A stretch of DNA of 64,000 nucleotides from Methanobacteriota archaeon (GCA_963787255.1 CAWBCJ010000029.1:32001-96000); one strand, 5' to 3'; counted from the stretch's first letter, positions 1-64,000 are shown. Notes: generated by a model not told the origin, from the letters alone. Made by a program: numbers and translations.

Positions 1-196
1 CAGTTGTTGCATATGAAAACAGCGACTTTATTGTTTTTCAATTATAGAAAATAATTATTTTAGGATTTTTTTTTATTTTCTTAAAATAATAAATTAATTA
101 TCTTCCTTATCTTTTCAGAGATATTTATAAGGCAGTTAAGACTAAATATATTGAGATACTAAATTTTCGAATTCAAACTTATTGTGAGGGGCATTT

Positions 197-1918
197 ATGA
201 AAAAGATAAAGATCATTGAAACAGCATTCAGAGATGCACATCAATCTCTACTTGCAACAAGAATGAGAACACGAGACATGTTGCCAATCGCTGAAGAGAT
301 GGATAAAGTGGGATATTTCTCAATGGAGGTGTGGGGAGGTGCCACATTCGATACTTGTATACGATACTTGAACGAAGACCCGTGGGAAAGACTCAGACAG
401 CTTAAAGAACATATAACAAAAACACCGCTTCAAATGCTGCTTCGAGGGCAAAACCTGGTAGGTTACAAGCATTACCCTGATGATATAGTTAGAAAATTCG
501 TGGAAAAGTCCTATGAAAACGGTGTTGACGTTTTTAGAATATTCGACGCGCTTAACGATATAAGAAACATGGAATACGCCATTAAAGTGGCTAAAGAACA
601 GGATGCTCATGTTCAGGCAGTAATATCATATACTGTAAGTCCCTACCACACATTGGATAAGTATGTGGAATTTACAAGAGAATTAGAAGCATTAGGATGC
701 GATTCAGTGGCCATAAAGGATATGGCTGGATTAATATCACCCCATGACACTTATGAACTTGTGAAAACTCTTAAAGAAGAAACTGATTTAATAGTTAATC
801 TTCATTGTCACTGCACAAGTGGAATGACCCCAATGAGTTACTACGCCGCATGTCAGGCAGGTGTGGACCTTTTAGACACTGCAATATCACCACTTTCATG
901 GGGAGCATCACAACCACCCACAGAAAGTATGGTGGCAGCACTACAAGGCACTCCATATGATACAGAACTTGATTTAAAACTTTTGACATATATTAAAAAG
1001 TATTTTGAAGAGATACGCAAAAAATACAGCGGAATAATTGACCCAATCTCTGAAAAAGTGGATACTGAAGTTCTTATTTACCAGATTCCAGGTGGAATGC
1101 TTTCAAACTTTGTATCACAGCTAAAAGTACAGAATGCGCTTGATAAATACGAAGAAGTGCTGGAAGAAGTGCCAAGAGTCAGGAAAGATCTTGGATATCC
1201 ACCCCTAGTAACTCCAACAAGCCAGATAGTTGGAATTCAAGCAGTTATGAATGTGCTAGATGGTGAAAGGTATAAACGAGCCTCCAAAGAAGTTAAAGAT
1301 TATCTAAAAGGATACTATGGGAAACCACCAGCTCCAGTTGACGAAGATATCAGAAAGAAAATCATTGGAGATGAAGAACCAATAACCGTAAGGCCTGGAG
1401 ATCTACTTGAGCCTGAATTTGAAAAATATAAAGAAGAAGGGGAAAAATTAGGAATTATCAAAAAAGAAGAGGATATTTTAACTTACGCCCTTTACCCTGC
1501 AGTTGCCCCTAAATTCTTAAGAGGAGAAGCAGAAGAAGAGCCTCTTAAACCCCCAAAAGATGAATCAACCTGCGAAACACCATCAGGCGTTCCAACAGAA
1601 TACGCTGTTGATGTTGATGGCGAAGTATTCAATGTCAAGGTTCTTCCTGTGGGTTACATGGAAATTGAAAGCACTGGAAGCATTCAAAAGCCTACAGGGC
1701 CTGTTGAAGGTGGTATAACATCCACGATGCAGGGAATGATTCTTAAACTCAAGGTAGACGAAGGAGATAAAGTTAATGATGGAGATGTAGTAGCTGTTTT
1801 AGAAGCCATGAAAATGGAGAACGATATTCATGCTCCAGGTTCGGGAACTGTAAAAGAAATCTTCATTAAAGAAGGAGATACTGTTAATGCCGGCGATACA
1901 TTAATGGTTATTAAATAA
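197..1918 (+). CDS. pycB: Pyruvate carboxylase subunit B (carboxyltransferase plus biotin carrier)
   Basis: RDAHQS and HCH metal motifs of the carboxyltransferase; C-terminal biotinyl domain with EAMKM. Confidence 0.93.
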   Translation: MKKIKIIETAFRDAHQSLLATRMRTRDMLPIAEEMDKVGYFSMEVWGGATFDTCIRYLNEDPWERLRQLKEHITKTPLQMLLRGQNLVGYKHYPDDIVRKFVEKSYENGVDVFRIFDALNDIRNMEYAIKVAKEQDAHVQAVISYTVSPYHTLDKYVEFTRELEALGCDSVAIKDMAGLISPHDTYELVKTLKEETDLIVNLHCHCTSGMTPMSYYAACQAGVDLLDTAISPLSWGASQPPTESMVAALQGTPYDTELDLKLLTYIKKYFEEIRKKYSGIIDPISEKVDTEVLIYQIPGGMLSNFVSQLKVQNALDKYEEVLEEVPRVRKDLGYPPLVTPTSQIVGIQAVMNVLDGERYKRASKEVKDYLKGYYGKPPAPVDEDIRKKIIGDEEPITVRPGDLLEPEFEKYKEEGEKLGIIKKEEDILTYALYPAVAPKFLRGEAEEEPLKPPKDESTCETPSGVPTEYAVDVDGEVFNVKVLPVGYMEIESTGSIQKPTGPVEGGITSTMQGMILKLKVDEGDKVNDGDVVAVLEAMKMENDIHAPGSGTVKEIFIKEGDTVNAGDTLMVIK

Positions 1919-1961
1919 ATCCTCATTTTTAATTCTTTTTATTTATTTCAGGTGGATTATT

Positions 1962-2651
1962 TTGAAAAAATCAGATAAAGTAAAGGCGCATTTTGAAGAA
2001 GAAGCCGTAGAATTCGACGAACTCATATTAAAATTAATTCCTTATTATGAAGAAATGATTAATGCATTAATCAGCTCAATTCCTTTTGATAAAGATGATT
2101 CAATTAAAGTAATGGATCTTGGATGTGGTACTGGAACAGTAACTAAACTTTTAAAGGATAAATTCGAAGATGCAAATGTAACATGTCTTGATTTAGCTGA
2201 AAATATGATTGAAATGGCTAAAATAAAATTAAATGAATATAAAGATATAGATTACATTACAGGTGATTTTTACCACTTCAATTTCCCCGAAAAATATGAT
2301 GTGATTGTTTCTTCCCTTGCACTACACCATCTTGTAACAGGTGAAGATAAAAAAGAATTTTATGCAAAAATATACAAAGCATTAAATCCTAGCGGATTAT
2401 TTTTAAATGCAGACGTAATATTAGGTTCAAATAACTATTTACAGGAATTATATCTAGAAAAATGGAAAGAATTCATGAATCAGAATGTTAGCATGGAAGA
2501 AATTGAAAAAAAATGGATTCCTGCAGCAAAGGAGGAAGATCATCCTGCAAAATTAGTTGATCAGCTTGATTGGCTTCAGAATATCGGTTTTAAAGATGTT
2601 GACGTAATCTGGAAGTATTACGGCGGTGCAGTTTACGGAGGATATAAATAA
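1962..2651 (+). CDS. Class I SAM-dependent methyltransferase
   Basis: MDLGCGTG motif I; SSLALHH; TTG start after GGTGG SD. Confidence 0.88.
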   Translation: MKKSDKVKAHFEEEAVEFDELILKLIPYYEEMINALISSIPFDKDDSIKVMDLGCGTGTVTKLLKDKFEDANVTCLDLAENMIEMAKIKLNEYKDIDYITGDFYHFNFPEKYDVIVSSLALHHLVTGEDKKEFYAKIYKALNPSGLFLNADVILGSNNYLQELYLEKWKEFMNQNVSMEEIEKKWIPAAKEEDHPAKLVDQLDWLQNIGFKDVDVIWKYYGGAVYGGYK

Positions 2652-2654
2652 TAA

Positions 2655-3350
2655 CTAAAGATCTAAAATTCCATATTCAGTTTCATCTTCAATTTTTGCC
2701 TCTTTAAAGGCTCTTTTACGCCTCATACACGATTCGCAAGCACCGCAGTGTTCTTCTTTCCCCATATAACATGAATAGCTCAAATTCATAGGTACATTTA
2801 ACTTAGAGCCCATTTTAACAATTTCATCTTTATTCATATTTATTACTGGAGCTTTAATTTGAACTCCGTCAAGTGTACCAATTTCCAATACTTTATTAAA
2901 TGCATCTAAGAATTCTTTTGAGTTATCAGGAAATGTAACTGCTTCTTCAAGATCCCAACCTACGATAATAATTTTTGCTTCTTCGGCTTCTGCAAATGAG
3001 GTCGCTATGGCCGTAAATACTACATTTCGCCCAGGAACCCATACTTTTCTTGCTGTTTCGTCGCAGATTTGTTTATTATCAAGTTCATCTGCTTTTAGTT
3101 CTGGAATCTCAGCATCAGAAGTTAGTGCTGATTTTCCAAGCTTTTTAAGCCATGGAAGTTCTATAACTGTATGTTCAACGCCTAATTTTTTACATATCGC
3201 TTTAGAAGAATCTATTTCCATTCTGGCACTTCGTTGACCATAATTAAATGTTATAGCATGAATTTTATATTTATCACTGTAATATCCTGTTGCTACTGTT
3301 GAATCAAGTCCTCCTGAGAGAACGGATATTGCTTTTGGTTTATCGGTCAT
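2655..3350 (-). CDS. queC: 7-cyano-7-deazaguanine synthase (archaeosine pathway)
   Basis: SGGLDS PP-loop, YGQR, VPGRN, SCY..CGACESC zinc motif. Confidence 0.95.
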   Translation of the reverse strand: MTDKPKAISVLSGGLDSTVATGYYSDKYKIHAITFNYGQRSARMEIDSSKAICKKLGVEHTVIELPWLKKLGKSALTSDAEIPELKADELDNKQICDETARKVWVPGRNVVFTAIATSFAEAEEAKIIIVGWDLEEAVTFPDNSKEFLDAFNKVLEIGTLDGVQIKAPVINMNKDEIVKMGSKLNVPMNLSYSCYMGKEEHCGACESCMRRKRAFKEAKIEDETEYGILDL

Positions 3351-3386
3351 ATTTAATCACTGTTTAGATTATATCTTATGATTTTC

Positions 3387-4028
3387 TTAACATAATTTGT
3401 ATATTTGCATTCCTAATTTCATCAAATATCCTCTAAGTTCCTCAAAGTTCTTCTGCAACATTCGATCATATCTTTTAATGGTTGATGAGATGTCGTGTGC
3501 TTCAATATTGGTAGTTTTATAATTTTCTCTACTTTTTATCTGTTCATTAATCTTATTTGCATGCATGTCAATATCTCTAATTTTAAGGAGAAGTTCTGAC
3601 TTTTTAATTTCATCAGGTAAAATATTAACAATTATTATCTCCCAAAATCCAGTTTTAAGGGGCATTAAGGGCTTTAAAATTAACTTATTCCTTTTTGGGC
3701 TTTCAGAAAATTTATTGTCTTCTATTAATTCCAGTTCTTCGTCGATAATGTTCTGGTTATACCCTAATATCTGTAAATTGTATTCCAATTCATTTTTAAC
3801 TGCTATTAATGCTTTTCTTTCAACCTTTTTCTTATTATGTTCTCTCCAACCCATTGTTGTTAGAACTGCGATTACAGCAGTTAAAGGAACAATTAAAATC
3901 CTGACAATTGCATTAAATTCGCCGACTAAAATAGCAATTACGAGCAAAATTATTAAAATAGCAGCAAAAATACCAGCTATCCACCAAATATGTTCAAGAA
4001 GCCATTTCATCATATCACCCTTTTTCAA
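3387..4028 (-). CDS. Hypothetical membrane protein (two N-terminal TM helices plus helical domain)
   Basis: 213-aa ORF overlapping the larC stop; hydrophobic N-terminus; true start may be one of the ATGs a few codons in. Confidence 0.75.
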
Positions 4029-5230
4029 TATTTATCCATTAATTTCTTAAATGTTTCATTGGCCCTTTTCATAACGTCCTTTAAAGGTATGCCTGTTTCA
4101 TCAGCAATTCTTTTTGCATCCTCATATTCTGGGCTGTAATTAATTATGTCTTCTCCAATTTTTCCAATTTTAATATTTATTTCATGGCCTATTTCACCAA
4201 TATAAATTTTTATAGGTGTAATTTCTCTTGTTACTATGTTTCGGTGAACATAAGGCAATATTCTAACTCCAAGTGTACCTGTTTCTCGTATTATGGCTTC
4301 TGCAACATTATTAGAGTCTCCAGGTCTGGCTATAACTCTTAAAAGATGTCCAGGTCTGTTTTTTTTCATTAATAATGGAACTACCGCAACGTCAAGTGCA
4401 CCTGCATCTAAAAGCTTATCAAATGTGTGTCCAATAACTTCTCCAGTAACATTGTCAAGATTTGTTTCCAGAATACTGATTTTATCTGTTGGAACTCCTA
4501 AATTACCAGATATTACTCTTAAGACGTTGGGAACATTTAGATTTAACTTTCCGGCACCATAACCTATTTTTTTATTGCTTATTAATGGGTAAAATTCGCA
4601 GGTTTCATCTACCATATTCACATAAAGTGCTGCTCCTGTTGGAGTTGTAAGTTCATGTTCTTCTGGTCCGCCAAATATCGGGACATTTTTCAATATTTCA
4701 AGAGTTGCTGGGGCTGGAACGCTTAAATTTCCATGTTTACTTTTTAGTCTTCCACCTCCAAGCGCGATGGGCATTCCATAGACTTTTTTATTATGAAATC
4801 CAAGATTATGGAAACAAAAGGCGGATCCTATAATGTCTGCAACTGCATCTGCGGCACCAACTTCGTGGAAATGGACTTTATCCAAAGAGGTTCCGTGAAC
4901 TTTCGCTTCAGCCTCTGCAAGAGTTTTAAAAACTCCTTTAGAGAATTTAAGCATATAATTATTGATTTTTTCATGCTTAATTTTGTCCAATCTTTCTAAC
5001 AGTTCTTTATATTTAATTAATCCTTCGTCACTTGATTTAATCGCTGCGTAGGATGCAGAGATGCCGGATTTTTGGATTTTATTTATTTTTACGCTTAAAT
5101 CTCCAAAATAAGAGGCATAATGTTCCATTATATCTATAGCGCCTTCGGTATCTGCTCCAATATCTATAAGTGCCCCTAAAACCATGTTTCCTGAAATTCC
5201 TGAGTTTTGTGGGTCTAAAATTATTGCCAT
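4025..5230 (-). CDS. larC: Nickel-pincer cofactor biosynthesis protein LarC family (TIGR00299-like)
   Basis: [51 protein letters not shown] motifs. Confidence 0.92.
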
Positions 5231-5653
5231 TATATCACTAAATCTTTAAATTACTTTTAAATCGGTTTATTTTATTTACTATTTTCTCTTGATTTTATTT
5301 ATAATTCCAAATCTTATTTATATATTTATTTTAGTCCATTCTGATTAAACTATGTATAAAAATTTAAATTTCTTTTTACCATTATTTTTTAATTGTCAAT
5401 TAAATCAGATTAAACCTAAAAATTATTATCTTCAATGTTAAGGAAGAATAAGAAAAGTATTAATAATTTAAATATACATATTAAGTTATAGGCATTTTCC
5501 AATAACTTAAACATAAAAAATTAAGGAAAACTAATGAAAACACAGAAAGATATAGGCTATTCTAACAAATTCATACTAGTAAAACCTTTCAAACTTTAAA
5601 AAACTAACATAAACTTAATATCATCGATAAATAATTTTATAAATATTTCAAAT

Positions 5654-6103
5654 GTGGTGGTTAGATTGAATGGTAATGCAGTAGAAATATTATTGGTTGA
5701 AGACAACCCTGCAGATGCGCGGCTGGTAAAGGAAGCTTTCAAACATTCTAAAATTAAAACTAAAATTTACGTGGCTGAAGACGGTTTTGAAGCCATGAAG
5801 TTTCTAAAAAATGAAGAAAGATACGCTGAAGAATCCAAACCAGATATTATTTTATTAGACCTAAATTTACCTCGTAAAGACGGGCGTGAAGTTTTAAAAG
5901 AGATTAAAGAGAATGAATATTTAAAGTTAATACCGGTAGTTATTTTAACAACTTCCCTTGCTGAAGAAGACATTATAAACACCTATAAAAACAATGCAAA
6001 CTGCTATATAACAAAACCTGTTGATTTAGACCAATTTATTAGTGTTATAAGATCAATACAGGACTTCTGGCTGAGTAAAGTTGAATTACCGGGCAATATG
6101 TGA
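5654..6103 (+). CDS. Single-domain response regulator receiver (Rcp1-like)
   Basis: ILLVED, LLDLNLP, VILTTS, YITKP; likely start TTG 5666. Confidence 0.92.
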
Positions 6104-6187
6104 ATATTATGATAATAATTTAAAATCTTACCATAAATATTTAATTTTGATTAATTTAAAAAGATTATATTTAAAAAAATAGTATAT

Positions 6188-6208
6188 AAAGCTGTAATTT
6201 ACAGCTTT
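6188..6208. terminator. Perfect inverted repeat at the 3' end of the Cys-rich gene
   Basis: AAAGCTGTAA-T-TTACAGCTTT abutting the stop codon, between convergent genes. Confidence 0.55.
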
Positions 6209-6720
6209 TAAGAAATTGCTTTTTTCAATTCTTCTAATTTTTGTTTACTAATTCTGTATTTTTTATTGTCCATTACTATTTCAATGTATTCTTCTTCTTC
6301 AAATTGCGCATTTACTTTCTGGACATTTTCCAATGGTTTTTGAACTGTCGGTTCTTTTGTAGGTATCAAATATAGTCCTCTGTGATCGTGAGATTTCCCA
6401 TGCGCTAAACAGTAATCTACATCACATTTTGTGCAGTACCATAGGCCTTCTGGACTGGTCCAGGATATTGAGCCTTGTTCGAATGTTAGTGTACCCTTTG
6501 AATGGCAGTTAGGACAATAGTTTTTATATACTTTTGTGTGATGTAGTCTATCAGTCATCAAACTGCAGCTACATACTCCTGTTGCTTTAACATATTCTTT
6601 TGTGACTTTAACATTATAAGCACCGATTCCATGTTCTGCTGCTGAAGATGGAGCCGCAAACATAAAAGCTGAAATTAAAAACAGCGCTAAAATCGTGCTA
6701 ACCTTAAGTAGTCTCTTAAT
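6208..6720 (-). CDS. Secreted Cys/His-rich protein, probable ATT start
   Basis: ORF extends in frame upstream of ATG 6663 as (I/M)KRLLKVSTILALFLISAFMFAAPSSA, a complete signal peptide; GAGGAGTG SD precedes ATT at 6720; CSC, CPNC, CTKC, C..HG..H motifs. Confidence 0.75.
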   Translation of the reverse strand: MKRLLKVSTILALFLISAFMFAAPSSAAEHGIGAYNVKVTKEYVKATGVCSCSLMTDRLHHTKVYKNYCPNCHSKGTLTFEQGSISWTSPEGLWYCTKCDVDYCLAHGKSHDHRGLYLIPTKEPTVQKPLENVQKVNAQFEEEEYIEIVMDNKKYRISKQKLEELKKAIS

Positions 6721-6800
6721 ATAATCACACTCCTCATTTTTTTGGTTCGGCTTTTTGACATTGCCACTAGGTTTTGGTAACCTTGAACCAGTTGGAGCAT
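6687..6800 (-). CDS. Putative 37-aa leader peptide (uORF) MLQLVQGYQNLVAMSKSRTKKMRSVIILRDYLRLARF
   Basis: Perfect GGAGGTG SD (6813-6807) 6 nt before ATG 6800; overlaps the downstream gene start out of frame; TAG at 6689-6687. Confidence 0.5.
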   Translation of the reverse strand: MLQLVQGYQNLVAMSKSRTKKMRSVIILRDYLRLARF

Positions 6801-6863
6801 AATTAACACCTCCGCATAAGACTAGTATTACTTTTTTATTATTTGTAATACTTTATATATAAA
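6722..6863 (-). promoter_or_regulatory. TATA box plus structured 5' leader sequestering the downstream SD
   Basis: TTTATATA at 6863-6856; helix 6805-6794/6733-6722 (12 bp, 3 G-U); inner helices 6790-6785/6748-6743 and 6783-6779/6773-6769. Confidence 0.5.
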
Positions 6864-7190
6864 TATTACGAAAAGTTACCGTGAAATTATGCAATTTTTC
6901 GGCCTAATTTTTATTATTAAAATTAGAAAACGGGAACTATAATGTAAATATTTTTTAATATATAAATTTTTCGCTTAAATAATAAATAATGTCATAAAAT
7001 CAATATTTATGAATAAATTAAGCTTAATAACACTTATTAAATAAAACAAGCTTTAAATATAATATATTATAACATAAAAAGCATAAATAGAAGTTTTTAA
7101 TAATTTAAAGGAAATAAATTAGAATAAGAACAAAAATAACAAATAAATTAGCTACAATAAAATAAAAATGCAATTAATGGAGAACTATAT

Positions 7191-7520
7191 TCAGTTTCCG
7201 CTTCCAATAATTATCCGACGTATTGGAACTTCCAGTATGGTGTATTTTTCCCCTTTAAGTGCTTCCTGGACTGATTTAACTATTCTATCAACCCTTTCTT
7301 CCTCTACAACACTACAAACAAGAATTGCATCCTTTGCGTGATCCCTTATCATTGCTATTGCTGATTTAGGATCCTCCTTAATGGAAAATCCTTTCCAATC
7401 CTGGGGAGACATTCCCTTATATTCTAGAATATAAAATCCAGTGATTCCAGCATCTGTCAAAGCATTCATTGCTTTTCCCAAATTTTCGATCTCAACAAAG
7501 ACCCTAAGATGAACCTTCAT
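7191..7520 (-). CDS. MJ1244 family protein (PII-like)
   Basis: 109 aa; [27 protein letters not shown] signature. Confidence 0.8.
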
Positions 7521-7626
7521 ATGACCAACCTCTAATACATTATATTAATCTCATATAGTATAATACTGATGATATATTAAAAAACATGTAATTAGTTAAA
7601 ATAGTAATTTTACAAATGGTGATCTA

Positions 7627-8700
7627 ATGAATTCAAATATCTGCATTAGGGATGCCTCTTTTTCTAATAAAAAGGACCACATTATCATTGAAAGAGAAAA
7701 AGGGCTATTATCTATAAGTAATTCAAATAATAATGGTTTTAGTGATATTAAAACAATAATAGTACATTCATTTAATGAAAATGATGAAAAAACGGATGAA
7801 GATCCTTATGAATATATAAATAAGTTTCTAGAAAATGAAAATCTAACTCTTCCTTCAGCTGTTATGCTAACAAGCGCAGATATTGAACATTATGTCATTG
7901 AAACATTAGATTATGTCACTGCGATAGTAACTGCCCATAATTCAAATTTGCATGGTGCTGGAGAACTACAAGAGAAAGGTAAAAAAAGTAACGTTGGATC
8001 CATAAATATCATACTGCTTGTAAATAAAGATTTAAATTACAAAGCCCTAATGCAAGCATATTCAAAAGCAGTAGAGGCCAAAACCTCCTCATTGTGGGAT
8101 TTAGATGTAAGAAGCGCTTCATGGGACCTTGCTTCTGGAAACAATGAAGATGCTTTGATAGTGGCTTGCACAGGAAAAAGTGATGAAGAAATTGATGATT
8201 CAGAACTTCAATATTTAGTTGGAAAGTGTGTGAGAAAAGCCTTAGGAAATGCAATGCTAAAAAGCGGTTTTTCAAAGAATGTTTTAGATTTTATTGAAGG
8301 TATTGGAATAAAAATAGATGATCTTGTAGAAGCAGGAATGAAACTCTGCGTTGGAGTGGAAATAAATGAAGAACTCCATGATAAAATCCAAGAGCAGATA
8401 TTAAAATCTCTGGGAGATTTAAACGTTGTATCATTCATAATCGCCGGAATACGGCTTGAAGAGGATTACATGAAACATCGTGTGGAAGGAGTTAACGTTG
8501 ATGATGATCCAGCTTATCTATATTCAGATGAGGTTTTTGGAATGTCAATAGCCAATCAAATTGCTGGAACAAAAGCAATATTCAATTTTAAAAGGTATGA
8601 CGAGGAAAAACCAGGTATAATCGGCGAACTTGGCCCTGTACTTGATGATGTTTTTGCAGGGCTTGTTGCTGGCTGCATGTCTAAAATTTTTGAGGAATAG
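7627..8700 (+). CDS. CbiZ-like domain fused to alpha-ribazole-phosphate phosphatase CobZ (CbiS-type fusion)
   Basis: N-part with GSINIILL and AVEAK (CbiZ-like); C-part with [40 protein letters not shown] (archaeal CobZ); upstream of cobS. Confidence 0.8.
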
Positions 8701-8703
8701 AAA

Positions 8704-9516
8704 ATGAGCGATAAGAAAGTATTTCACACTAAACAAAAAAAACAGTCTACCCCTACGATTAGAAAATTACCTAAAGTTAGTGGAATAGTCGGCCTCATCT
8801 CATTTTCTACAATTTTACCAATAAATATTCACACATCAATTGACGAAATGGCTGCCTTTACTTGGTTCTGGCCAATTATCGGGGGCTTAATTGGAATATT
8901 TGTAGGGGCAGTGGGATTTATAACTTTAAACATAATTCACTTACCCTCGTTAGTTTCAGCAGCATTGATTTACAGCTTTGCCATCTGGTTTACTGGTTTT
9001 CATCATCTTGACGGGCTAGTGGACATGGGTGACGGGCTGATGGTTCATGGAGATTATCAAAAAAAGATCGATGTTATGAGAGACATGATGGTGGGTACCG
9101 GAGGTATTTCCCTATTTTTTATAATTGCGATAATAACCTTTTCAGCAATTAACGCTATTCCTGCAGTTTTAATATTCGGGGTACTCCTAATTTCAGAAAT
9201 AGCTGCTAAAATAAGCCTCTTATCATGTGCAACCTTTTCTACACCATTATCTAATGGAACAGGTCAATATTTCATAAATTCAATGAACGTACCTTTATTA
9301 GCATTTTCGCTGGTTATAACCAGTATAATTGGATTTTTCGCGCTGAACCTGGCAGGAGTTTTAGGGATAGTTGGAGCACTAATTGGAGGTTATTTGGTGG
9401 CTGAAATAGCTAAAAAACATTTCAAATACGCTACAGGTGACATATTAGGTGCTTCAAATGAAATAGGACGAGCAGTATCGCTTATTGTAATAATTATTAG
9501 TTTAATATATTTATAA
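8704..9516 (+). CDS. cobS: Adenosylcobinamide-GDP ribazoletransferase (cobalamin synthase)
   Basis: TGFHHLDGLVD.GDG and TGDILGA motifs; multi-pass membrane protein. Confidence 0.93.
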   Translation: MSDKKVFHTKQKKQSTPTIRKLPKVSGIVGLISFSTILPINIHTSIDEMAAFTWFWPIIGGLIGIFVGAVGFITLNIIHLPSLVSAALIYSFAIWFTGFHHLDGLVDMGDGLMVHGDYQKKIDVMRDMMVGTGGISLFFIIAIITFSAINAIPAVLIFGVLLISEIAAKISLLSCATFSTPLSNGTGQYFINSMNVPLLAFSLVITSIIGFFALNLAGVLGIVGALIGGYLVAEIAKKHFKYATGDILGASNEIGRAVSLIVIIISLIYL

Positions 9517-10088
9517 TGAATTTAAGGAATGATATAGTGAAAATCAATGTATTACGACTTGACCATAGACATAAAAGAGATGCTAGAATTACTACCCACG
9601 TTTGTTTGACTGCAAGAGCTTTCGGCGCTTCTAAAGTTATTATAAGTGGTGATGAAGACCATAAACTCATGAAAAATGTTAGAGATGTTGCCGAACGTTG
9701 GGGAGGTGATTTTAAAGTGGTTTACAAAAAAAATTCAGATAATTTCATTGATGAATGGAAAAACAGCGGTGGAGAAGTGGTGCATCTTACAATGTATGGT
9801 TCACAGGTTCAGGAGGTTATAGCGGAAATTAGGGAATCTCCTAAAGACAAGCTTGTCATTGTTGGAGGTGCAAGAGTTCCTACTAAAGTTTATAAACAGG
9901 CAAATTGGAATGTTTCTGTTACAACACAGCCCCATTCGGAAGTTTCATCCCTTGCAGTATTTTTACATATGTTATTTGAAGGAAAAGAGCTCGATAAAGA
10001 GTTTGAAGGTGGGAAAATGAAGGTTGTACCTACTGCAGAAGGGAAACGTGTTATAATAACCGATAGAGATAATAAAGATGATTTTTGA
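9516..10088 (+). CDS. tRNA (cytidine(56)-2'-O)-methyltransferase aTrm56
   Basis: LRLDHR..RD.RITTHV.LTARAFGA, VHLTMYG, QPHSEV SPOUT motifs. Confidence 0.93.
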   Translation: MNLRNDIVKINVLRLDHRHKRDARITTHVCLTARAFGASKVIISGDEDHKLMKNVRDVAERWGGDFKVVYKKNSDNFIDEWKNSGGEVVHLTMYGSQVQEVIAEIRESPKDKLVIVGGARVPTKVYKQANWNVSVTTQPHSEVSSLAVFLHMLFEGKELDKEFEGGKMKVVPTAEGKRVIITDRDNKDDF

Positions 10089-10162
10089 AAATTTTAAAAT
10101 ATTTTTTTTAAACTAAAAATAACACCAAATGAGCGATATATTGGTAGAAATGACATGTACCT

Positions 10163-10290
10163 TTTATAATAGCAATTTTAGCACCGATAATTGCCAGTGT
10201 GGTCTCTAAATTGAAAATACCTGCCGTAGTGCTCGAAATTTGTTTAGGTATTATATATAGGTCCTCAGGTGCTTGGACTGGTTCATCTCA
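10163..10290 (+). pseudogene. Remnant of a CPA2-family cation:proton antiporter N-terminus
   Basis: Reads FIIAILAPIIASVVSKLKIPAVVLEICLGII, then after a frameshift IGPQVLGLVH; no valid in-frame start; truncated. Confidence 0.6.
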
Positions 10291-10372
10291 TCTGTAATTC
10301 TTTTTCCACTTATTGCATTGAATGTTACGCAATAGAGTAGCAAAAAAAATAATTTTTAAAATAAGTAAATAA

Positions 10373-10870
10373 TTATCTGTAAATGGATTTTCCATGGGCT
10401 ACTGCAACAATTCCCGGAATCCTATCAACTTCAAGCTCAAAAATAGCTTCCATTCCTTCCTCTTTAAATGCTGCAACTTTTTTGGATTTAATCTTACTGG
10501 TAAGAAGTGCTGCTGCAGGAGGAGTAACTACAAAAATAGAATTTTCTTTTTTAAGCGCTTCCATTGTATCTTCGCTTAAAGCTCCCTTTCCTATGTGAAT
10601 TTTAACTCCCGCTTTTGCAAGATATGGAATATTTTCTTGAATTTCTTCTTTATTGCTTGTTGTAGGTGCTATTCCTGCATCGCTTACAGCAGTGTGCATT
10701 ATGGCAGATCCTTGAATATCAATAAGTTTTTTACCGTTTTTTATTGATTTAACAAGTCTGGGGAGTGCTGCATCTCTGCCTGTGTAGATTTTGCCGCTTA
10801 TTTCGATCTTGTCTCCAACTTGAAGATCTTTAATTATCTCATCAGTTACTGGCACTTTAATTAGTTTCAT
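10373..10870 (-). CDS. Fe-S hydro-lyase (fumarate/tartrate dehydratase) beta subunit
   Basis: L.VGD.I.ISG.IYTGRDAA, PTTS, IGKG, GMEAI motifs. Confidence 0.88.
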   Translation of the reverse strand: MKLIKVPVTDEIIKDLQVGDKIEISGKIYTGRDAALPRLVKSIKNGKKLIDIQGSAIMHTAVSDAGIAPTTSNKEEIQENIPYLAKAGVKIHIGKGALSEDTMEALKKENSIFVVTPPAAALLTSKIKSKKVAAFKEEGMEAIFELEVDRIPGIVAVAHGKSIYR

Positions 10871-10876
10871 GGTTAA

Positions 10877-12106
10877 TCATTTGCCCTGTAGTGTTTTATC
10901 AACTAATTTTATAGATGCATTCCTTTCATTATCTTGATGCATACCATCTACAACATGTTTTGTATAAATGGAAGATAGGTCTTTCAGGAATTCTTGGACA
11001 TGTTCTTCTTTAATATGGGGCATAACTACAATTCGTATGGCTTTAGGATATGCAGAAACTGAAACCATCCATCCTTTCTCTTCAAGTTCACTGCAGATTT
11101 CATCAATTTCTATTTCATCAGATTTAAACCCGACAAGGTTTAATTCTGGTTTTCGAATCAACTTAAATCCTGATTCTTGAATACCCTTTGCAAGAACTTC
11201 AGTAACTTTCATACATCTTTCTGCAACCTCACCATAGCCCTCTTTTCCAAAATATTTCATTAGTGCCCATGTTGCCGCTGATGATGCGCCTGTTCTTGTA
11301 CCCACTATGGTAGATTGCTCTTTTTCTGTTAAATAGGGTGTTTCAGTGCTTATACTTTTAAGATAAGTTCTATCTCTAAACAGAATGCATCCGGTAGGAA
11401 TTGGTGCTAATCCCATTTTATGAGGATCTATCGTGATTGAAGAAACTCCTTTAAGTGAAAAATCAAATTTAGGAAAATTATAACCAATATGATTTAAAAA
11501 TGGAATTGAAAACCCACCGAAAGCAGCATCAACGTGTAAATAAATGTTATTTCGGGTGCAAAGATTTGAAAGTTCTTCTATTGGATCAATAACTCCAAGT
11601 TCTGTTGTTCCAGCTATGCCAACTATTGCAATAGTTTTTGGAGATATTAACTCTTTAACAGATTCTATATCTACGCAGTAATTTTCATCAAGTTCTGCTT
11701 CTCTTATTTTTAAACATAGCATGTCCGCTGCTTTTTTAAAGGAAAAATGGGCAGATTTAGGAATGATTATCTCTGGATTTTTCACATTGCTTGAATTTCT
11801 GGCTGCTCTCATTGCCATGATGTTTGCTTCTGTGCCGCCAGTTATTATGTGCCCACAGACGTCTTTTTTACCAAGAAGACTTCCAAGCATTTCGATAACT
11901 TCTTTTTCCATTTGCCGGGTGCCTTTAAAAAGACCAGAATCTCCTAAATTGGATTCTAAGAACATGTAATATGCTTCCACACCGATTTCGTGGGGACATG
12001 TGCACATTGAGCCAAGTATTCGGCCCGATTTGTAGGTCATATCCTCTCTTTTAAACTCTCTGAGTTTTTCTGATATTTCCTGTTTTTTAGTTCCTTTTTT
12101 ATCCAT
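10877..12106 (-). CDS. mfnA: L-tyrosine/L-aspartate decarboxylase (methanofuran and CoA pathways)
   Basis: ILGSMCT, TGGTEAN, HVDAAFGG, IDPHK PLP lysine, GTRTGA. Confidence 0.93.
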   Translation of the reverse strand: MDKKGTKKQEISEKLREFKREDMTYKSGRILGSMCTCPHEIGVEAYYMFLESNLGDSGLFKGTRQMEKEVIEMLGSLLGKKDVCGHIITGGTEANIMAMRAARNSSNVKNPEIIIPKSAHFSFKKAADMLCLKIREAELDENYCVDIESVKELISPKTIAIVGIAGTTELGVIDPIEELSNLCTRNNIYLHVDAAFGGFSIPFLNHIGYNFPKFDFSLKGVSSITIDPHKMGLAPIPTGCILFRDRTYLKSISTETPYLTEKEQSTIVGTRTGASSAATWALMKYFGKEGYGEVAERCMKVTEVLAKGIQESGFKLIRKPELNLVGFKSDEIEIDEICSELEEKGWMVSVSAYPKAIRIVVMPHIKEEHVQEFLKDLSSIYTKHVVDGMHQDNERNASIKLVDKTLQGK

Positions 12107-12180
12107 TTTGATTCCCTAAAAAAATAATTAAATAAAAATTTAAAACAAAAAAAAATAATTTAAAAAATAAAATAATTTAT

Positions 12181-14472
12181 TTATTCTTGTAAACGCTTTC
12201 TTGCAGCTTTTAGGACGAGTTTCTTTTCAACTCTGGCCACAACTTCCCTTACAGTTGCAACTGCATCTGTGTTTGCAGAAACGCTTTCAATTCCAGCTTC
12301 AACAAGTTTTTCAACAATATCAGGCATGCTTCCAGCCTGTCCGCAGATACTTGTTTTTACTCCTGCTTTATTACATGCATTTATAACATAAACTAAGAGT
12401 TTTAGTACTGCTGGATGTTTTTCAGTGTAAAGACCAGCAACATGTTCGTTGTTTCTGTCAATTGCAAGTGTATATTGAGTCAAATCGTTTGTTCCAAAGC
12501 TTACAAAGTCAACTCCTTCAGCAATGAAGTCCTCAATAGTAAGAGCTGCGCCAGGTGTCTCCACCATTATACCAAACTCGATTGTTTTTTGAGGTTTTAA
12601 ACCTACTTCTTCTGCTATTTGTTTGGCTTTCCTGAGCTCATCTGGGTGCTGAACTAGTGGAATCATTATTCCAATGTTGGTGTATCCTTGCTCATGGAGC
12701 TTCTTAATAGCTTTAAATTCGGCTTTTAAGATTTCAGGCTCGTCTAATTCTCTTCTGATACCTCTCCATCCAAGCATGGGGTTGTGTTCGTATGGCTCGT
12801 TTTCTCCACCGTCAAGAGACTTAAATTCGTCTGTTGGAGCGTCAAGAGTTCGGTACCATACTGGTTTTGGATAGAATTCATCTACAACCTTAAGGATGTT
12901 TTCAACAAGGATTTTTATTAGTTCATCCTCTCTACCATCCATTATGAACTTTTTAGGGTGAACTCCAGATGTTAGCATCATGTGTTCAGTTCTAAGAAGA
13001 CCTACACCATCTGCGCCAGTCGCTGCAGCTTTTTTAGCTGCTTCAGGCATGCTGACATTTACTTTTACTTCTGTAACTGTGATAATAGGTGCTTGTGCCA
13101 TCATGGCTGGCTGTTCTTCTGTTTCTTTTTTCTCTGATTCTGCAAGTTTTCCCTTGTAAACTGTTCCCTTGTTTCCATCGAGGGTTACAATTTCGTTTTC
13201 TTCAAGAATTTTTGTTGCATCGCTTGTTCCTACAACACAAGGTATTCCAAGCTCTCTTGAAACAATTGCAGCGTGACAGGTTACTCCACCTTCATCGGTG
13301 ATAATTCCATCGGCTCTTTTCATTGCAGGAACCATATCTGGAGTTGTCATTACAGTAACTAAAATGTCACCTTCTTCAATTTTATCAAGCTCGTCTGTAC
13401 TGCTGATAATTTTAACAGCGCCTGAAGCCATACCCGGACTTGCACCAAGTCCTTTAGTAACTATAGTTCTTTCTTCTTCTACGCCTTCTTCTTCAGCCCC
13501 ATTACCCATATTAAGTGTTGTTACGGGTCTTGATTGTAACATAAAGACTTTTCCATTATTTATTGCCCATTCGGTGTCCTGAGGTGAACCGTAGTGCTCA
13601 TGAATTCTTTTACCCATATTTGTAAGCTCAGTAAGTTCAGAAGTGCTTAAGACTTTCTTATTTTTCATATCATCTGGAACTTCTATTTTTACGGTTTTTC
13701 CAGATTCCGGATCTTTTGTAAACATTATATTTTTTTCGCTGATTATAGATTCAAGTATTTCACCGGTTTTCTTGTCTACCCAGTAAGTATCTGGTGTAAC
13801 AGTACCTGATACTACCGCTTCTCCTAATCCCCAGGCTCCTTCAATCAATATTTTTTCTTCGCCTGTTGAAGGGTGTACTGTAAACATTACGCCTGCTTTT
13901 TCGGCGTCTACCATTTCTTGAACCACTACAGCGATATAAACCTTAGAATGATCAAAATTATGCTCTTCCCGGTAAAAAATAGCTCTGGACTCGAATAGTG
14001 ATGCCCAACATTTTTGTACATACTCTAAAACATCTTCTGTACCTTTAATATTTAAGAATGTGTCTTGTTGTCCTGCAAATGAGGCTTCAGGAAGGTCTTC
14101 TGCAGTTGCAGATGATCTTATAGCAACAAATGGACTTTCTTTGCCAATGCGCTGACCTAATGCATTATAAGCCTCTATTATGGTTGTTCTTATATCATCA
14201 GGCATATAAGAATCCATTATTATTTTCTTTATTTTAACTGATGATTCCTGAAGTTCTTTATTATTGTTGACATCTATAGCATCAAGAATGCCCATTATTT
14301 CATCAAAGATACCTGTTTCTTTTACAAATTTATCATAGGTTGCTGCTGTAATAACAAATCCTGGAGGTACAGGAATTCCTGCTTGGGTTAATTCCCCTAA
14401 ATTCGCGCCTTTTCCACCAGCAATTGCTACATCTTCCTTTTTAAGCTCTTCAAAAAATTCGACAAACTTCAT
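12181..14472 (-). CDS. ppsA: Phosphoenolpyruvate synthase
   Basis: GGKGANLGE, RSSATAED, TCHAAIVSRE phospho-His, SFGTNDL; start placed at ATG (MKFVEFF). Confidence 0.95.
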   Translation of the reverse strand: MKFVEFFEELKKEDVAIAGGKGANLGELTQAGIPVPPGFVITAATYDKFVKETGIFDEIMGILDAIDVNNNKELQESSVKIKKIIMDSYMPDDIRTTIIEAYNALGQRIGKESPFVAIRSSATAEDLPEASFAGQQDTFLNIKGTEDVLEYVQKCWASLFESRAIFYREEHNFDHSKVYIAVVVQEMVDAEKAGVMFTVHPSTGEEKILIEGAWGLGEAVVSGTVTPDTYWVDKKTGEILESIISEKNIMFTKDPESGKTVKIEVPDDMKNKKVLSTSELTELTNMGKRIHEHYGSPQDTEWAINNGKVFMLQSRPVTTLNMGNGAEEEGVEEERTIVTKGLGASPGMASGAVKIISSTDELDKIEEGDILVTVMTTPDMVPAMKRADGIITDEGGVTCHAAIVSRELGIPCVVGTSDATKILEENEIVTLDGNKGTVYKGKLAESEKKETEEQPAMMAQAPIITVTEVKVNVSMPEAAKKAAATGADGVGLLRTEHMMLTSGVHPKKFIMDGREDELIKILVENILKVVDEFYPKPVWYRTLDAPTDEFKSLDGGENEPYEHNPMLGWRGIRRELDEPEILKAEFKAIKKLHEQGYTNIGIMIPLVQHPDELRKAKQIAEEVGLKPQKTIEFGIMVETPGAALTIEDFIAEGVDFVSFGTNDLTQYTLAIDRNNEHVAGLYTEKHPAVLKLLVYVINACNKAGVKTSICGQAGSMPDIVEKLVEAGIESVSANTDAVATVREVVARVEKKLVLKAARKRLQE

Positions 14473-14485
14473 GCTAAACACTCTT

Positions 14486-14965
14486 TTATTTTATTAATTC
14501 TTCACCTTTTTCTACAATAATTCTACATGGAACTGGGAATTTCATTGCAGCCCTTCTTAGAGCTTCCTTTGCATCTTTGAAGTTTCTTTTATTTGTGTCT
14601 ATTGTTAAAACTTTTTGATCTGCTTTTGCTATTGCTACAGAGCTTACAGGTTTTCCGAATGCTTTTCTCATTCCGTCCTGTACCCTGTCCGCACCGGCAC
14701 CAGTTGCCATTGGATTTTCTCTAACGATATGATGAGGATAAACCCTTATTTTAAGATGATAACCCATTCTACCTGCCCTTCTTTGCATGTATCTGTTTGA
14801 TGCAATCCTTGCGGCTTCCAGTGAATTATGTGATAACTGTGCTGGCTTTTTTAGGGCAAGACTTACTTTTAAAGGGAACTCTGCTGAAAGATTTCCCATA
14901 TCATACTGAACTATCCTTGAACCAGGAATTTTTCTAATGTATTCTTTTCGTGTATATGCTCTCAT
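14486..14965 (-). CDS. rpl10e: 50S ribosomal protein L10e (uL16)
   Basis: [36 protein letters not shown]; start ATG 14965 after GGAGG. Confidence 0.96.
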
Positions 14966-15105
14966 TAATAATCCTCCTCTATTATAATTTCTTGGTCTAT
15001 AACTTAATAAATGCTTCCTTCTATATATACAGATGATCATTTATATAATATAGAAATAGTAACTATCTCATTGGTCATATGATCACTTATAAATAGGTGG
15101 AAGTT

Positions 15106-15894
15106 ATGAAAATCGCGATAACCGGAAAAGGAGGGGTCGGTAAAACAACCCTTTCTGGAACATTAGCATGTATATTATCACAACATTATAAAGTATTCGC
15201 TATCGATGCTGATCCCGACATGAACCTAGCATCAAGTCTTGGTATAACCGAGCCAATTACCCCAATTTCCAAGATGAAAGACATGATAAAGGAAAGAACT
15301 GGTGCAGAGTCCGGAGCATCCTTTGGAGAAGTTTTTAAAATGAATCCAAAAATAAACGATCTTCCAGAATCTTTATCCATAAATTACGATGAGGAGGGTA
15401 ACTTAAAACTCCTTGTAATGGGTACCGTTGATAAAGGAGGCGAAGGATGTGTTTGTCCTGCTTCTGTACTTCTTAAAGCACTTATGCGCAACTTAATCCT
15501 TAAAAAGGACGAAATTATCATTTTAGATATGGAAGCTGGCGTGGAGCATCTAGGAAGAAAGACAGCAGAAGCAGTGGATTTAATGATTATAATTGTTGAG
15601 CCCGGCCTTAAGTCTCTTGAAACTGCAGAACGAATTAAAAGACTTGCATCAGACATTGGAATTTCCAAAATTGCCTGTGTGATAAATAAAATTTCCAATG
15701 AAACTGAAGAGAATTTTGTGGTTTCAAAACTTAAAGAAATGAATCTTGAAGTTATTGGAAGCATTCCACGGGATGAAGCGGTAATTATGGCCGATATGGA
15801 AGGAAAACCCCTTGTTGATTATCCTGATTCTGAAGCATTTAAATCAATAGAAAAAATTGCAGAAAATATTTTAAGATATAATTTAAGAGAATAA
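15106..15894 (+). CDS. cooC: CooC-family nickel-insertion ATPase
   Basis: GKGGVGKT deviant Walker A, GCVCP Ni-binding motif, DMEAGVEHLGR. Confidence 0.87.
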   Translation: MKIAITGKGGVGKTTLSGTLACILSQHYKVFAIDADPDMNLASSLGITEPITPISKMKDMIKERTGAESGASFGEVFKMNPKINDLPESLSINYDEEGNLKLLVMGTVDKGGEGCVCPASVLLKALMRNLILKKDEIIILDMEAGVEHLGRKTAEAVDLMIIIVEPGLKSLETAERIKRLASDIGISKIACVINKISNETEENFVVSKLKEMNLEVIGSIPRDEAVIMADMEGKPLVDYPDSEAFKSIEKIAENILRYNLRE

Positions 15895-15898
15895 GAAT

Positions 15899-16126
15899 AT
15901 GGAAATTGAATCCAAGATTACCTTTATGTATGGAACAGAGAAAGAAGCCCAGGTTGCTTTAGGTTCACTTAAACCAGATAATATGGATTTTATAAAGGCT
16001 TATGTTGAAGGTAGCAGTCTTATATGTGACTTAGAGTCGAGATCGCTACGAACAACCCTCGCAACAATAGACGACCTTCTATTCTGCGAGATGATGGCCG
16101 AAAAGATTATGGATTTTACAAGATAA
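15899..16126 (+). CDS. pcc1: KEOPS complex subunit Pcc1
   Basis: 75 aa; SLKPDN and SLRT..ATIDDLL pattern; upstream of serS. Confidence 0.75.
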   Translation: MEIESKITFMYGTEKEAQVALGSLKPDNMDFIKAYVEGSSLICDLESRSLRTTLATIDDLLFCEMMAEKIMDFTR

Positions 16127-16157
16127 TGAAGAATAATTTTTATTAGAAGGTGAAGAA

Positions 16158-17708
16158 ATGAAATTCACGCTTAAAGGTGAAATTACGTTCAGTAAAGATG
16201 CAACAAATGCAGAAGAAGATATTAAAAAGTTTATAGATGAAGCTAATGATGAAATATTTCTAAAGGGAGTTCCAGAAGACCAGAAACAAGATGCTTCAAA
16301 AATAATAAACTGGAATTTAAATAAGGACACCCTTGAAGTTGAAATGATATCAGGAAGACGTGGAAGAGCTCATGATGCGATCTTACGTGTGAAAAAACCA
16401 CTTACTCAACTTTTAGGTAAAAAATACCGTTTAGGTATCCGTAAAATCATTTTAACTGATTATAAGATTGAAATACCAATTGACGAAAGGGTAGAACTAA
16501 AAGACGTTCCCTACGTAGATAATTATATAATCAAAGACGATGCAATAGTTCTTGAATTTAAAGACCTTGAAGAAGGAGATTTAAGAAAACACATCATTGA
16601 CAGGGTTATTAAACATGTAACAAGTGCAGTTGCAAGCCATATCCCAGAAGCAGAATGCGGTCCTTCAGATATACTCACCAAACAGGTTACTAAAGTTGAA
16701 CCCGGCACAATTTTAGAAAAAAGCTGTATTCAAAAATATTTCTTTGAAGGAGACCCCACAGAAGAAGCTGCAAAACTTGGATGGGTTAAAAAATTCTCAG
16801 GTAGAGGCCAATGGTTCTATGCACCCCCACTTGTAGCACTGCAACGTGCTTTAGAAGACATATTCATAGAAAAAATGATTGAAAAGCTTGATTTTGATGA
16901 ATGCCTCTTTCCAAAACTAATTCCAATTCCAATAATGGAAAGGATGAAATACCTGGAAGGACTTCCAGAAGGAATGTACTACTGTTCTGCACCAAGAAGA
17001 GACCCTGAAACATTTAATAAATTCCGTGACGAACTTACAATTAAACGTGAAGTCCCTATCGATCTTCTAAAGGAAGGTTTAAAGGATCCTTCCTATGTAC
17101 TGGCGCCAGCACAATGCGAACCATTTTATGAGTTTTTAAGCCACCAAGTTGTTGACGAAAAAGACCTTCCAATTAAGTTCTTCGACAGAAGCGGATGGAC
17201 ATACCGTTGGGAAGCCGGAGGCGCGAAAGGGCTTGACCGCGTTCATGAATTCCAACGTATAGAGCTTGTATGGCTTGGAACACCAGAGCAAACCGAAAAA
17301 TTACGAGATCAGACTGTTGATATTTCCCATAAAATTGCAGACGAAATGGAACTTGATTGGTACACCGAAGTAGGCGATGATCCATTCTATCTTGAAGGTA
17401 GACGTGTCGAAGAAAGAGGAATCGAATTCCCTGATATCCCTAAAAAGGAAATGCGACTCAATGTACCTGGTCAAAAGAAAGGTGTTGCTGTAGTATCTGC
17501 AAACATTCACGGAACCCACTTTGTGGAAGGATTTTCAGTAAAAGAAACTCACAACAATAGAATATGGACGGGATGTACTGGTATCGGTTTAACCCGTTGG
17601 GTGTTTGGATTCCTTGCCCAGAAAGGTTTTGACCCTGAAAACTGGCCTGAAGATGTAAAAGAAAAATTTAAAGGCGTTAAGGTACCTAAGTTACTTACCT
17701 GGCCTTAA
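16158..17708 (+). CDS. serS: Serine--tRNA ligase, methanogen type
   Basis: SGRRGRAHDA..R N-domain, PAQCEPFY, YRWE.GG..GLDRVHEF.R.E, TGCTG. Confidence 0.95.
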   Translation: MKFTLKGEITFSKDATNAEEDIKKFIDEANDEIFLKGVPEDQKQDASKIINWNLNKDTLEVEMISGRRGRAHDAILRVKKPLTQLLGKKYRLGIRKIILTDYKIEIPIDERVELKDVPYVDNYIIKDDAIVLEFKDLEEGDLRKHIIDRVIKHVTSAVASHIPEAECGPSDILTKQVTKVEPGTILEKSCIQKYFFEGDPTEEAAKLGWVKKFSGRGQWFYAPPLVALQRALEDIFIEKMIEKLDFDECLFPKLIPIPIMERMKYLEGLPEGMYYCSAPRRDPETFNKFRDELTIKREVPIDLLKEGLKDPSYVLAPAQCEPFYEFLSHQVVDEKDLPIKFFDRSGWTYRWEAGGAKGLDRVHEFQRIELVWLGTPEQTEKLRDQTVDISHKIADEMELDWYTEVGDDPFYLEGRRVEERGIEFPDIPKKEMRLNVPGQKKGVAVVSANIHGTHFVEGFSVKETHNNRIWTGCTGIGLTRWVFGFLAQKGFDPENWPEDVKEKFKGVKVPKLLTWP

Positions 17709-17725
17709 TTTATTTATTTTTCTAT

Positions 17726-17765
17726 TAGTTTTTCTATTTTTTTGGAATAGAAAATAGAAAAATTA
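17726..17765. terminator. AT-rich 15-bp stem-loop between convergent serS and the FKBP gene
   Basis: TAGTTTTTCTATTTT / AAAATAGAAAAATTA with a 10-nt loop. Confidence 0.45.
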
Positions 17766-17919
17766 GATGATTAACTTAAAAGCTGCAAAGTTGGATTATA
17801 TATCAATTATTATTTTTTTTGTACTTTGGCCACTTTATGCTAAAATTAAAAGGAAGAATTCTAAAAAGAAAATTAGAAAGATAAACATAAGAGAGAAGTA
17901 AAAAGAAAAAGATTCAAAT

Positions 17920-18642
17920 TTATTCTTCTTCAGTTTCCTCTTCTTCTGTATTAACTTTTTTCTCGAATACATCCACAAATTCGACTCTGTTTATACCCAT
18001 GTTGTCCCATATGTCCCTTGCGATTCTGAATTTTGCATATGTAACCTGGTTATCGAATTTAGCCATTTCACTAAGGTAAATCATTACCTTTCCATCTTCT
18101 ATTTTTACTTCATGGTCTTCAGGTTTCATGTTAGGGTTAGGGTACTGGAGTTCTATAATTCCGTAAATTTTTTCTAGATTGTCTTCGATTATTTTTTCAA
18201 CTTCAACATCGTAGGTGAGTGTTTTTCCAGCAAACTCATTGTTAAAGTCTACTGTTACTCTTCCACCACCAATACTCCTGATTTTACCCGTATGTCCTTC
18301 CAGAGTTATACTCATACCTACTTGAGGTTTCATGTTCTGTTTTTGGAACTCACGCATTGGTATCATTTGTAATAGTTTTGGATCTCTTAAACCGAACCCA
18401 TCTTCGGGAGCTACTTCAATTGTCTTTTTTTCGCCTGCTTCCATTCCTACAAGGTCCTTGTCAAGTCCCTTCAAGACGTGACCTACTCCTACAGCAATTG
18501 GGATTGCACCAAAAGTCTTGTTTTCAGTTTTAAGACCTGCTTCTTCTGCAACTTCTTCGTTTGTTGTGTCAAAAATGTCACCGGTATCCTTAACCTTTCC
18601 AGTGTAGTTAAGCCTTATAAAATCTCCTTCTTTTACTGCCAT
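17920..18642 (-). CDS. Long-type archaeal FKBP peptidyl-prolyl isomerase (SlyD-like)
   Basis: YTG...G..FDTT, VTVDFN..AGKTL motifs, acidic tail. Confidence 0.92.
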   Translation of the reverse strand: MAVKEGDFIRLNYTGKVKDTGDIFDTTNEEVAEEAGLKTENKTFGAIPIAVGVGHVLKGLDKDLVGMEAGEKKTIEVAPEDGFGLRDPKLLQMIPMREFQKQNMKPQVGMSITLEGHTGKIRSIGGGRVTVDFNNEFAGKTLTYDVEVEKIIEDNLEKIYGIIELQYPNPNMKPEDHEVKIEDGKVMIYLSEMAKFDNQVTYAKFRIARDIWDNMGINRVEFVDVFEKKVNTEEEETEEE

Positions 18643-19733
18643 AATTCTATCCTCCTATGTGGTATGCTCTTTTTAAAGTTTTTAAGCGTTTTTTTATCTT
18701 TATAATTTAATATGCGAATAATGGATGGATATTTATCTATATATCGAGATAATGCATCTTTTTTTATTCTTGCTTCCAATGAAGATAATATCCTGGTTTT
18801 AAAGTGTCTGCTGAAGCCGCGTGAAATGCATTCTTCAACTTCTACAATGCTTTTAAAGGGTCTGCCTTTAATGATGTTTCTAACCGTGTTATCATCTAAA
18901 AGAGTCAATGATTTTAAATAGGTGTCAGAACCATTATTAACAAGCTCAATTATGCCTTTATCATCTCTTAAATTATGAAGTGGAGCCCTATTTGCTTCTA
19001 TTTCCCTTTCTAAAATCTCAATGGTTTGCTTGGGCAACATGTTACGGACTGATTCGAAATTATTGTTCAAAACAGCTTCCCTAATTTTAGTACCGCTTAC
19101 GCCTTCAATACGTTTTACAAATATGAATTTATCCTTGAAATCAAAATTGACTTTTGTCAAGGATTTTGAAAGAGATACAATAACGTAGTTATCTTCATGA
19201 AGCTTCCCACTAATTAAAACTTCCCTAGTATCCATATCAACAATTTTATAGGGTTTTGGAGCTACTCCCTTCCCATCCGATATTCTTTGGAGTATTTTTT
19301 CAAAACCAGGAATTGGTTTATAACCCCTAGGAATATAATCTGCATCCAATGCTTTAAAAATCTTTGCAAGACATAACGAATACTGCCCAGAACCCATTAT
19401 TCCCATGGGTGGGCCCTCTATAACAATATCTGCCCCAACAGCGACTGCAGAATCCGCCCTTGCATGACGTGTCATGATGTAGGGCAGTCCCCTGCCGCTA
19501 CGTTCAAATGGTCCCGGAACTACCGCAACAAATATTCCATCTTGAACCTGTTTTTTTGCCTCTATCATACAGTGTCTATGGCCCATATGTAATGGAGAAT
19601 ACTCAGTAAAGTCTGCAATTATTTTAAATGTATCTTCGGGCTCTAAATAGCATGGTTCTTTATTAAAGTCTTCCAGTAGGAGTTCTCGATCCCGGGAAAT
19701 ATAGTTTCTCACAAATTCTTCTTTGGAGATCAT
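18633..19733 (-). CDS. HIGH-motif nucleotidyltransferase (COG1323/TmcAL-like)
   Basis: TEYSPLHMGH, FERSGRGLP, SGTKIRE motifs. Confidence 0.8.
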   Translation of the reverse strand: MISKEEFVRNYISRDRELLLEDFNKEPCYLEPEDTFKIIADFTEYSPLHMGHRHCMIEAKKQVQDGIFVAVVPGPFERSGRGLPYIMTRHARADSAVAVGADIVIEGPPMGIMGSGQYSLCLAKIFKALDADYIPRGYKPIPGFEKILQRISDGKGVAPKPYKIVDMDTREVLISGKLHEDNYVIVSLSKSLTKVNFDFKDKFIFVKRIEGVSGTKIREAVLNNNFESVRNMLPKQTIEILEREIEANRAPLHNLRDDKGIIELVNNGSDTYLKSLTLLDDNTVRNIIKGRPFKSIVEVEECISRGFSRHFKTRILSSLEARIKKDALSRYIDKYPSIIRILNYKDKKTLKNFKKSIPHRRIELWQ

Positions 19734-19851
19734 GTTGTTATATTTAAAAGCATTTAAATAAATGATTTTTCATGCTTCATTATTACTTCAAAATAATAAT
19801 GAATATAAATTTAAATAAGAATATCCAATATAAGTTAGGGGGACTTCATAG

Positions 19852-20385
19852 TTGAAAAAATACATTTTTATAATATTTCTCTTGTTTTTTGTTGCTGTAG
19901 TATCAGGATGCACCCGTTTAGAGCAAGATAATCAAACTTATGGAAATACAAACTACACCCTAACGGATAAAGACTCTAAAACAAAGTATTATGATGACAA
20001 TAGCATTTCATTTGATTATCCCAACAACTGGAACATAACAGTAAATAATTATAGTGTTTCTTTATTTAATGGCAGGAAACAGATCACCATTGAAAAACCC
20101 GGAATAACTGTTGCTTATAAATCTGAAAATACTTCCAGAAAGAACGTTTCTGCAACTGTTCCATTACCTCAAGCAGTTATATCAAATAAAACAATTACTA
20201 TTGATGGATTGAAAGCCCAAAAAATTACCTATAAAACAAAAGGCAGTTCTGGACCATCAAGGATGGAAATAACTATTAATAAAAATGGTGAATCATTCAA
20301 AATATATTTTTATGCACCGGAAGATGAATTTAATAATGCTGAATCAGATTTTAGCATAATAATCAACAGTTTAAAAATAAAATAA
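19852..20385 (+). CDS. PsbP/DcrB-like lipoprotein
   Basis: Signal peptide ending VSGC lipobox; ISFDYPNNW, ITIDG..A, F..II.SL motifs. Confidence 0.8.
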   Translation: MKKYIFIIFLLFFVAVVSGCTRLEQDNQTYGNTNYTLTDKDSKTKYYDDNSISFDYPNNWNITVNNYSVSLFNGRKQITIEKPGITVAYKSENTSRKNVSATVPLPQAVISNKTITIDGLKAQKITYKTKGSSGPSRMEITINKNGESFKIYFYAPEDEFNNAESDFSIIINSLKIK

Positions 20386-20430
20386 CTCCAATTGAATAAT
20401 TCATATATAATTGGTTTAACTGGAAGTTGC

Positions 20431-22698
20431 ATGATGGAAAAATTAGGGCAAAATAAAATATATGGGCGTTTAATTGATGAAAAAAACAATCCAATTGCTG
20501 ATCTTAAAATAAAAGTATGGAATGCTAATTCTGGACTTTTTGAAGATAATAAAAAATTAGGGCGGTCAAAGACCAGTAATGAAGGTAAATTCGAAATTTA
20601 TTATTCTACAAACGCTCAAAAATCATTTAATAATGGTAAAATCAATATTAAATTGGATATTCTTGTTGATGATGAAGTCATAATGTCTATATCTAAAGAA
20701 AATATTAATGATATTTTCGATTTTGGAGATATAGAATTTAAAAAGTATAATATCGGTGTTAAAGGTAGGATTATTGATGAAAATGGAAATTCTATCTCTG
20801 GATTAACAGTGATTGCAGAAGATGTTGATTTTGGAAAAATGGAATTAAATGCACTTGGTTTAATTGAATCCAAAATTAAATCATTTATTAAAGATGAAGG
20901 AATATTAAGTAGTTCTTTTGATTTTATAAAAGAAAAATATGAAATCTTATTACCCTTTCGGGATGATTATTTAGGATCCGCTGTTACAGACGAAAATGGA
21001 TATTACTACATTATTTACCCTCCCGGAAGATATAAAGATATTTTAGATAAGGAACCAGACATAAAGATCATTGTTAAGGATAAATTGGGAGTATTCGAGC
21101 TTATAGAGACAGAAGTTCACAAGGACATTACCAGTGTTATAGAAAATATAGATGACATCATAATTCACCGTGCAGAAATTGAAGGATGGCACGTTACATT
21201 AAAAGGCAGTTCTCCATCACGACTTACCTCAAATAATAATTTCGAAATATTAATTGACAATAAAAATGCTCTGGAAAAGATTGTTGAAGTAATAGAGAAA
21301 GCAGAATCTTATATTTATTTAACTCAGTTTGAATTTTATCCGGATTTTATTCCTCGGTTCTTTTCTTCATCAGATGAAACATCAGAATATAAATCAGATG
21401 ATCCTTTAGTATACAAACTTTTAGAAGCTCAAAATCAAGGCACTGATGTTAAAATAATTATAAACGAGAATGCCATTGTTCCTGATAATTACGACGAATT
21501 ATACAACTATTTTAAGGACAGTGGAGTTGAAGTAAGGAGATTTCCAGCAAAAGGACCTTATGCAATGCACGCAAAAGTGCTGATTGTAGACGGGAATAAA
21601 GCTTTTATTATAGGCTCCCCATTCAGTCAAAGTTATTGGGATACTAATAAACATGACATCAACGAACCAAGACGTTTGAATAAAAATGAAGGACCTCTAC
21701 ATGATGTTTCAATATATCTGGAAGGTCCTGTGATCAATAATCTGGAAGAGTTTTTCATGGAACTCTGGAATTACCTTTCAGACCAGCATTTTGATGGGGA
21801 AGGTAAAATTAAAGAAATTAAATCTTTAAATAAAGAAATAATTTCTAATGAAGCTTCAAATAAAATACAAGAAATTAATCCATATTTAAAAGCTGAAAAT
21901 GAGTCTTTGCAAATTGTAAGATCAATCACTCCTGGTACGATAAGCAAAGAAGGAGAAGCAGGAGTATTGGAGGCTTATAGAAAAGCCATCACCAATGCAG
22001 AAGATTTTATATATCTTGAAAACCAGTATTTCACCAATAAATACATTATTGGAGCTTTAAAAGAAGCTATTGAGCTTAATCCAGATTTGCAGCTAATTAT
22101 GGTAATAAATGAAGTTCCTGACGTTCCAACTTACCGGAGCTGGCAACATTACGGTTTTGAATTCATGGGACTTGACCTGCAAAAGCTGATTATAGAACAT
22201 CCGCAGATTGGAGTATTTGCTAAATGGTCAGGTAAATTCCAAAATGGAAAGAATAAACTGCGAAATTGTTACATTCACAGCAAAGTAGCAATTGTAGATG
22301 ATATATGGGCTACAATAGGCACTTCCAACCTGGATGGTTCATCTTTAAGCTGTGCTGAAGAGTTTGGAAGCAGTGAAACTTCCGAAAATTATCGTAACAT
22401 GGAAATGAATGCTTTAATGTTTGACATGGACACCCCCAAAACCGGGAAAATTGAAAAATTCAGAAAAATATTATGGAGCGAACATTTAGGAATAGATATA
22501 ACCAATTTGGAGCGTCCTTTAAATGGATGGCTCGATTTATGGAAAGATAAAGGTTACGAGAATATAAGTGAATTGGAAAGGGAAGAAATTATTCTCCATG
22601 GTGGAATTTTACCTTACAGTACAAAGAAAAACTCTAAAGAACAGATAAAAGACCTTGTAGAACAGTATAGAAGAATAAAAGGAAGATTTAACCGTTGA
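20431..22698 (+). CDS. Phospholipase D family protein with two N-terminal beta-sandwich repeats
   Basis: Two HKD motifs (HAKVLIVD, HSKVAIVD), IYLENQYF, GTSNLD..S; repeats GR.IDE..N.I..L...LG...T...G....Y; start placed at ATG 20431. Confidence 0.88.
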   Translation: MMEKLGQNKIYGRLIDEKNNPIADLKIKVWNANSGLFEDNKKLGRSKTSNEGKFEIYYSTNAQKSFNNGKINIKLDILVDDEVIMSISKENINDIFDFGDIEFKKYNIGVKGRIIDENGNSISGLTVIAEDVDFGKMELNALGLIESKIKSFIKDEGILSSSFDFIKEKYEILLPFRDDYLGSAVTDENGYYYIIYPPGRYKDILDKEPDIKIIVKDKLGVFELIETEVHKDITSVIENIDDIIIHRAEIEGWHVTLKGSSPSRLTSNNNFEILIDNKNALEKIVEVIEKAESYIYLTQFEFYPDFIPRFFSSSDETSEYKSDDPLVYKLLEAQNQGTDVKIIINENAIVPDNYDELYNYFKDSGVEVRRFPAKGPYAMHAKVLIVDGNKAFIIGSPFSQSYWDTNKHDINEPRRLNKNEGPLHDVSIYLEGPVINNLEEFFMELWNYLSDQHFDGEGKIKEIKSLNKEIISNEASNKIQEINPYLKAENESLQIVRSITPGTISKEGEAGVLEAYRKAITNAEDFIYLENQYFTNKYIIGALKEAIELNPDLQLIMVINEVPDVPTYRSWQHYGFEFMGLDLQKLIIEHPQIGVFAKWSGKFQNGKNKLRNCYIHSKVAIVDDIWATIGTSNLDGSSLSCAEEFGSSETSENYRNMEMNALMFDMDTPKTGKIEKFRKILWSEHLGIDITNLERPLNGWLDLWKDKGYENISELEREEIILHGGILPYSTKKNSKEQIKDLVEQYRRIKGRFNR

Positions 22699-22785
22699 AA
22701 TAGAATTAAAAAAAGTTAATAGATACTAATAATATAAAAATTAAATAAATTACAAAGGAATTTTATTAACCTAAAAGGTGTTAAA

Positions 22786-24078
22786 TTGATTGATTTATGC
22801 TTAACTAACTGTAAAATCGTTCCCGAAAACTTAGAATGTTCCATAGGGATTGATAATGGAAAAATTGTTTCCATTACAAAAATACCCCCTAAAAGCAGTG
22901 AAATAATGGATATTAAAGGAAACCCAATTTTACCCGGTTTAATTGATTCACACGTTCATTTTAGAGATCCAGGGCTTACGTATAAAGAAGATTTTAGAAG
23001 CGGCAGTGAAGCAGCAGCAAACGGAGGATTCACCACAATTATGGATATGCCCAATACTAAACCTCCTACAGTAACTAAAAAAGCCTTTCTAGAGAAATTG
23101 GATATTGCCAGGAAAAAGAGCATTGTTGATTTTGCGCTGCATGCAAGCGTATATGATACTAAACAAATTAAACCAATATCCGAGCTTAAACCTGCTTCTT
23201 TTAAAATATACATGGATTCAGTTGATAACGGATTTTTAATGGAAGTTTTTGAAGAAATTTCAAAATTAAACGAAAAGAAATTAATTTCGCTTCACGCCGA
23301 AGAAAAAGATATAACAAACTATTGCACAGATGATGCAAAAATGAACGGCAGTATAAATCCTGAAATTTATGCAGAAGCACGGCCACCCATTGCTGAAATC
23401 ACTGGTACCTCTATAGCAGTTTCCATGGCGCTTTATTTCAATTTAGCTATTCATATTTGCCATGTTAGTGCTAAACAAACTCTTGAACTTATAGAAAATG
23501 CTAAAAAGCAAGGATGCAAAATTACATCTGAAATAACACCCCATCATCTATTATTAGATTCAAGTTATCTTAAAAAAATGGGTAATTTAGCCAAAACAAA
23601 TCCGCCTCTTAGAAATAACGCACATAGGTTGAAAATTTCTGATTTAAATCAAATAGAACTGATAGGAACGGACCATGCTCCTCATACAATTAAAGAAAAG
23701 AAATATAATTTATGGGAGGCACCACCAGGAATCCCCAACCTTGAAACAACACTGCCACTGCTTTTAACTCATGTTAACCAGGGGAAAATGACCTTTGGTG
23801 AAATTAAAAGACTTCTATCCGAAAATCCGGCCCAAATTTTCAGTCTTCAAAACAAAGGTAGAATAGAAAAGGGAATGGACGCAGACTTTGTAGTAGTTGA
23901 TATGAAAAAAGAATGCACCATAAATCCAGAAAACTTTAAAACTAAGGCTAAATACTCTCCTTTTGAAGGTTTCAATGTAAAAGGAATGCCAGTTATGACC
24001 ATGATTCGTGGCCATGTGGTTATGGAAAATGGCGAGATTTTTGAAAATAAAGGAGAACATGTTTACAAAATAAGATGA
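22786..24078 (+). CDS. pyrC: Dihydroorotase
   Basis: DSHVHFRDPG, DMPNT.PP, TNPPLR, GTDHAPH. Confidence 0.93.
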   Translation: MIDLCLTNCKIVPENLECSIGIDNGKIVSITKIPPKSSEIMDIKGNPILPGLIDSHVHFRDPGLTYKEDFRSGSEAAANGGFTTIMDMPNTKPPTVTKKAFLEKLDIARKKSIVDFALHASVYDTKQIKPISELKPASFKIYMDSVDNGFLMEVFEEISKLNEKKLISLHAEEKDITNYCTDDAKMNGSINPEIYAEARPPIAEITGTSIAVSMALYFNLAIHICHVSAKQTLELIENAKKQGCKITSEITPHHLLLDSSYLKKMGNLAKTNPPLRNNAHRLKISDLNQIELIGTDHAPHTIKEKKYNLWEAPPGIPNLETTLPLLLTHVNQGKMTFGEIKRLLSENPAQIFSLQNKGRIEKGMDADFVVVDMKKECTINPENFKTKAKYSPFEGFNVKGMPVMTMIRGHVVMENGEIFENKGEHVYKIR

Positions 24079-24111
24079 AGTGTGCATTAAAATAAAGTAA
24101 GGAGTGATAAA

Positions 24112-24294
24112 ATGTGCGAATCAACAGTTTACTCAACAGATGGTGACACCATCATGGAAGATGTGCTATACATTAAAATAAACGACGAAAAAATTGATCT
24201 TACAGACATATTGGGTCAGAAAAAAAACATAACTGGCACAATAGTTGAACTTGACCTAGATAAACACGGTATTTTCATAAAAATGAATAAATAA
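24112..24294 (+). CDS. cooT: CooT family nickel-binding protein
   Basis: MCES.VY start, IMEDV, DILG, H near the C-terminus; 60 aa. Confidence 0.82.
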   Translation: MCESTVYSTDGDTIMEDVLYIKINDEKIDLTDILGQKKNITGTIVELDLDKHGIFIKMNK

Positions 24295-24633
24295 AATAAT
24301 TATTTTTTTCTTTTTGACTTTAATTCAATTATTCAGATATAATAGTAGTTTAAAATTAAGAATTTACTTGTGCAAAATATCATCTTTATAAATAATTTAT
24401 ATCATCCTATGAAATTTTTCACAAATCACATGAAAATGTTAAAACTATTATTAGACTTAGAGTTTCAAGTATATTTATTTTTTTAAATTGTGAATTTAAA
24501 AAAGAACCTATAACCAATATTTTTTTCCATATTTAATTTGAAAAACACTGTAATTTAAAGTTTAAGGAATAATAAAATTTTAAAATAAATTTTAGAATAT
24601 AATTTAGTGTTTAGAACTAAAAATAAAATATGT

Positions 24634-24660
24634 TGGTGGAAAAATCCACCAGAAAAAAAA
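24634..24660 (-). terminator. U-tract and hairpin at the mvh operon 3' end
   Basis: T8 tract, then TGGTGGA-TTTT-TCCACCA on the minus strand, just after the mvhB stop. Confidence 0.55.
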
Positions 24661-24664
24661 TTCC

Positions 24665-25864
24665 TTATTTTAGAGATAATGCTGTGTTTGGACAGAAATC
24701 AATACATTTGTCACAGAGTATACAGAATCCTTTAAGGGGTACTTTTGCACCTTCTTCAAGTTTCAGCATGTCGTAAGGACATACTTCAACACAGTCACCA
24801 CATTCATCACACAATGCAGGGCTGAATTCAATTCTATCTCTTTTGACCATTTCACCGTTGATTTCTTTGTCTACTTCTGTCACTCTAAGTGCACCTGTTG
24901 GACAAATGGAAGCACATGCTCCACATCTTGTACACATTGCGTAAGATTCACCAGGTTCCACTTTTATGGCTTCAGTAGGACATACGGTAGCACATCCACC
25001 ATCTAAGATACAAAGTTCTTCATTCCTGACAAGTCCTTTATCAGAGGCAGGTGTAGCCGGTCCAAGTTCCACATCAAGGTTTATAGCCTCAACAGGACAC
25101 ATTTGAGCGCAAAGTCCGCACGCTGTACAAATATCTGGAAGTTCCACTGAAAGATCAGCAGCCTTGGACTTAATAAAGTCTCCAGGACACGCTTCGACAC
25201 ATACATTACATCCAATACATGCATCTTGGTCAAGATCGAATGCTATTATGTCTTTAGATCGTTTAACTGGTTCTTTACCGGAGATATACACTGCATTCCA
25301 TGGGCATGTTTGAGAACATACTCCACATTTAATACATGCTTCTTCATCGATTTCGATTGGTTCACCTATTTCAGAAAGGGTTATAGCATCAACAGGGCAT
25401 TCATCTACACACATTCCACAGCCGACACAATCAACAATTGCTATAGGTCCTGAAATATCCTTTTCAATGATTTTAGGCTCTATTATACCTTCCACTCCAA
25501 TAACGTCAACTGGACATACATCCACACATTTCTGGCACATTACACAGAATCCTTCTAAAGGAACTGTTTGGACTTTTCCTTCTTCTAGTTTTAAGACATT
25601 TGGAGGGCAAACTTCTACACATTCTCCACATTCATCACATAATGAAGGGCTGAACACTATGCGAGTTTGAGTTTCACCAGTATCGCCTATTGGCATTTCT
25701 GCTGATTTTAAGGCGCCTGTTGGGCATGTTGTCACGCATTTTGGTTCACCTGCACACATATCGCAGTAAATCACATCTTCAGGTGATACCGCAATTGCTG
25801 CTGTTGGACATGTGCCTTCACAAGCCCCACATCTAATGCAACCTTCCTTATTTACTACTATCAT
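24665..25864 (-). CDS. mvhB: Polyferredoxin MvhB
   Basis: Many tandem CxxCxxCxxxCP motifs; last gene of mvhDGAB. Confidence 0.95.
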
Positions 25865-25887
25865 TTTTTTTCACCCGTTATATTGGT

Positions 25888-27306
25888 TTAAATTTTGTTT
25901 ATAAGGTTTCCTTGGCTATCGAAAACTTCAAGGGTTGCGAGTTTCATTTGACTGTCAACTTCGTGGGTTGCACAAGATAGACATGGGTCATATGCTCTTA
26001 TTACCATCTCCATTAGGTTGAAAATGCTGTCATCTACTTCTACACCAGGTTTTATATAATCTTTAGCAACTTTCTGAATACCCATTTCCATGGATGGGTT
26101 ATTCTGGATTGTTGCAACTACAATGTTTGCTTTAGTAACGAGTCCATTTTCGTCAGTGGCATAATGGTGAGTTAATGTTCCCCTTGGTGCTTCTACAATT
26201 CCTATACCTTCACCAGCTACTTTTTCAAGGGAATCCTGCCATTTTTGACCGGATAAATCCTGTTCTAAAGTATCAGCAGCACATTCTGCACATGCTACTA
26301 GCTCTATGAGTCTTGCCCAGTGGAAGAGTAATGGTTCGTGTGCGTAGCCGAATGTGTTTTTGAATTCTTTAAAGTATTCCTGTGCTTTAGGTGCAACATC
26401 TGGCATTTTGTCAACTACATTCAACCTTGAAAGAGGTGCAACCCTGTAGATACCTTCGGGGTAGCCTATATCCTTTATGTATGGGAATTTCAAGTAAGAG
26501 TATGGTTTTGTTTTCTCTGCAATGTAGTCAAGGTAATCGTTATTTGCAAATTCCACGTAAGGGTTACCTTCTGGGTCTTTCATCCTTACATCACCGTTGT
26601 ATACATCCCATACACCGTCATTTACAAGACCAGTGTGATATGTTTTAACATAACCAAGTTCCTTTACAAGATCTAAGTTTTCTTCAAAGATTGGAATTGC
26701 TGTTTGAATTGTAGCTTCTGCTAATTCAATGTTCCTTTGTGCTTTTGCAAGTAAATCTTTTTGAGTTTCATCATCAAGTTCTGTGGATATACCACCAGGT
26801 AAGTTTGATGTTGGGTGAATTGGTCTTCCACCAGTTGCTGTTACAATTGCAAGAGCGTTTTTCCTGAGTTCTATAGCCTGTAAAGCTAATTCAGGTGCGT
26901 CTTTAATAATTTGGAAAACATTTCTTGTTTTTCTGTCTTTACCTGCTATAAAATCAGGTGCAGCCAGGAAATAGAAGTGGAGTGCGTGGGAGTGCATGTA
27001 TGAACCCCAGTTCATAAGTTCCCTCATTTTGTATGCTGCTGGGAGAACATCTTCAGGAGCAAACCCGAAAACACCATCAACAGCTTTTGTAGCTGCAAGG
27101 TGGTGTTGTACGTCACATATACCACATATTCTTGGCACTATTCTTGGTACGTCTTCTATTTGTCTTCCTTGTAAGAATTTTTCAAATCCACGGAATTCCA
27201 TTACGTGAAGTCTTGTATCTTCTACGTTTCCTGCGTCGTCAAGTTGTACGGTAATTTTTGCGTGACCTTCAATTCTTGTTACAGGTTCAAGTGTTATTTT
27301 AACCAT
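25888..27306 (-). CDS. mvhA: F420-non-reducing [NiFe] hydrogenase large subunit
   Basis: [23 protein letters not shown] followed by a C-terminal extension. Confidence 0.97.
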
Positions 27307-27307
27307 A

Positions 27308-28240
27308 TTATTTTCCCTCCATTTTCCTTACTTTCATAGGTACTAATGAAGCAGGGAGTGTGAATGTGTAGAAAGTACCTACAACGTCGTCGAGTTGTTC
27401 TGCAACTTTTTCTGGGTCAACGGTTTTATCTTCTCCAAGACCGTAGTCAGATCCAATTGCACTTATCATTTTAGCTCCTTGATCCATTACTTTTGAGGTT
27501 GGTCCGTAGCATCCTCTACAAGGTACTGCAATGCTTGGACATTCTGCTCCGCAAAGTGAGAGTGTTGCAGGGCCCATGCAAACTAATCCCTGAGTTACAA
27601 GACATACATCTTCTTCAGGCTTACCTAATTCAAACTGTCTTTTGATTTCGTCCATTGCCATTCCTTCTGGTGGCTTCTCTCTTGGACAAACTTCACATAG
27701 GTTTGTGTTTGGTATTTCAAGAGGTTTTCCTGTAAGTAAAGCGACAATTGCTTCTGCTGTAACGTCAGATCTTGGTGGGCAGCCAGGAATAGCTACATCA
27801 ATATCTATAACTTCGCCAAGAGGTTTTACCCTACTTTCAAATGTTGGTACTTCTTCTGATGGAAGAATACCTTCAGGGTTTACGTTACTTGGGCAGTTTA
27901 AGTATGCTTCATTTAGAAGTTCTTCGTTGGTGCATAAGTTTCCAAGTCCTGGAATTCCGCCGTAAACAGCGCATGTACCATATGCTATAACGATATCGGC
28001 TTTTTCTCTGATTTTGTGTGCCATTTCAAGGTTTTCATCGTTTCTGATTCCACCTTCAACAATAGCAACGTTTACTTTTGGAATTTCGTCGTATTTAACA
28101 TCCATTAAAACAGGGCTGTGTTCAAATTCTGCTAGTTCCATTACGTCAATAATAGCTTCGTGTATATCTGCAATGGATAGGTGACAGCCTGAACAGCCTG
28201 AAAGCCATGTTGTTAATATCTTAACTTTTTCATCTGCCAT
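27308..28240 (-). CDS. mvhG: F420-non-reducing hydrogenase small subunit
   Basis: GCSGC, GTCA..GG, PGCPP, CMGPAT...CGA.CP...PCRGCYG. Confidence 0.96.
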
Positions 28241-28242
28241 TT

Positions 28243-28680
28243 TTATGCCTCCGCTTCTGCTTCACTTAACTGTGCTTTAAGCGGTGATGGTCCAAGATTC
28301 TTAACACGATCAACCATCATTTGAACTGTATTCGCGAATTTTTCCCCTTCTGATGCGGAGATCCAGTCGTGGTATACTCTTTCTTTTCCTATTCCGAGAT
28401 CTTCTACCAGTTTGTAGATTAATCTCATCCTTCTGTCTAATTTGTAGTTTCCTGCATCGTAGTGGCAGTCTCCGTGGTGGCAACCAGCTACAATTACACC
28501 GTCTGCACCTTCTTTGAATGCCTTTAGAACAAATTGTGGTTCTATACGTCCTGAACACATTACTCGTATTACACGTATGTTCGGAGGATATTGCATCCTT
28601 GCAGTACCTGCAGTGTCCGCTCCACCATAGGAGCACCAGTTACAACAAAACATAACGATTTTTATATCATCCTCAGCCAT
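28243..28680 (-). CDS. mvhD: Hydrogenase iron-sulfur subunit MvhD
   Basis: [26 protein letters not shown]; ATG 28680 after GGAGG SD. Confidence 0.96.
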
Positions 28681-28703
28681 AGAGTTTCCTCCTTGCGTTT
28701 CCA

Positions 28704-28770
28704 TGTACTTATAAGTTGTACTAATTTGTGTACTATGTACACTTATAGGTATAAAACCACTTAATATAAA
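28704..28770 (-). promoter_or_regulatory. Putative mvh promoter and palindromic leader elements
   Basis: TTTATATT box at 28770-28763; four TGTAC repeats; ACTTATAAGT palindrome; GTGTAC-TAT-GTACAC inverted repeat. Confidence 0.4.
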
Positions 28771-29180
28771 GGTTATTTATAAATCTAAGTCGAAAAATTT
28801 ATATATGAAAACCTGAGGATCATATTTAAAATAAGTAGAATAAAGAAGTTTATTCCTATTTATCATGATGTTTAACTATTAAACTATTATTCAACATCTA
28901 TTATATTTTAATTTTAGTAAATAGCCCATATAAACACGTTAATTCCTATAATTGGAACTAGTTAATATTAATTATTTTATATTACTAAATAACATCTTAT
29001 TGTTTAAATATAACTTTCTGTTTTTATTAAATTCTAATTTATAATTAATGCAAATTAACTTTTTTAAATCTTTTAAGTTAACAGTTGTTAAGTAGCAAGA
29101 GCAATATAAATTATAATTACAAAAGAATTATTTTAAGTAAAAATAAAACCCATAATATATAAAAAAATGGTGGTGGTAAA

Positions 29181-29942
29181 CTGCTACTTGAAATAACCGA
29201 TTTAGCTGTTGAAGTAAGCGGTAGAGAAGTATTAAGCGATATAGACCTTTATATTGACAAAGGAGAAACTCACGTTCTTTTAGGACCAAATGGATCAGGA
29301 AAAAGCACATTATTCATGGCAATACTTGGATTTCCAAAATATAAAATAACCCGAGGAGAAATAATCTTCAAAGGCGAAAATATAACCAATTATAACACTA
29401 CAGAACGCGTAAAAGCAGGTATAGGCGTTAGTTTCCAAAATCCTCCAGCAATACGTGGGGTGAAATTAAAAAGTATTCTCCAAATGGAAAGTATGGGCGG
29501 CCTAACTGACGATGAAGAATTAAACCCTGAAATGATGGAATTAGCTGAAAAACTAAAAATGAGCGACAGATTTTTAGAGCGGGATGTGAATCTTGGATTT
29601 TCGGGTGGCGAAGTAAAGCGTTCGGAGATTCTACAGCTTCTCGCACAGCAACCGGACTTTGTAATGTTTGATGAGCCAGATTCTGGTGTTGATATCGAAA
29701 ATGTAGAGCTTCTAGCAGAAGAAATTAATGTATTACTAGATAAAGACAAGAAACCAGGTTTGAGGGAAAAATCAGGACTTCTTATAACTCACCTGGGCTA
29801 TATTTTGAATTTTGTAAGTGCAGACACCGCTCATGTGCTTATGGATGGTAAAATAGCCTGTTCAGGAAATCCCGCTGAAATTTTAGAAGATATACGAAAA
29901 GAAGGATTTAAAGGATGTGTTGAATGTTGCAGAGTACATTAG
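29181..29942 (+). CDS. sufC: Fe-S assembly ATPase SufC/SmsC, probable CTG start
   Basis: In-frame extension LLLEITDLAV...LLGPNGSGKST contains Walker A; GGTGG SD; FSGGE, FDEPDSG; C-terminal CVEC. Confidence 0.9.
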   Translation: MLLEITDLAVEVSGREVLSDIDLYIDKGETHVLLGPNGSGKSTLFMAILGFPKYKITRGEIIFKGENITNYNTTERVKAGIGVSFQNPPAIRGVKLKSILQMESMGGLTDDEELNPEMMELAEKLKMSDRFLERDVNLGFSGGEVKRSEILQLLAQQPDFVMFDEPDSGVDIENVELLAEEINVLLDKDKKPGLREKSGLLITHLGYILNFVSADTAHVLMDGKIACSGNPAEILEDIRKEGFKGCVECCRVH

Positions 29943-31156
29943 AACGTGCTAAAAAAGCAAGGGAAAAGAAAGCTCTTTATGGAGAAGACATCGATCTGGA
30001 AAAATTTATTAGAGAAGAAGCCGGAGAACATGAAAGAGTAGATAAAGCAACTGAAGTATCTAAGAAAGTTCAGGATACATTACTTAAAGTAGGAGTAGAT
30101 CCAACCGAAAAAGAACGATCAGGTACCTTTATTCAGGTAGATCAAAGTGGAGTCTGTACCACCTGTCCTTCTGAAAATGTTGAAATAATGGGAATGAATG
30201 TTGCAGTTGAGAAGTACGGATGGCTTAAAGATTACATGTGGAAAGCCGTAGCCCCTGATGCTGACAAATACACAGCCCAAACTGCCCTTAGAGAAGCTGA
30301 AGAAGGAAGCAGCGGTTATTTCATAAGATCTCCGCCCGGTGCCAAAGAATTGTTCCCATTGCAGGCGTGCATGTTCATTGGGGACCAAAATGTTATGCAA
30401 AATGTCCATAACGTTATCATTGCAGAAGAAAACTCTGAGCTGCACATAATTACGGGCTGTGCTACAGGTGAGGATGTAAGTTCAGCGCTTCATGTTGGAG
30501 TATCTGAGTTTTACCTTAAAAAAGGAGCTAAAATAACATTTACAATGGTTCACAATTGGGCAGAACAAGTAGATGTACGTCCAAGAACTGGTATTATGAC
30601 CGGAGACGATTCAACATATATAAGCAATTATATTCTTACAAGCCCTGTTAAAAGTATTCAGTCTTATCCTACTGCATATTGTTCAGGTAAAAACTCAAAA
30701 GTGTTGTTCCAATCCATTCTCGGAGGCCAAAAGGATTCTGTACTGGACATAGGTTCTCGTGTAATTTTAGAAGGTACCGGTTCCAGCTGTGAAATGATTT
30801 CAAGGGCAGTTGCTAAAGATCAATCTCAGCTTTATGCTCGTGGGCATTTAGCCGGTAGAACACAAAATGTCAAAGGGCATTTAGAATGTCACGGATTGGT
30901 TTTATCTGACGATTCTATGATCTATGCTGTTCCAGAGCTTGAAGGTAGCGCTACTGAGCTTGAAATGTCTCACGAGGCGGCTGTAGGTAAAATTGCCGAA
31001 GAAGAAGTGCTTTATCTGATGTCAAGAGGCCTTACAGAAGAAGAAGCCGCTTCCATGATTGTTAGAGGATTTTTAAGCATGGACATCACTGGTTTGCCTC
31101 AAGAACTCGCTGAAGAGACTAAAAGAATGTTGGATATGAGTTTAAAAGGTATGTAA
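29924..31156 (+). CDS. sufB: Fe-S scaffold SufB/SmsB
   Basis: PLQAC, HIITGC, GHLECHGL, SHEAAVGKI, YLMSRGL. Confidence 0.93.
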   Translation: MLQSTLERAKKAREKKALYGEDIDLEKFIREEAGEHERVDKATEVSKKVQDTLLKVGVDPTEKERSGTFIQVDQSGVCTTCPSENVEIMGMNVAVEKYGWLKDYMWKAVAPDADKYTAQTALREAEEGSSGYFIRSPPGAKELFPLQACMFIGDQNVMQNVHNVIIAEENSELHIITGCATGEDVSSALHVGVSEFYLKKGAKITFTMVHNWAEQVDVRPRTGIMTGDDSTYISNYILTSPVKSIQSYPTAYCSGKNSKVLFQSILGGQKDSVLDIGSRVILEGTGSSCEMISRAVAKDQSQLYARGHLAGRTQNVKGHLECHGLVLSDDSMIYAVPELEGSATELEMSHEAAVGKIAEEEVLYLMSRGLTEEEAASMIVRGFLSMDITGLPQELAEETKRMLDMSLKGM

Positions 31157-31200
31157 TCATTGAATATCACTTTCAATGATTTAATTTATTTTATTTAAAT
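31155..31200 (+). terminator. Hairpin plus T-rich tract after sufB
   Basis: AATCATTGAA / TTCAATGATT perfect 10-bp stem followed by T runs. Confidence 0.55.
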
Positions 31201-31283
31201 TTTAAAATTTCTCATTTTTTTCTTAATTTTTTTCCAAAAAATATTAATTCATTTAGATACATAAAATTAAAAGAGGTAATATC

Positions 31284-31781
31284 ATGTATTTAAATGGTGA
31301 AGCACGTTTTGGAGAAAGTAAAGAAGTAGCACATTTGGATATTTTAATAGGAGATAAAGAAGGTCCTGTCGGCCAGGCTTTTGCTAATGCTCTTGCACAT
31401 CAGACCGAAAAGCACAACCCTCTTTTTGCAATTATCGCGCCTAATCTTGTGGCCAAGCCCCTAACTTTAATTGTTCCCAAGGTTTCTATTAGGGGAATGA
31501 GTGATATTGTAAAGATTTATGGGCCTGCACAAAAAGCGCTGGCAACTGCTGTTGTAGATTGCGTTTATAATGAAACAATTCCTGAAAATAAGGCTGAAAA
31601 TATCTGTATAATTTGCGGTGTTTTTATTCATCCAGATGCTAAAGATAACGATAAAATATATAAAAATAATTATGAAGCTGCAAAATTAGCTATTAAAAGA
31701 GCATTTGCCCAGGAACCTTCAATAGAAGAAATTTTAAATGAAAAAGATTCCGTAGAGCATCCTTTCTACAAAGGCCCATAA
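31284..31781 (+). CDS. fae: Formaldehyde-activating enzyme (stand-alone)
   Basis: GEA..G...EVAH.D..IG...GPVG.AFANAL, PKV, GPAQ.A.A.AV.D, VFIHP.A. Confidence 0.9.
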   Translation: MYLNGEARFGESKEVAHLDILIGDKEGPVGQAFANALAHQTEKHNPLFAIIAPNLVAKPLTLIVPKVSIRGMSDIVKIYGPAQKALATAVVDCVYNETIPENKAENICIICGVFIHPDAKDNDKIYKNNYEAAKLAIKRAFAQEPSIEEILNEKDSVEHPFYKGP

Positions 31782-31813
31782 TATTAATCTTTTAAATTTA
31801 AAAACAATATTAT

Positions 31814-31833
31814 TGATCCTTTAAATAGGATCA
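31814..31833. terminator. Hairpin between convergent fae and PRC-barrel gene
   Basis: TGATCCT-TTAAAT-AGGATCA. Confidence 0.45.
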
Positions 31834-31857
31834 GTTAAATGTACGAAAAAAGCTAAA

Positions 31858-32130
31858 TCAGGATTCTGATATTATTATAAATTCACCTACTTTTTCTACC
31901 TTTCCAAATGGAACCAGTAGATGATCTCCTTTTTTCTTTGCGCCTTTAACATTTACGTTTCTACCTTTTTCGACTTTTATAACGACATCAGTGATTTTTC
32001 CGGTTTTACCATTTATTATAAGTTCATCTAGTTCCCCTAAAATCCTGGCATTGTTGGTTGCAACCTGATATCCTTTTATTTCGCTCCAGACTTTTTCTTC
32101 CCCTTTTATGAGTTTTCTTTCTTCATTCAT
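31858..32130 (-). CDS. PRC-barrel domain protein
   Basis: SEIKG..V......LG.L..L.I...TGKI, VPF..V..VGEFIII; start likely ATG 32130 overlapping the cobY end. Confidence 0.85.
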   Translation of the reverse strand: MNEERKLIKGEEKVWSEIKGYQVATNNARILGELDELIINGKTGKITDVVIKVEKGRNVNVKGAKKKGDHLLVPFGKVEKVGEFIIISES

Positions 32131-32717
32131 CATCATCACCCACAAGCTTCTTAAGAAGCTTTATGTCTTCACAGGTATTTATGTTTAAGGCAAGTTCTAT
32201 TTTTTCTATAATTAAAACTTCCTCATTTTGTGTCTTGTTAATACCTCTTAATATATTTAATCCCGATGGCACCAGATTATTAAACACTGAAGTGGGTTTT
32301 AGGCCGTATTTTTGGAAAAGTTCGAAGTGGAACTAGAACACTCATGGCTGGCTTTTCAGACTTTTCATATTCATTTATAACCTCATCAATAATTTTACCG
32401 TTAATAAGAGGTAAATCTGCAGTTATTGTTAGTAATATATCTGACTCACAGAAATGAGAGAGAATTAAACCAAGATCGTGCACATAGTCCTCACCTGGCG
32501 TCATAAATGTTTTGATACCTATTTTTTTTAAAAATTTGTCAGTTTCAGGCGTGTTTTTGCTTGTGGCTACAATTATATCTTTATTTTTTTTAGAATCATT
32601 TAGTGCATCAATTACATATTGAATCATTGGCTTATTATTTATCATTATAAGAGGCTTTTCACTCTTAAAATCCATTCTACTACCTTTTCCACCGGCCATT
32701 ATTAAAGCTGTAACCAT
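32123..32717 (-). CDS. cobY: GTP:adenosylcobinamide-phosphate guanylyltransferase, with one frameshift near 32325
   Basis: MAGGKGSRM..EKPL, ADLP; shifted frame continues ELFQKYGLKP..LVPSGLNI..ELALNINT.ED to TGA 32123. Confidence 0.85.
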
Positions 32718-32986
32718 TTAATTGACTTCCCTAAAATTTAAAATTGTTCTATGCCCAATATAAAGTTATAAATGATTTATAACTACTAATTATGCCATAT
32801 TACTATTACCAACTCATCATTACTAAATCTAAACTATTTTAGAGATTATTTTGTAATTTAAAGGTAGTAAATACTTAACACAAGGTTTATATATCTAGTC
32901 CCTCTAATATTCTTTGCTAAAAATGAATAATATTAGCAAAAAAAATGGAGAAAAATATTATAATTAAAATCAGTGGTGATAATCCG

Positions 32987-33847
32987 ATGCTTTCAAACAT
33001 TAAAACATTACTCTTATTCAGCGTTTTGACCTTTTTATTAATAGGTATAGGATATTTAATAGGTTCATTCTTTAAAGTAGGTCTTTTAGGGGCAGCAGTA
33101 TTCTTTTTAATTGCCGTTGCCATGAATTTCGTTTCATATTTCTATTCTGATAAAATTGTGCTTAAGTTATACAGAGCAAGGATTGTTTCTCCTGAAGAAG
33201 CCCCCGAACTTCATTCCATTGTGGATGATCTTACAATGAATGCTGGAATTCCCAAGCCAAAAATAGCAATTGTTGAAAGTAGTACTCCTAACGCTTTTGC
33301 AACAGGCAGAGGCCCTAAAAAGGCCGTAGTGGCCGTTACAACAGCTATACTTGGTTTATTAAATAGAGATGAACTGGAAGGAGTTTTAGCTCATGAACTT
33401 GGGCACGTTCAAAATAGAGATATTTTAATAGGTGCAATAGCAGCAACTATTGCAGGAGCAATATTTATTATTGCAGATTATGCAAGATTCTTTGCAATCT
33501 TTGGAGGTGGTGGAGACGATGACGGAGGATTAATTGGTATAATTGCAATGACCATACTTGCTCCAATAGCTGCCATGATGGTTCAACTTGCAATAAGCAG
33601 GTCTAGAGAATATAAAGCTGATGAAAGCGGTGCGCAAATTTCTGGAAACCCATTAGCGCTTGCTGACGCCCTTAGGAAACTTCAAATGGGCGTTAATACA
33701 AAGCCGATGGATGCTAATCCTGCTACAGCTCATATGTTTATAGTTAACCCATTTGGTGGGAAATCGAAGACATTTCTAAATCTATTTTCAACACATCCCC
33801 CAATGGACGAAAGAATAAGAAGATTAGAAGAATTAAGAAGTTTCTAA
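32987..33847 (+). CDS. htpX: Zinc metalloprotease HtpX
   Basis: [30 protein letters not shown]; start ATG 32987. Confidence 0.95.
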
Positions 33848-33911
33848 TTCTTTATTTATTTTTAGGAATTTTTAATTGATTTTTTTTAAAATAATTTTAA
33901 TATAGATAGAT

Positions 33912-33927
33912 GGGGGGAATTCCCCCC
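33912..33927. terminator. GC-rich perfect palindrome between convergent htpX and DUF2795 genes
   Basis: GGGGGGAATTCCCCCC. Confidence 0.5.
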
Positions 33928-33942
33928 CTCATATTGACTTAT

Positions 33943-34137
33943 TTAGTGGCTTTGGCCAAATCCTTTGGCAACATCCCTTGCTGTACGGAATTCCATGTCT
34001 GGAAGGTTTTCTATCTCCTGAATAACTTGTTGATCAGCTTTATTGCTTCTTGCCTGCTGAATTAAATCCTGTTTCTGTGCAGGGAATCGTATACCTTTAA
34101 TTGATTTTTCTAATGTTGCAGCACTCACTCTAGCCAT
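33943..34137 (-). CDS. DUF2795 family small protein
   Basis: GI.FPA.K.DLI..A..N.A......LP...F....DV pattern; GAGGTG SD. Confidence 0.82.
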   Translation of the reverse strand: MARVSAATLEKSIKGIRFPAQKQDLIQQARSNKADQQVIQEIENLPDMEFRTARDVAKGFGQSH

Positions 34138-34369
34138 AATATCACCTCGTTTTTTATTTCGCTATCTTAATGATAAGATAACATTAAATATGCCAGTAAA
34201 ATATATTCATTTAATTATAGAATTAACCAGATACCTTTTAAGTCGCCACCATATCTGTAGGTTATACTTTAGTAATTCATACTTTAAAAAATTTACTACA
34301 ATTTTAGAAAAAATTATTACATGCACGGATCAAATCATTAAAATACAGTTGAAATCAGGAGAATAAAAC

Positions 34370-34597
34370 ATGCCCTATAAAAATATAGAAGATTTACCAG
34401 AACGTGTACAAGATAATTTACCCAAACATGCACAAAAAATTTATTTAAAAGCATTTAACAGTGCATGGGATCAATATAAGGAACCTAACGAACGTAGAGA
34501 AAACGAATCAAGAGAAGCTACATCACATAAAGTTGCCTGGTCTGCAGTAGAACAAAAATATAAGAAAGACAAATCCGGAAATTGGGTAGAAAAATAA
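34370..34597 (+). CDS. chaB: ChaB family protein
   Basis: MPY....LP..V...LP.HAQ.IY..AFNSAW..Y, HKVAWSAV..KY.K...W. Confidence 0.9.
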   Translation: MPYKNIEDLPERVQDNLPKHAQKIYLKAFNSAWDQYKEPNERRENESREATSHKVAWSAVEQKYKKDKSGNWVEK

Positions 34598-34620
34598 TAG
34601 AAAAGGAATTATGAATTAAA

Positions 34621-36102
34621 TTACATTCCTTTTTGTTTTTGAAGCTTTCTTCTTTGCCCTAAAATACAAGGACCGCCTTGCCTACCTCCAATTGGAATAT
34701 GTGGTGTTCCAATTGAATTCATACATCTTGCCATTACAGCAGCACCCATTGCAAGAGCATCGGATACGAAAATTGTGTCTTTGTAACGGTCTTTTGAATA
34801 ATTAAGGACGAATTCAGGCTTCCTTCCGGTTATTCCTGCCCTACCAGTAACACCAAGCATGGAACCTTCCTCAATAACCCCTTCTTCAAATGCTTCTTCA
34901 CTTAATCTCTGCACAATTTTGGCGCTTACATGGTCAAGTGTTGCAAACAGAGTATGGATACCGCTTTCAACATTAATCTCATGACCAATATCTGTTAATT
35001 TAGGGATTTTATCCCCATTTTTACCTATATCGCACCCTATAAGAGTTGTTCCAGCATCATACGCTGCTTTAGGGTCTACCGGCACTGTTCCAAACCTATC
35101 CCTATTTTCTGGAACGCGCCCTATATCCAAATGTTCGTGAACCCTCAGAGCATACTCTTCTGCCATCTTCCAATCAGCTTTTTTAAGTATATCCCTAGTA
35201 TAAAGATCTAAAGCTGCTCCTCCACGTTTATCTACCTTTTCAGTTCCACGTATTATGGCATCAGAAACAGCACCTGCAAGCCCGCAGAAATTACCTATTG
35301 TTCTTGCATATGGTTCTGCACCGTTTGTTATTCTTCCAGCAAGAGTTGTTCCAAAGTCCATAGAAACGCAAGGGTTACGGAAATCAACATTAGTCCATTT
35401 AGAACCCACTTTAATACCTGCAGTTACAAGTTCTCCTTCCATTTCATTCGCTACAACTGCTCTTCCTGTTGGTGGGAGCACGCTTACTACTGCCCCGTCA
35501 AACATCACCTTATCCAGTAAAGAAAAATCTCTCAATTTTTCAGGAAGACTTTCTTTTGACATAGCAGGGGACATCTTCTTTGGAGGGATTCCAGCATCAA
35601 GACAGCCATCTGCAAGAGCAATTATAAGTTCTCCAACTTCCTTAGGTGATGCAAATCCTGCAGTAACTCCAGTGGAACGCACAACAAAATCAAGATCCTT
35701 TTCCATATCTATTTTCGAACGTTTTACTGATTCCAAAATTGTATCTCGAACCATTTCAGAAACAGATTCTTTTGTAAGTTCTACTTCCCAAACAGTTTCT
35801 CCAAAGACCTTTTCGCCTTTTTTCGGCGGCCTGATGTCTCTGGTCATCTTCACAGTCTTATCCAAGAGATAAGTTTTGCTGGTGTTTAAATTTGTGGCCG
35901 TAAGAATGCATTTTGTGGTTGTGTTTCCAAGTTCAACAGATGCAACAATATAATAAACATCTGGTCGGAGATTTTGTCCGTATCCCTGTCCCGCTGTTTT
36001 CTTTGTAAATGATGCCATTTTTGCATCTTCTATTGTAATATATCTGCTTTTTGCTATAACCGGCTTCGGACCCCTACTCAATATTTTCCCTAAAAATGAC
36101 AA
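34621..36102 (-). CDS. Methanogenesis marker 14 protein
   Basis: ASVELGNTTTKCI, FVVRSTGV, NEMEGEL, DFGTTL; directly downstream of mtrH. Confidence 0.85.
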   Translation of the reverse strand: MSFLGKILSRGPKPVIAKSRYITIEDAKMASFTKKTAGQGYGQNLRPDVYYIVASVELGNTTTKCILTATNLNTSKTYLLDKTVKMTRDIRPPKKGEKVFGETVWEVELTKESVSEMVRDTILESVKRSKIDMEKDLDFVVRSTGVTAGFASPKEVGELIIALADGCLDAGIPPKKMSPAMSKESLPEKLRDFSLLDKVMFDGAVVSVLPPTGRAVVANEMEGELVTAGIKVGSKWTNVDFRNPCVSMDFGTTLAGRITNGAEPYARTIGNFCGLAGAVSDAIIRGTEKVDKRGGAALDLYTRDILKKADWKMAEEYALRVHEHLDIGRVPENRDRFGTVPVDPKAAYDAGTTLIGCDIGKNGDKIPKLTDIGHEINVESGIHTLFATLDHVSAKIVQRLSEEAFEEGVIEEGSMLGVTGRAGITGRKPEFVLNYSKDRYKDTIFVSDALAMGAAVMARCMNSIGTPHIPIGGRQGGPCILGQRRKLQKQKGM

Positions 36103-36312
36103 ATGAATACCCTCCAGATAAATAAATATTAATCTATTAAAATGGTTTTGTTAAAAGGGGATATAAATTTTGTGAAAAAAATATTTTTTTAATATTAAAA
36201 TTCTGAAAACATTTAAAATAAAATCAATATTGATTTACAAATTTAAGAAATTTGATTCGTAAGATAAATTATAACAAAAAATAGCATTACTTTTAAAAAA
36301 ATAAAGAAATTT

Positions 36313-36328
36313 AGGCGAAAAATCGCCT
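36313..36328 (-). terminator. Hairpin at the mtr operon 3' end
   Basis: AGGCGA-TTTT-TCGCCT on the minus strand, 10 nt after the mtrH stop. Confidence 0.5.
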
Positions 36329-36338
36329 TTTTTTTTAC

Positions 36339-37561
<1,223 letters not shown>

Positions 37562-37574
37562 AATTTGTGCCCCC

Positions 37575-37772
37575 TTATTTCATTAGTACCCAGAGTATTG
37601 GAAGACCTACGAGTAGAAGTGCAAGTATAAAGCCCATTGCCATACCATATATTCTGGTGGCTATGAGACCTGCAAATAATCTCTGATCTCTTCCAATTAA
37701 ACCGGTTCTGTATTTAACATCTGCTGCTACTTTTCTTATTCCTCTAATATTAGGTTTATTTGATATTAACAT
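37575..37772 (-). CDS. mtrF: Mtr subunit F
   Basis: [21 protein letters not shown]. Confidence 0.95.
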
Positions 37773-37784
37773 TCAAAACCCCCG

Positions 37785-38501
<717 letters not shown>

Positions 38502-38513
38502 TTAATACACCTC

Positions 38514-38819
38514 CTACATAAATAGAGCAACCAGTAGAATTAGCCCTAATACAAATCCATACACCATATTGGTTAGTTTACCTGCACTCAAGTAAACACC
38601 TTCTCTTCCCGGGTAAGATCCTGGGGAAACTGTGGATGGATCAAGGCATGTGTATATATCTTCTACTGCAATCTCTAATTCGTCTAATTGATTATTTACT
38701 GTGTCCATGGACACTATTACGACATCTCTACCTAATGCGGCCCCTAACATCCCTGTAGAAGGGTCTAGAGTTAAGTTCATTTCAGGAACAACTTTTACTA
38801 ATGGTAACATTTCAGCCAT
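38514..38819 (-). CDS. mtrB: Mtr subunit B
   Basis: [24 protein letters not shown]. Confidence 0.95.
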
Positions 38820-38831
38820 TTTAATTCCTCC

Positions 38832-39651
38832 TTAGTGCTCCTCTTCTTTAGGCCATAGACCAGACCATTTAACTGATGCTGCGTCTTTCTGCTGATGCTT
38901 TAAGGAATGATCTGAATTGATACAAACCATGCTAATGCACCAATTACAGCGATTAACCACCATGCACTGGATATTCCTATTGAAATAAGGCCTACAATTG
39001 CCATTGCCATGAATCCAGTGGATGCTGCCAGTTTAAGAGTTCTAACTTGATCTTCGTTTGGTCCTAAACATGCGTTGAATGGGTGTTGTATGGCCATTGT
39101 GTTCATGATGAACAGTAATGCTATGAATCCAGTATTAATTACTGTTAGTTGTATAACTGGCATTGCAATGCTTCCGGCTATAGCTGCTGAAAATCCGATT
39201 ACGGATAATGCTGCTGCACCTGATAATTCTGCTGTACACTGTACCAATACTGGTATTTTCATTTTAATTACTTTTTTACCAATAAGTGCAACTATTGCAC
39301 CTACTATCATAGCTATAATCAATCCCATTATAGGGCCTAAAATAGCTAGACCAGTTCCGAACACAAATGTTCCTGCAATTCCTGCTAATCCACCTACAAT
39401 ACCTATAGCAAGTGACATGTAACCTATGGAAGGTACACCTGTACCTAAACCGTAGCTTGCTACTCTTCTTATAGCGTCAGCACCCCATATTATGGCTGCG
39501 ACTGCTCCAAGAGCTGCAAATAGTGGTCCTAAAACTGGGCCTGCGAACGGTACTAAATATATACCTACAAGTCCGCCTATAACTCCAAGCGCTATCAGTA
39601 TATGGTTGCTGGTACGGCCACACCTGCGGGTCCTCCGCCTGCTGCTGACAT
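38832..39651 (-). CDS. mtrC: Mtr subunit C (frameshifted near both ends)
   Basis: MSAAGGGP start; WGADAIRRVASYGLGTGVPSIG; QHPFNACLGPNE; DAASVKWSGLWPKEEEH* reached only via frame changes. Confidence 0.9.
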
Positions 39652-39652
39652 T

Positions 39653-40369
<717 letters not shown>

Positions 40370-40381
40370 TTTATTTCCTCC

Positions 40382-41269
40382 TTAATCTTCCAAGTATGGC
40401 CCGTATTTAGTTCTGGCAAATACTTCTATTCTGTTGTTGATGATTATCAATAGTATGAGTATTACTAGACCTGCAATGACTCCTCCTACTAATCCGAATA
40501 CTATTGTTATCCAGAAGCTTAGGAATACTATGAGTCCAAATGCAAAACCAGTAACCGGTCCACCGAATTTAGCACAGAAATAAACAACATCCATAGAGTT
40601 TCTTGGCCCGAGTTCTGAATTTCTGGTTATGTCACCGTGAATAGCAACTGGAATACCTCCACCAAATGGGTATTGTTGGTATTCTCTTTCTGCACCGTAG
40701 TGAACGTCTCCTGTTGATGAACCTATAGCACCGATTGTTATACCCCAAAGTACTGCAAGTAGCGGTAATGGGAACGGGTGACCTAATCCTTGGATTGGTA
40801 AAGTCATTAAGTACGATAATCCTACTATTGAAAATGTTACAATAAATCCGTGTCCTGTAATTGGTCCTAAGTGTTGTGTTATAACATCAAGGAACACTGG
40901 CTGGTTGAATTGTGATTGACTTACAATCCTACCTAAATGTGATGTTGTAGCGAATGCTGCATGAACCAAAGCAGCTACTGCTGCACCTGCAGCTATCGCC
41001 ATTATGACTGGTAGGTTTAATGATGCCATTAAAATAAATGCCACTGAACCTGCTATTCCTGCCCAAGTTCCCATCTGCACTGGTTCACCAGATATAGCTT
41101 TGTTAAACATTCTGTGAAGATTGCCCATCTGTGGGGCAAGTTGAACCTGAGAGTTAGGGTTACTCATGGATCCGACATCAGACTCTAAGTCCTCTGCGGC
41201 TCCAGCAATAGTTGCAGCGGCTCCCATAAGAGCAACAACGCCTAATCCTGTAATCATAGGGTCTACCAT
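40382..41269 (-). CDS. mtrE: Mtr subunit E
   Basis: EDLESDVGS.SNPNSQVQLAPQM, SSTGDVHYGAERE. Confidence 0.97.
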   Translation of the reverse strand: MVDPMITGLGVVALMGAAATIAGAAEDLESDVGSMSNPNSQVQLAPQMGNLHRMFNKAISGEPVQMGTWAGIAGSVAFILMASLNLPVIMAIAAGAAVAALVHAAFATTSHLGRIVSQSQFNQPVFLDVITQHLGPITGHGFIVTFSIVGLSYLMTLPIQGLGHPFPLPLLAVLWGITIGAIGSSTGDVHYGAEREYQQYPFGGGIPVAIHGDITRNSELGPRNSMDVVYFCAKFGGPVTGFAFGLIVFLSFWITIVFGLVGGVIAGLVILILLIIINNRIEVFARTKYGPYLED

Positions 41270-41291
41270 ATTCTTTTCCTCCTTATATTTA

Positions 41292-41322
41292 ATAAAAAAA
41301 TAAAAATAGGTGTGTGTTACAC

Positions 41323-41328
<6 letters not shown>
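41292..41328 (-). terminator. Stem-loop plus T-tract between mcrA and mtrE
   Basis: 10-bp stem AAATAGGTGT/ACACCTATTT including the mcrA stop, followed by T runs on the minus strand. Confidence 0.6.
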
Positions 41329-42975
<1,647 letters not shown>

Positions 42976-42992
42976 ATTAATCAACCTCCTGA

Positions 42993-43742
42993 TTATTCAG
43001 GATAGAACCCACCTTGAGATCTAAGTACGTGTATCCTTTGACAGATTTCGACTGCGTCTTTGTCGTCTCTGTATGCTTCACCATCTTTTCTGTAAATGGT
43101 GGTTTTTGCTTTTAGGGTTTCTTCGTCGAGTGGTTCTCCTAAAGCTACTGGTTCGTCAAGTTCGTCACCAATCTGGTTTTTAACTGCTTCAACTACGCCA
43201 GTGTCTTTGTTTAGAACTAATCTTCTAAGCATATCGAACATCATACCGTCTTCGTCGAGTCTTAGGGAGTGTCCGTGAACTGTTTTTCCTCTTATACCTG
43301 ATCTTGCAGGGTCAAAGAATTCAGTTTCAAGGAGTTCTTTGGAGACTTTTTCTAGGTCTCTTTCTCTGGTTTCTATAATTTGTCTTCCGGAGAGAGTACC
43401 TGCGTCTGCTCCTCTGTATCTGCATAAGTATGCTCTTGACCTTACGAATGGATGAGCTGGAGCATTATACATTGAATCAGTAAACTGAATGTATCTTACT
43501 CTGTCACCAGCTTTTGCACCATCTAGTGGTTCGACGAGCTCTCTAATTGGGTCTTCTGGTTCATCCATTTCTTCGAGTGGTGGGTGAGCGCTTGGATATT
43601 CCTCACCAGGAGCTCTGTGTCCGAGTATGTTTACAACATCTTCGTCAGAGACTTCCCTTAGTTTTTCAAGTTCATATTCAGGGTCTTGGAAATTACTTCT
43701 ATTTTGGGCAACCTTACTTGTTCCAGGATAATATTTTGCCAT
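42993..43742 (-). CDS. mcrG: Methyl-coenzyme M reductase gamma subunit
   Basis: [25 protein letters not shown]. Confidence 0.98.
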
Positions 43743-43744
43743 TA

Positions 43745-44341
43745 TCATGCACCTCCTAGTGCTAACCTAACTTTCCTAATTATTTCATCCAACTTTTCTT
43801 GGGGGGCTGTTTCTCCTCTAATAACACCGCTTATTATGTCCACGATTTCACCTTTGGTTTTAGGCTCTTCGGGCATTACAGCTTTTGTTTTCACACCAAT
43901 TTTTGCAAAATCTTCAAAGTCAACGGGATATTCGCATATTACTACGCAAGGTTTTTTCACGTGTCTTAATATTAACCGTGCCTTGTATACGATGTGATGC
44001 TTCACACCGCCTAGATGTACCACTATCAATTTATGTAAGTTGATCTGCTCTGTTTCTTTAGGAGTAAGTCCCATAAGACTACCGCCTCCTGCTGATGGAG
44101 CATCATGTGGAACACCAGCTCCAGCATTTAACACTAGAGTACTTGTCATTATGTTCGCTTCCCGAAGTGCAAATGTTATTTCACAAACAGGTTTGGTTAT
44201 GTGTCTCCTTCCAGGAGACATTGCAATTGTTAATACATCGCTTCCACTTTGTGCAAATGTTCCTCTTTGGGCAATTCCTCCTCCTTCGCCCATACCCATT
44301 GTTTCTCTGCAATCGACAATGTGAGTTCCTTTGCCAATCAT
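43745..44341 (-). CDS. mcrC: MCR operon protein C
   Basis: [32 protein letters not shown]. Confidence 0.97.
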
Positions 44342-44781
44342 TCTTCTTTTTTCCTGTGGAGTATTTGTGCTCTTTCACTAAGCTTAGCGTTTTGATCGGT
44401 TAATCCTACAATTTCGTCAGGAATTTCTTCTAATTCCGCTCCGTATTTAATCTGGTCTGTAACTGTTTTTTGTTTTCTTATGAAGCGTCCCATATGGATA
44501 TTATATCCGAATGGTATGTTTTCTTCACATACTTCTCTTATGTTATCAACGACTTCTTCTGATTCAATTTCTATTAGAATTCTGCCAGGTTTAACTTGTA
44601 TTATTACTTCTTCGCCGTTTACAACTATTGTTCTGTGGTCTGGGTCTTCATCACTTACTGGAGAAAGTCTTGGTCCTTGTATAATAATTTTTTTAATACC
44701 GTCTACACCATCAAGATTGTTTAACACTCTTTCTGCGGTATCGATATTTAATAATCTGTGTGGAAATATCTCGATGTCCAT
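44338..44781 (-). CDS. mcrD: MCR operon protein D
   Basis: [20 protein letters not shown]. Confidence 0.96.
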
Positions 44782-44811
44782 TTACTGTTATGCCCCCAAA
44801 GTTAGGATTAC

Positions 44812-46137
44812 TTAAATACTGCTTTTGATATCGGCAGCTGCCTCGTTTACGTATTTTAATGGTTCTCTAAATTCAGGAACCTGACTGAACACGTCTTTAA
44901 TTAGTCCGGATGTTGCTTCTGGGGAGAACATCTGGGTACCTGCGTCGAGTGCCATTGCGGCTGCTACGCATGGTATAGCAAATCCTTTACTGTGTCTTGT
45001 AACGATGTGGTTACCGTTAAAGATACCGGGTCCACCTCCACCGTATATGGAGTGACTGAAGAAAGAGAATCCTACTGCTACACCTTCAGCTCTACCGAAG
45101 TCTACACCTGGTAGTCCTGTAGCGTATTCAAGAATATCGTTGTAGTATAGTAATGTTGAGGATACACCTTGAGCTGCTCTTGCAGCACCTTGGTTGACCA
45201 TTGTTGCTGCCATTTGTCCTGCTGCTGCGTATGCGTTCCATTTAGCTAAGTCGTCTGTTCCGTATACTTTGAAGTCACCTAATGTCTTTTCAACGCCTAT
45301 GACGCCGTCTTCTTCTGATTTTGCTACAGTATCAAGTATGACAGATCCTACGGTTCCTTCTTTACCATTGGCTTTTACGAGGTCGTAGACCATGTTATCT
45401 GCGTTCATTCCCTGGTAAGCTAAACCAAGTAAGTGCATTCTTTCAAATCTTCCTACTGCATCTCCCATTTCAAACATAGCTGTTTGTTCAAGGAGACTAG
45501 ATAGAGCTGCTGATTGCATTGTGTTTTTGAGGGTTGCTGCTACAACGTGGTTAACCATAATGTTTCTTAATGAGTAACCTGGACCTTCTAATTTCTGAGG
45601 TACGTCGAGCATGGTAGCTATGTTTCCACCTGCGTATTCAACGGTTTGTGGATATCTACCTAGAACTGCTGCTTTTACTACGTTTGCATCATACATGCTG
45701 ACGTCAAACTGGTTGATTATAGATTGGATGAATGCTGATGCAGTTACTAGTGATGTTGCTGAATATTCAGCTGCTGCGTCAAGTCTTGCTGTTGGTATTT
45801 GCACTAATACTCTCTTTCCACCTGCGAGAAGTTCGACCTTTGTGTCGTCACCTTCTTCTACAAGAATCATTTCTTTTGCTTCTTGTGCTATGGCTTCAGC
45901 ATTTCCGACTATGTCGAGATCCAATTCTCTTCCTAATATTTTTCCTCCAGCAACCTTTCCGGTTTTGAGAGCGTTCTCTACACCTTCAAGGTTTACTGCT
46001 ATTGTCCTCTTGATACCTTGCACGATACTCTTGATCGCTGGGTTTCTCAATGGACTTAGGGCTTCTAGTGGTACTTGTTCTTCAACAAGATTGCCTCTGT
46101 CGTCGTACAAGTCGATCTTATCTTCAAATCTTGCCAT
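44812..46137 (-). CDS. mcrB: Methyl-coenzyme M reductase beta subunit
   Basis: [28 protein letters not shown]; ATG 46137 after GGAGG. Confidence 0.98.
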
Positions 46138-46288
46138 TCTTTCCCTCCTGAGAAATTTTTGCATATCAATTTGTGGTACCAATCATCCTAACGAATTTGG
46201 CTTGACCAACATTCAATTATAAGGAATCCTTTTGAGTACATATTGATATACGAGACTTCATTTAGGGTCTATATATTATTAAACTTTC
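46138..46288 (-). promoter_or_regulatory. mcr promoter and long 5' leader
   Basis: GAAAG-TTTAATAA (BRE/TATA-like) at 46288-46276; complementary segments 46251-46242 and 46170-46161. Confidence 0.5.
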
Positions 46289-46427
46289 TTCTTGATTCAA
46301 TTAGAAAGATTTATAAGTCATAATCAACCTATTCATTACTAATATAGATGATCAGTTTTTAATGCAGTAAATTCAATTATTCTTAAAAAATAGTTTATTT
46401 TATATTAGTTAAATACAAGTAGATACT

Positions 46428-47675
46428 ATGCAAATCATAGCAGATGTAGGCGGAATACCGGGTAAAGACTGTCGAGGCTTTTGTAAATATTGTTATTTTA
46501 GAAAAGTAAAGGGCACAACCGCTTTTGGATGCAGAAATTGTTCCTTAGGCAAGGTAGGGTGCGATAGCTGTTCATCAGGAGTTAGAGAAACTTTAAATGA
46601 ATTTCAACCCCCATTTTTAGTTGTAAGCTCGGTCCAGAGTACCCTTATGCTAGGAAACTACCGGGATGCTAATCTTAAAATAAATATAAGCGGTGGAGGA
46701 GACGTAAGTTGTTATCCAAACCTTATGGAGGTTGTATCCACATTTTCTGAATTTGGTCTTCCCATGCATCTGGGATATACCAGCGGTAAAGGTATAGATG
46801 ATGCTAAAATGGCTGAAGATCTTGTTTCAAAAGAAGTTAACGAAGTTACATTTACCACTTTTTCAACAAATCCTGAAGTTAGACGTGAATGGGTTAATGA
46901 TAAAACTCCAGAAGAATCTCTTAAAGCACTTCAGATCTTCTGTGAAACCGCAGAGGTGCATGCCGCTTCTGTAATCGTTCCCGGAGTGAATGATGGCGAA
47001 GATTTATTCCAAACATGCGCTACTTTAGAGGATTGGGGTGCTAAGGCATTTATACTAATGAGATTTGCAAATTTCCGTAATCAGGGTTTAATACTTGGAA
47101 ATGAACCCATACTTGAGGGTGTAAATCCACATAGCCTTGATGAATTTGAGGCACTAGTTAGAAAAATAAATGACGAATTCAACTTTAAAGTAACAGGAAC
47201 TCCCGTTTGCGATCCTGATAATGATACTCCTTTTGCAATCTCAAAGGACAAAAATAGTGAATATCTGGATATATTATCCAAAATAAATTCTGAAGCAACA
47301 ATATTAACCAGTAATATTGCAGCTCCTTATATTGAAAATATCATTGGGAAAATTGGAGCTGATGAACTCGTAAACGTTGTTGCAGTAGATCAAGACATAG
47401 GCTGCCTTATTACAAAAAAAGACCTGGAAGAAGTTGATTTCAGCCAGTTAAAAGAGACTGTACTTATCCCTGGTCGTGCTTTTGTACATGAAAAGATAGC
47501 TAACGAAGTTTTAAGCAGCGATGGTGTAGATAGACTTGTTGCTAGAGGTCCGGATAAACTATCTGTTGACGGTGAAATGAGTGGTACTTTAAGCCGTGAA
47601 GATGTTCTTAAAACGGAATTAATTGCTTTTGAAGATCTTATAGGTGCAATAAACTTCTTTGGAGTTAGAAAATAA
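46428..47675 (+). CDS. mmp10: MCR arginine methyltransferase Mmp10 (methanogenesis marker 10, radical SAM)
   Basis: CRGFCKYC radical-SAM motif, second Cys cluster, GGGD.SCYP, HLGYTSGKG; divergent from mcrB. Confidence 0.93.
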   Translation: MQIIADVGGIPGKDCRGFCKYCYFRKVKGTTAFGCRNCSLGKVGCDSCSSGVRETLNEFQPPFLVVSSVQSTLMLGNYRDANLKINISGGGDVSCYPNLMEVVSTFSEFGLPMHLGYTSGKGIDDAKMAEDLVSKEVNEVTFTTFSTNPEVRREWVNDKTPEESLKALQIFCETAEVHAASVIVPGVNDGEDLFQTCATLEDWGAKAFILMRFANFRNQGLILGNEPILEGVNPHSLDEFEALVRKINDEFNFKVTGTPVCDPDNDTPFAISKDKNSEYLDILSKINSEATILTSNIAAPYIENIIGKIGADELVNVVAVDQDIGCLITKKDLEEVDFSQLKETVLIPGRAFVHEKIANEVLSSDGVDRLVARGPDKLSVDGEMSGTLSREDVLKTELIAFEDLIGAINFFGVRK

Positions 47676-47782
47676 GAATTTATTATTTTTCATTTACTCT
47701 TTTTATGATTTATTATATTTCAGTTCGTTATTACTTTGCTCTAAACCATCAATAAATTTATCTCTTGATATAGCCCAAATTA

Positions 47783-48859
47783 CTAACTTTTTAATTCTTT
47801 TTTAAGTTTTATAAGGGTTATTTCATTTCTTGAACCAAATCTCATAGGTGGACCCCACGTTCCAGTTCCCTGAGAAACATAAAGACTTGTCCCGTTATAT
47901 TCATAGAGCCCATTGAAATATGGAAAAACAAGCCGACCCAAAAAGTTAAATGGGAAAAACTGTCCTTTATGGGTGTGACCGGAAATTTGCAGATCAATAC
48001 CTGCTTTATTTGCAGCTTTCAGTTCACTAGGTACATGATACATCAAAATTGAAGGTTTTGATTGATCTATCTCTAATTGGGAAAGCACTTTCTTAAGATG
48101 CTGTTTCTCAAATGCATAATCAACGCCTATTATTTGTATATCCTGAATTTCAACCATTTCGTCCCGTAATATGTTAATTTTTGTAGTTTTAAGGACTTCA
48201 AAAACATTTTCTAATCCATCATAAACTTCATGATTACCTATAACCAAAAATACAGGTGCTTTAAGATTATCTATCGCATTAAACATATTTGGATGTAGTT
48301 TAGCGCTGCCATCTATGGTATCTCCAGTTATCAATACAATATCTGGATTTAATGTATTCGTTTTTTCAACTATTTTCTTCATAAATCCTGAATTTCTTAT
48401 TGAACCTATATGTATGTCGCTTAGCTGAACTATTTTCGCATTCCTCTTTAAAGTAGGAATATTGATTTCAACATCCTTAATTTCAAGAGATATACTGTTT
48501 AATATAGAATATGCACTTATGACCGAAGCAAGCGCTATTATTCCAATTACTGCTGTAATTGGAGGTATATAAAAAATTAAATTGAGTATTTCGTATCCAA
48601 TCAGAATGAATATAACGAAAATGGAAATTCCCATCCATGCAGAGGAAAAGGTATAAAAAGCACGCGTAAATGCATGTGAAACTGCTCTTTCAAGGACAGT
48701 GGCCGCTGGAAAAGATATTGCAAATAAAAAAACAAGCGAATATATTGTAGTTGTGGATAACTTTAATAGATTGCCCATTGTAAAGAAGATGAAGTAGTTA
48801 AGAGCAAGAAATGAGACAAAAATTACTGACATGAATATGGCTAGTTGAATTATTCTCAT
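47783..48859 (-). CDS. Membrane-anchored metallophosphoesterase
   Basis: SDIH, TGD..D, GNHE, SGHTH.GQ, GTWGPPMR; N-terminal TMs. Confidence 0.9.
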   Translation of the reverse strand: MRIIQLAIFMSVIFVSFLALNYFIFFTMGNLLKLSTTTIYSLVFLFAISFPAATVLERAVSHAFTRAFYTFSSAWMGISIFVIFILIGYEILNLIFYIPPITAVIGIIALASVISAYSILNSISLEIKDVEINIPTLKRNAKIVQLSDIHIGSIRNSGFMKKIVEKTNTLNPDIVLITGDTIDGSAKLHPNMFNAIDNLKAPVFLVIGNHEVYDGLENVFEVLKTTKINILRDEMVEIQDIQIIGVDYAFEKQHLKKVLSQLEIDQSKPSILMYHVPSELKAANKAGIDLQISGHTHKGQFFPFNFLGRLVFPYFNGLYEYNGTSLYVSQGTGTWGPPMRFGSRNEITLIKLKKELKS

Positions 48860-48978
48860 TATTAAACTCCGGTGCAAAATAGATTTAATTACATTGATGT
48901 GATTAGATTGTATATATCAAACAAAACATTTTAATTTTTCTCTTATAAAAAAAATAAATTGCATAAATCATGAAATAA

Positions 48979-49890
48979 TTAGAGAATGGATGATTCAGGT
49001 AGTAGTTTAACCATTGTATAATCATACATGAAGGACTTTTTAATTTCAGAAACGTCCTTTAAGAAGTAATCATCAACTTTAACATTTCCAATCTCATCTT
49101 TATATTTTCCATAGTTAAGTTTAACCCTTACACCGTCAAGCTGGCTTGTTACAGGTAAAGGAGAATAAATTTCTTTAATTGCAGGTATTTGGTTTTCAAT
49201 TTCGGTTTTAACTAATATTGAGGGCACTATGGGCGGATCTTCAGAAATTTCCTTTCTTCTATCATCTAAAATACTTTCAGTAACTTCTACAAGATTTCTA
49301 AGTGCTCTAATGTTTTCTCCACGCTTTAACCTTCTTGGAATTCTTCCTAAACCTCCAACATATGCTGTTGCTCCCGGAAGTTCATCTATGTTAATGTCTG
49401 GAGCGCCGGTTACAACTACAGGTATCTCAATATCTTCAAATAGATGTTTTTTATTTAATATGCACTCCCTGAAACTTCCAAGTGCGAAAACTGCCAGGTC
49501 ATGTTCTTCAATAAGGTTTTTTTCATCTTCTGAAATTCTTGATATACCCTTTCCTGCTCCACGGGATAAACCTATCATATTATCCTTTGCACCATATCTT
49601 CTTAGGTATTCTGAAATATCACAGGCAGAATGGGGAAGATGTTGCCTTGCAAGCGTTGGAGAAACTATCGCAATTTCTGTACCGGCCATTGGAGCAACTT
49701 TTATTGTTCCAAGTAGTTCATTTGCTTTTTCTTTTACTTTATCCGTATCTTCTATAGGAACAGCGAGTGTAATTACCAGATCCATTTGACTTAAATTTTC
49801 TTGAAGCACGAACCCGCCCAGATCTTCTATTAATTCTGTTATCTCTTCATGCTTGTGAACTCCACCAGTATAAGTTAATGTTTCATACAT
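48979..49890 (-). CDS. Methanogenesis marker 7 protein
   Basis: Y.GGVH...[34 protein letters not shown]. Confidence 0.88.
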
Positions 49891-50393
49891 AATTCTTTCT
49901 CCAGAATATTATAACGCATTTCAGCCCTTTTTATGGGATTTAATGGCACGTTTTTGTGGGAAGGTATTTCAACTGTTTTTATATTATCTTCCATTTCATT
50001 TATTTTATCTTTCATATAATCCGGATAAACTACAAAATCATAATCTTCTTTAACTATCTTAAAGCCCATATCTTCCACTATCTCTTTTAAAAAATTTGAA
50101 TAAACTTTTACTTTTATCTTTCGATTTTTATCTTTCTTAGAAAAAGTTATGTCTTTTATTTCACAATCAGTACCAAATGTTGTAGAAATTAGTTCTATGC
50201 TTTGATTAATTTGTGAAAAGGTGTTTAATTTAATTTTGATGGATTCAGTTGAAAGTTCAGATTCTGATAAAATCACTGCAATATCTGCGTTTACAGAATC
50301 TGGATCTTTAGTTACAATATATTCTGAAACACCTGCAATTTTCAATATTTCCGCACACATTGGAGTTGTTACAACTTTTAAGGAAGATTTCAT
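49875..50393 (-). CDS. Conserved hypothetical methanogen protein overlapping marker 7
   Basis: VTTPMC, KLNTF, PSH.NVP..P..RA..RY. Confidence 0.75.
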
Positions 50394-50572
50394 GGTCTAT
50401 CATTGGTGTTAAAATAATTTAAATTTGATGTTTTTATTTTAGTTAAACTAAAATATTAACAATTACATAATTAATATTACAAACATGAGGTGTTCTGCAA
50501 GACACTTAATGGCATATTTAAAAGCAAAACTGGTTTAAAGACATAATTTTAAAAATTTAATTAGAAAAAAAG

Positions 50573-50848
50573 GTGATTAACATGAAAATAGACGATATTA
50601 AAGGTAAAGAAGTGATAGATGGTAACGGAAACAAAATCGGCGTAGTTGAGGATATTGATTTAGATCTTAGAAGCCGTAAAGTGGAAGGTCTTGTACTTAG
50701 AGAAGGGGGCCTTACTGCTAAAATAGGATTGGGCGATAAAAGAACTGTTCCTTGCAGTATGATTGATAAAATTGGAGAGAAAATCCTTTTAAAAGGGAAA
50801 GAATCCCTCAGCCAACATGATTTAGATGTTATAACTGGTGGAGAATAG
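50573..50848 (+). CDS. PRC-barrel domain protein
   Basis: GKEVID..G.KIG.VED..D, IDKIGEKILL; start likely ATG 50582. Confidence 0.88.
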   Translation: MINMKIDDIKGKEVIDGNGNKIGVVEDIDLDLRSRKVEGLVLREGGLTAKIGLGDKRTVPCSMIDKIGEKILLKGKESLSQHDLDVITGGE

Positions 50849-50988
50849 TTAGAAACCTATAAAAAAAGAATATAAATAACAATAAACATTATTTCTTTTT
50901 TTAATGTTAAATAATTTTTATTTTAAAATTTGAATAAAGTACACCAAAATAAATGAAATCCTAAAAACATTTCATTCATTTCCCCATA

Positions 50989-51246
50989 TTATTCATCGAA
51001 TTTTGATTTAATAAATGCTACAATAACTTTTCTGAAAAATTCTCTTTTATTAAAATCAGATAACTCATCATAAATAGATAATAGTTGGTAAGTATCGAAA
51101 AGATGATTTTTCACTGCATTTTCGACAGCTAGCATCTCTAATTCATCATCATATCCTCTATTTGACGTATTATTGAAAAAAGATCCCCCCATGCTCATTT
51201 TATATTCATCAATGATTGAATTCATCTTTTTATCATCTTTATTCAA
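50989..51246 (-). CDS. Hypothetical small acidic protein
   Basis: 85-aa ORF with GGAGG SD before TTG. Confidence 0.6.
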   Translation of the reverse strand: MNKDDKKMNSIIDEYKMSMGGSFFNNTSNRGYDDELEMLAVENAVKNHLFDTYQLLSIYDELSDFNKREFFRKVIVAFIKSKFDE

Positions 51247-51454
51247 TTTTATCCTCCCCTAACTGTAATGTGTCCTTTTTATTTTAATATGCACTTAAAG
51301 TACTTAAATTATATGAATGATGTTTTAAACTCCTTAAATCCATTTAATCTGAAAAATATGTATTTATTAATTATTTATACAAACATTTATATAATTAATT
51401 CACAATAAATTAACATAAGACCAGTCTAATTTTGGTCGAAAGGATGTGAATGAA

Positions 51455-51667
51455 TTGTTCGGAACAGATCAAGGTTCAAAAACAGCCCCTATCGAAGAAG
51501 GGAAAGAATATGATGTTAAAATAGAAGATGTGGGTAAAGAAGGCGATGGTATTACCCGTATAGAAGGTTTTGTGGTATTCGTACCAAATACAAAAGCTGG
51601 AGATGAGGTTAGAGTCAGAATTGTTTCTGTTAGAAGGCGTTTTGGTTTTGCTGAAAAAGTTGAGTAA
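51455..51667 (+). CDS. Single-TRAM-domain RNA chaperone
   Basis: [26 protein letters not shown]...FGFA; likely TTG start 51455. Confidence 0.92.
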
Positions 51668-51718
51668 ACTTTCCAATTAATTTTTATTTAACTAAATTAC
51701 TATTTTTGGTGCATTTTA

Positions 51719-52387
51719 ATGCAAGTTACTTTAAGTTTTGAAAAATCACTTTCCAGAGATGTTGCTGTAATGGTTGATGTTTTAAGAGCAAGCACCACCA
51801 TAACAGTTGCTTTAGACAATTTTAATCAGATTATTGCCGTAAAAGATAAAGGAAAAGCAATTGAACTTGCAGGAAAACATCAAACTGTCCTTGCAGGTGA
51901 AAGGGAAGGAGCTAAAATTGAAGGTTTTGATACAGGGAATTCACCTGTTGAAATAAAAAATTTTAGTGGAAAATGTCTTGTGCTTACTACAAGCAACGGT
52001 ACAAGGATTCTTGAGGGAATGAATGCAAAAGCATTGATTGGATCATTTATTAATGCAAAAGCGGTGGCTAAAGCAGCTTCTGAAATTGCAGATAATCATA
52101 TTGAAATTGTAATGGCAGGAGTAAGAGGACAATTTGCCATCGAGGATTTCTTAGGCGCCGGCGAGATTATATCAAACCTTACAGACTACAAACTTGATGA
52201 AATGGCACTTTCAGCTTACATGGCATCAAGAGATGATGAGATGGTCAATAAAGCAGTCCTGAATTCTAGCTCTGCTTTAGGACTTCAAAAACTTGGATAT
52301 AATAAAGATATAATTTTTAGTATTAAAAAAGATATATATAATGTAGTTCCTATTTACAAGGAAGGGATTATAAAAAAATTAGACTAA
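51719..52387 (+). CDS. comB: 2-phosphosulfolactate phosphatase (coenzyme M biosynthesis)
   Basis: [33 protein letters not shown]. Confidence 0.93.
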
Positions 52388-52388
52388 T

Positions 52389-53561
52389 GTGAGATTTATC
52401 ATGGCGCCACAATCACTGGAAATAATTGGAACAGCACATGTTTCAGAAAAAAGTGTTGAAAAGGTAAGAAACACTATTTTAGAGAAAAAACCCGATGTTG
52501 TAGGGGTCGAATTATGCATAAACCGCTATAACAATCTAATGAATGAAAGAAATGGCATAGATCAAAAAAAGGAATTTCAAATTAAAGAATTAATAAAAGG
52601 CGACAATTTAACATTATTTTTAATAAGCGGATTTCTTTCATATATGCAACGTAAAATAGGAGATGATGTAGGAGTAAAGCCGGGGTCAGAGATGCTAGCT
52701 GCTATTGATGCCGCAAATGAAGTGGGAGCACGCGTTGCCTTAATAGATAGAGATATTTCAATCACTTTAAACAGGGCCATCAAAAAAATGAGCTTTGTTG
52801 AAAAAATGAAGTTCATATACGGCATTATAGCCTCATTTTTCAGTAAAGATGATGATATCAAAGATATCGATAGCATAACTGAAGGAGATGCATTACAAGA
52901 AGTTATGGAATATTTTCAGGAGATGTCACCGAAAGCGTACGATGTTCTGGTAACAGAAAGGGACGCTTACATGGCAAAAATGCTTTTAGATATTAATGAA
53001 GAAAATGTAGTGGCAGTTGTAGGTGCAGGGCATCAAAGCGGGATTAAAAAGTACATGGACAATCCAGATATTCTTCCTTCCTTTGAAGAGCTATTAAGTA
53101 TTAAAAAATCCAAAGTGTCGATAGGAAAAGTGGCTTTGTTCCTAATACCTATCATTTTTATCTTGATATTCGTACTGGCTTTTTTTAACGGGATAAACAT
53201 ACAGACAAGCATTTTTCAATATATTTTAATAACAAGCAGTTTATCTTTTGTTGGTTGTATTTTGTCAGGTTCAAAAATTTATTCTGCAATAACTGCATTT
53301 ATTGTCGCCCCACTAACCGTTTTACACCCTCTTCTTGCTGCAGGGTGGTTTTCAGGGCTTGTTGAGGCTAAAAAGAGAAAGGTGGGTATGAATGATTTAG
53401 CAGGCTTTAAAGAATGCGATAGTGTAAGGGATTTCTGGGACAATAATCTTTTTAGAGTACTACTTGTTGTGGTTGGAACCAATATTGGCGCCAGTATAGG
53501 GGCAATTCTTACAATACCCAATGTTTTCTATCCGCTTATAAGTAAAATTTTCGGTGGATGA
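52389..53561 (+). CDS. TraB/GumN (PrgY-like) family membrane protein
   Basis: IGTAHVS, VELC..R, PGSEM, ERD.YM, VVGAGH. Confidence 0.9.
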
Positions 53562-53747
53562 TAACTAATTTAAACCCCCCCAAATTCATTAATTTCAATT
53601 ATCAAATAATTATAAATCAAAAAAAAATATTCCTTTTATAAATTTATTGAAAAATTTTAAATGAATTAGATGATACAATGTAATACAGTTTGTGAATAAC
53701 TAAAAATATTCATTAAACAATTTTTTACTAGGATTAAGCGTGATTTC

Positions 53748-53960
53748 ATGTACCTGATATTTAGATGCAACTGTGGGCGTGCAATGTACTCCAGAGAAGG
53801 AGTTATACAGAAAAAATGCGTCTGTGGTAATACTTTTAAATTAAAAAGTCGTCGCATCATTGCAAAGGTAGAAGATGCCCAATTAGCTTCAAAGAAAGTT
53901 AGGGAACTTCAAGAAGAAAAATATGGCGAAGCGTACTTTACAACTGCTGATAAAATCTGA
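53748..53960 (+). CDS. DUF1922-like zinc-ribbon protein
   Basis: MY.IFRC.CGR..Y, KKC.CG. Confidence 0.78.
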
Positions 53961-54024
53961 AATTCTAAAACCATAAGATCAAGTTGTTAGATTTATCGGC
54001 TTAGAAAAAGGACAGTTTAATCTC

Positions 54025-55614
54025 ATGACAAGCAGTATCTATAATTTCACCAAAAAAGGCGAGAGAAAAAATATAGAATTTAAAGAAGGCTTGAAGAGGG
54101 CTTATCATCTTCAAAAAGATCGGAAGCAGCGCCTTGCATCCCAGATGAAGTATCGAATGGAGCGCGGAGATGGAGAAGCCATATATTTCATTGGCGTTGA
54201 TGACGATGGTAATTTAATAGGTCTTGACGAAGAAAATTTTGAAGAATCACTTTTTGTTTTAAAAAATATAGCGGAAGAAACAGGTTCATCTATTTTAAAG
54301 GTTGAAAAATATTCTGCAGATAATGGACAGGTGGCAAAGGTCCTGATTGGTAAAAGAAATCTTGATAAGAAGGATCATATGCTTGTAGGTGTTGCAGGGC
54401 ATGTAGATCATGGAAAAAGCACCCTCGTAGGTACTTTAACCACTGGAAACCTGGATAACGGCTCAGGTAGGACAAGGATCTTTTTAGACCTGCAAAAACA
54501 TGAAATAGAGCGTGGTCTTTCTGCAGATCTTTCTTTTGCAATATATGGATTCTGCAAAGACCAACCTTTAAGAGTTAAAAACCCCCTAAATAAAAAAGAA
54601 AAAGCAAAGCTTGTTGAAGAATGTGATAAGGTTATATCATTTGTAGACACCGTAGGGCACGAACCGTGGCTTAGAACAACCATTAGAGGAATTGTAGGTC
54701 AGAAACTTAATTATGGTCTTGTTACAGTTGCTGCAAATGAGGGTCCAACCCGTATTACTAAAGAACATCTTGGAATTATAATGGCTATGGAACTACCAGT
54801 TATAATTGCAATAACCAAAATTGACATGGTTAGCGAAGAAAAATCCCGGGAAGTTAAGAATAAAGTTTTTGAGCTCTTAAAACTGGTGGGTAGAATCCCT
54901 TACATGGTAAAAACTAGAGAAGACGCCCAATTTGTGGCTGAAAATATGAATGAACACTTGGTTCCAGTGATAAATGTTTCTTCATTAACTGGAAATGGTT
55001 TAAACCTGTTTGATGATTTATTTTTAAATTTACCCATTATTGACGATGCTGAAAATAGGGAAAAACCATTTATGATGTATATTGATAAAGTATATTCTGT
55101 TATTGGTGTTGGAACAGTTGTAAGCGGTACAATAAGACAGGGAAAAGTTAATAAAGGAGATCGATTGCTTTTAGGTCCTGATGGTTCTGGAAGATTCATT
55201 GAAGTTGGAGTTAAGACCATGGAAATGCACCACTACAAAAAAGACCATGCAGAAGTTGGTGAAGTGGTTGGTATTTCTATTACCGGCGTTGATATGGATG
55301 ATATTAAGCGAGGTATGATACTTTGCTCTTCAGATTATGAAATGAATGCTGTCAGAGATTTCGAGGCAGATGTGGCCATACTGGTGCATCCCACAACAAT
55401 TAGAGATGGTTACGAATGTATAACTCACATTGAAACAATTGCAGAAACTACGGCCTTTGAGCCTCTGGATAAAGAATACATGTCAGCAGGAGACAACGGT
55501 AAAGTTAGAATGAGATTTAAATACAGACCTTATTGTGTTAAAGAAGGTCAGAAGATAATATTCAGGGAAGGAAGAAGTAAGGGAATAGGTACGATCACCA
55601 AGATTATTGAATAA
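54025..55614 (+). CDS. Archaeal GTPBP1-like translational GTPase with N-terminal AlbA/Schlafen-like domain
   Basis: NIEFKE..GVDDDG; [18 protein letters not shown]; EF-Tu-like domains II and III. Confidence 0.9.
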
Positions 55615-55813
55615 AATTTAATCATGACCAGTAATCTATGAAACTTACATGTACGATTCAGCCACCAGAAAAGCATCTGACAGCCAATACATTTGTCAAT
55701 GTAATTGATAACATACTTTTTTAACCAGTAAATCCCTATTTTATTTTTTCATTAAAAAAACATGAATGGAATGAGATTTTAGAAAAAATAGAATAATTTT
55801 TTATGAAATTATT

Positions 55814-56653
55814 TTACAAATTTATCTCATCAAGCATTTCACATACCTTGCAAATATTCATCGATGATGGTTCGCCACATTTTTCACATTCATATAAACT
55901 GGCAGGCTTTTTTTCAAATTGGAATGTTTTATCAAAGGATTTAAGTATATTTGCCTTAATTCCTTTTCTTTTGGATTCCATTTTATTTAGAAATTCCTTC
56001 ATTTTAGACCTTGCAGACATGTGAGAATAAGGACACTCTGCAAAATGAACTTTTACCTCGTTTAAAACTGCCCACGTTCCAACATCCTTTTCAGACACCT
56101 GCCAGAGGGGTTTAATCCTTGGAATGAGCTTGGGATGAATTGTATCCAGTTTCGGTCCGAACTTTGAAAACCTTCTAAAATCTGCCCTTGCAAAGCTCAT
56201 AATAAAGGACTGTATTTCATCATCCATGTTGTGACCAGTTGCAATTTTACTGGCACCAACTTCATAAGCAGTTCGGTTTAACAAATATCTTCTAAAAACT
56301 CCACATGGTATGCATGCGCTCTTATAATTACTGAAAATATTATCAAGATTAAAATTAAATTCACCAAAAAATGATTTTTCAATTAATTCAATCTCTGCTT
56401 CTTCAGCATTTTTCCTTGCTGCTTCTACACCTTCATTTCGGTATCCAGAAATACCTTCATCAATTGTTATGGCTATTAAATTAATATTAAACTCTTCTTT
56501 AAACTTATTCAGCATGTGTAAAGTTAAAATACTGTCTTTTCCACCAGAAAGAGCTATGGCTATCGTTTCATTTTTTTCAAGCAGTTTATATTTTTCAATT
56601 GTTTTTCTTATAGTGTTTTCAATGTTTTTGTTGAAATCTTCTTTTTTAACCAT
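55814..56653 (-). CDS. TIGR00269/TtuA-NcsA family tRNA thiolation ATPase
   Basis: SGGKDS, CIPC, GHN.DD, CPY, C-terminal CxxC..CxxC. Confidence 0.88.
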   Translation of the reverse strand: MVKKEDFNKNIENTIRKTIEKYKLLEKNETIAIALSGGKDSILTLHMLNKFKEEFNINLIAITIDEGISGYRNEGVEAARKNAEEAEIELIEKSFFGEFNFNLDNIFSNYKSACIPCGVFRRYLLNRTAYEVGASKIATGHNMDDEIQSFIMSFARADFRRFSKFGPKLDTIHPKLIPRIKPLWQVSEKDVGTWAVLNEVKVHFAECPYSHMSARSKMKEFLNKMESKRKGIKANILKSFDKTFQFEKKPASLYECEKCGEPSSMNICKVCEMLDEINL

Positions 56654-56866
56654 GTGATCAAAATTATTTACTGATTATTAAAAATAATTTGTGTTGAATA
56701 AAATTTTTTTTATATTTTTATGTGAAATTTAATTAAATGGTTTCATGATTCAGATTTTAAATATTTAAGCTATTTATGGGCGCTATAAAACAAAAATTGA
56801 TTTTTAAACGTTTTTTTTTAAATATGGGAATTAAGATTTTATATTATTACATACATATTAATTATT

Positions 56867-57169
56867 ATGATAACTGCAGAACTTACCGTAATTCCTATTG
56901 GAACGGGAGACACAAGTTTAAGTAAGTATGTGGCCGTTGCTGTGTCTACTTTAGATAAAATGGGAATAAAATATCAAATAAATGGTGTAGGTACTTTAAT
57001 TGAAACAGATAATGCTGAAAAACTCTTTGATGCTGTTAAAGCTGTTCATGAAGCCATATTCAATGAAGGTGCGAAAAGAGTTTCAACTCACGTAAAAATA
57101 GATGATAGACGCGATGTTGAAAAAACAATGGAAGAAAAAGTGGAATCAGTTAAAGAAAAACTTGCATAA
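56867..57169 (+). CDS. MTH1187 family (thiamine-binding) protein
   Basis: P.GT...S.SKYV, GT.IE, RV.T..KIDDRRD. Confidence 0.9.
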   Translation: MITAELTVIPIGTGDTSLSKYVAVAVSTLDKMGIKYQINGVGTLIETDNAEKLFDAVKAVHEAIFNEGAKRVSTHVKIDDRRDVEKTMEEKVESVKEKLA

Positions 57170-57283
57170 ACCAAATAGCACCACAATTTGAAAAAATCTG
57201 TTTTTTAAATTAATTAGGTTAATTTAAAATCTAATATTTATTTTAAAACTAATAATATCACCTAAAAATTAAAAAATAGTTTA

Positions 57284-58381
57284 TTAAATTAGAAATCTAT
57301 CTGAAGCATCCTCAAGAACTGAAACTATTTTTCCAAGGTCTTCTGCCGTCAGCGCAGGATTTACCGGGATTGAAAGAACTTCTGCTGCTGCTTTTTCTGC
57401 TTCAAGACAGTTAGCAGTATACCCTAAATCTTCATAAAGTTTCTGCTTATAAATTGGTTTAGGATAATGTATCCCTGTTCCAATTCCTTCTTTGTTTAAA
57501 AAATCTCTTAATTCATCCCTTTTACCTTTACTAACTCTAATGGTATACTGGTGAAACACATGCTTCACATTTTCTTGGACAAACGGGGGTTCAATACCTT
57601 CAATATATTTTATATGCTCTGTAAGATATTCTGCGTTTTCAATTCTTTTTTCATTAAACCCATCAAGCCTTTTAAGTTGAACAACCCCTATTGCAGCGGC
57701 AATATCAGTCATTCGGAAATTATAACCTAAAATAACGTGTTCATATCTTTCGCTTTCACCGTGTGCTCTTAAAGCACGGGCATCATGATCAAATTCCTTA
57801 TTATTAGTGGTTATTATACCCCCTTCGCTTGTGGTGATGTTTTTTGTAGGATAAAAGCTGAAACATCCCATATCTCCCCATAGGCCCACATTAATATTAT
57901 TATATACCGCACCGTGAGCCTGTGCAGCATCTTCAATTACCTTCAAACCATGATTTTCAGCTATTTTATTTATCTTGCCCATATCTGCAGGCTGACCATA
58001 AAGATGAACAGGCATTATAGCCTTGGTTTTATCTGTTATGGCTTCTTCAATTAATTTAGGATTTATATTATACGTTTTTGGGTCAATATCTACAAAAACA
58101 GGCTTAGCACCAACATAAAGAATGGTGTTTGCAGTTGCAGCAAATGAAAAAGGAGTTGTTATCACTTCATCATCTTTACTTATTCCTGCACAAAGAAGAG
58201 CAACGTGCAGTGCAGTAGTCCCTGAACTTGTGGCGATAGCATGGCGAGTTCCTATATACCCTGCAAATTTTTCTTCAAATTCGGCCACTTTTGGCCCCTG
58301 TGCTATAAATCCTGACCTTAAAACAGATTCTACTTCCTTTATTTCCTCATCACCGATAAAAGGTTTGGCAATTGGTATCAT
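57284..58381 (-). CDS. DegT/DnrJ/EryC1/StrS sugar aminotransferase
   Basis: [34 protein letters not shown]. Confidence 0.93.
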
Positions 58382-58639
58382 TGATTATCACCCATAATAA
58401 TATGTACAAAATTAAGTTCAAATTAAAAAATATTTTATATTATATTATTTCAGTTATAATTGTATAAATACATTAATTTAATTTTCTAAAAATTTAAATG
58501 AGATATAATGATAAAAATTAAAATAAACAGTCCAATAATCCTTTTAAATCAAAAAAATGCATTTAAATCCAATTTTATACCCATTACCTGCTTTAATTTA
58601 TTTATATCTTAGTATCTCTTTTTATTTTAATTTATAAAG

Positions 58640-59176
58640 CTAAGAAACATTAATTCTATAAAGTCCTTTTTTAATGTCATTAAATAACTTGACCACATTT
58701 TCAGGACCCATCTTACTTTTTAAAATATTATATGCATTTTTTTGGATCATATCCTCGTTTAGAAGAATTCGGAGATTAATATTTTCAATTCCACCGATCT
58801 CATATTTATCCATGATAGAAATGACAATATTTTTAATTTCTTCATCATTACTGCTTATTTCATCAATATTTTCTTTTATATATCGTTCTGCCCTCTCTTT
58901 TCGCGTAATTAATGGAGATTCAAATACCATATTAGCTATAACATCAAATGTATCTGATTCTTCTGTTTTTTCAGTCTCTTTTATGAAGCTAATGTCCATC
59001 TGCATTTCATGAAGCATGTCAATAAATTTACGCCTTTTACTGTCATCTATCCATAATTTCTGCAGTTTTTCAAAAGTTGAAACTTGTTTTTCAATGAACT
59101 TTCTGGTTATGATTTTGTATTCGGTAAAAGTAATTCTTTTACCGTTAAATTCAAGTTCTATTTCATTGCCAGACAT
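58640..59176 (-). CDS. Stand-alone type I restriction subunit C-terminal domain (EcoEI R C-terminal-like)
   Basis: L.K.W.D...R..F...L, D.FD.IA...F..P..TR.ERA, .KY..GG pattern; own AGGAG SD. Confidence 0.7.
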   Translation of the reverse strand: MSGNEIELEFNGKRITFTEYKIITRKFIEKQVSTFEKLQKLWIDDSKRRKFIDMLHEMQMDISFIKETEKTEESDTFDVIANMVFESPLITRKERAERYIKENIDEISSNDEEIKNIVISIMDKYEIGGIENINLRILLNEDMIQKNAYNILKSKMGPENVVKLFNDIKKGLYRINVS

Positions 59177-59239
59177 ATAATAATCTCCTATTACATTTTG
59201 AGCTCCTCATATGGATCATTATAAATTTAATTCTTTAAA

Positions 59240-60175
59240 TTATAAATTTTTATTCTCAGCATCTTCCCAACGGAATATGTCCAATAATTTATCCTTTTTA
59301 CCCCAAAATATTATTATTAATGCAATTAAAACTGCCAAAACTGTTCCCAGTATATTACTGGATGGATCTAGTGGAGTTGAAAATACTGATGGCAAATTAC
59401 CAAGCCCTGCATCAGGTGTATTAATTATAAGTGCCACGTAGAGATTATTTGTTATGTGAATTCCTGCAGCTGTTTCTATGCTGTTTTCGCCTAAAGTTAT
59501 TATTCCTAGCATTAATCCAACAATAAATGTATCTAGAAGTATAAATGAACTAAATATAATATTAGTTCCATTAAACCAATGCAAGCTCGCAAAAATGATT
59601 GATGTGGCTAATAGCGGAATGATAGGCTTTTTACTTAGCAGTCCAAATCCCTGCATTAAATATCCTCTAAAAAACAACTCTTCAAAGAACGCCTGTATTG
59701 GAAATATAATCAAACTTAGGATAAGTAAAATTCCAAAGGTCTGGGGGTTAAATGTAAACTGATAACTTCCAGGATCAGTTAAAAAACTTAAAAGTGTGAA
59801 TAAACTTAAAATAAAAAACCATAAACCTGCTCCTTTGAATATTCTTCTCCAGCTAATTTTTGATTTAATTGTAATTACAGATATTAAACTTCTTTTATGA
59901 ATAAAACGCACTGCAATATAGAAAAACAGGAAACTGAATACATAAATTATCCCTACCAGCGCAAGAAAAGTGAATGGTTCGTAAAGCATGCTTTCCATTC
60001 CCAGAAGACTTTCCGGGCCGGACTGCAGAGCCACAATAAGCATGTAAATTATTAAAATTACTGCTGAAATTAATCCGGGAATTAAAAATGTCAGCAAAAT
60101 AGTTATAATGTATCTCCACCCGTTGTTTTTACCTGATTCTGCGTTGTATAGAAATGGGATGTTTGAAATAATCAT
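59240..60175 (-). CDS. CPBP (CAAX/Abi) intramembrane glutamic endopeptidase
   Basis: EELFFRGYL, FASLH, H.TNN motifs; multi-pass. Confidence 0.9.
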   Translation of the reverse strand: MIISNIPFLYNAESGKNNGWRYIITILLTFLIPGLISAVILIIYMLIVALQSGPESLLGMESMLYEPFTFLALVGIIYVFSFLFFYIAVRFIHKRSLISVITIKSKISWRRIFKGAGLWFFILSLFTLLSFLTDPGSYQFTFNPQTFGILLILSLIIFPIQAFFEELFFRGYLMQGFGLLSKKPIIPLLATSIIFASLHWFNGTNIIFSSFILLDTFIVGLMLGIITLGENSIETAAGIHITNNLYVALIINTPDAGLGNLPSVFSTPLDPSSNILGTVLAVLIALIIIFWGKKDKLLDIFRWEDAENKNL

Positions 60176-60318
60176 TCCTCCTTAATTAGCTTAATAGATC
60201 AATAATTTTATTTATAAACATTAATAAAAATTGTTGAACGCTACCATAAATGAATATAATTATATGGGATTTTAGTTAAATATCTAAAAACGTCAAAATT
60301 CATTTATCAGGTTAAATT

Positions 60319-61476
60319 ATGGATATAAAAACTATACATGAAGGACTTGTAGAAATCAAAACGCCTGAATTTGATAAAATATCATCAAAAGCGCCCGTAT
60401 TTTACAACCCTGTAATGGAACTAAACAGAGATTTATCAATACTCGCCATTAAGACTTATCAAGAAAATTTAGGACATGAAATCAGTATATGTGACGCATT
60501 TGGAGGAAGTGGAATCAGAGGTGTAAGGTATGCAAAAGAAATTGATAAAGTTGAAAATGTTGTTATCACTGATATAAATCCTCTTGCAGTCCAGTTTGCC
60601 CAGGAAAATATAGAATTAAACGGATTAAACAATGTTAAGGTTTATAAAGAGGATGCAAATATTTTACTCAGGAAATGCAGGGGGAAATTTGACATTGTAG
60701 ACATTGATCCTTTCGGTACTCCTTCTCCTTTTATTGAATCTGCAGGAATAAGCCTGAAAGCAGGTGGAATGCTGTGTGTAACTGCAACAGACACTTCAGG
60801 ATTATGTGGAACTTACAAAGAGCCATGCATACGGAAATACAGTGCAATGCCCCTTAAAACTGAATACTGTCACGAGTTAGGTATCAGAATTCTTGCTGGC
60901 TTCATTGCACGGACATTATCTAAGTTTAAAAAATGTATTGAAGTGAAATTTGCCCACAGCAGCGAGCATTACATGAGAATATATGCCGTGGTGCGTAAAG
61001 GAGCCAAAATAACTGATGAGTCCCTAAAAAATATTGGATACATTTTAAACTGCAATAATTGTCTTAACCGGATGATAGTTAAGGGCATTACTCCCCAAAT
61101 TGGTCTGGATTGTCCTGTTTGTGGAAAAAAATTCAAAACTGCAGGGCCGTTATGGTGCGGTGATATTTCAAAACCCGATTTTATAAAAGGAATGCTGGAA
61201 AATATAGAAAAAACTAGTATAAATCAAGAAAATAAAGCTTTAAAGCTTCTTAATTTTGTCTATGATGAATCTGAAGCTCCTGCCACTCATTATGATCTCC
61301 ACGAAATCTCTAGAAATTTAAAAATAAGCGCACCCAAGCTTATAGATGTTCTGGATTCCCTAAAAGAAATGGGTTACTTTGCATCAAGAACTCATTTTAA
61401 ACCAACTGGAATTAAAACAGATGCACCTGTAGATAAAATAAAAGAGATTTTTTTAGACCGGAAAATTGAAAAGTAG
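60319..61476 (+). CDS. trm1: tRNA (guanine(26)-N2)-dimethyltransferase
   Basis: VFYNP.M.LNRD, SGIRG.RY, DIDPFGTP, TATD, zinc finger, GPLW, SRTH. Confidence 0.95.
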   Translation: MDIKTIHEGLVEIKTPEFDKISSKAPVFYNPVMELNRDLSILAIKTYQENLGHEISICDAFGGSGIRGVRYAKEIDKVENVVITDINPLAVQFAQENIELNGLNNVKVYKEDANILLRKCRGKFDIVDIDPFGTPSPFIESAGISLKAGGMLCVTATDTSGLCGTYKEPCIRKYSAMPLKTEYCHELGIRILAGFIARTLSKFKKCIEVKFAHSSEHYMRIYAVVRKGAKITDESLKNIGYILNCNNCLNRMIVKGITPQIGLDCPVCGKKFKTAGPLWCGDISKPDFIKGMLENIEKTSINQENKALKLLNFVYDESEAPATHYDLHEISRNLKISAPKLIDVLDSLKEMGYFASRTHFKPTGIKTDAPVDKIKEIFLDRKIEK

Positions 61477-61545
61477 ATGGTCTTTCTTGATATTTAAATA
61501 AAAAAAGAAAAATTAAATAGTTTAAATTATATTAAACTGTTTAAT

Positions 61546-62241
61546 TTATTCGTAATTTATCAGTCCATGTGTATAATAATACTGAAGCTCTGAAGCGTGC
61601 TGTAATTCAAAGTTTCTGTACGGTAGACTGAAATACGGGAAAATCATTCCTTTTAAAGTATAATAATAAGCCGGAATTATTCCGTATTCTCTTCTAGCTA
61701 TATCAAAGTATAATGGATATCCGCATCCTTGAGTAAAAATTGGATTACCGCTTCTTGCTGTTCCATGCCATACCATTGGAATTGGACCTTGCTGACCGTG
61801 CTGTTTTGCTAATTTATTTACATGAGCCATTGCCTCATCGTATGTGTTAAATATTTGTCCATCGGACTTATACTTATATCTACCATCAGGAACGCCAAAA
61901 ATAGCCACTTTAATAGAATCAAACCAATCAACGCTATTATATGTTTGTGCAGTTCCTTGAGTATCTATAAAAGCCATTTCAATTATAAACACATCATCTT
62001 CCATATAACTCCTGTAATTGGAACTTCCTGCAAAATGAACTACCAATGCACATTTTGAATTTCTTTCTTCAGCATAATTAGCTAAAAGCTGGGAGTGAGG
62101 ATGACCGGGATACATATCCGGGTTTGCCAATTTAACAAATCCAAGTCTTCCTAATGGTTCAATATTACCATTTAAGCTTGCGATATAAATATAACCTCCT
62201 AATAACAGAAGGATAACTACAATAACTATTCCCCATCTCAT
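61546..62241 (-). CDS. Hypothetical membrane-anchored protein
   Basis: 231-aa ORF with a single N-terminal TM; GGTGA SD. Confidence 0.75.
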
Positions 62242-62597
62242 TTATTCACCTATACCTCTAAAAGCATTATTTTTTTATTGTAATATTCTTAATTCAATGA
62301 AAATTCAGTAATAATAATCAAATCTTTCCCATTTTCCTAAGCATATTTCTCAGGGAAAGTTCGTTAAATATCATTTCACATCATAGTAATTAAATTTTGT
62401 CCCAACTTTATCACAATTTTAAAATTACAATTTACAAAAAAAAGCATTGAAGCATTTTAATTGAAAAATAAATATTATATAACATCATATTAACTTTTCA
62501 CTTTTTATGCTTTTTTCTTCTTCTTTAGTAAAATGATTTATATAAAATAAGGCTCATAAGAAAGATTGGCTTATGCCCAAAATAAAATGGAGGTGAC

Positions 62598-63287
62598 ATG
62601 ACCATGGATATTGGTGAAATAGTTGGAGATGCCATTAGATACCCATCTCAAGACTGGAAAAAAGTAGTAATACTCGGAGTACTCTTTATCTTGAACGTGA
62701 TAATTATTGGAGTGCTTTTCTGGCCAGGATACTTACTTAGAGTACTTAAAGCAACTTTAGCTGGTTCCGATGAACTCCCTGAATTTGATGATTGGGGCGG
62801 AATGGTTGTAGATAGTCTTAAATTAATTGTAGTTTCTATTGTATACTTTATAATACCGGCAGCGATAGCATTTATAGGCATATGGGCCTCAATTGGGTCA
62901 ATGATTGCGATGCAGAACGTAGGAGTTGTTTCCCCAGTGGCATTTATGGGCCTACTGAGCGGAGCGGTCATCATAGCAGCGATAATAGGGATAATAATTG
63001 CCCTAATTTATTACATGGCAATAGTAAACATGGCATATAATGACAGTGAAATCGGCGCAGCATTCAGATTTAGCGAAATCATGGATTTAATCTCTGCAAT
63101 TGGATGGGCAGACTATATAATATGGTATATAGTCATGATCGTCATTGGAGTTGTCATAGGAATTATAACAAGTATTATAGGTATTATTCCAATACTTGGT
63201 TGGATAATAATTCTCTTGATTGTTTATCCATACTCATCTATGCTATATGCAAGATCTCTTGGATTATTAGCTACATCAGAAGTATAA
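62598..63287 (+). CDS. DUF4013 family membrane protein
   Basis: MDIG.I..DA..YP..DW, GY..R, LPEFDDW, AAF.F.EI...I..IGW..Y. Confidence 0.88.
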
Positions 63288-63461
63288 ACAACTTTTATTT
63301 TTTTATTTTTTTTAATTATATCTATATTTTATAAAATTATATAAAATTTTTACAATATATGTAAATTAAATCATTAATTTAAAAATAATACACAATGTAT
63401 TTAAATAATATTGTAAATATATAAACATTGTTCATAATATTCTTTTTTATATGATATTGCA

Positions 63462-63959
63462 GTGATAAAAATGAATGAAGAAGAAGCAATTAAGATAGAT
63501 GAAACTGACAAAAAAATCCTTAATTTACTGAGTAAAGATGGTAGAATGTCATACCGGAAAATATCCAGGGAAATGGACATATCAGTCGGTACAGTTCACA
63601 ATCGAGTGGATAAATTCATAAAGGCAGGGATTATAAAAAATTTTGTGCCCCAACTTGACCATTCCAAGCTCGGCTATAAATTAACCACAATAATAGGTGT
63701 AAGAGTAAAAGGGGGCGTTTTAAGAAACTGGGAAAATAAAACTGCCTACCATAAAAATGTTCTGGGGATTTACGACGTAACTGGAGAATTTGATGCCATA
63801 TTACTTGCCAAATTTAAAGATACTACCGAACTTGATTCATTTATTAAAGAACTCCTTAAGGAACCAGATGTGCAGAGAACATACACTCAAACCGTTTTAA
63901 ATATAGTAAAAGAAGAATTAGGATCATCATATATTTTAAATGAAGAAAATGATGATTAA
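63462..63959 (+). CDS. Lrp/AsnC family transcriptional regulator
   Basis: D.KIL..L..DGR.SY..I, TV.NR HTH; YDVTGEFD RAM domain. Confidence 0.93.
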   Translation: MIKMNEEEAIKIDETDKKILNLLSKDGRMSYRKISREMDISVGTVHNRVDKFIKAGIIKNFVPQLDHSKLGYKLTTIIGVRVKGGVLRNWENKTAYHKNVLGIYDVTGEFDAILLAKFKDTTELDSFIKELLKEPDVQRTYTQTVLNIVKEELGSSYILNEENDD

Positions 63960-63978
63960 TAATTTTAAATCATCATTT
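63947..63978 (+). terminator. Stem-loop over the Lrp stop codon
   Basis: AAATGATGATT / AATCATCATTT 11-bp stem. Confidence 0.45.
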
Positions 63979-64000
63979 ACAGCTTTAAAACAAATATTTA

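Follow-up and report, generated by a model that had tools for sequence, protein, structure and literature searches.

A conserved leader that may mask the ribosome-binding site of a secreted-protein gene with a candidate ATT start in Methanobacterium

The window analysed here is a 64,000-nucleotide stretch of DNA from a Methanobacteriota archaeon (GCA_963787255.1, CAWBCJ010000029.1:32001-96000). Its minus strand carries a gene for a secreted Cys/His-rich protein, and the gene is preceded by a leader with two ribosome-binding sites (RBSs) and by a putative promoter. The features of the locus are collected in Table 1. The gene is followed by a hairpin and a T7 tract, which form a likely terminator; the gene is therefore likely to be monocistronic. 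The TATA box that the earlier note had placed upstream is present, and a box of the same type is found in most of the other loci. Two GTAWTAC boxes were also found in most of the orthologous promoters, with an inter-box spacing of 13 nt or 3-5 nt. The two boxes are inverted relative to each other in most loci and directly repeated in L007, L010, and L011. These boxes may possibly serve as an operator or as a 5'-end element. A covarying RNA hairpin formed by the inverted repeat 5' of SD1 was considered and rejected, because GTAWTAC is itself palindromic, which makes the apparent compensation trivial, and because three loci contain the direct repeat.

Table 1. Features of the locus, with positions in the window
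Feature	Position	Strand	Observation
Putative promoter, TATA box TTTATATA	6863-6856	-	Read from sequence; TTTATA-type box 38-50 nt 5' of SD1 in 24/28 loci
Two GTAWTAC boxes, AGTATTAC (6852-6845) and GTAATACT (6831-6824)	6824..6852	-	Between TATA box and SD1
SD1 GGAGGTG, strong upstream ribosome-binding site	6813-6807	-	Predicted 65-89% unpaired
uORF, 37 codons in the source genome	ATG 6800 to TAG 6689-6687	-	ATG invariant
P1 5' strand TAATTATGCTCC, holding the uORF ATG and an anti-SD-like CUCC	6805-6794	-	Pairs with 6733-6722
P2 5' strand TGGTTC	6785..6790	-	Partner GAACCA 6748-6743
P3 hairpin AGGTT-ACCAA-AACCT	6769..6783	-	Two compensatory double changes
Junction AGTGGCA, unpaired, 3' of P3	6762..6768	-	TAGTGGC invariant in 26/26 aligned leaders
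P2 3' strand GAACCA	6743..6748	-	Conservation and compatible changes
SD2 GAGGAG within GAGGAGTG (6735-6728), and P1 3' strand GGAGTGTGATTA (6733-6722)	6722..6735	-	Weak, masked ribosome-binding site of the gene (predicted)
ATT start codon (candidate)	6718..6720	-	Invariant in 28/28 leader-bearing loci
Gene for secreted Cys/His-rich protein, 170 aa	6208..6720	-	Signal peptide ~6720-6637
Hairpin AGCTGTAA/TTACAGCT, then T7, likely terminator	6173..6206	-	Read from sequence

A protein search over 61 related genomes was used to collect orthologues of the gene, and the gene is present in 21 of the 22 other genomes of the genus Methanobacterium. A leader of about 100 nt precedes all 21 orthologues (L001, L004-L023). 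Its consensus consists of GGAGGTGTTAATTATGCTCCAnCTGGTTCAGGGGTACCTAACCCTAGTGGCA, a variable linker, CTGrACCAAAA, and GGAGTGTGATTAT ATT AAG. A leader model (R1) was run on the own genome, on 23 genomes of the genus, and on 137 genomes from 26 sister genera in the same family. Exactly one copy was found in the own genome and one each in 21 of the 23 Methanobacterium genomes, always before the syntenic orthologue. The two genus genomes negative for R1 are G021, which is 98% complete and also misses the orthologue, and G012, which is 84% complete. There was no credible copy in the 137 genomes of the other genera; the 3 weak matches (E 0.12-0.57) scored 18-21 bits, whereas the true copies scored 86-120 bits. 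Upstream, 20 of 21 loci have a PII-like gene, and downstream, 19 of 21 have a convergent receiver-domain gene; the orthology of the leader-bearing genes is positional. Metagenome data were scanned with an exact 17-mer taken from the 5' strand of the helix P1. After filtering with R1, 10 further copies were obtained from 59 metagenome stretches, and 7 of them are new variants; the invariance of the P1 5' strand in these copies is by construction. Among the genome contigs, 17 of the 60 matches to the 17-mer, those with archaeal titles, were passed to R1.

Comparison between species showed that the 5' block of the leader (52 nt) has 94% mean pairwise identity, and the 3' block 83%. The corresponding values are 69% for the promoter region, 67% for the signal-peptide codons, and 70% for the domain region of the gene. 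No other part of the locus is as well conserved as the leader, which is strongly selected. Because it is near-invariant in 21 species whereas its flanks are 67-70% identical, the features of the leader are real and not the product of chance. A cmscan search of positions 6000-7600 on both strands against the 4227 families of Rfam 15 (E<=10) gave three noise matches, with 13-19 bits against gathering scores of 82-90. In the full-text literature outside subscription journals, no paper was found on ATT starts or on such a leader in methanogens. These searches agree with the earlier note, in which the leader was not recognised as a described archaeal cis-element.

The reading frame of the gene is open from 6852, after a stop codon at 6855-6853, and the ATT at 6720 is in frame with an ATG at 6663. 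There is no in-frame ATG, GTG, or TTG between that stop codon and 6663. Only the ATT start yields a full signal peptide (MKRLLKVSTILALFLISAFMFAAPSSA/AEH), with an n-region KR..K, an h-region, and then SSA/AE, as had been proposed from the window alone together with the second SD before it. The ATT is constant in all 28 loci with the leader, whereas the following codons vary, and in L006 and L008 a stop codon lies directly 5' of it. An in-frame ATG is found 5 codons 5' of the ATT in 11 of 21 species, where it lies atop SD2 with no SD of its own; this ATG might be used instead of the ATT in those species. The named database copies of the protein are all annotated as 'hypothetical' and are N-terminally truncated. 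Eleven public protein records were read: in 7 the start falls within the hydrophobic core or beyond it, in 3 it is at MECDY or MECGY, and in 1 (P0029) it lies past the signal peptide.

The small paralogues of the gene were compared at 24 loci, drawn from several paralogue groups of the genus, from one other genus of the family, and, for six loci, from a second family of the order. At 23 of these loci, the signal peptide opens with an ATT, and GGAGG (or GGAG/GGGG) starts 12-14 nt before it; the remaining locus, L191, is ambiguous. GGAGG-N7-ATT is the pattern of this paralogue family, and it occurs there with no leader. Three multidomain relatives have an ATG at the equivalent start position, and one of them contains three pseudomurein-binding repeats. 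Start codons were also counted genome-wide in the own genome, at sites that match GGAGGTG in 6 or more of its 7 letters at a suitable distance and have an ORF of 100 codons or more. N-termini were classed as signal-peptide-like by our own rule of hydrophobicity and charge, which is not a trained predictor: 10 of the 137 ATG sites, 10 of the 53 ATT sites, and 44 of the 1223 sites of the other 55 codons pooled have such an N-terminus. The odds ratio for ATT against the pooled codons is 6.2 (p = 3.8e-5), and the comparison of ATT with ATG gave p = 0.03. A stricter count with GGAGG-N6-8 gave 12 of 155 signal-like sites for ATG and 10 of 30 for ATT. Among the strong-SD genes of the own genome with signal-peptide-like N-termini, ATT is as frequent as ATG. 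These SD-anchored and signal-peptide-filtered counts replaced a first screen ('first candidate after a stop'), which had no discrimination (ATT 7, AAT 12, ATA 8, and TCA 7 sites). The comparative evidence thus supports the ATT as a real start candidate. The earlier note had described a weak AUU start, but ATT is not a special start of this gene: it is the norm throughout the protein family and is common among the secreted proteins of the genome. The codon is not peculiar to the leader gene; what is peculiar is the weak SD2 and its predicted masking.

The search of the 170-aa protein against Pfam and NCBIfam identified nothing above the cut-off. It has invariant Cys, His, and Asp positions. Its motifs are CPNCH and CLAHG, which are not the canonical Rieske pair of cluster ligands (CxH...CxxH). 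The AF2 model has a pLDDT of 74. In the VIA-align search, the top 45 rows were all Rieske-type; the best was 5cxm_A (Z 7.4, rmsd 3.0 A, 73 aligned), with a Z that is middling per the tool. The Foldseek search with the same model found nothing at E<=0.001 (best E 0.047). The resemblance of the modelled fold to Rieske-type domains is consistent but weak. In relatives, the fusion to pseudomurein-binding repeats points to a possible link of the family to the cell wall. The neighbours of the gene (PII-like, receiver domain, and LarC) include no ligand clue. Three metatranscriptome contigs, X18 (6182-6502), X19 (6564-6742), and X20 (6548-6698), indicate that the gene of a close relative is present in RNA libraries; they reach only 6742, cannot show transcript ends, and could be DNA carry-over.

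The leader is predicted to fold into three helices. P1 is formed by the segment that carries the uORF ATG and the second SD region, over 12 bp with 3 G-U pairs; it had been noticed before in the window and is paired in all of the aligned leaders. In the window, this pairing and the inner helices together make up both the predicted minimum-energy fold and the centroid fold. As a single sequence, the 101-nt leader has a z of -2.24, and 8 of 200 shuffles fold equally well; for a 154-nt stretch, z is -1.21, and 24 of 200 shuffles are equally good. The folding z across the 5 leaders examined ranges from -1.65 to -2.70. Judged on a single sequence, the fold stands out from chance only moderately.

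The alignment (A5) contains 26 leaders, 25 of them distinct; L013 and L171 were excluded since they carry 50-100-nt insertions. The three-helix model has 97.8% of cells paired over the 26 leaders, against 97.4% in shuffles and 30-48% in partner-slid controls. P1 is 100% paired across the alignment. Its 5' strand is constant in the 21 leaders found through the protein, and its 3' strand has three variable sites, all of which are pair-compatible (U-A/U-G twice, and G-U/G-C). The constancy of the 5' strand, while its partner varies, suggests a second constraint, such as initiation. P2 (8 bp) is 94.5% paired over the 25 distinct leaders, and its changes are limited to U-A/U-G (10 sequences) and C-G/U-G. 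In P3 (4-5 bp), both sides of a pair changed together on two independent occasions: G-C became U-A in the window, and G-C became A-U in the metagenome locus L128. Only 3 of 500 shuffles reached as much. In the aligned leaders, P1 and P2 have no double compensatory change, only compatible single-sided ones; when covariation was analysed on the 21 genus sequences alone, the structure was not above shuffles. P3 thus appears to be supported by covariation, and P1 and P2 just by conservation and compatible changes.

The equilibrium predictions are uniform among the 27 unique leaders: in all of them, the probability of P1 is at least 0.94, the unpaired probability of SD2 is ~0, and that of SD1 is 0.65-0.89. 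The earlier note had also proposed a second fold, in which the same CUCC pairs with SD1. This hairpin is possible on paper; its predicted probability is at most 0.02 at equilibrium in 27 of 27 leaders, and thermodynamics gives it no support. Three inner helices had been described as a branched core, and all of them are present in the window. TGGTTC/GAACCA and AGGTT/AACCT are conserved, whereas GGC/GCC is window-specific, with a partner that is not conserved in the other leaders. The invariant TAGTGGC is followed by a linker of variable length, which in L013 and L171 holds the 50-100-nt insertion with an extra hairpin. Inspection by eye also led to the rejection of a pseudoknot between the P3 loop and UAGUGGCA, of a T-box-like UGGN/NCCA pairing, and of a k-turn, the pairings of which are not conserved.

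SD1 is invariant save for an A>G change in 2 of the 21 genus leaders, and the uORF ATG is invariant; these leaders were found through the protein. In GGAGGTG-N6-ATG, GGAGG begins 13 nt before the ATG. The same spacing separates the GGAG of SD2 from the ATT, and it is near the 12 nt of the paralogue starts. The uORF therefore has its own functional-looking RBS, and the main SD is predicted to be paired with the start region of this uORF through P1. The uORF itself is variable. Across the 28 loci, its peptide has 8-49 aa, and its stop codon lies between -78 and +64 relative to the ATT. At 11 of 28 loci the uORF runs into the gene, stopping 31-64 nt inside, and at the other 17 it ends 18-78 nt before the ATT. 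One-base indels in the G-run shift its frame, with frameshifting indels in L023 and L128. The 37-aa uORF ending inside the gene, as first described, is present in the window; its SD and ATG are conserved, but its length and its overlap are not. No conserved leader peptide or stall site was found across the 28 loci, where the common part is MLQ(L)VQG only, a stretch that is also RNA-constrained. Since the peptide, length, and overlap of the uORF are not conserved, only its initiation and first few codons can matter, if the uORF matters at all. Translational bypass or a frameshift that fuses the uORF to the gene was rejected, as judged by eye, because the uORF stops before the ATT in 17 of 28 loci.

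Comparative analysis indicates the conservation, the pairing potential, the P3 covariation, and the candidate AUU start. The reading that we prefer on this basis, tentatively and as a serious possibility, is a translational leader that masks a weak RBS until ribosomes that load onto the upstream RBS open it. The mRNA would then encode a secreted Cys/His-rich protein starting at AUU, and the region would be the 5' leader of this mRNA. RBS1 would be strong (a 7-nt SD and AUG), located near the 5' end and predicted to be accessible, and would open a short uORF of no fixed length. RBS2 would be the real one, weak (GGAG and AUU), with its SD fully paired in P1 to the 12 nt that carry the uORF start and the CUCC mimic of an anti-SD. 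P1 would close a conserved core, consisting of P2, the P3 hairpin, and the invariant UAGUGGCA junction. Because SD2 is fully paired in P1, the free mRNA would be translationally off for the gene. To engage RBS1 and read through the first codons of the uORF, a 30S or 70S ribosome would have to melt the 5' strands of P1 and P2. This melting would free SD2 and the AUU for a second initiation, that is, translational coupling by unmasking. A reading of the sequence found no oligo-T run inside the leader, so the control would be translational and not by termination.

We infer that RBS1 is used by ribosomes, that P1 forms in vivo, and that translation of the uORF activates rather than represses the gene. 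Of the leader-peptide or riboswitch-like device suggested by the earlier note, the two conserved RBSs and the SD2-sequestering helix stand, whereas the uORF peptide is not conserved. The check on orthologous leaders proposed there gave a mixed outcome: both SDs are kept and P3 has its two compensatory changes, but the uORF overlap is not kept, and P1 and P2 show no double changes. Some points speak against the opening by ribosomes. Where the uORF crosses SD2 and the AUU (11 of 28 loci), the ribosomes on the uORF could equally occlude the main start. Moreover, if ribosomes alone drove the opening, neither the unpaired and invariant UAGUGGCA nor the P3 loop would have a role. The invariance of the junction favours a binding partner, and that of RBS1 favours the involvement of ribosomes; the ribosome-driven opening and the sensing of a ligand or protein may both hold together, as has been reported for a mycobacterial riboswitch and uORF (PMC11260477).

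A riboswitch-like or protein-binding sensor is possible, if rather doubtful. P2, P3, UAGUGGCA, and an optional P4 in the linker would then form a pocket for a small molecule, a metal ion, or a protein. Binding would stabilise or destabilise P1 and set the access to SD2 and the AUU, while SD1 and the AUG would be secondary. Invariant unpaired nucleotides beside change-tolerant helices, together with a linker of variable length, are the usual anatomy of aptamers, and this leader contains both, including the linker hairpins in L013 and L171. P3 covaries, P1 is predicted to work as an SD-sequestering expression platform, and a metal signal is conceivable for a Cys/His-rich product. However, a riboswitch of a known class usually governs a number of genes in the same pathway. 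In the genomes scanned with R1, there is one copy per genome, before one gene in one genus, with no recurrence before several functionally linked genes. The neighbouring PII-like, receiver-domain, and LarC genes do not suggest a ligand, Rfam gave no match at E<=10 beyond noise, and the invariance of a perfect RBS1 would not be explained by a sensor.

A constitutive damper or an RNA thermometer is unlikely. P1, one half of which is rich in A-U and G-U, would keep translation from the weak AUU start very low and, lacking a specific trigger, would open only on a change of temperature or by general unwinding. This would fit the three conserved G-U pairs and the 8 of 12 P1 pairs that are A-U or G-U. 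The paralogues use GGAGG-N7-ATT with no leader, so the leader would only add repression, and an ATT start is reported to lower the expression of the pilus protein EbpA in E. faecalis (PMC4447247). However, a damper needs neither the 94% conservation of 52 nt, nor P2, P3, and the junction, nor a strong RBS1, and in three lineages a G-U pair is strengthened to G-C. The genus Methanobacterium is presumably mesophilic, and the gene has no heat-shock link, which does not favour a thermometer.

It is still less probable that the gene is repressed by RBS1 and the uORF, as a decoy or an occluder, through ribosomes captured upstream or, in the species with a long uORF, crossing SD2 and the AUU. Although the uORF does read across SD2 and the AUU in those 11 loci, and occlusion mediated by ribosomes at an upstream RBS has been reported in bacteria (PMC13285730), RBS1 is 80 nt from the ATT, too far for direct steric occlusion. 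In the 17 loci where the uORF ends before the ATT there would be no crossing, and P1 would be left with no role. Finally, it is very improbable that the ATT is not the start and that the protein begins at ATG 6663 (or, elsewhere, at an upstream in-frame ATG) or the gene is decaying, with the leader conserved on other grounds, for example as a site in the DNA: gene callers do begin the database copies at an internal Met or at MECDY, but a start at 6663 would deprive a textbook signal peptide of its n-region and the greater part of its h-region, and the invariant ATT among varying codons, the stop codons directly upstream in two loci, the same SD-N7-ATT in the paralogues where multidomain relatives have ATG, and the 6-fold genome-wide enrichment of ATT among signal-like N-termini all argue against it.

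To our knowledge, cis-acting translational control is barely documented in archaea, where few riboswitch classes are found, and we know of no uORF-coupled switch in methanogens. The leader provides a compact and testable candidate, with two RBSs of equal geometry, one of which would mask the other, and with near base-level conservation in 21 species. It might conceivably represent a new class of archaeal translational switch, although we consider this a long way from probable. It could be an orphan riboswitch, or else the first described start site of a methanogen that is licensed by ribosomes (uORF-unmasked), and it would gate one member of a secretome systematically initiated at AUU in the Methanobacteriales. 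If so, AUU initiation would be a dedicated and tunable channel for exported proteins and not an oddity of single genes. Because this gene family and many other exported proteins of the genome appear to start at ATT, gene callers would truncate or miss their signal peptides, which would distort the secretome and cell-wall predictions for the Methanobacteriales. A lineage-wide AUU preference on exported proteins, if confirmed, would raise a new question on start-codon choice and on aIF1/aIF2 fidelity in archaea.

SD-masking leaders, uORF coupling, and ATT starts are all known kinds of element in bacteria, while for their combination here neither an Rfam family nor a paper was found. In the fourU and ROSE RNA thermometers, a helix with many A-U and G-U pairs covers the SD. 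The SD2 of this leader is likewise predicted to lie in a helix rich in such pairs; unlike those thermometers, the leader is a 100-nt multi-helix element with an upstream RBS, and its gene is not a stress gene. Among AUU-initiated genes, infC and pcnB are known in E. coli. The ebpA gene of E. faecalis is also ATT-initiated, and its ATT is reported to lower the expression of EbpA (PMC4447247). Similar to these genes, the present one has a conserved ATT behind an SD and no usable canonical start, its output would be expected to be lower, and annotation picks a downstream ATG and truncates the secreted protein. It differs in that the ATT is kept across a whole paralogous family, also in a second family of the order, in that ATT recurs often in the secretome of this genome, and in that there is no link to the autoregulation of an initiation factor.

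Atypical B12 riboswitches of M. tuberculosis are reported to act together with uORF translation (PMC11260477). The leader resembles the SD-sequestering translational riboswitches in its closing P1 with the SD, its conserved junction nucleotides, its variable peripheral stem, and its uORF; unlike them, it matches none of the 4227 Rfam families and is limited to one gene per genome in one genus. Translational attenuation of the ermC type and the MS2 coat-dependent opening of downstream starts are examples of coupling by unmasking or of leader-peptide control. This leader differs from the ermC and MS2 types in being archaeal, in its AUU main start, in having no predicted alternative helix, and in its extra conserved core (P2, P3, and the junction), which has no counterpart there; it also lacks the conserved leader peptide or stall motif of ermC-type attenuation. 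Coupling between an upstream RBS or uORF and a downstream gene is reported in bacteria (PMC13285730). Like the unmasking and leader-peptide systems, the present leader combines a strong upstream RBS and a short ORF, the start region of which is paired with the SD of the real gene, and here too, as predicted from sequence, ribosome occupancy upstream would have to open the downstream RBS.

In the genome that carries the window (G000), ATT behind GGAGG(TG)-N7 is the start of many genes with textbook predicted signal peptides, and ATC or ATA is the start in a few signal-peptide genes. Among the signal-like N-termini at strong-SD sites of this genome, picked by a hydrophobicity and charge rule, 10 begin with ATT versus 10-12 with ATG. 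From these gene starts, AUU use for exported proteins looks lineage-wide. The homologues of the Cys/His-rich protein in a second family of the order (L027-L031 and L192, genus g16) share the start region GGAGGCGGTAAA-ATT-AAG-CGA. The leader is absent from these loci; a different 5' UTR of ~60 nt is found in its place. Directly ahead of the SD, this UTR carries GAGG..CCTC and TCCAGA..TCTGGA, both short inverted repeats.

The earlier note had proposed two alternative folds of the leader, in which the CTCC of the P1 5' strand pairs either with the SD2 region or with the GGAG of SD1. The same U of CUCC would be the partner for the A of SD1 and the A of SD2. In alignments A2/A5 of the leader, G001, G004 and the metagenome copy mg145 have G in place of this A in SD1 and SD2 alike; G005 has the change in SD2 alone, whereas mg151 and mg119 have it in SD1 alone. 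The parallel change is the only hint of the two-fold arrangement. In L013 (G003), L152/L088 and L171, the stretch from TAGTGGCA to the P2 3' strand is lengthened by inserts of 50-100 nt that contain a 9-bp hairpin; the leader core tolerates such an additional stem here.

On the promoter side, a pair of GTAWTAC boxes is kept in most orthologous promoters, 13 nt or 3-5 nt apart. The pair forms an inverted repeat at most loci and a direct repeat at three. These boxes are possibly a repressor site or a 5'-end element.

Features of the window, example ATT-start genes and alignment positions
Feature	Position	Strand	Remark
Two GTAWTAC boxes	6852-6824	-	between TATA box and SD1
Cys/His-rich protein gene	6208-6720	-	leader gene
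PII-like protein (PF10126)	7191-7520	-	immediately upstream of leader gene, same orientation
CbiZ/PgpA-like ORF	7627-8700	+	
CobS	8704-9516		adjoins CbiZ/PgpA-like ORF
ATT-start signal-peptide gene, G000	C10:129156	+	
ATT-start signal-peptide gene, G000	C25:349087	+	
ATT-start signal-peptide gene, G000	C26:109462	-	
ATT-start signal-peptide gene, G000	C23:4968	-	
ATT-start signal-peptide gene, G000	C29:425773	-	
A of GGAG, SD1	column 5		alignments A2/A5
A of GGAG, SD2	column 88		alignments A2/A5

In 20 of the 21 species, the PII-like gene and the leader gene are found in synteny. No functional link between the two is evident. Further along the window, a CbiZ (adenosylcobinamide amidohydrolase) domain is joined in a single ORF to a PgpA-like domain at the C-terminus.

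Some paralogues of the Cys/His-rich protein have lost both CxxC motifs jointly, which suggests that the domain has an optional zinc ribbon. In L025, from another family of the order, the domain is fused with three pseudomurein-binding repeats. Its match to a Rieske-like fold is consistent but weak.
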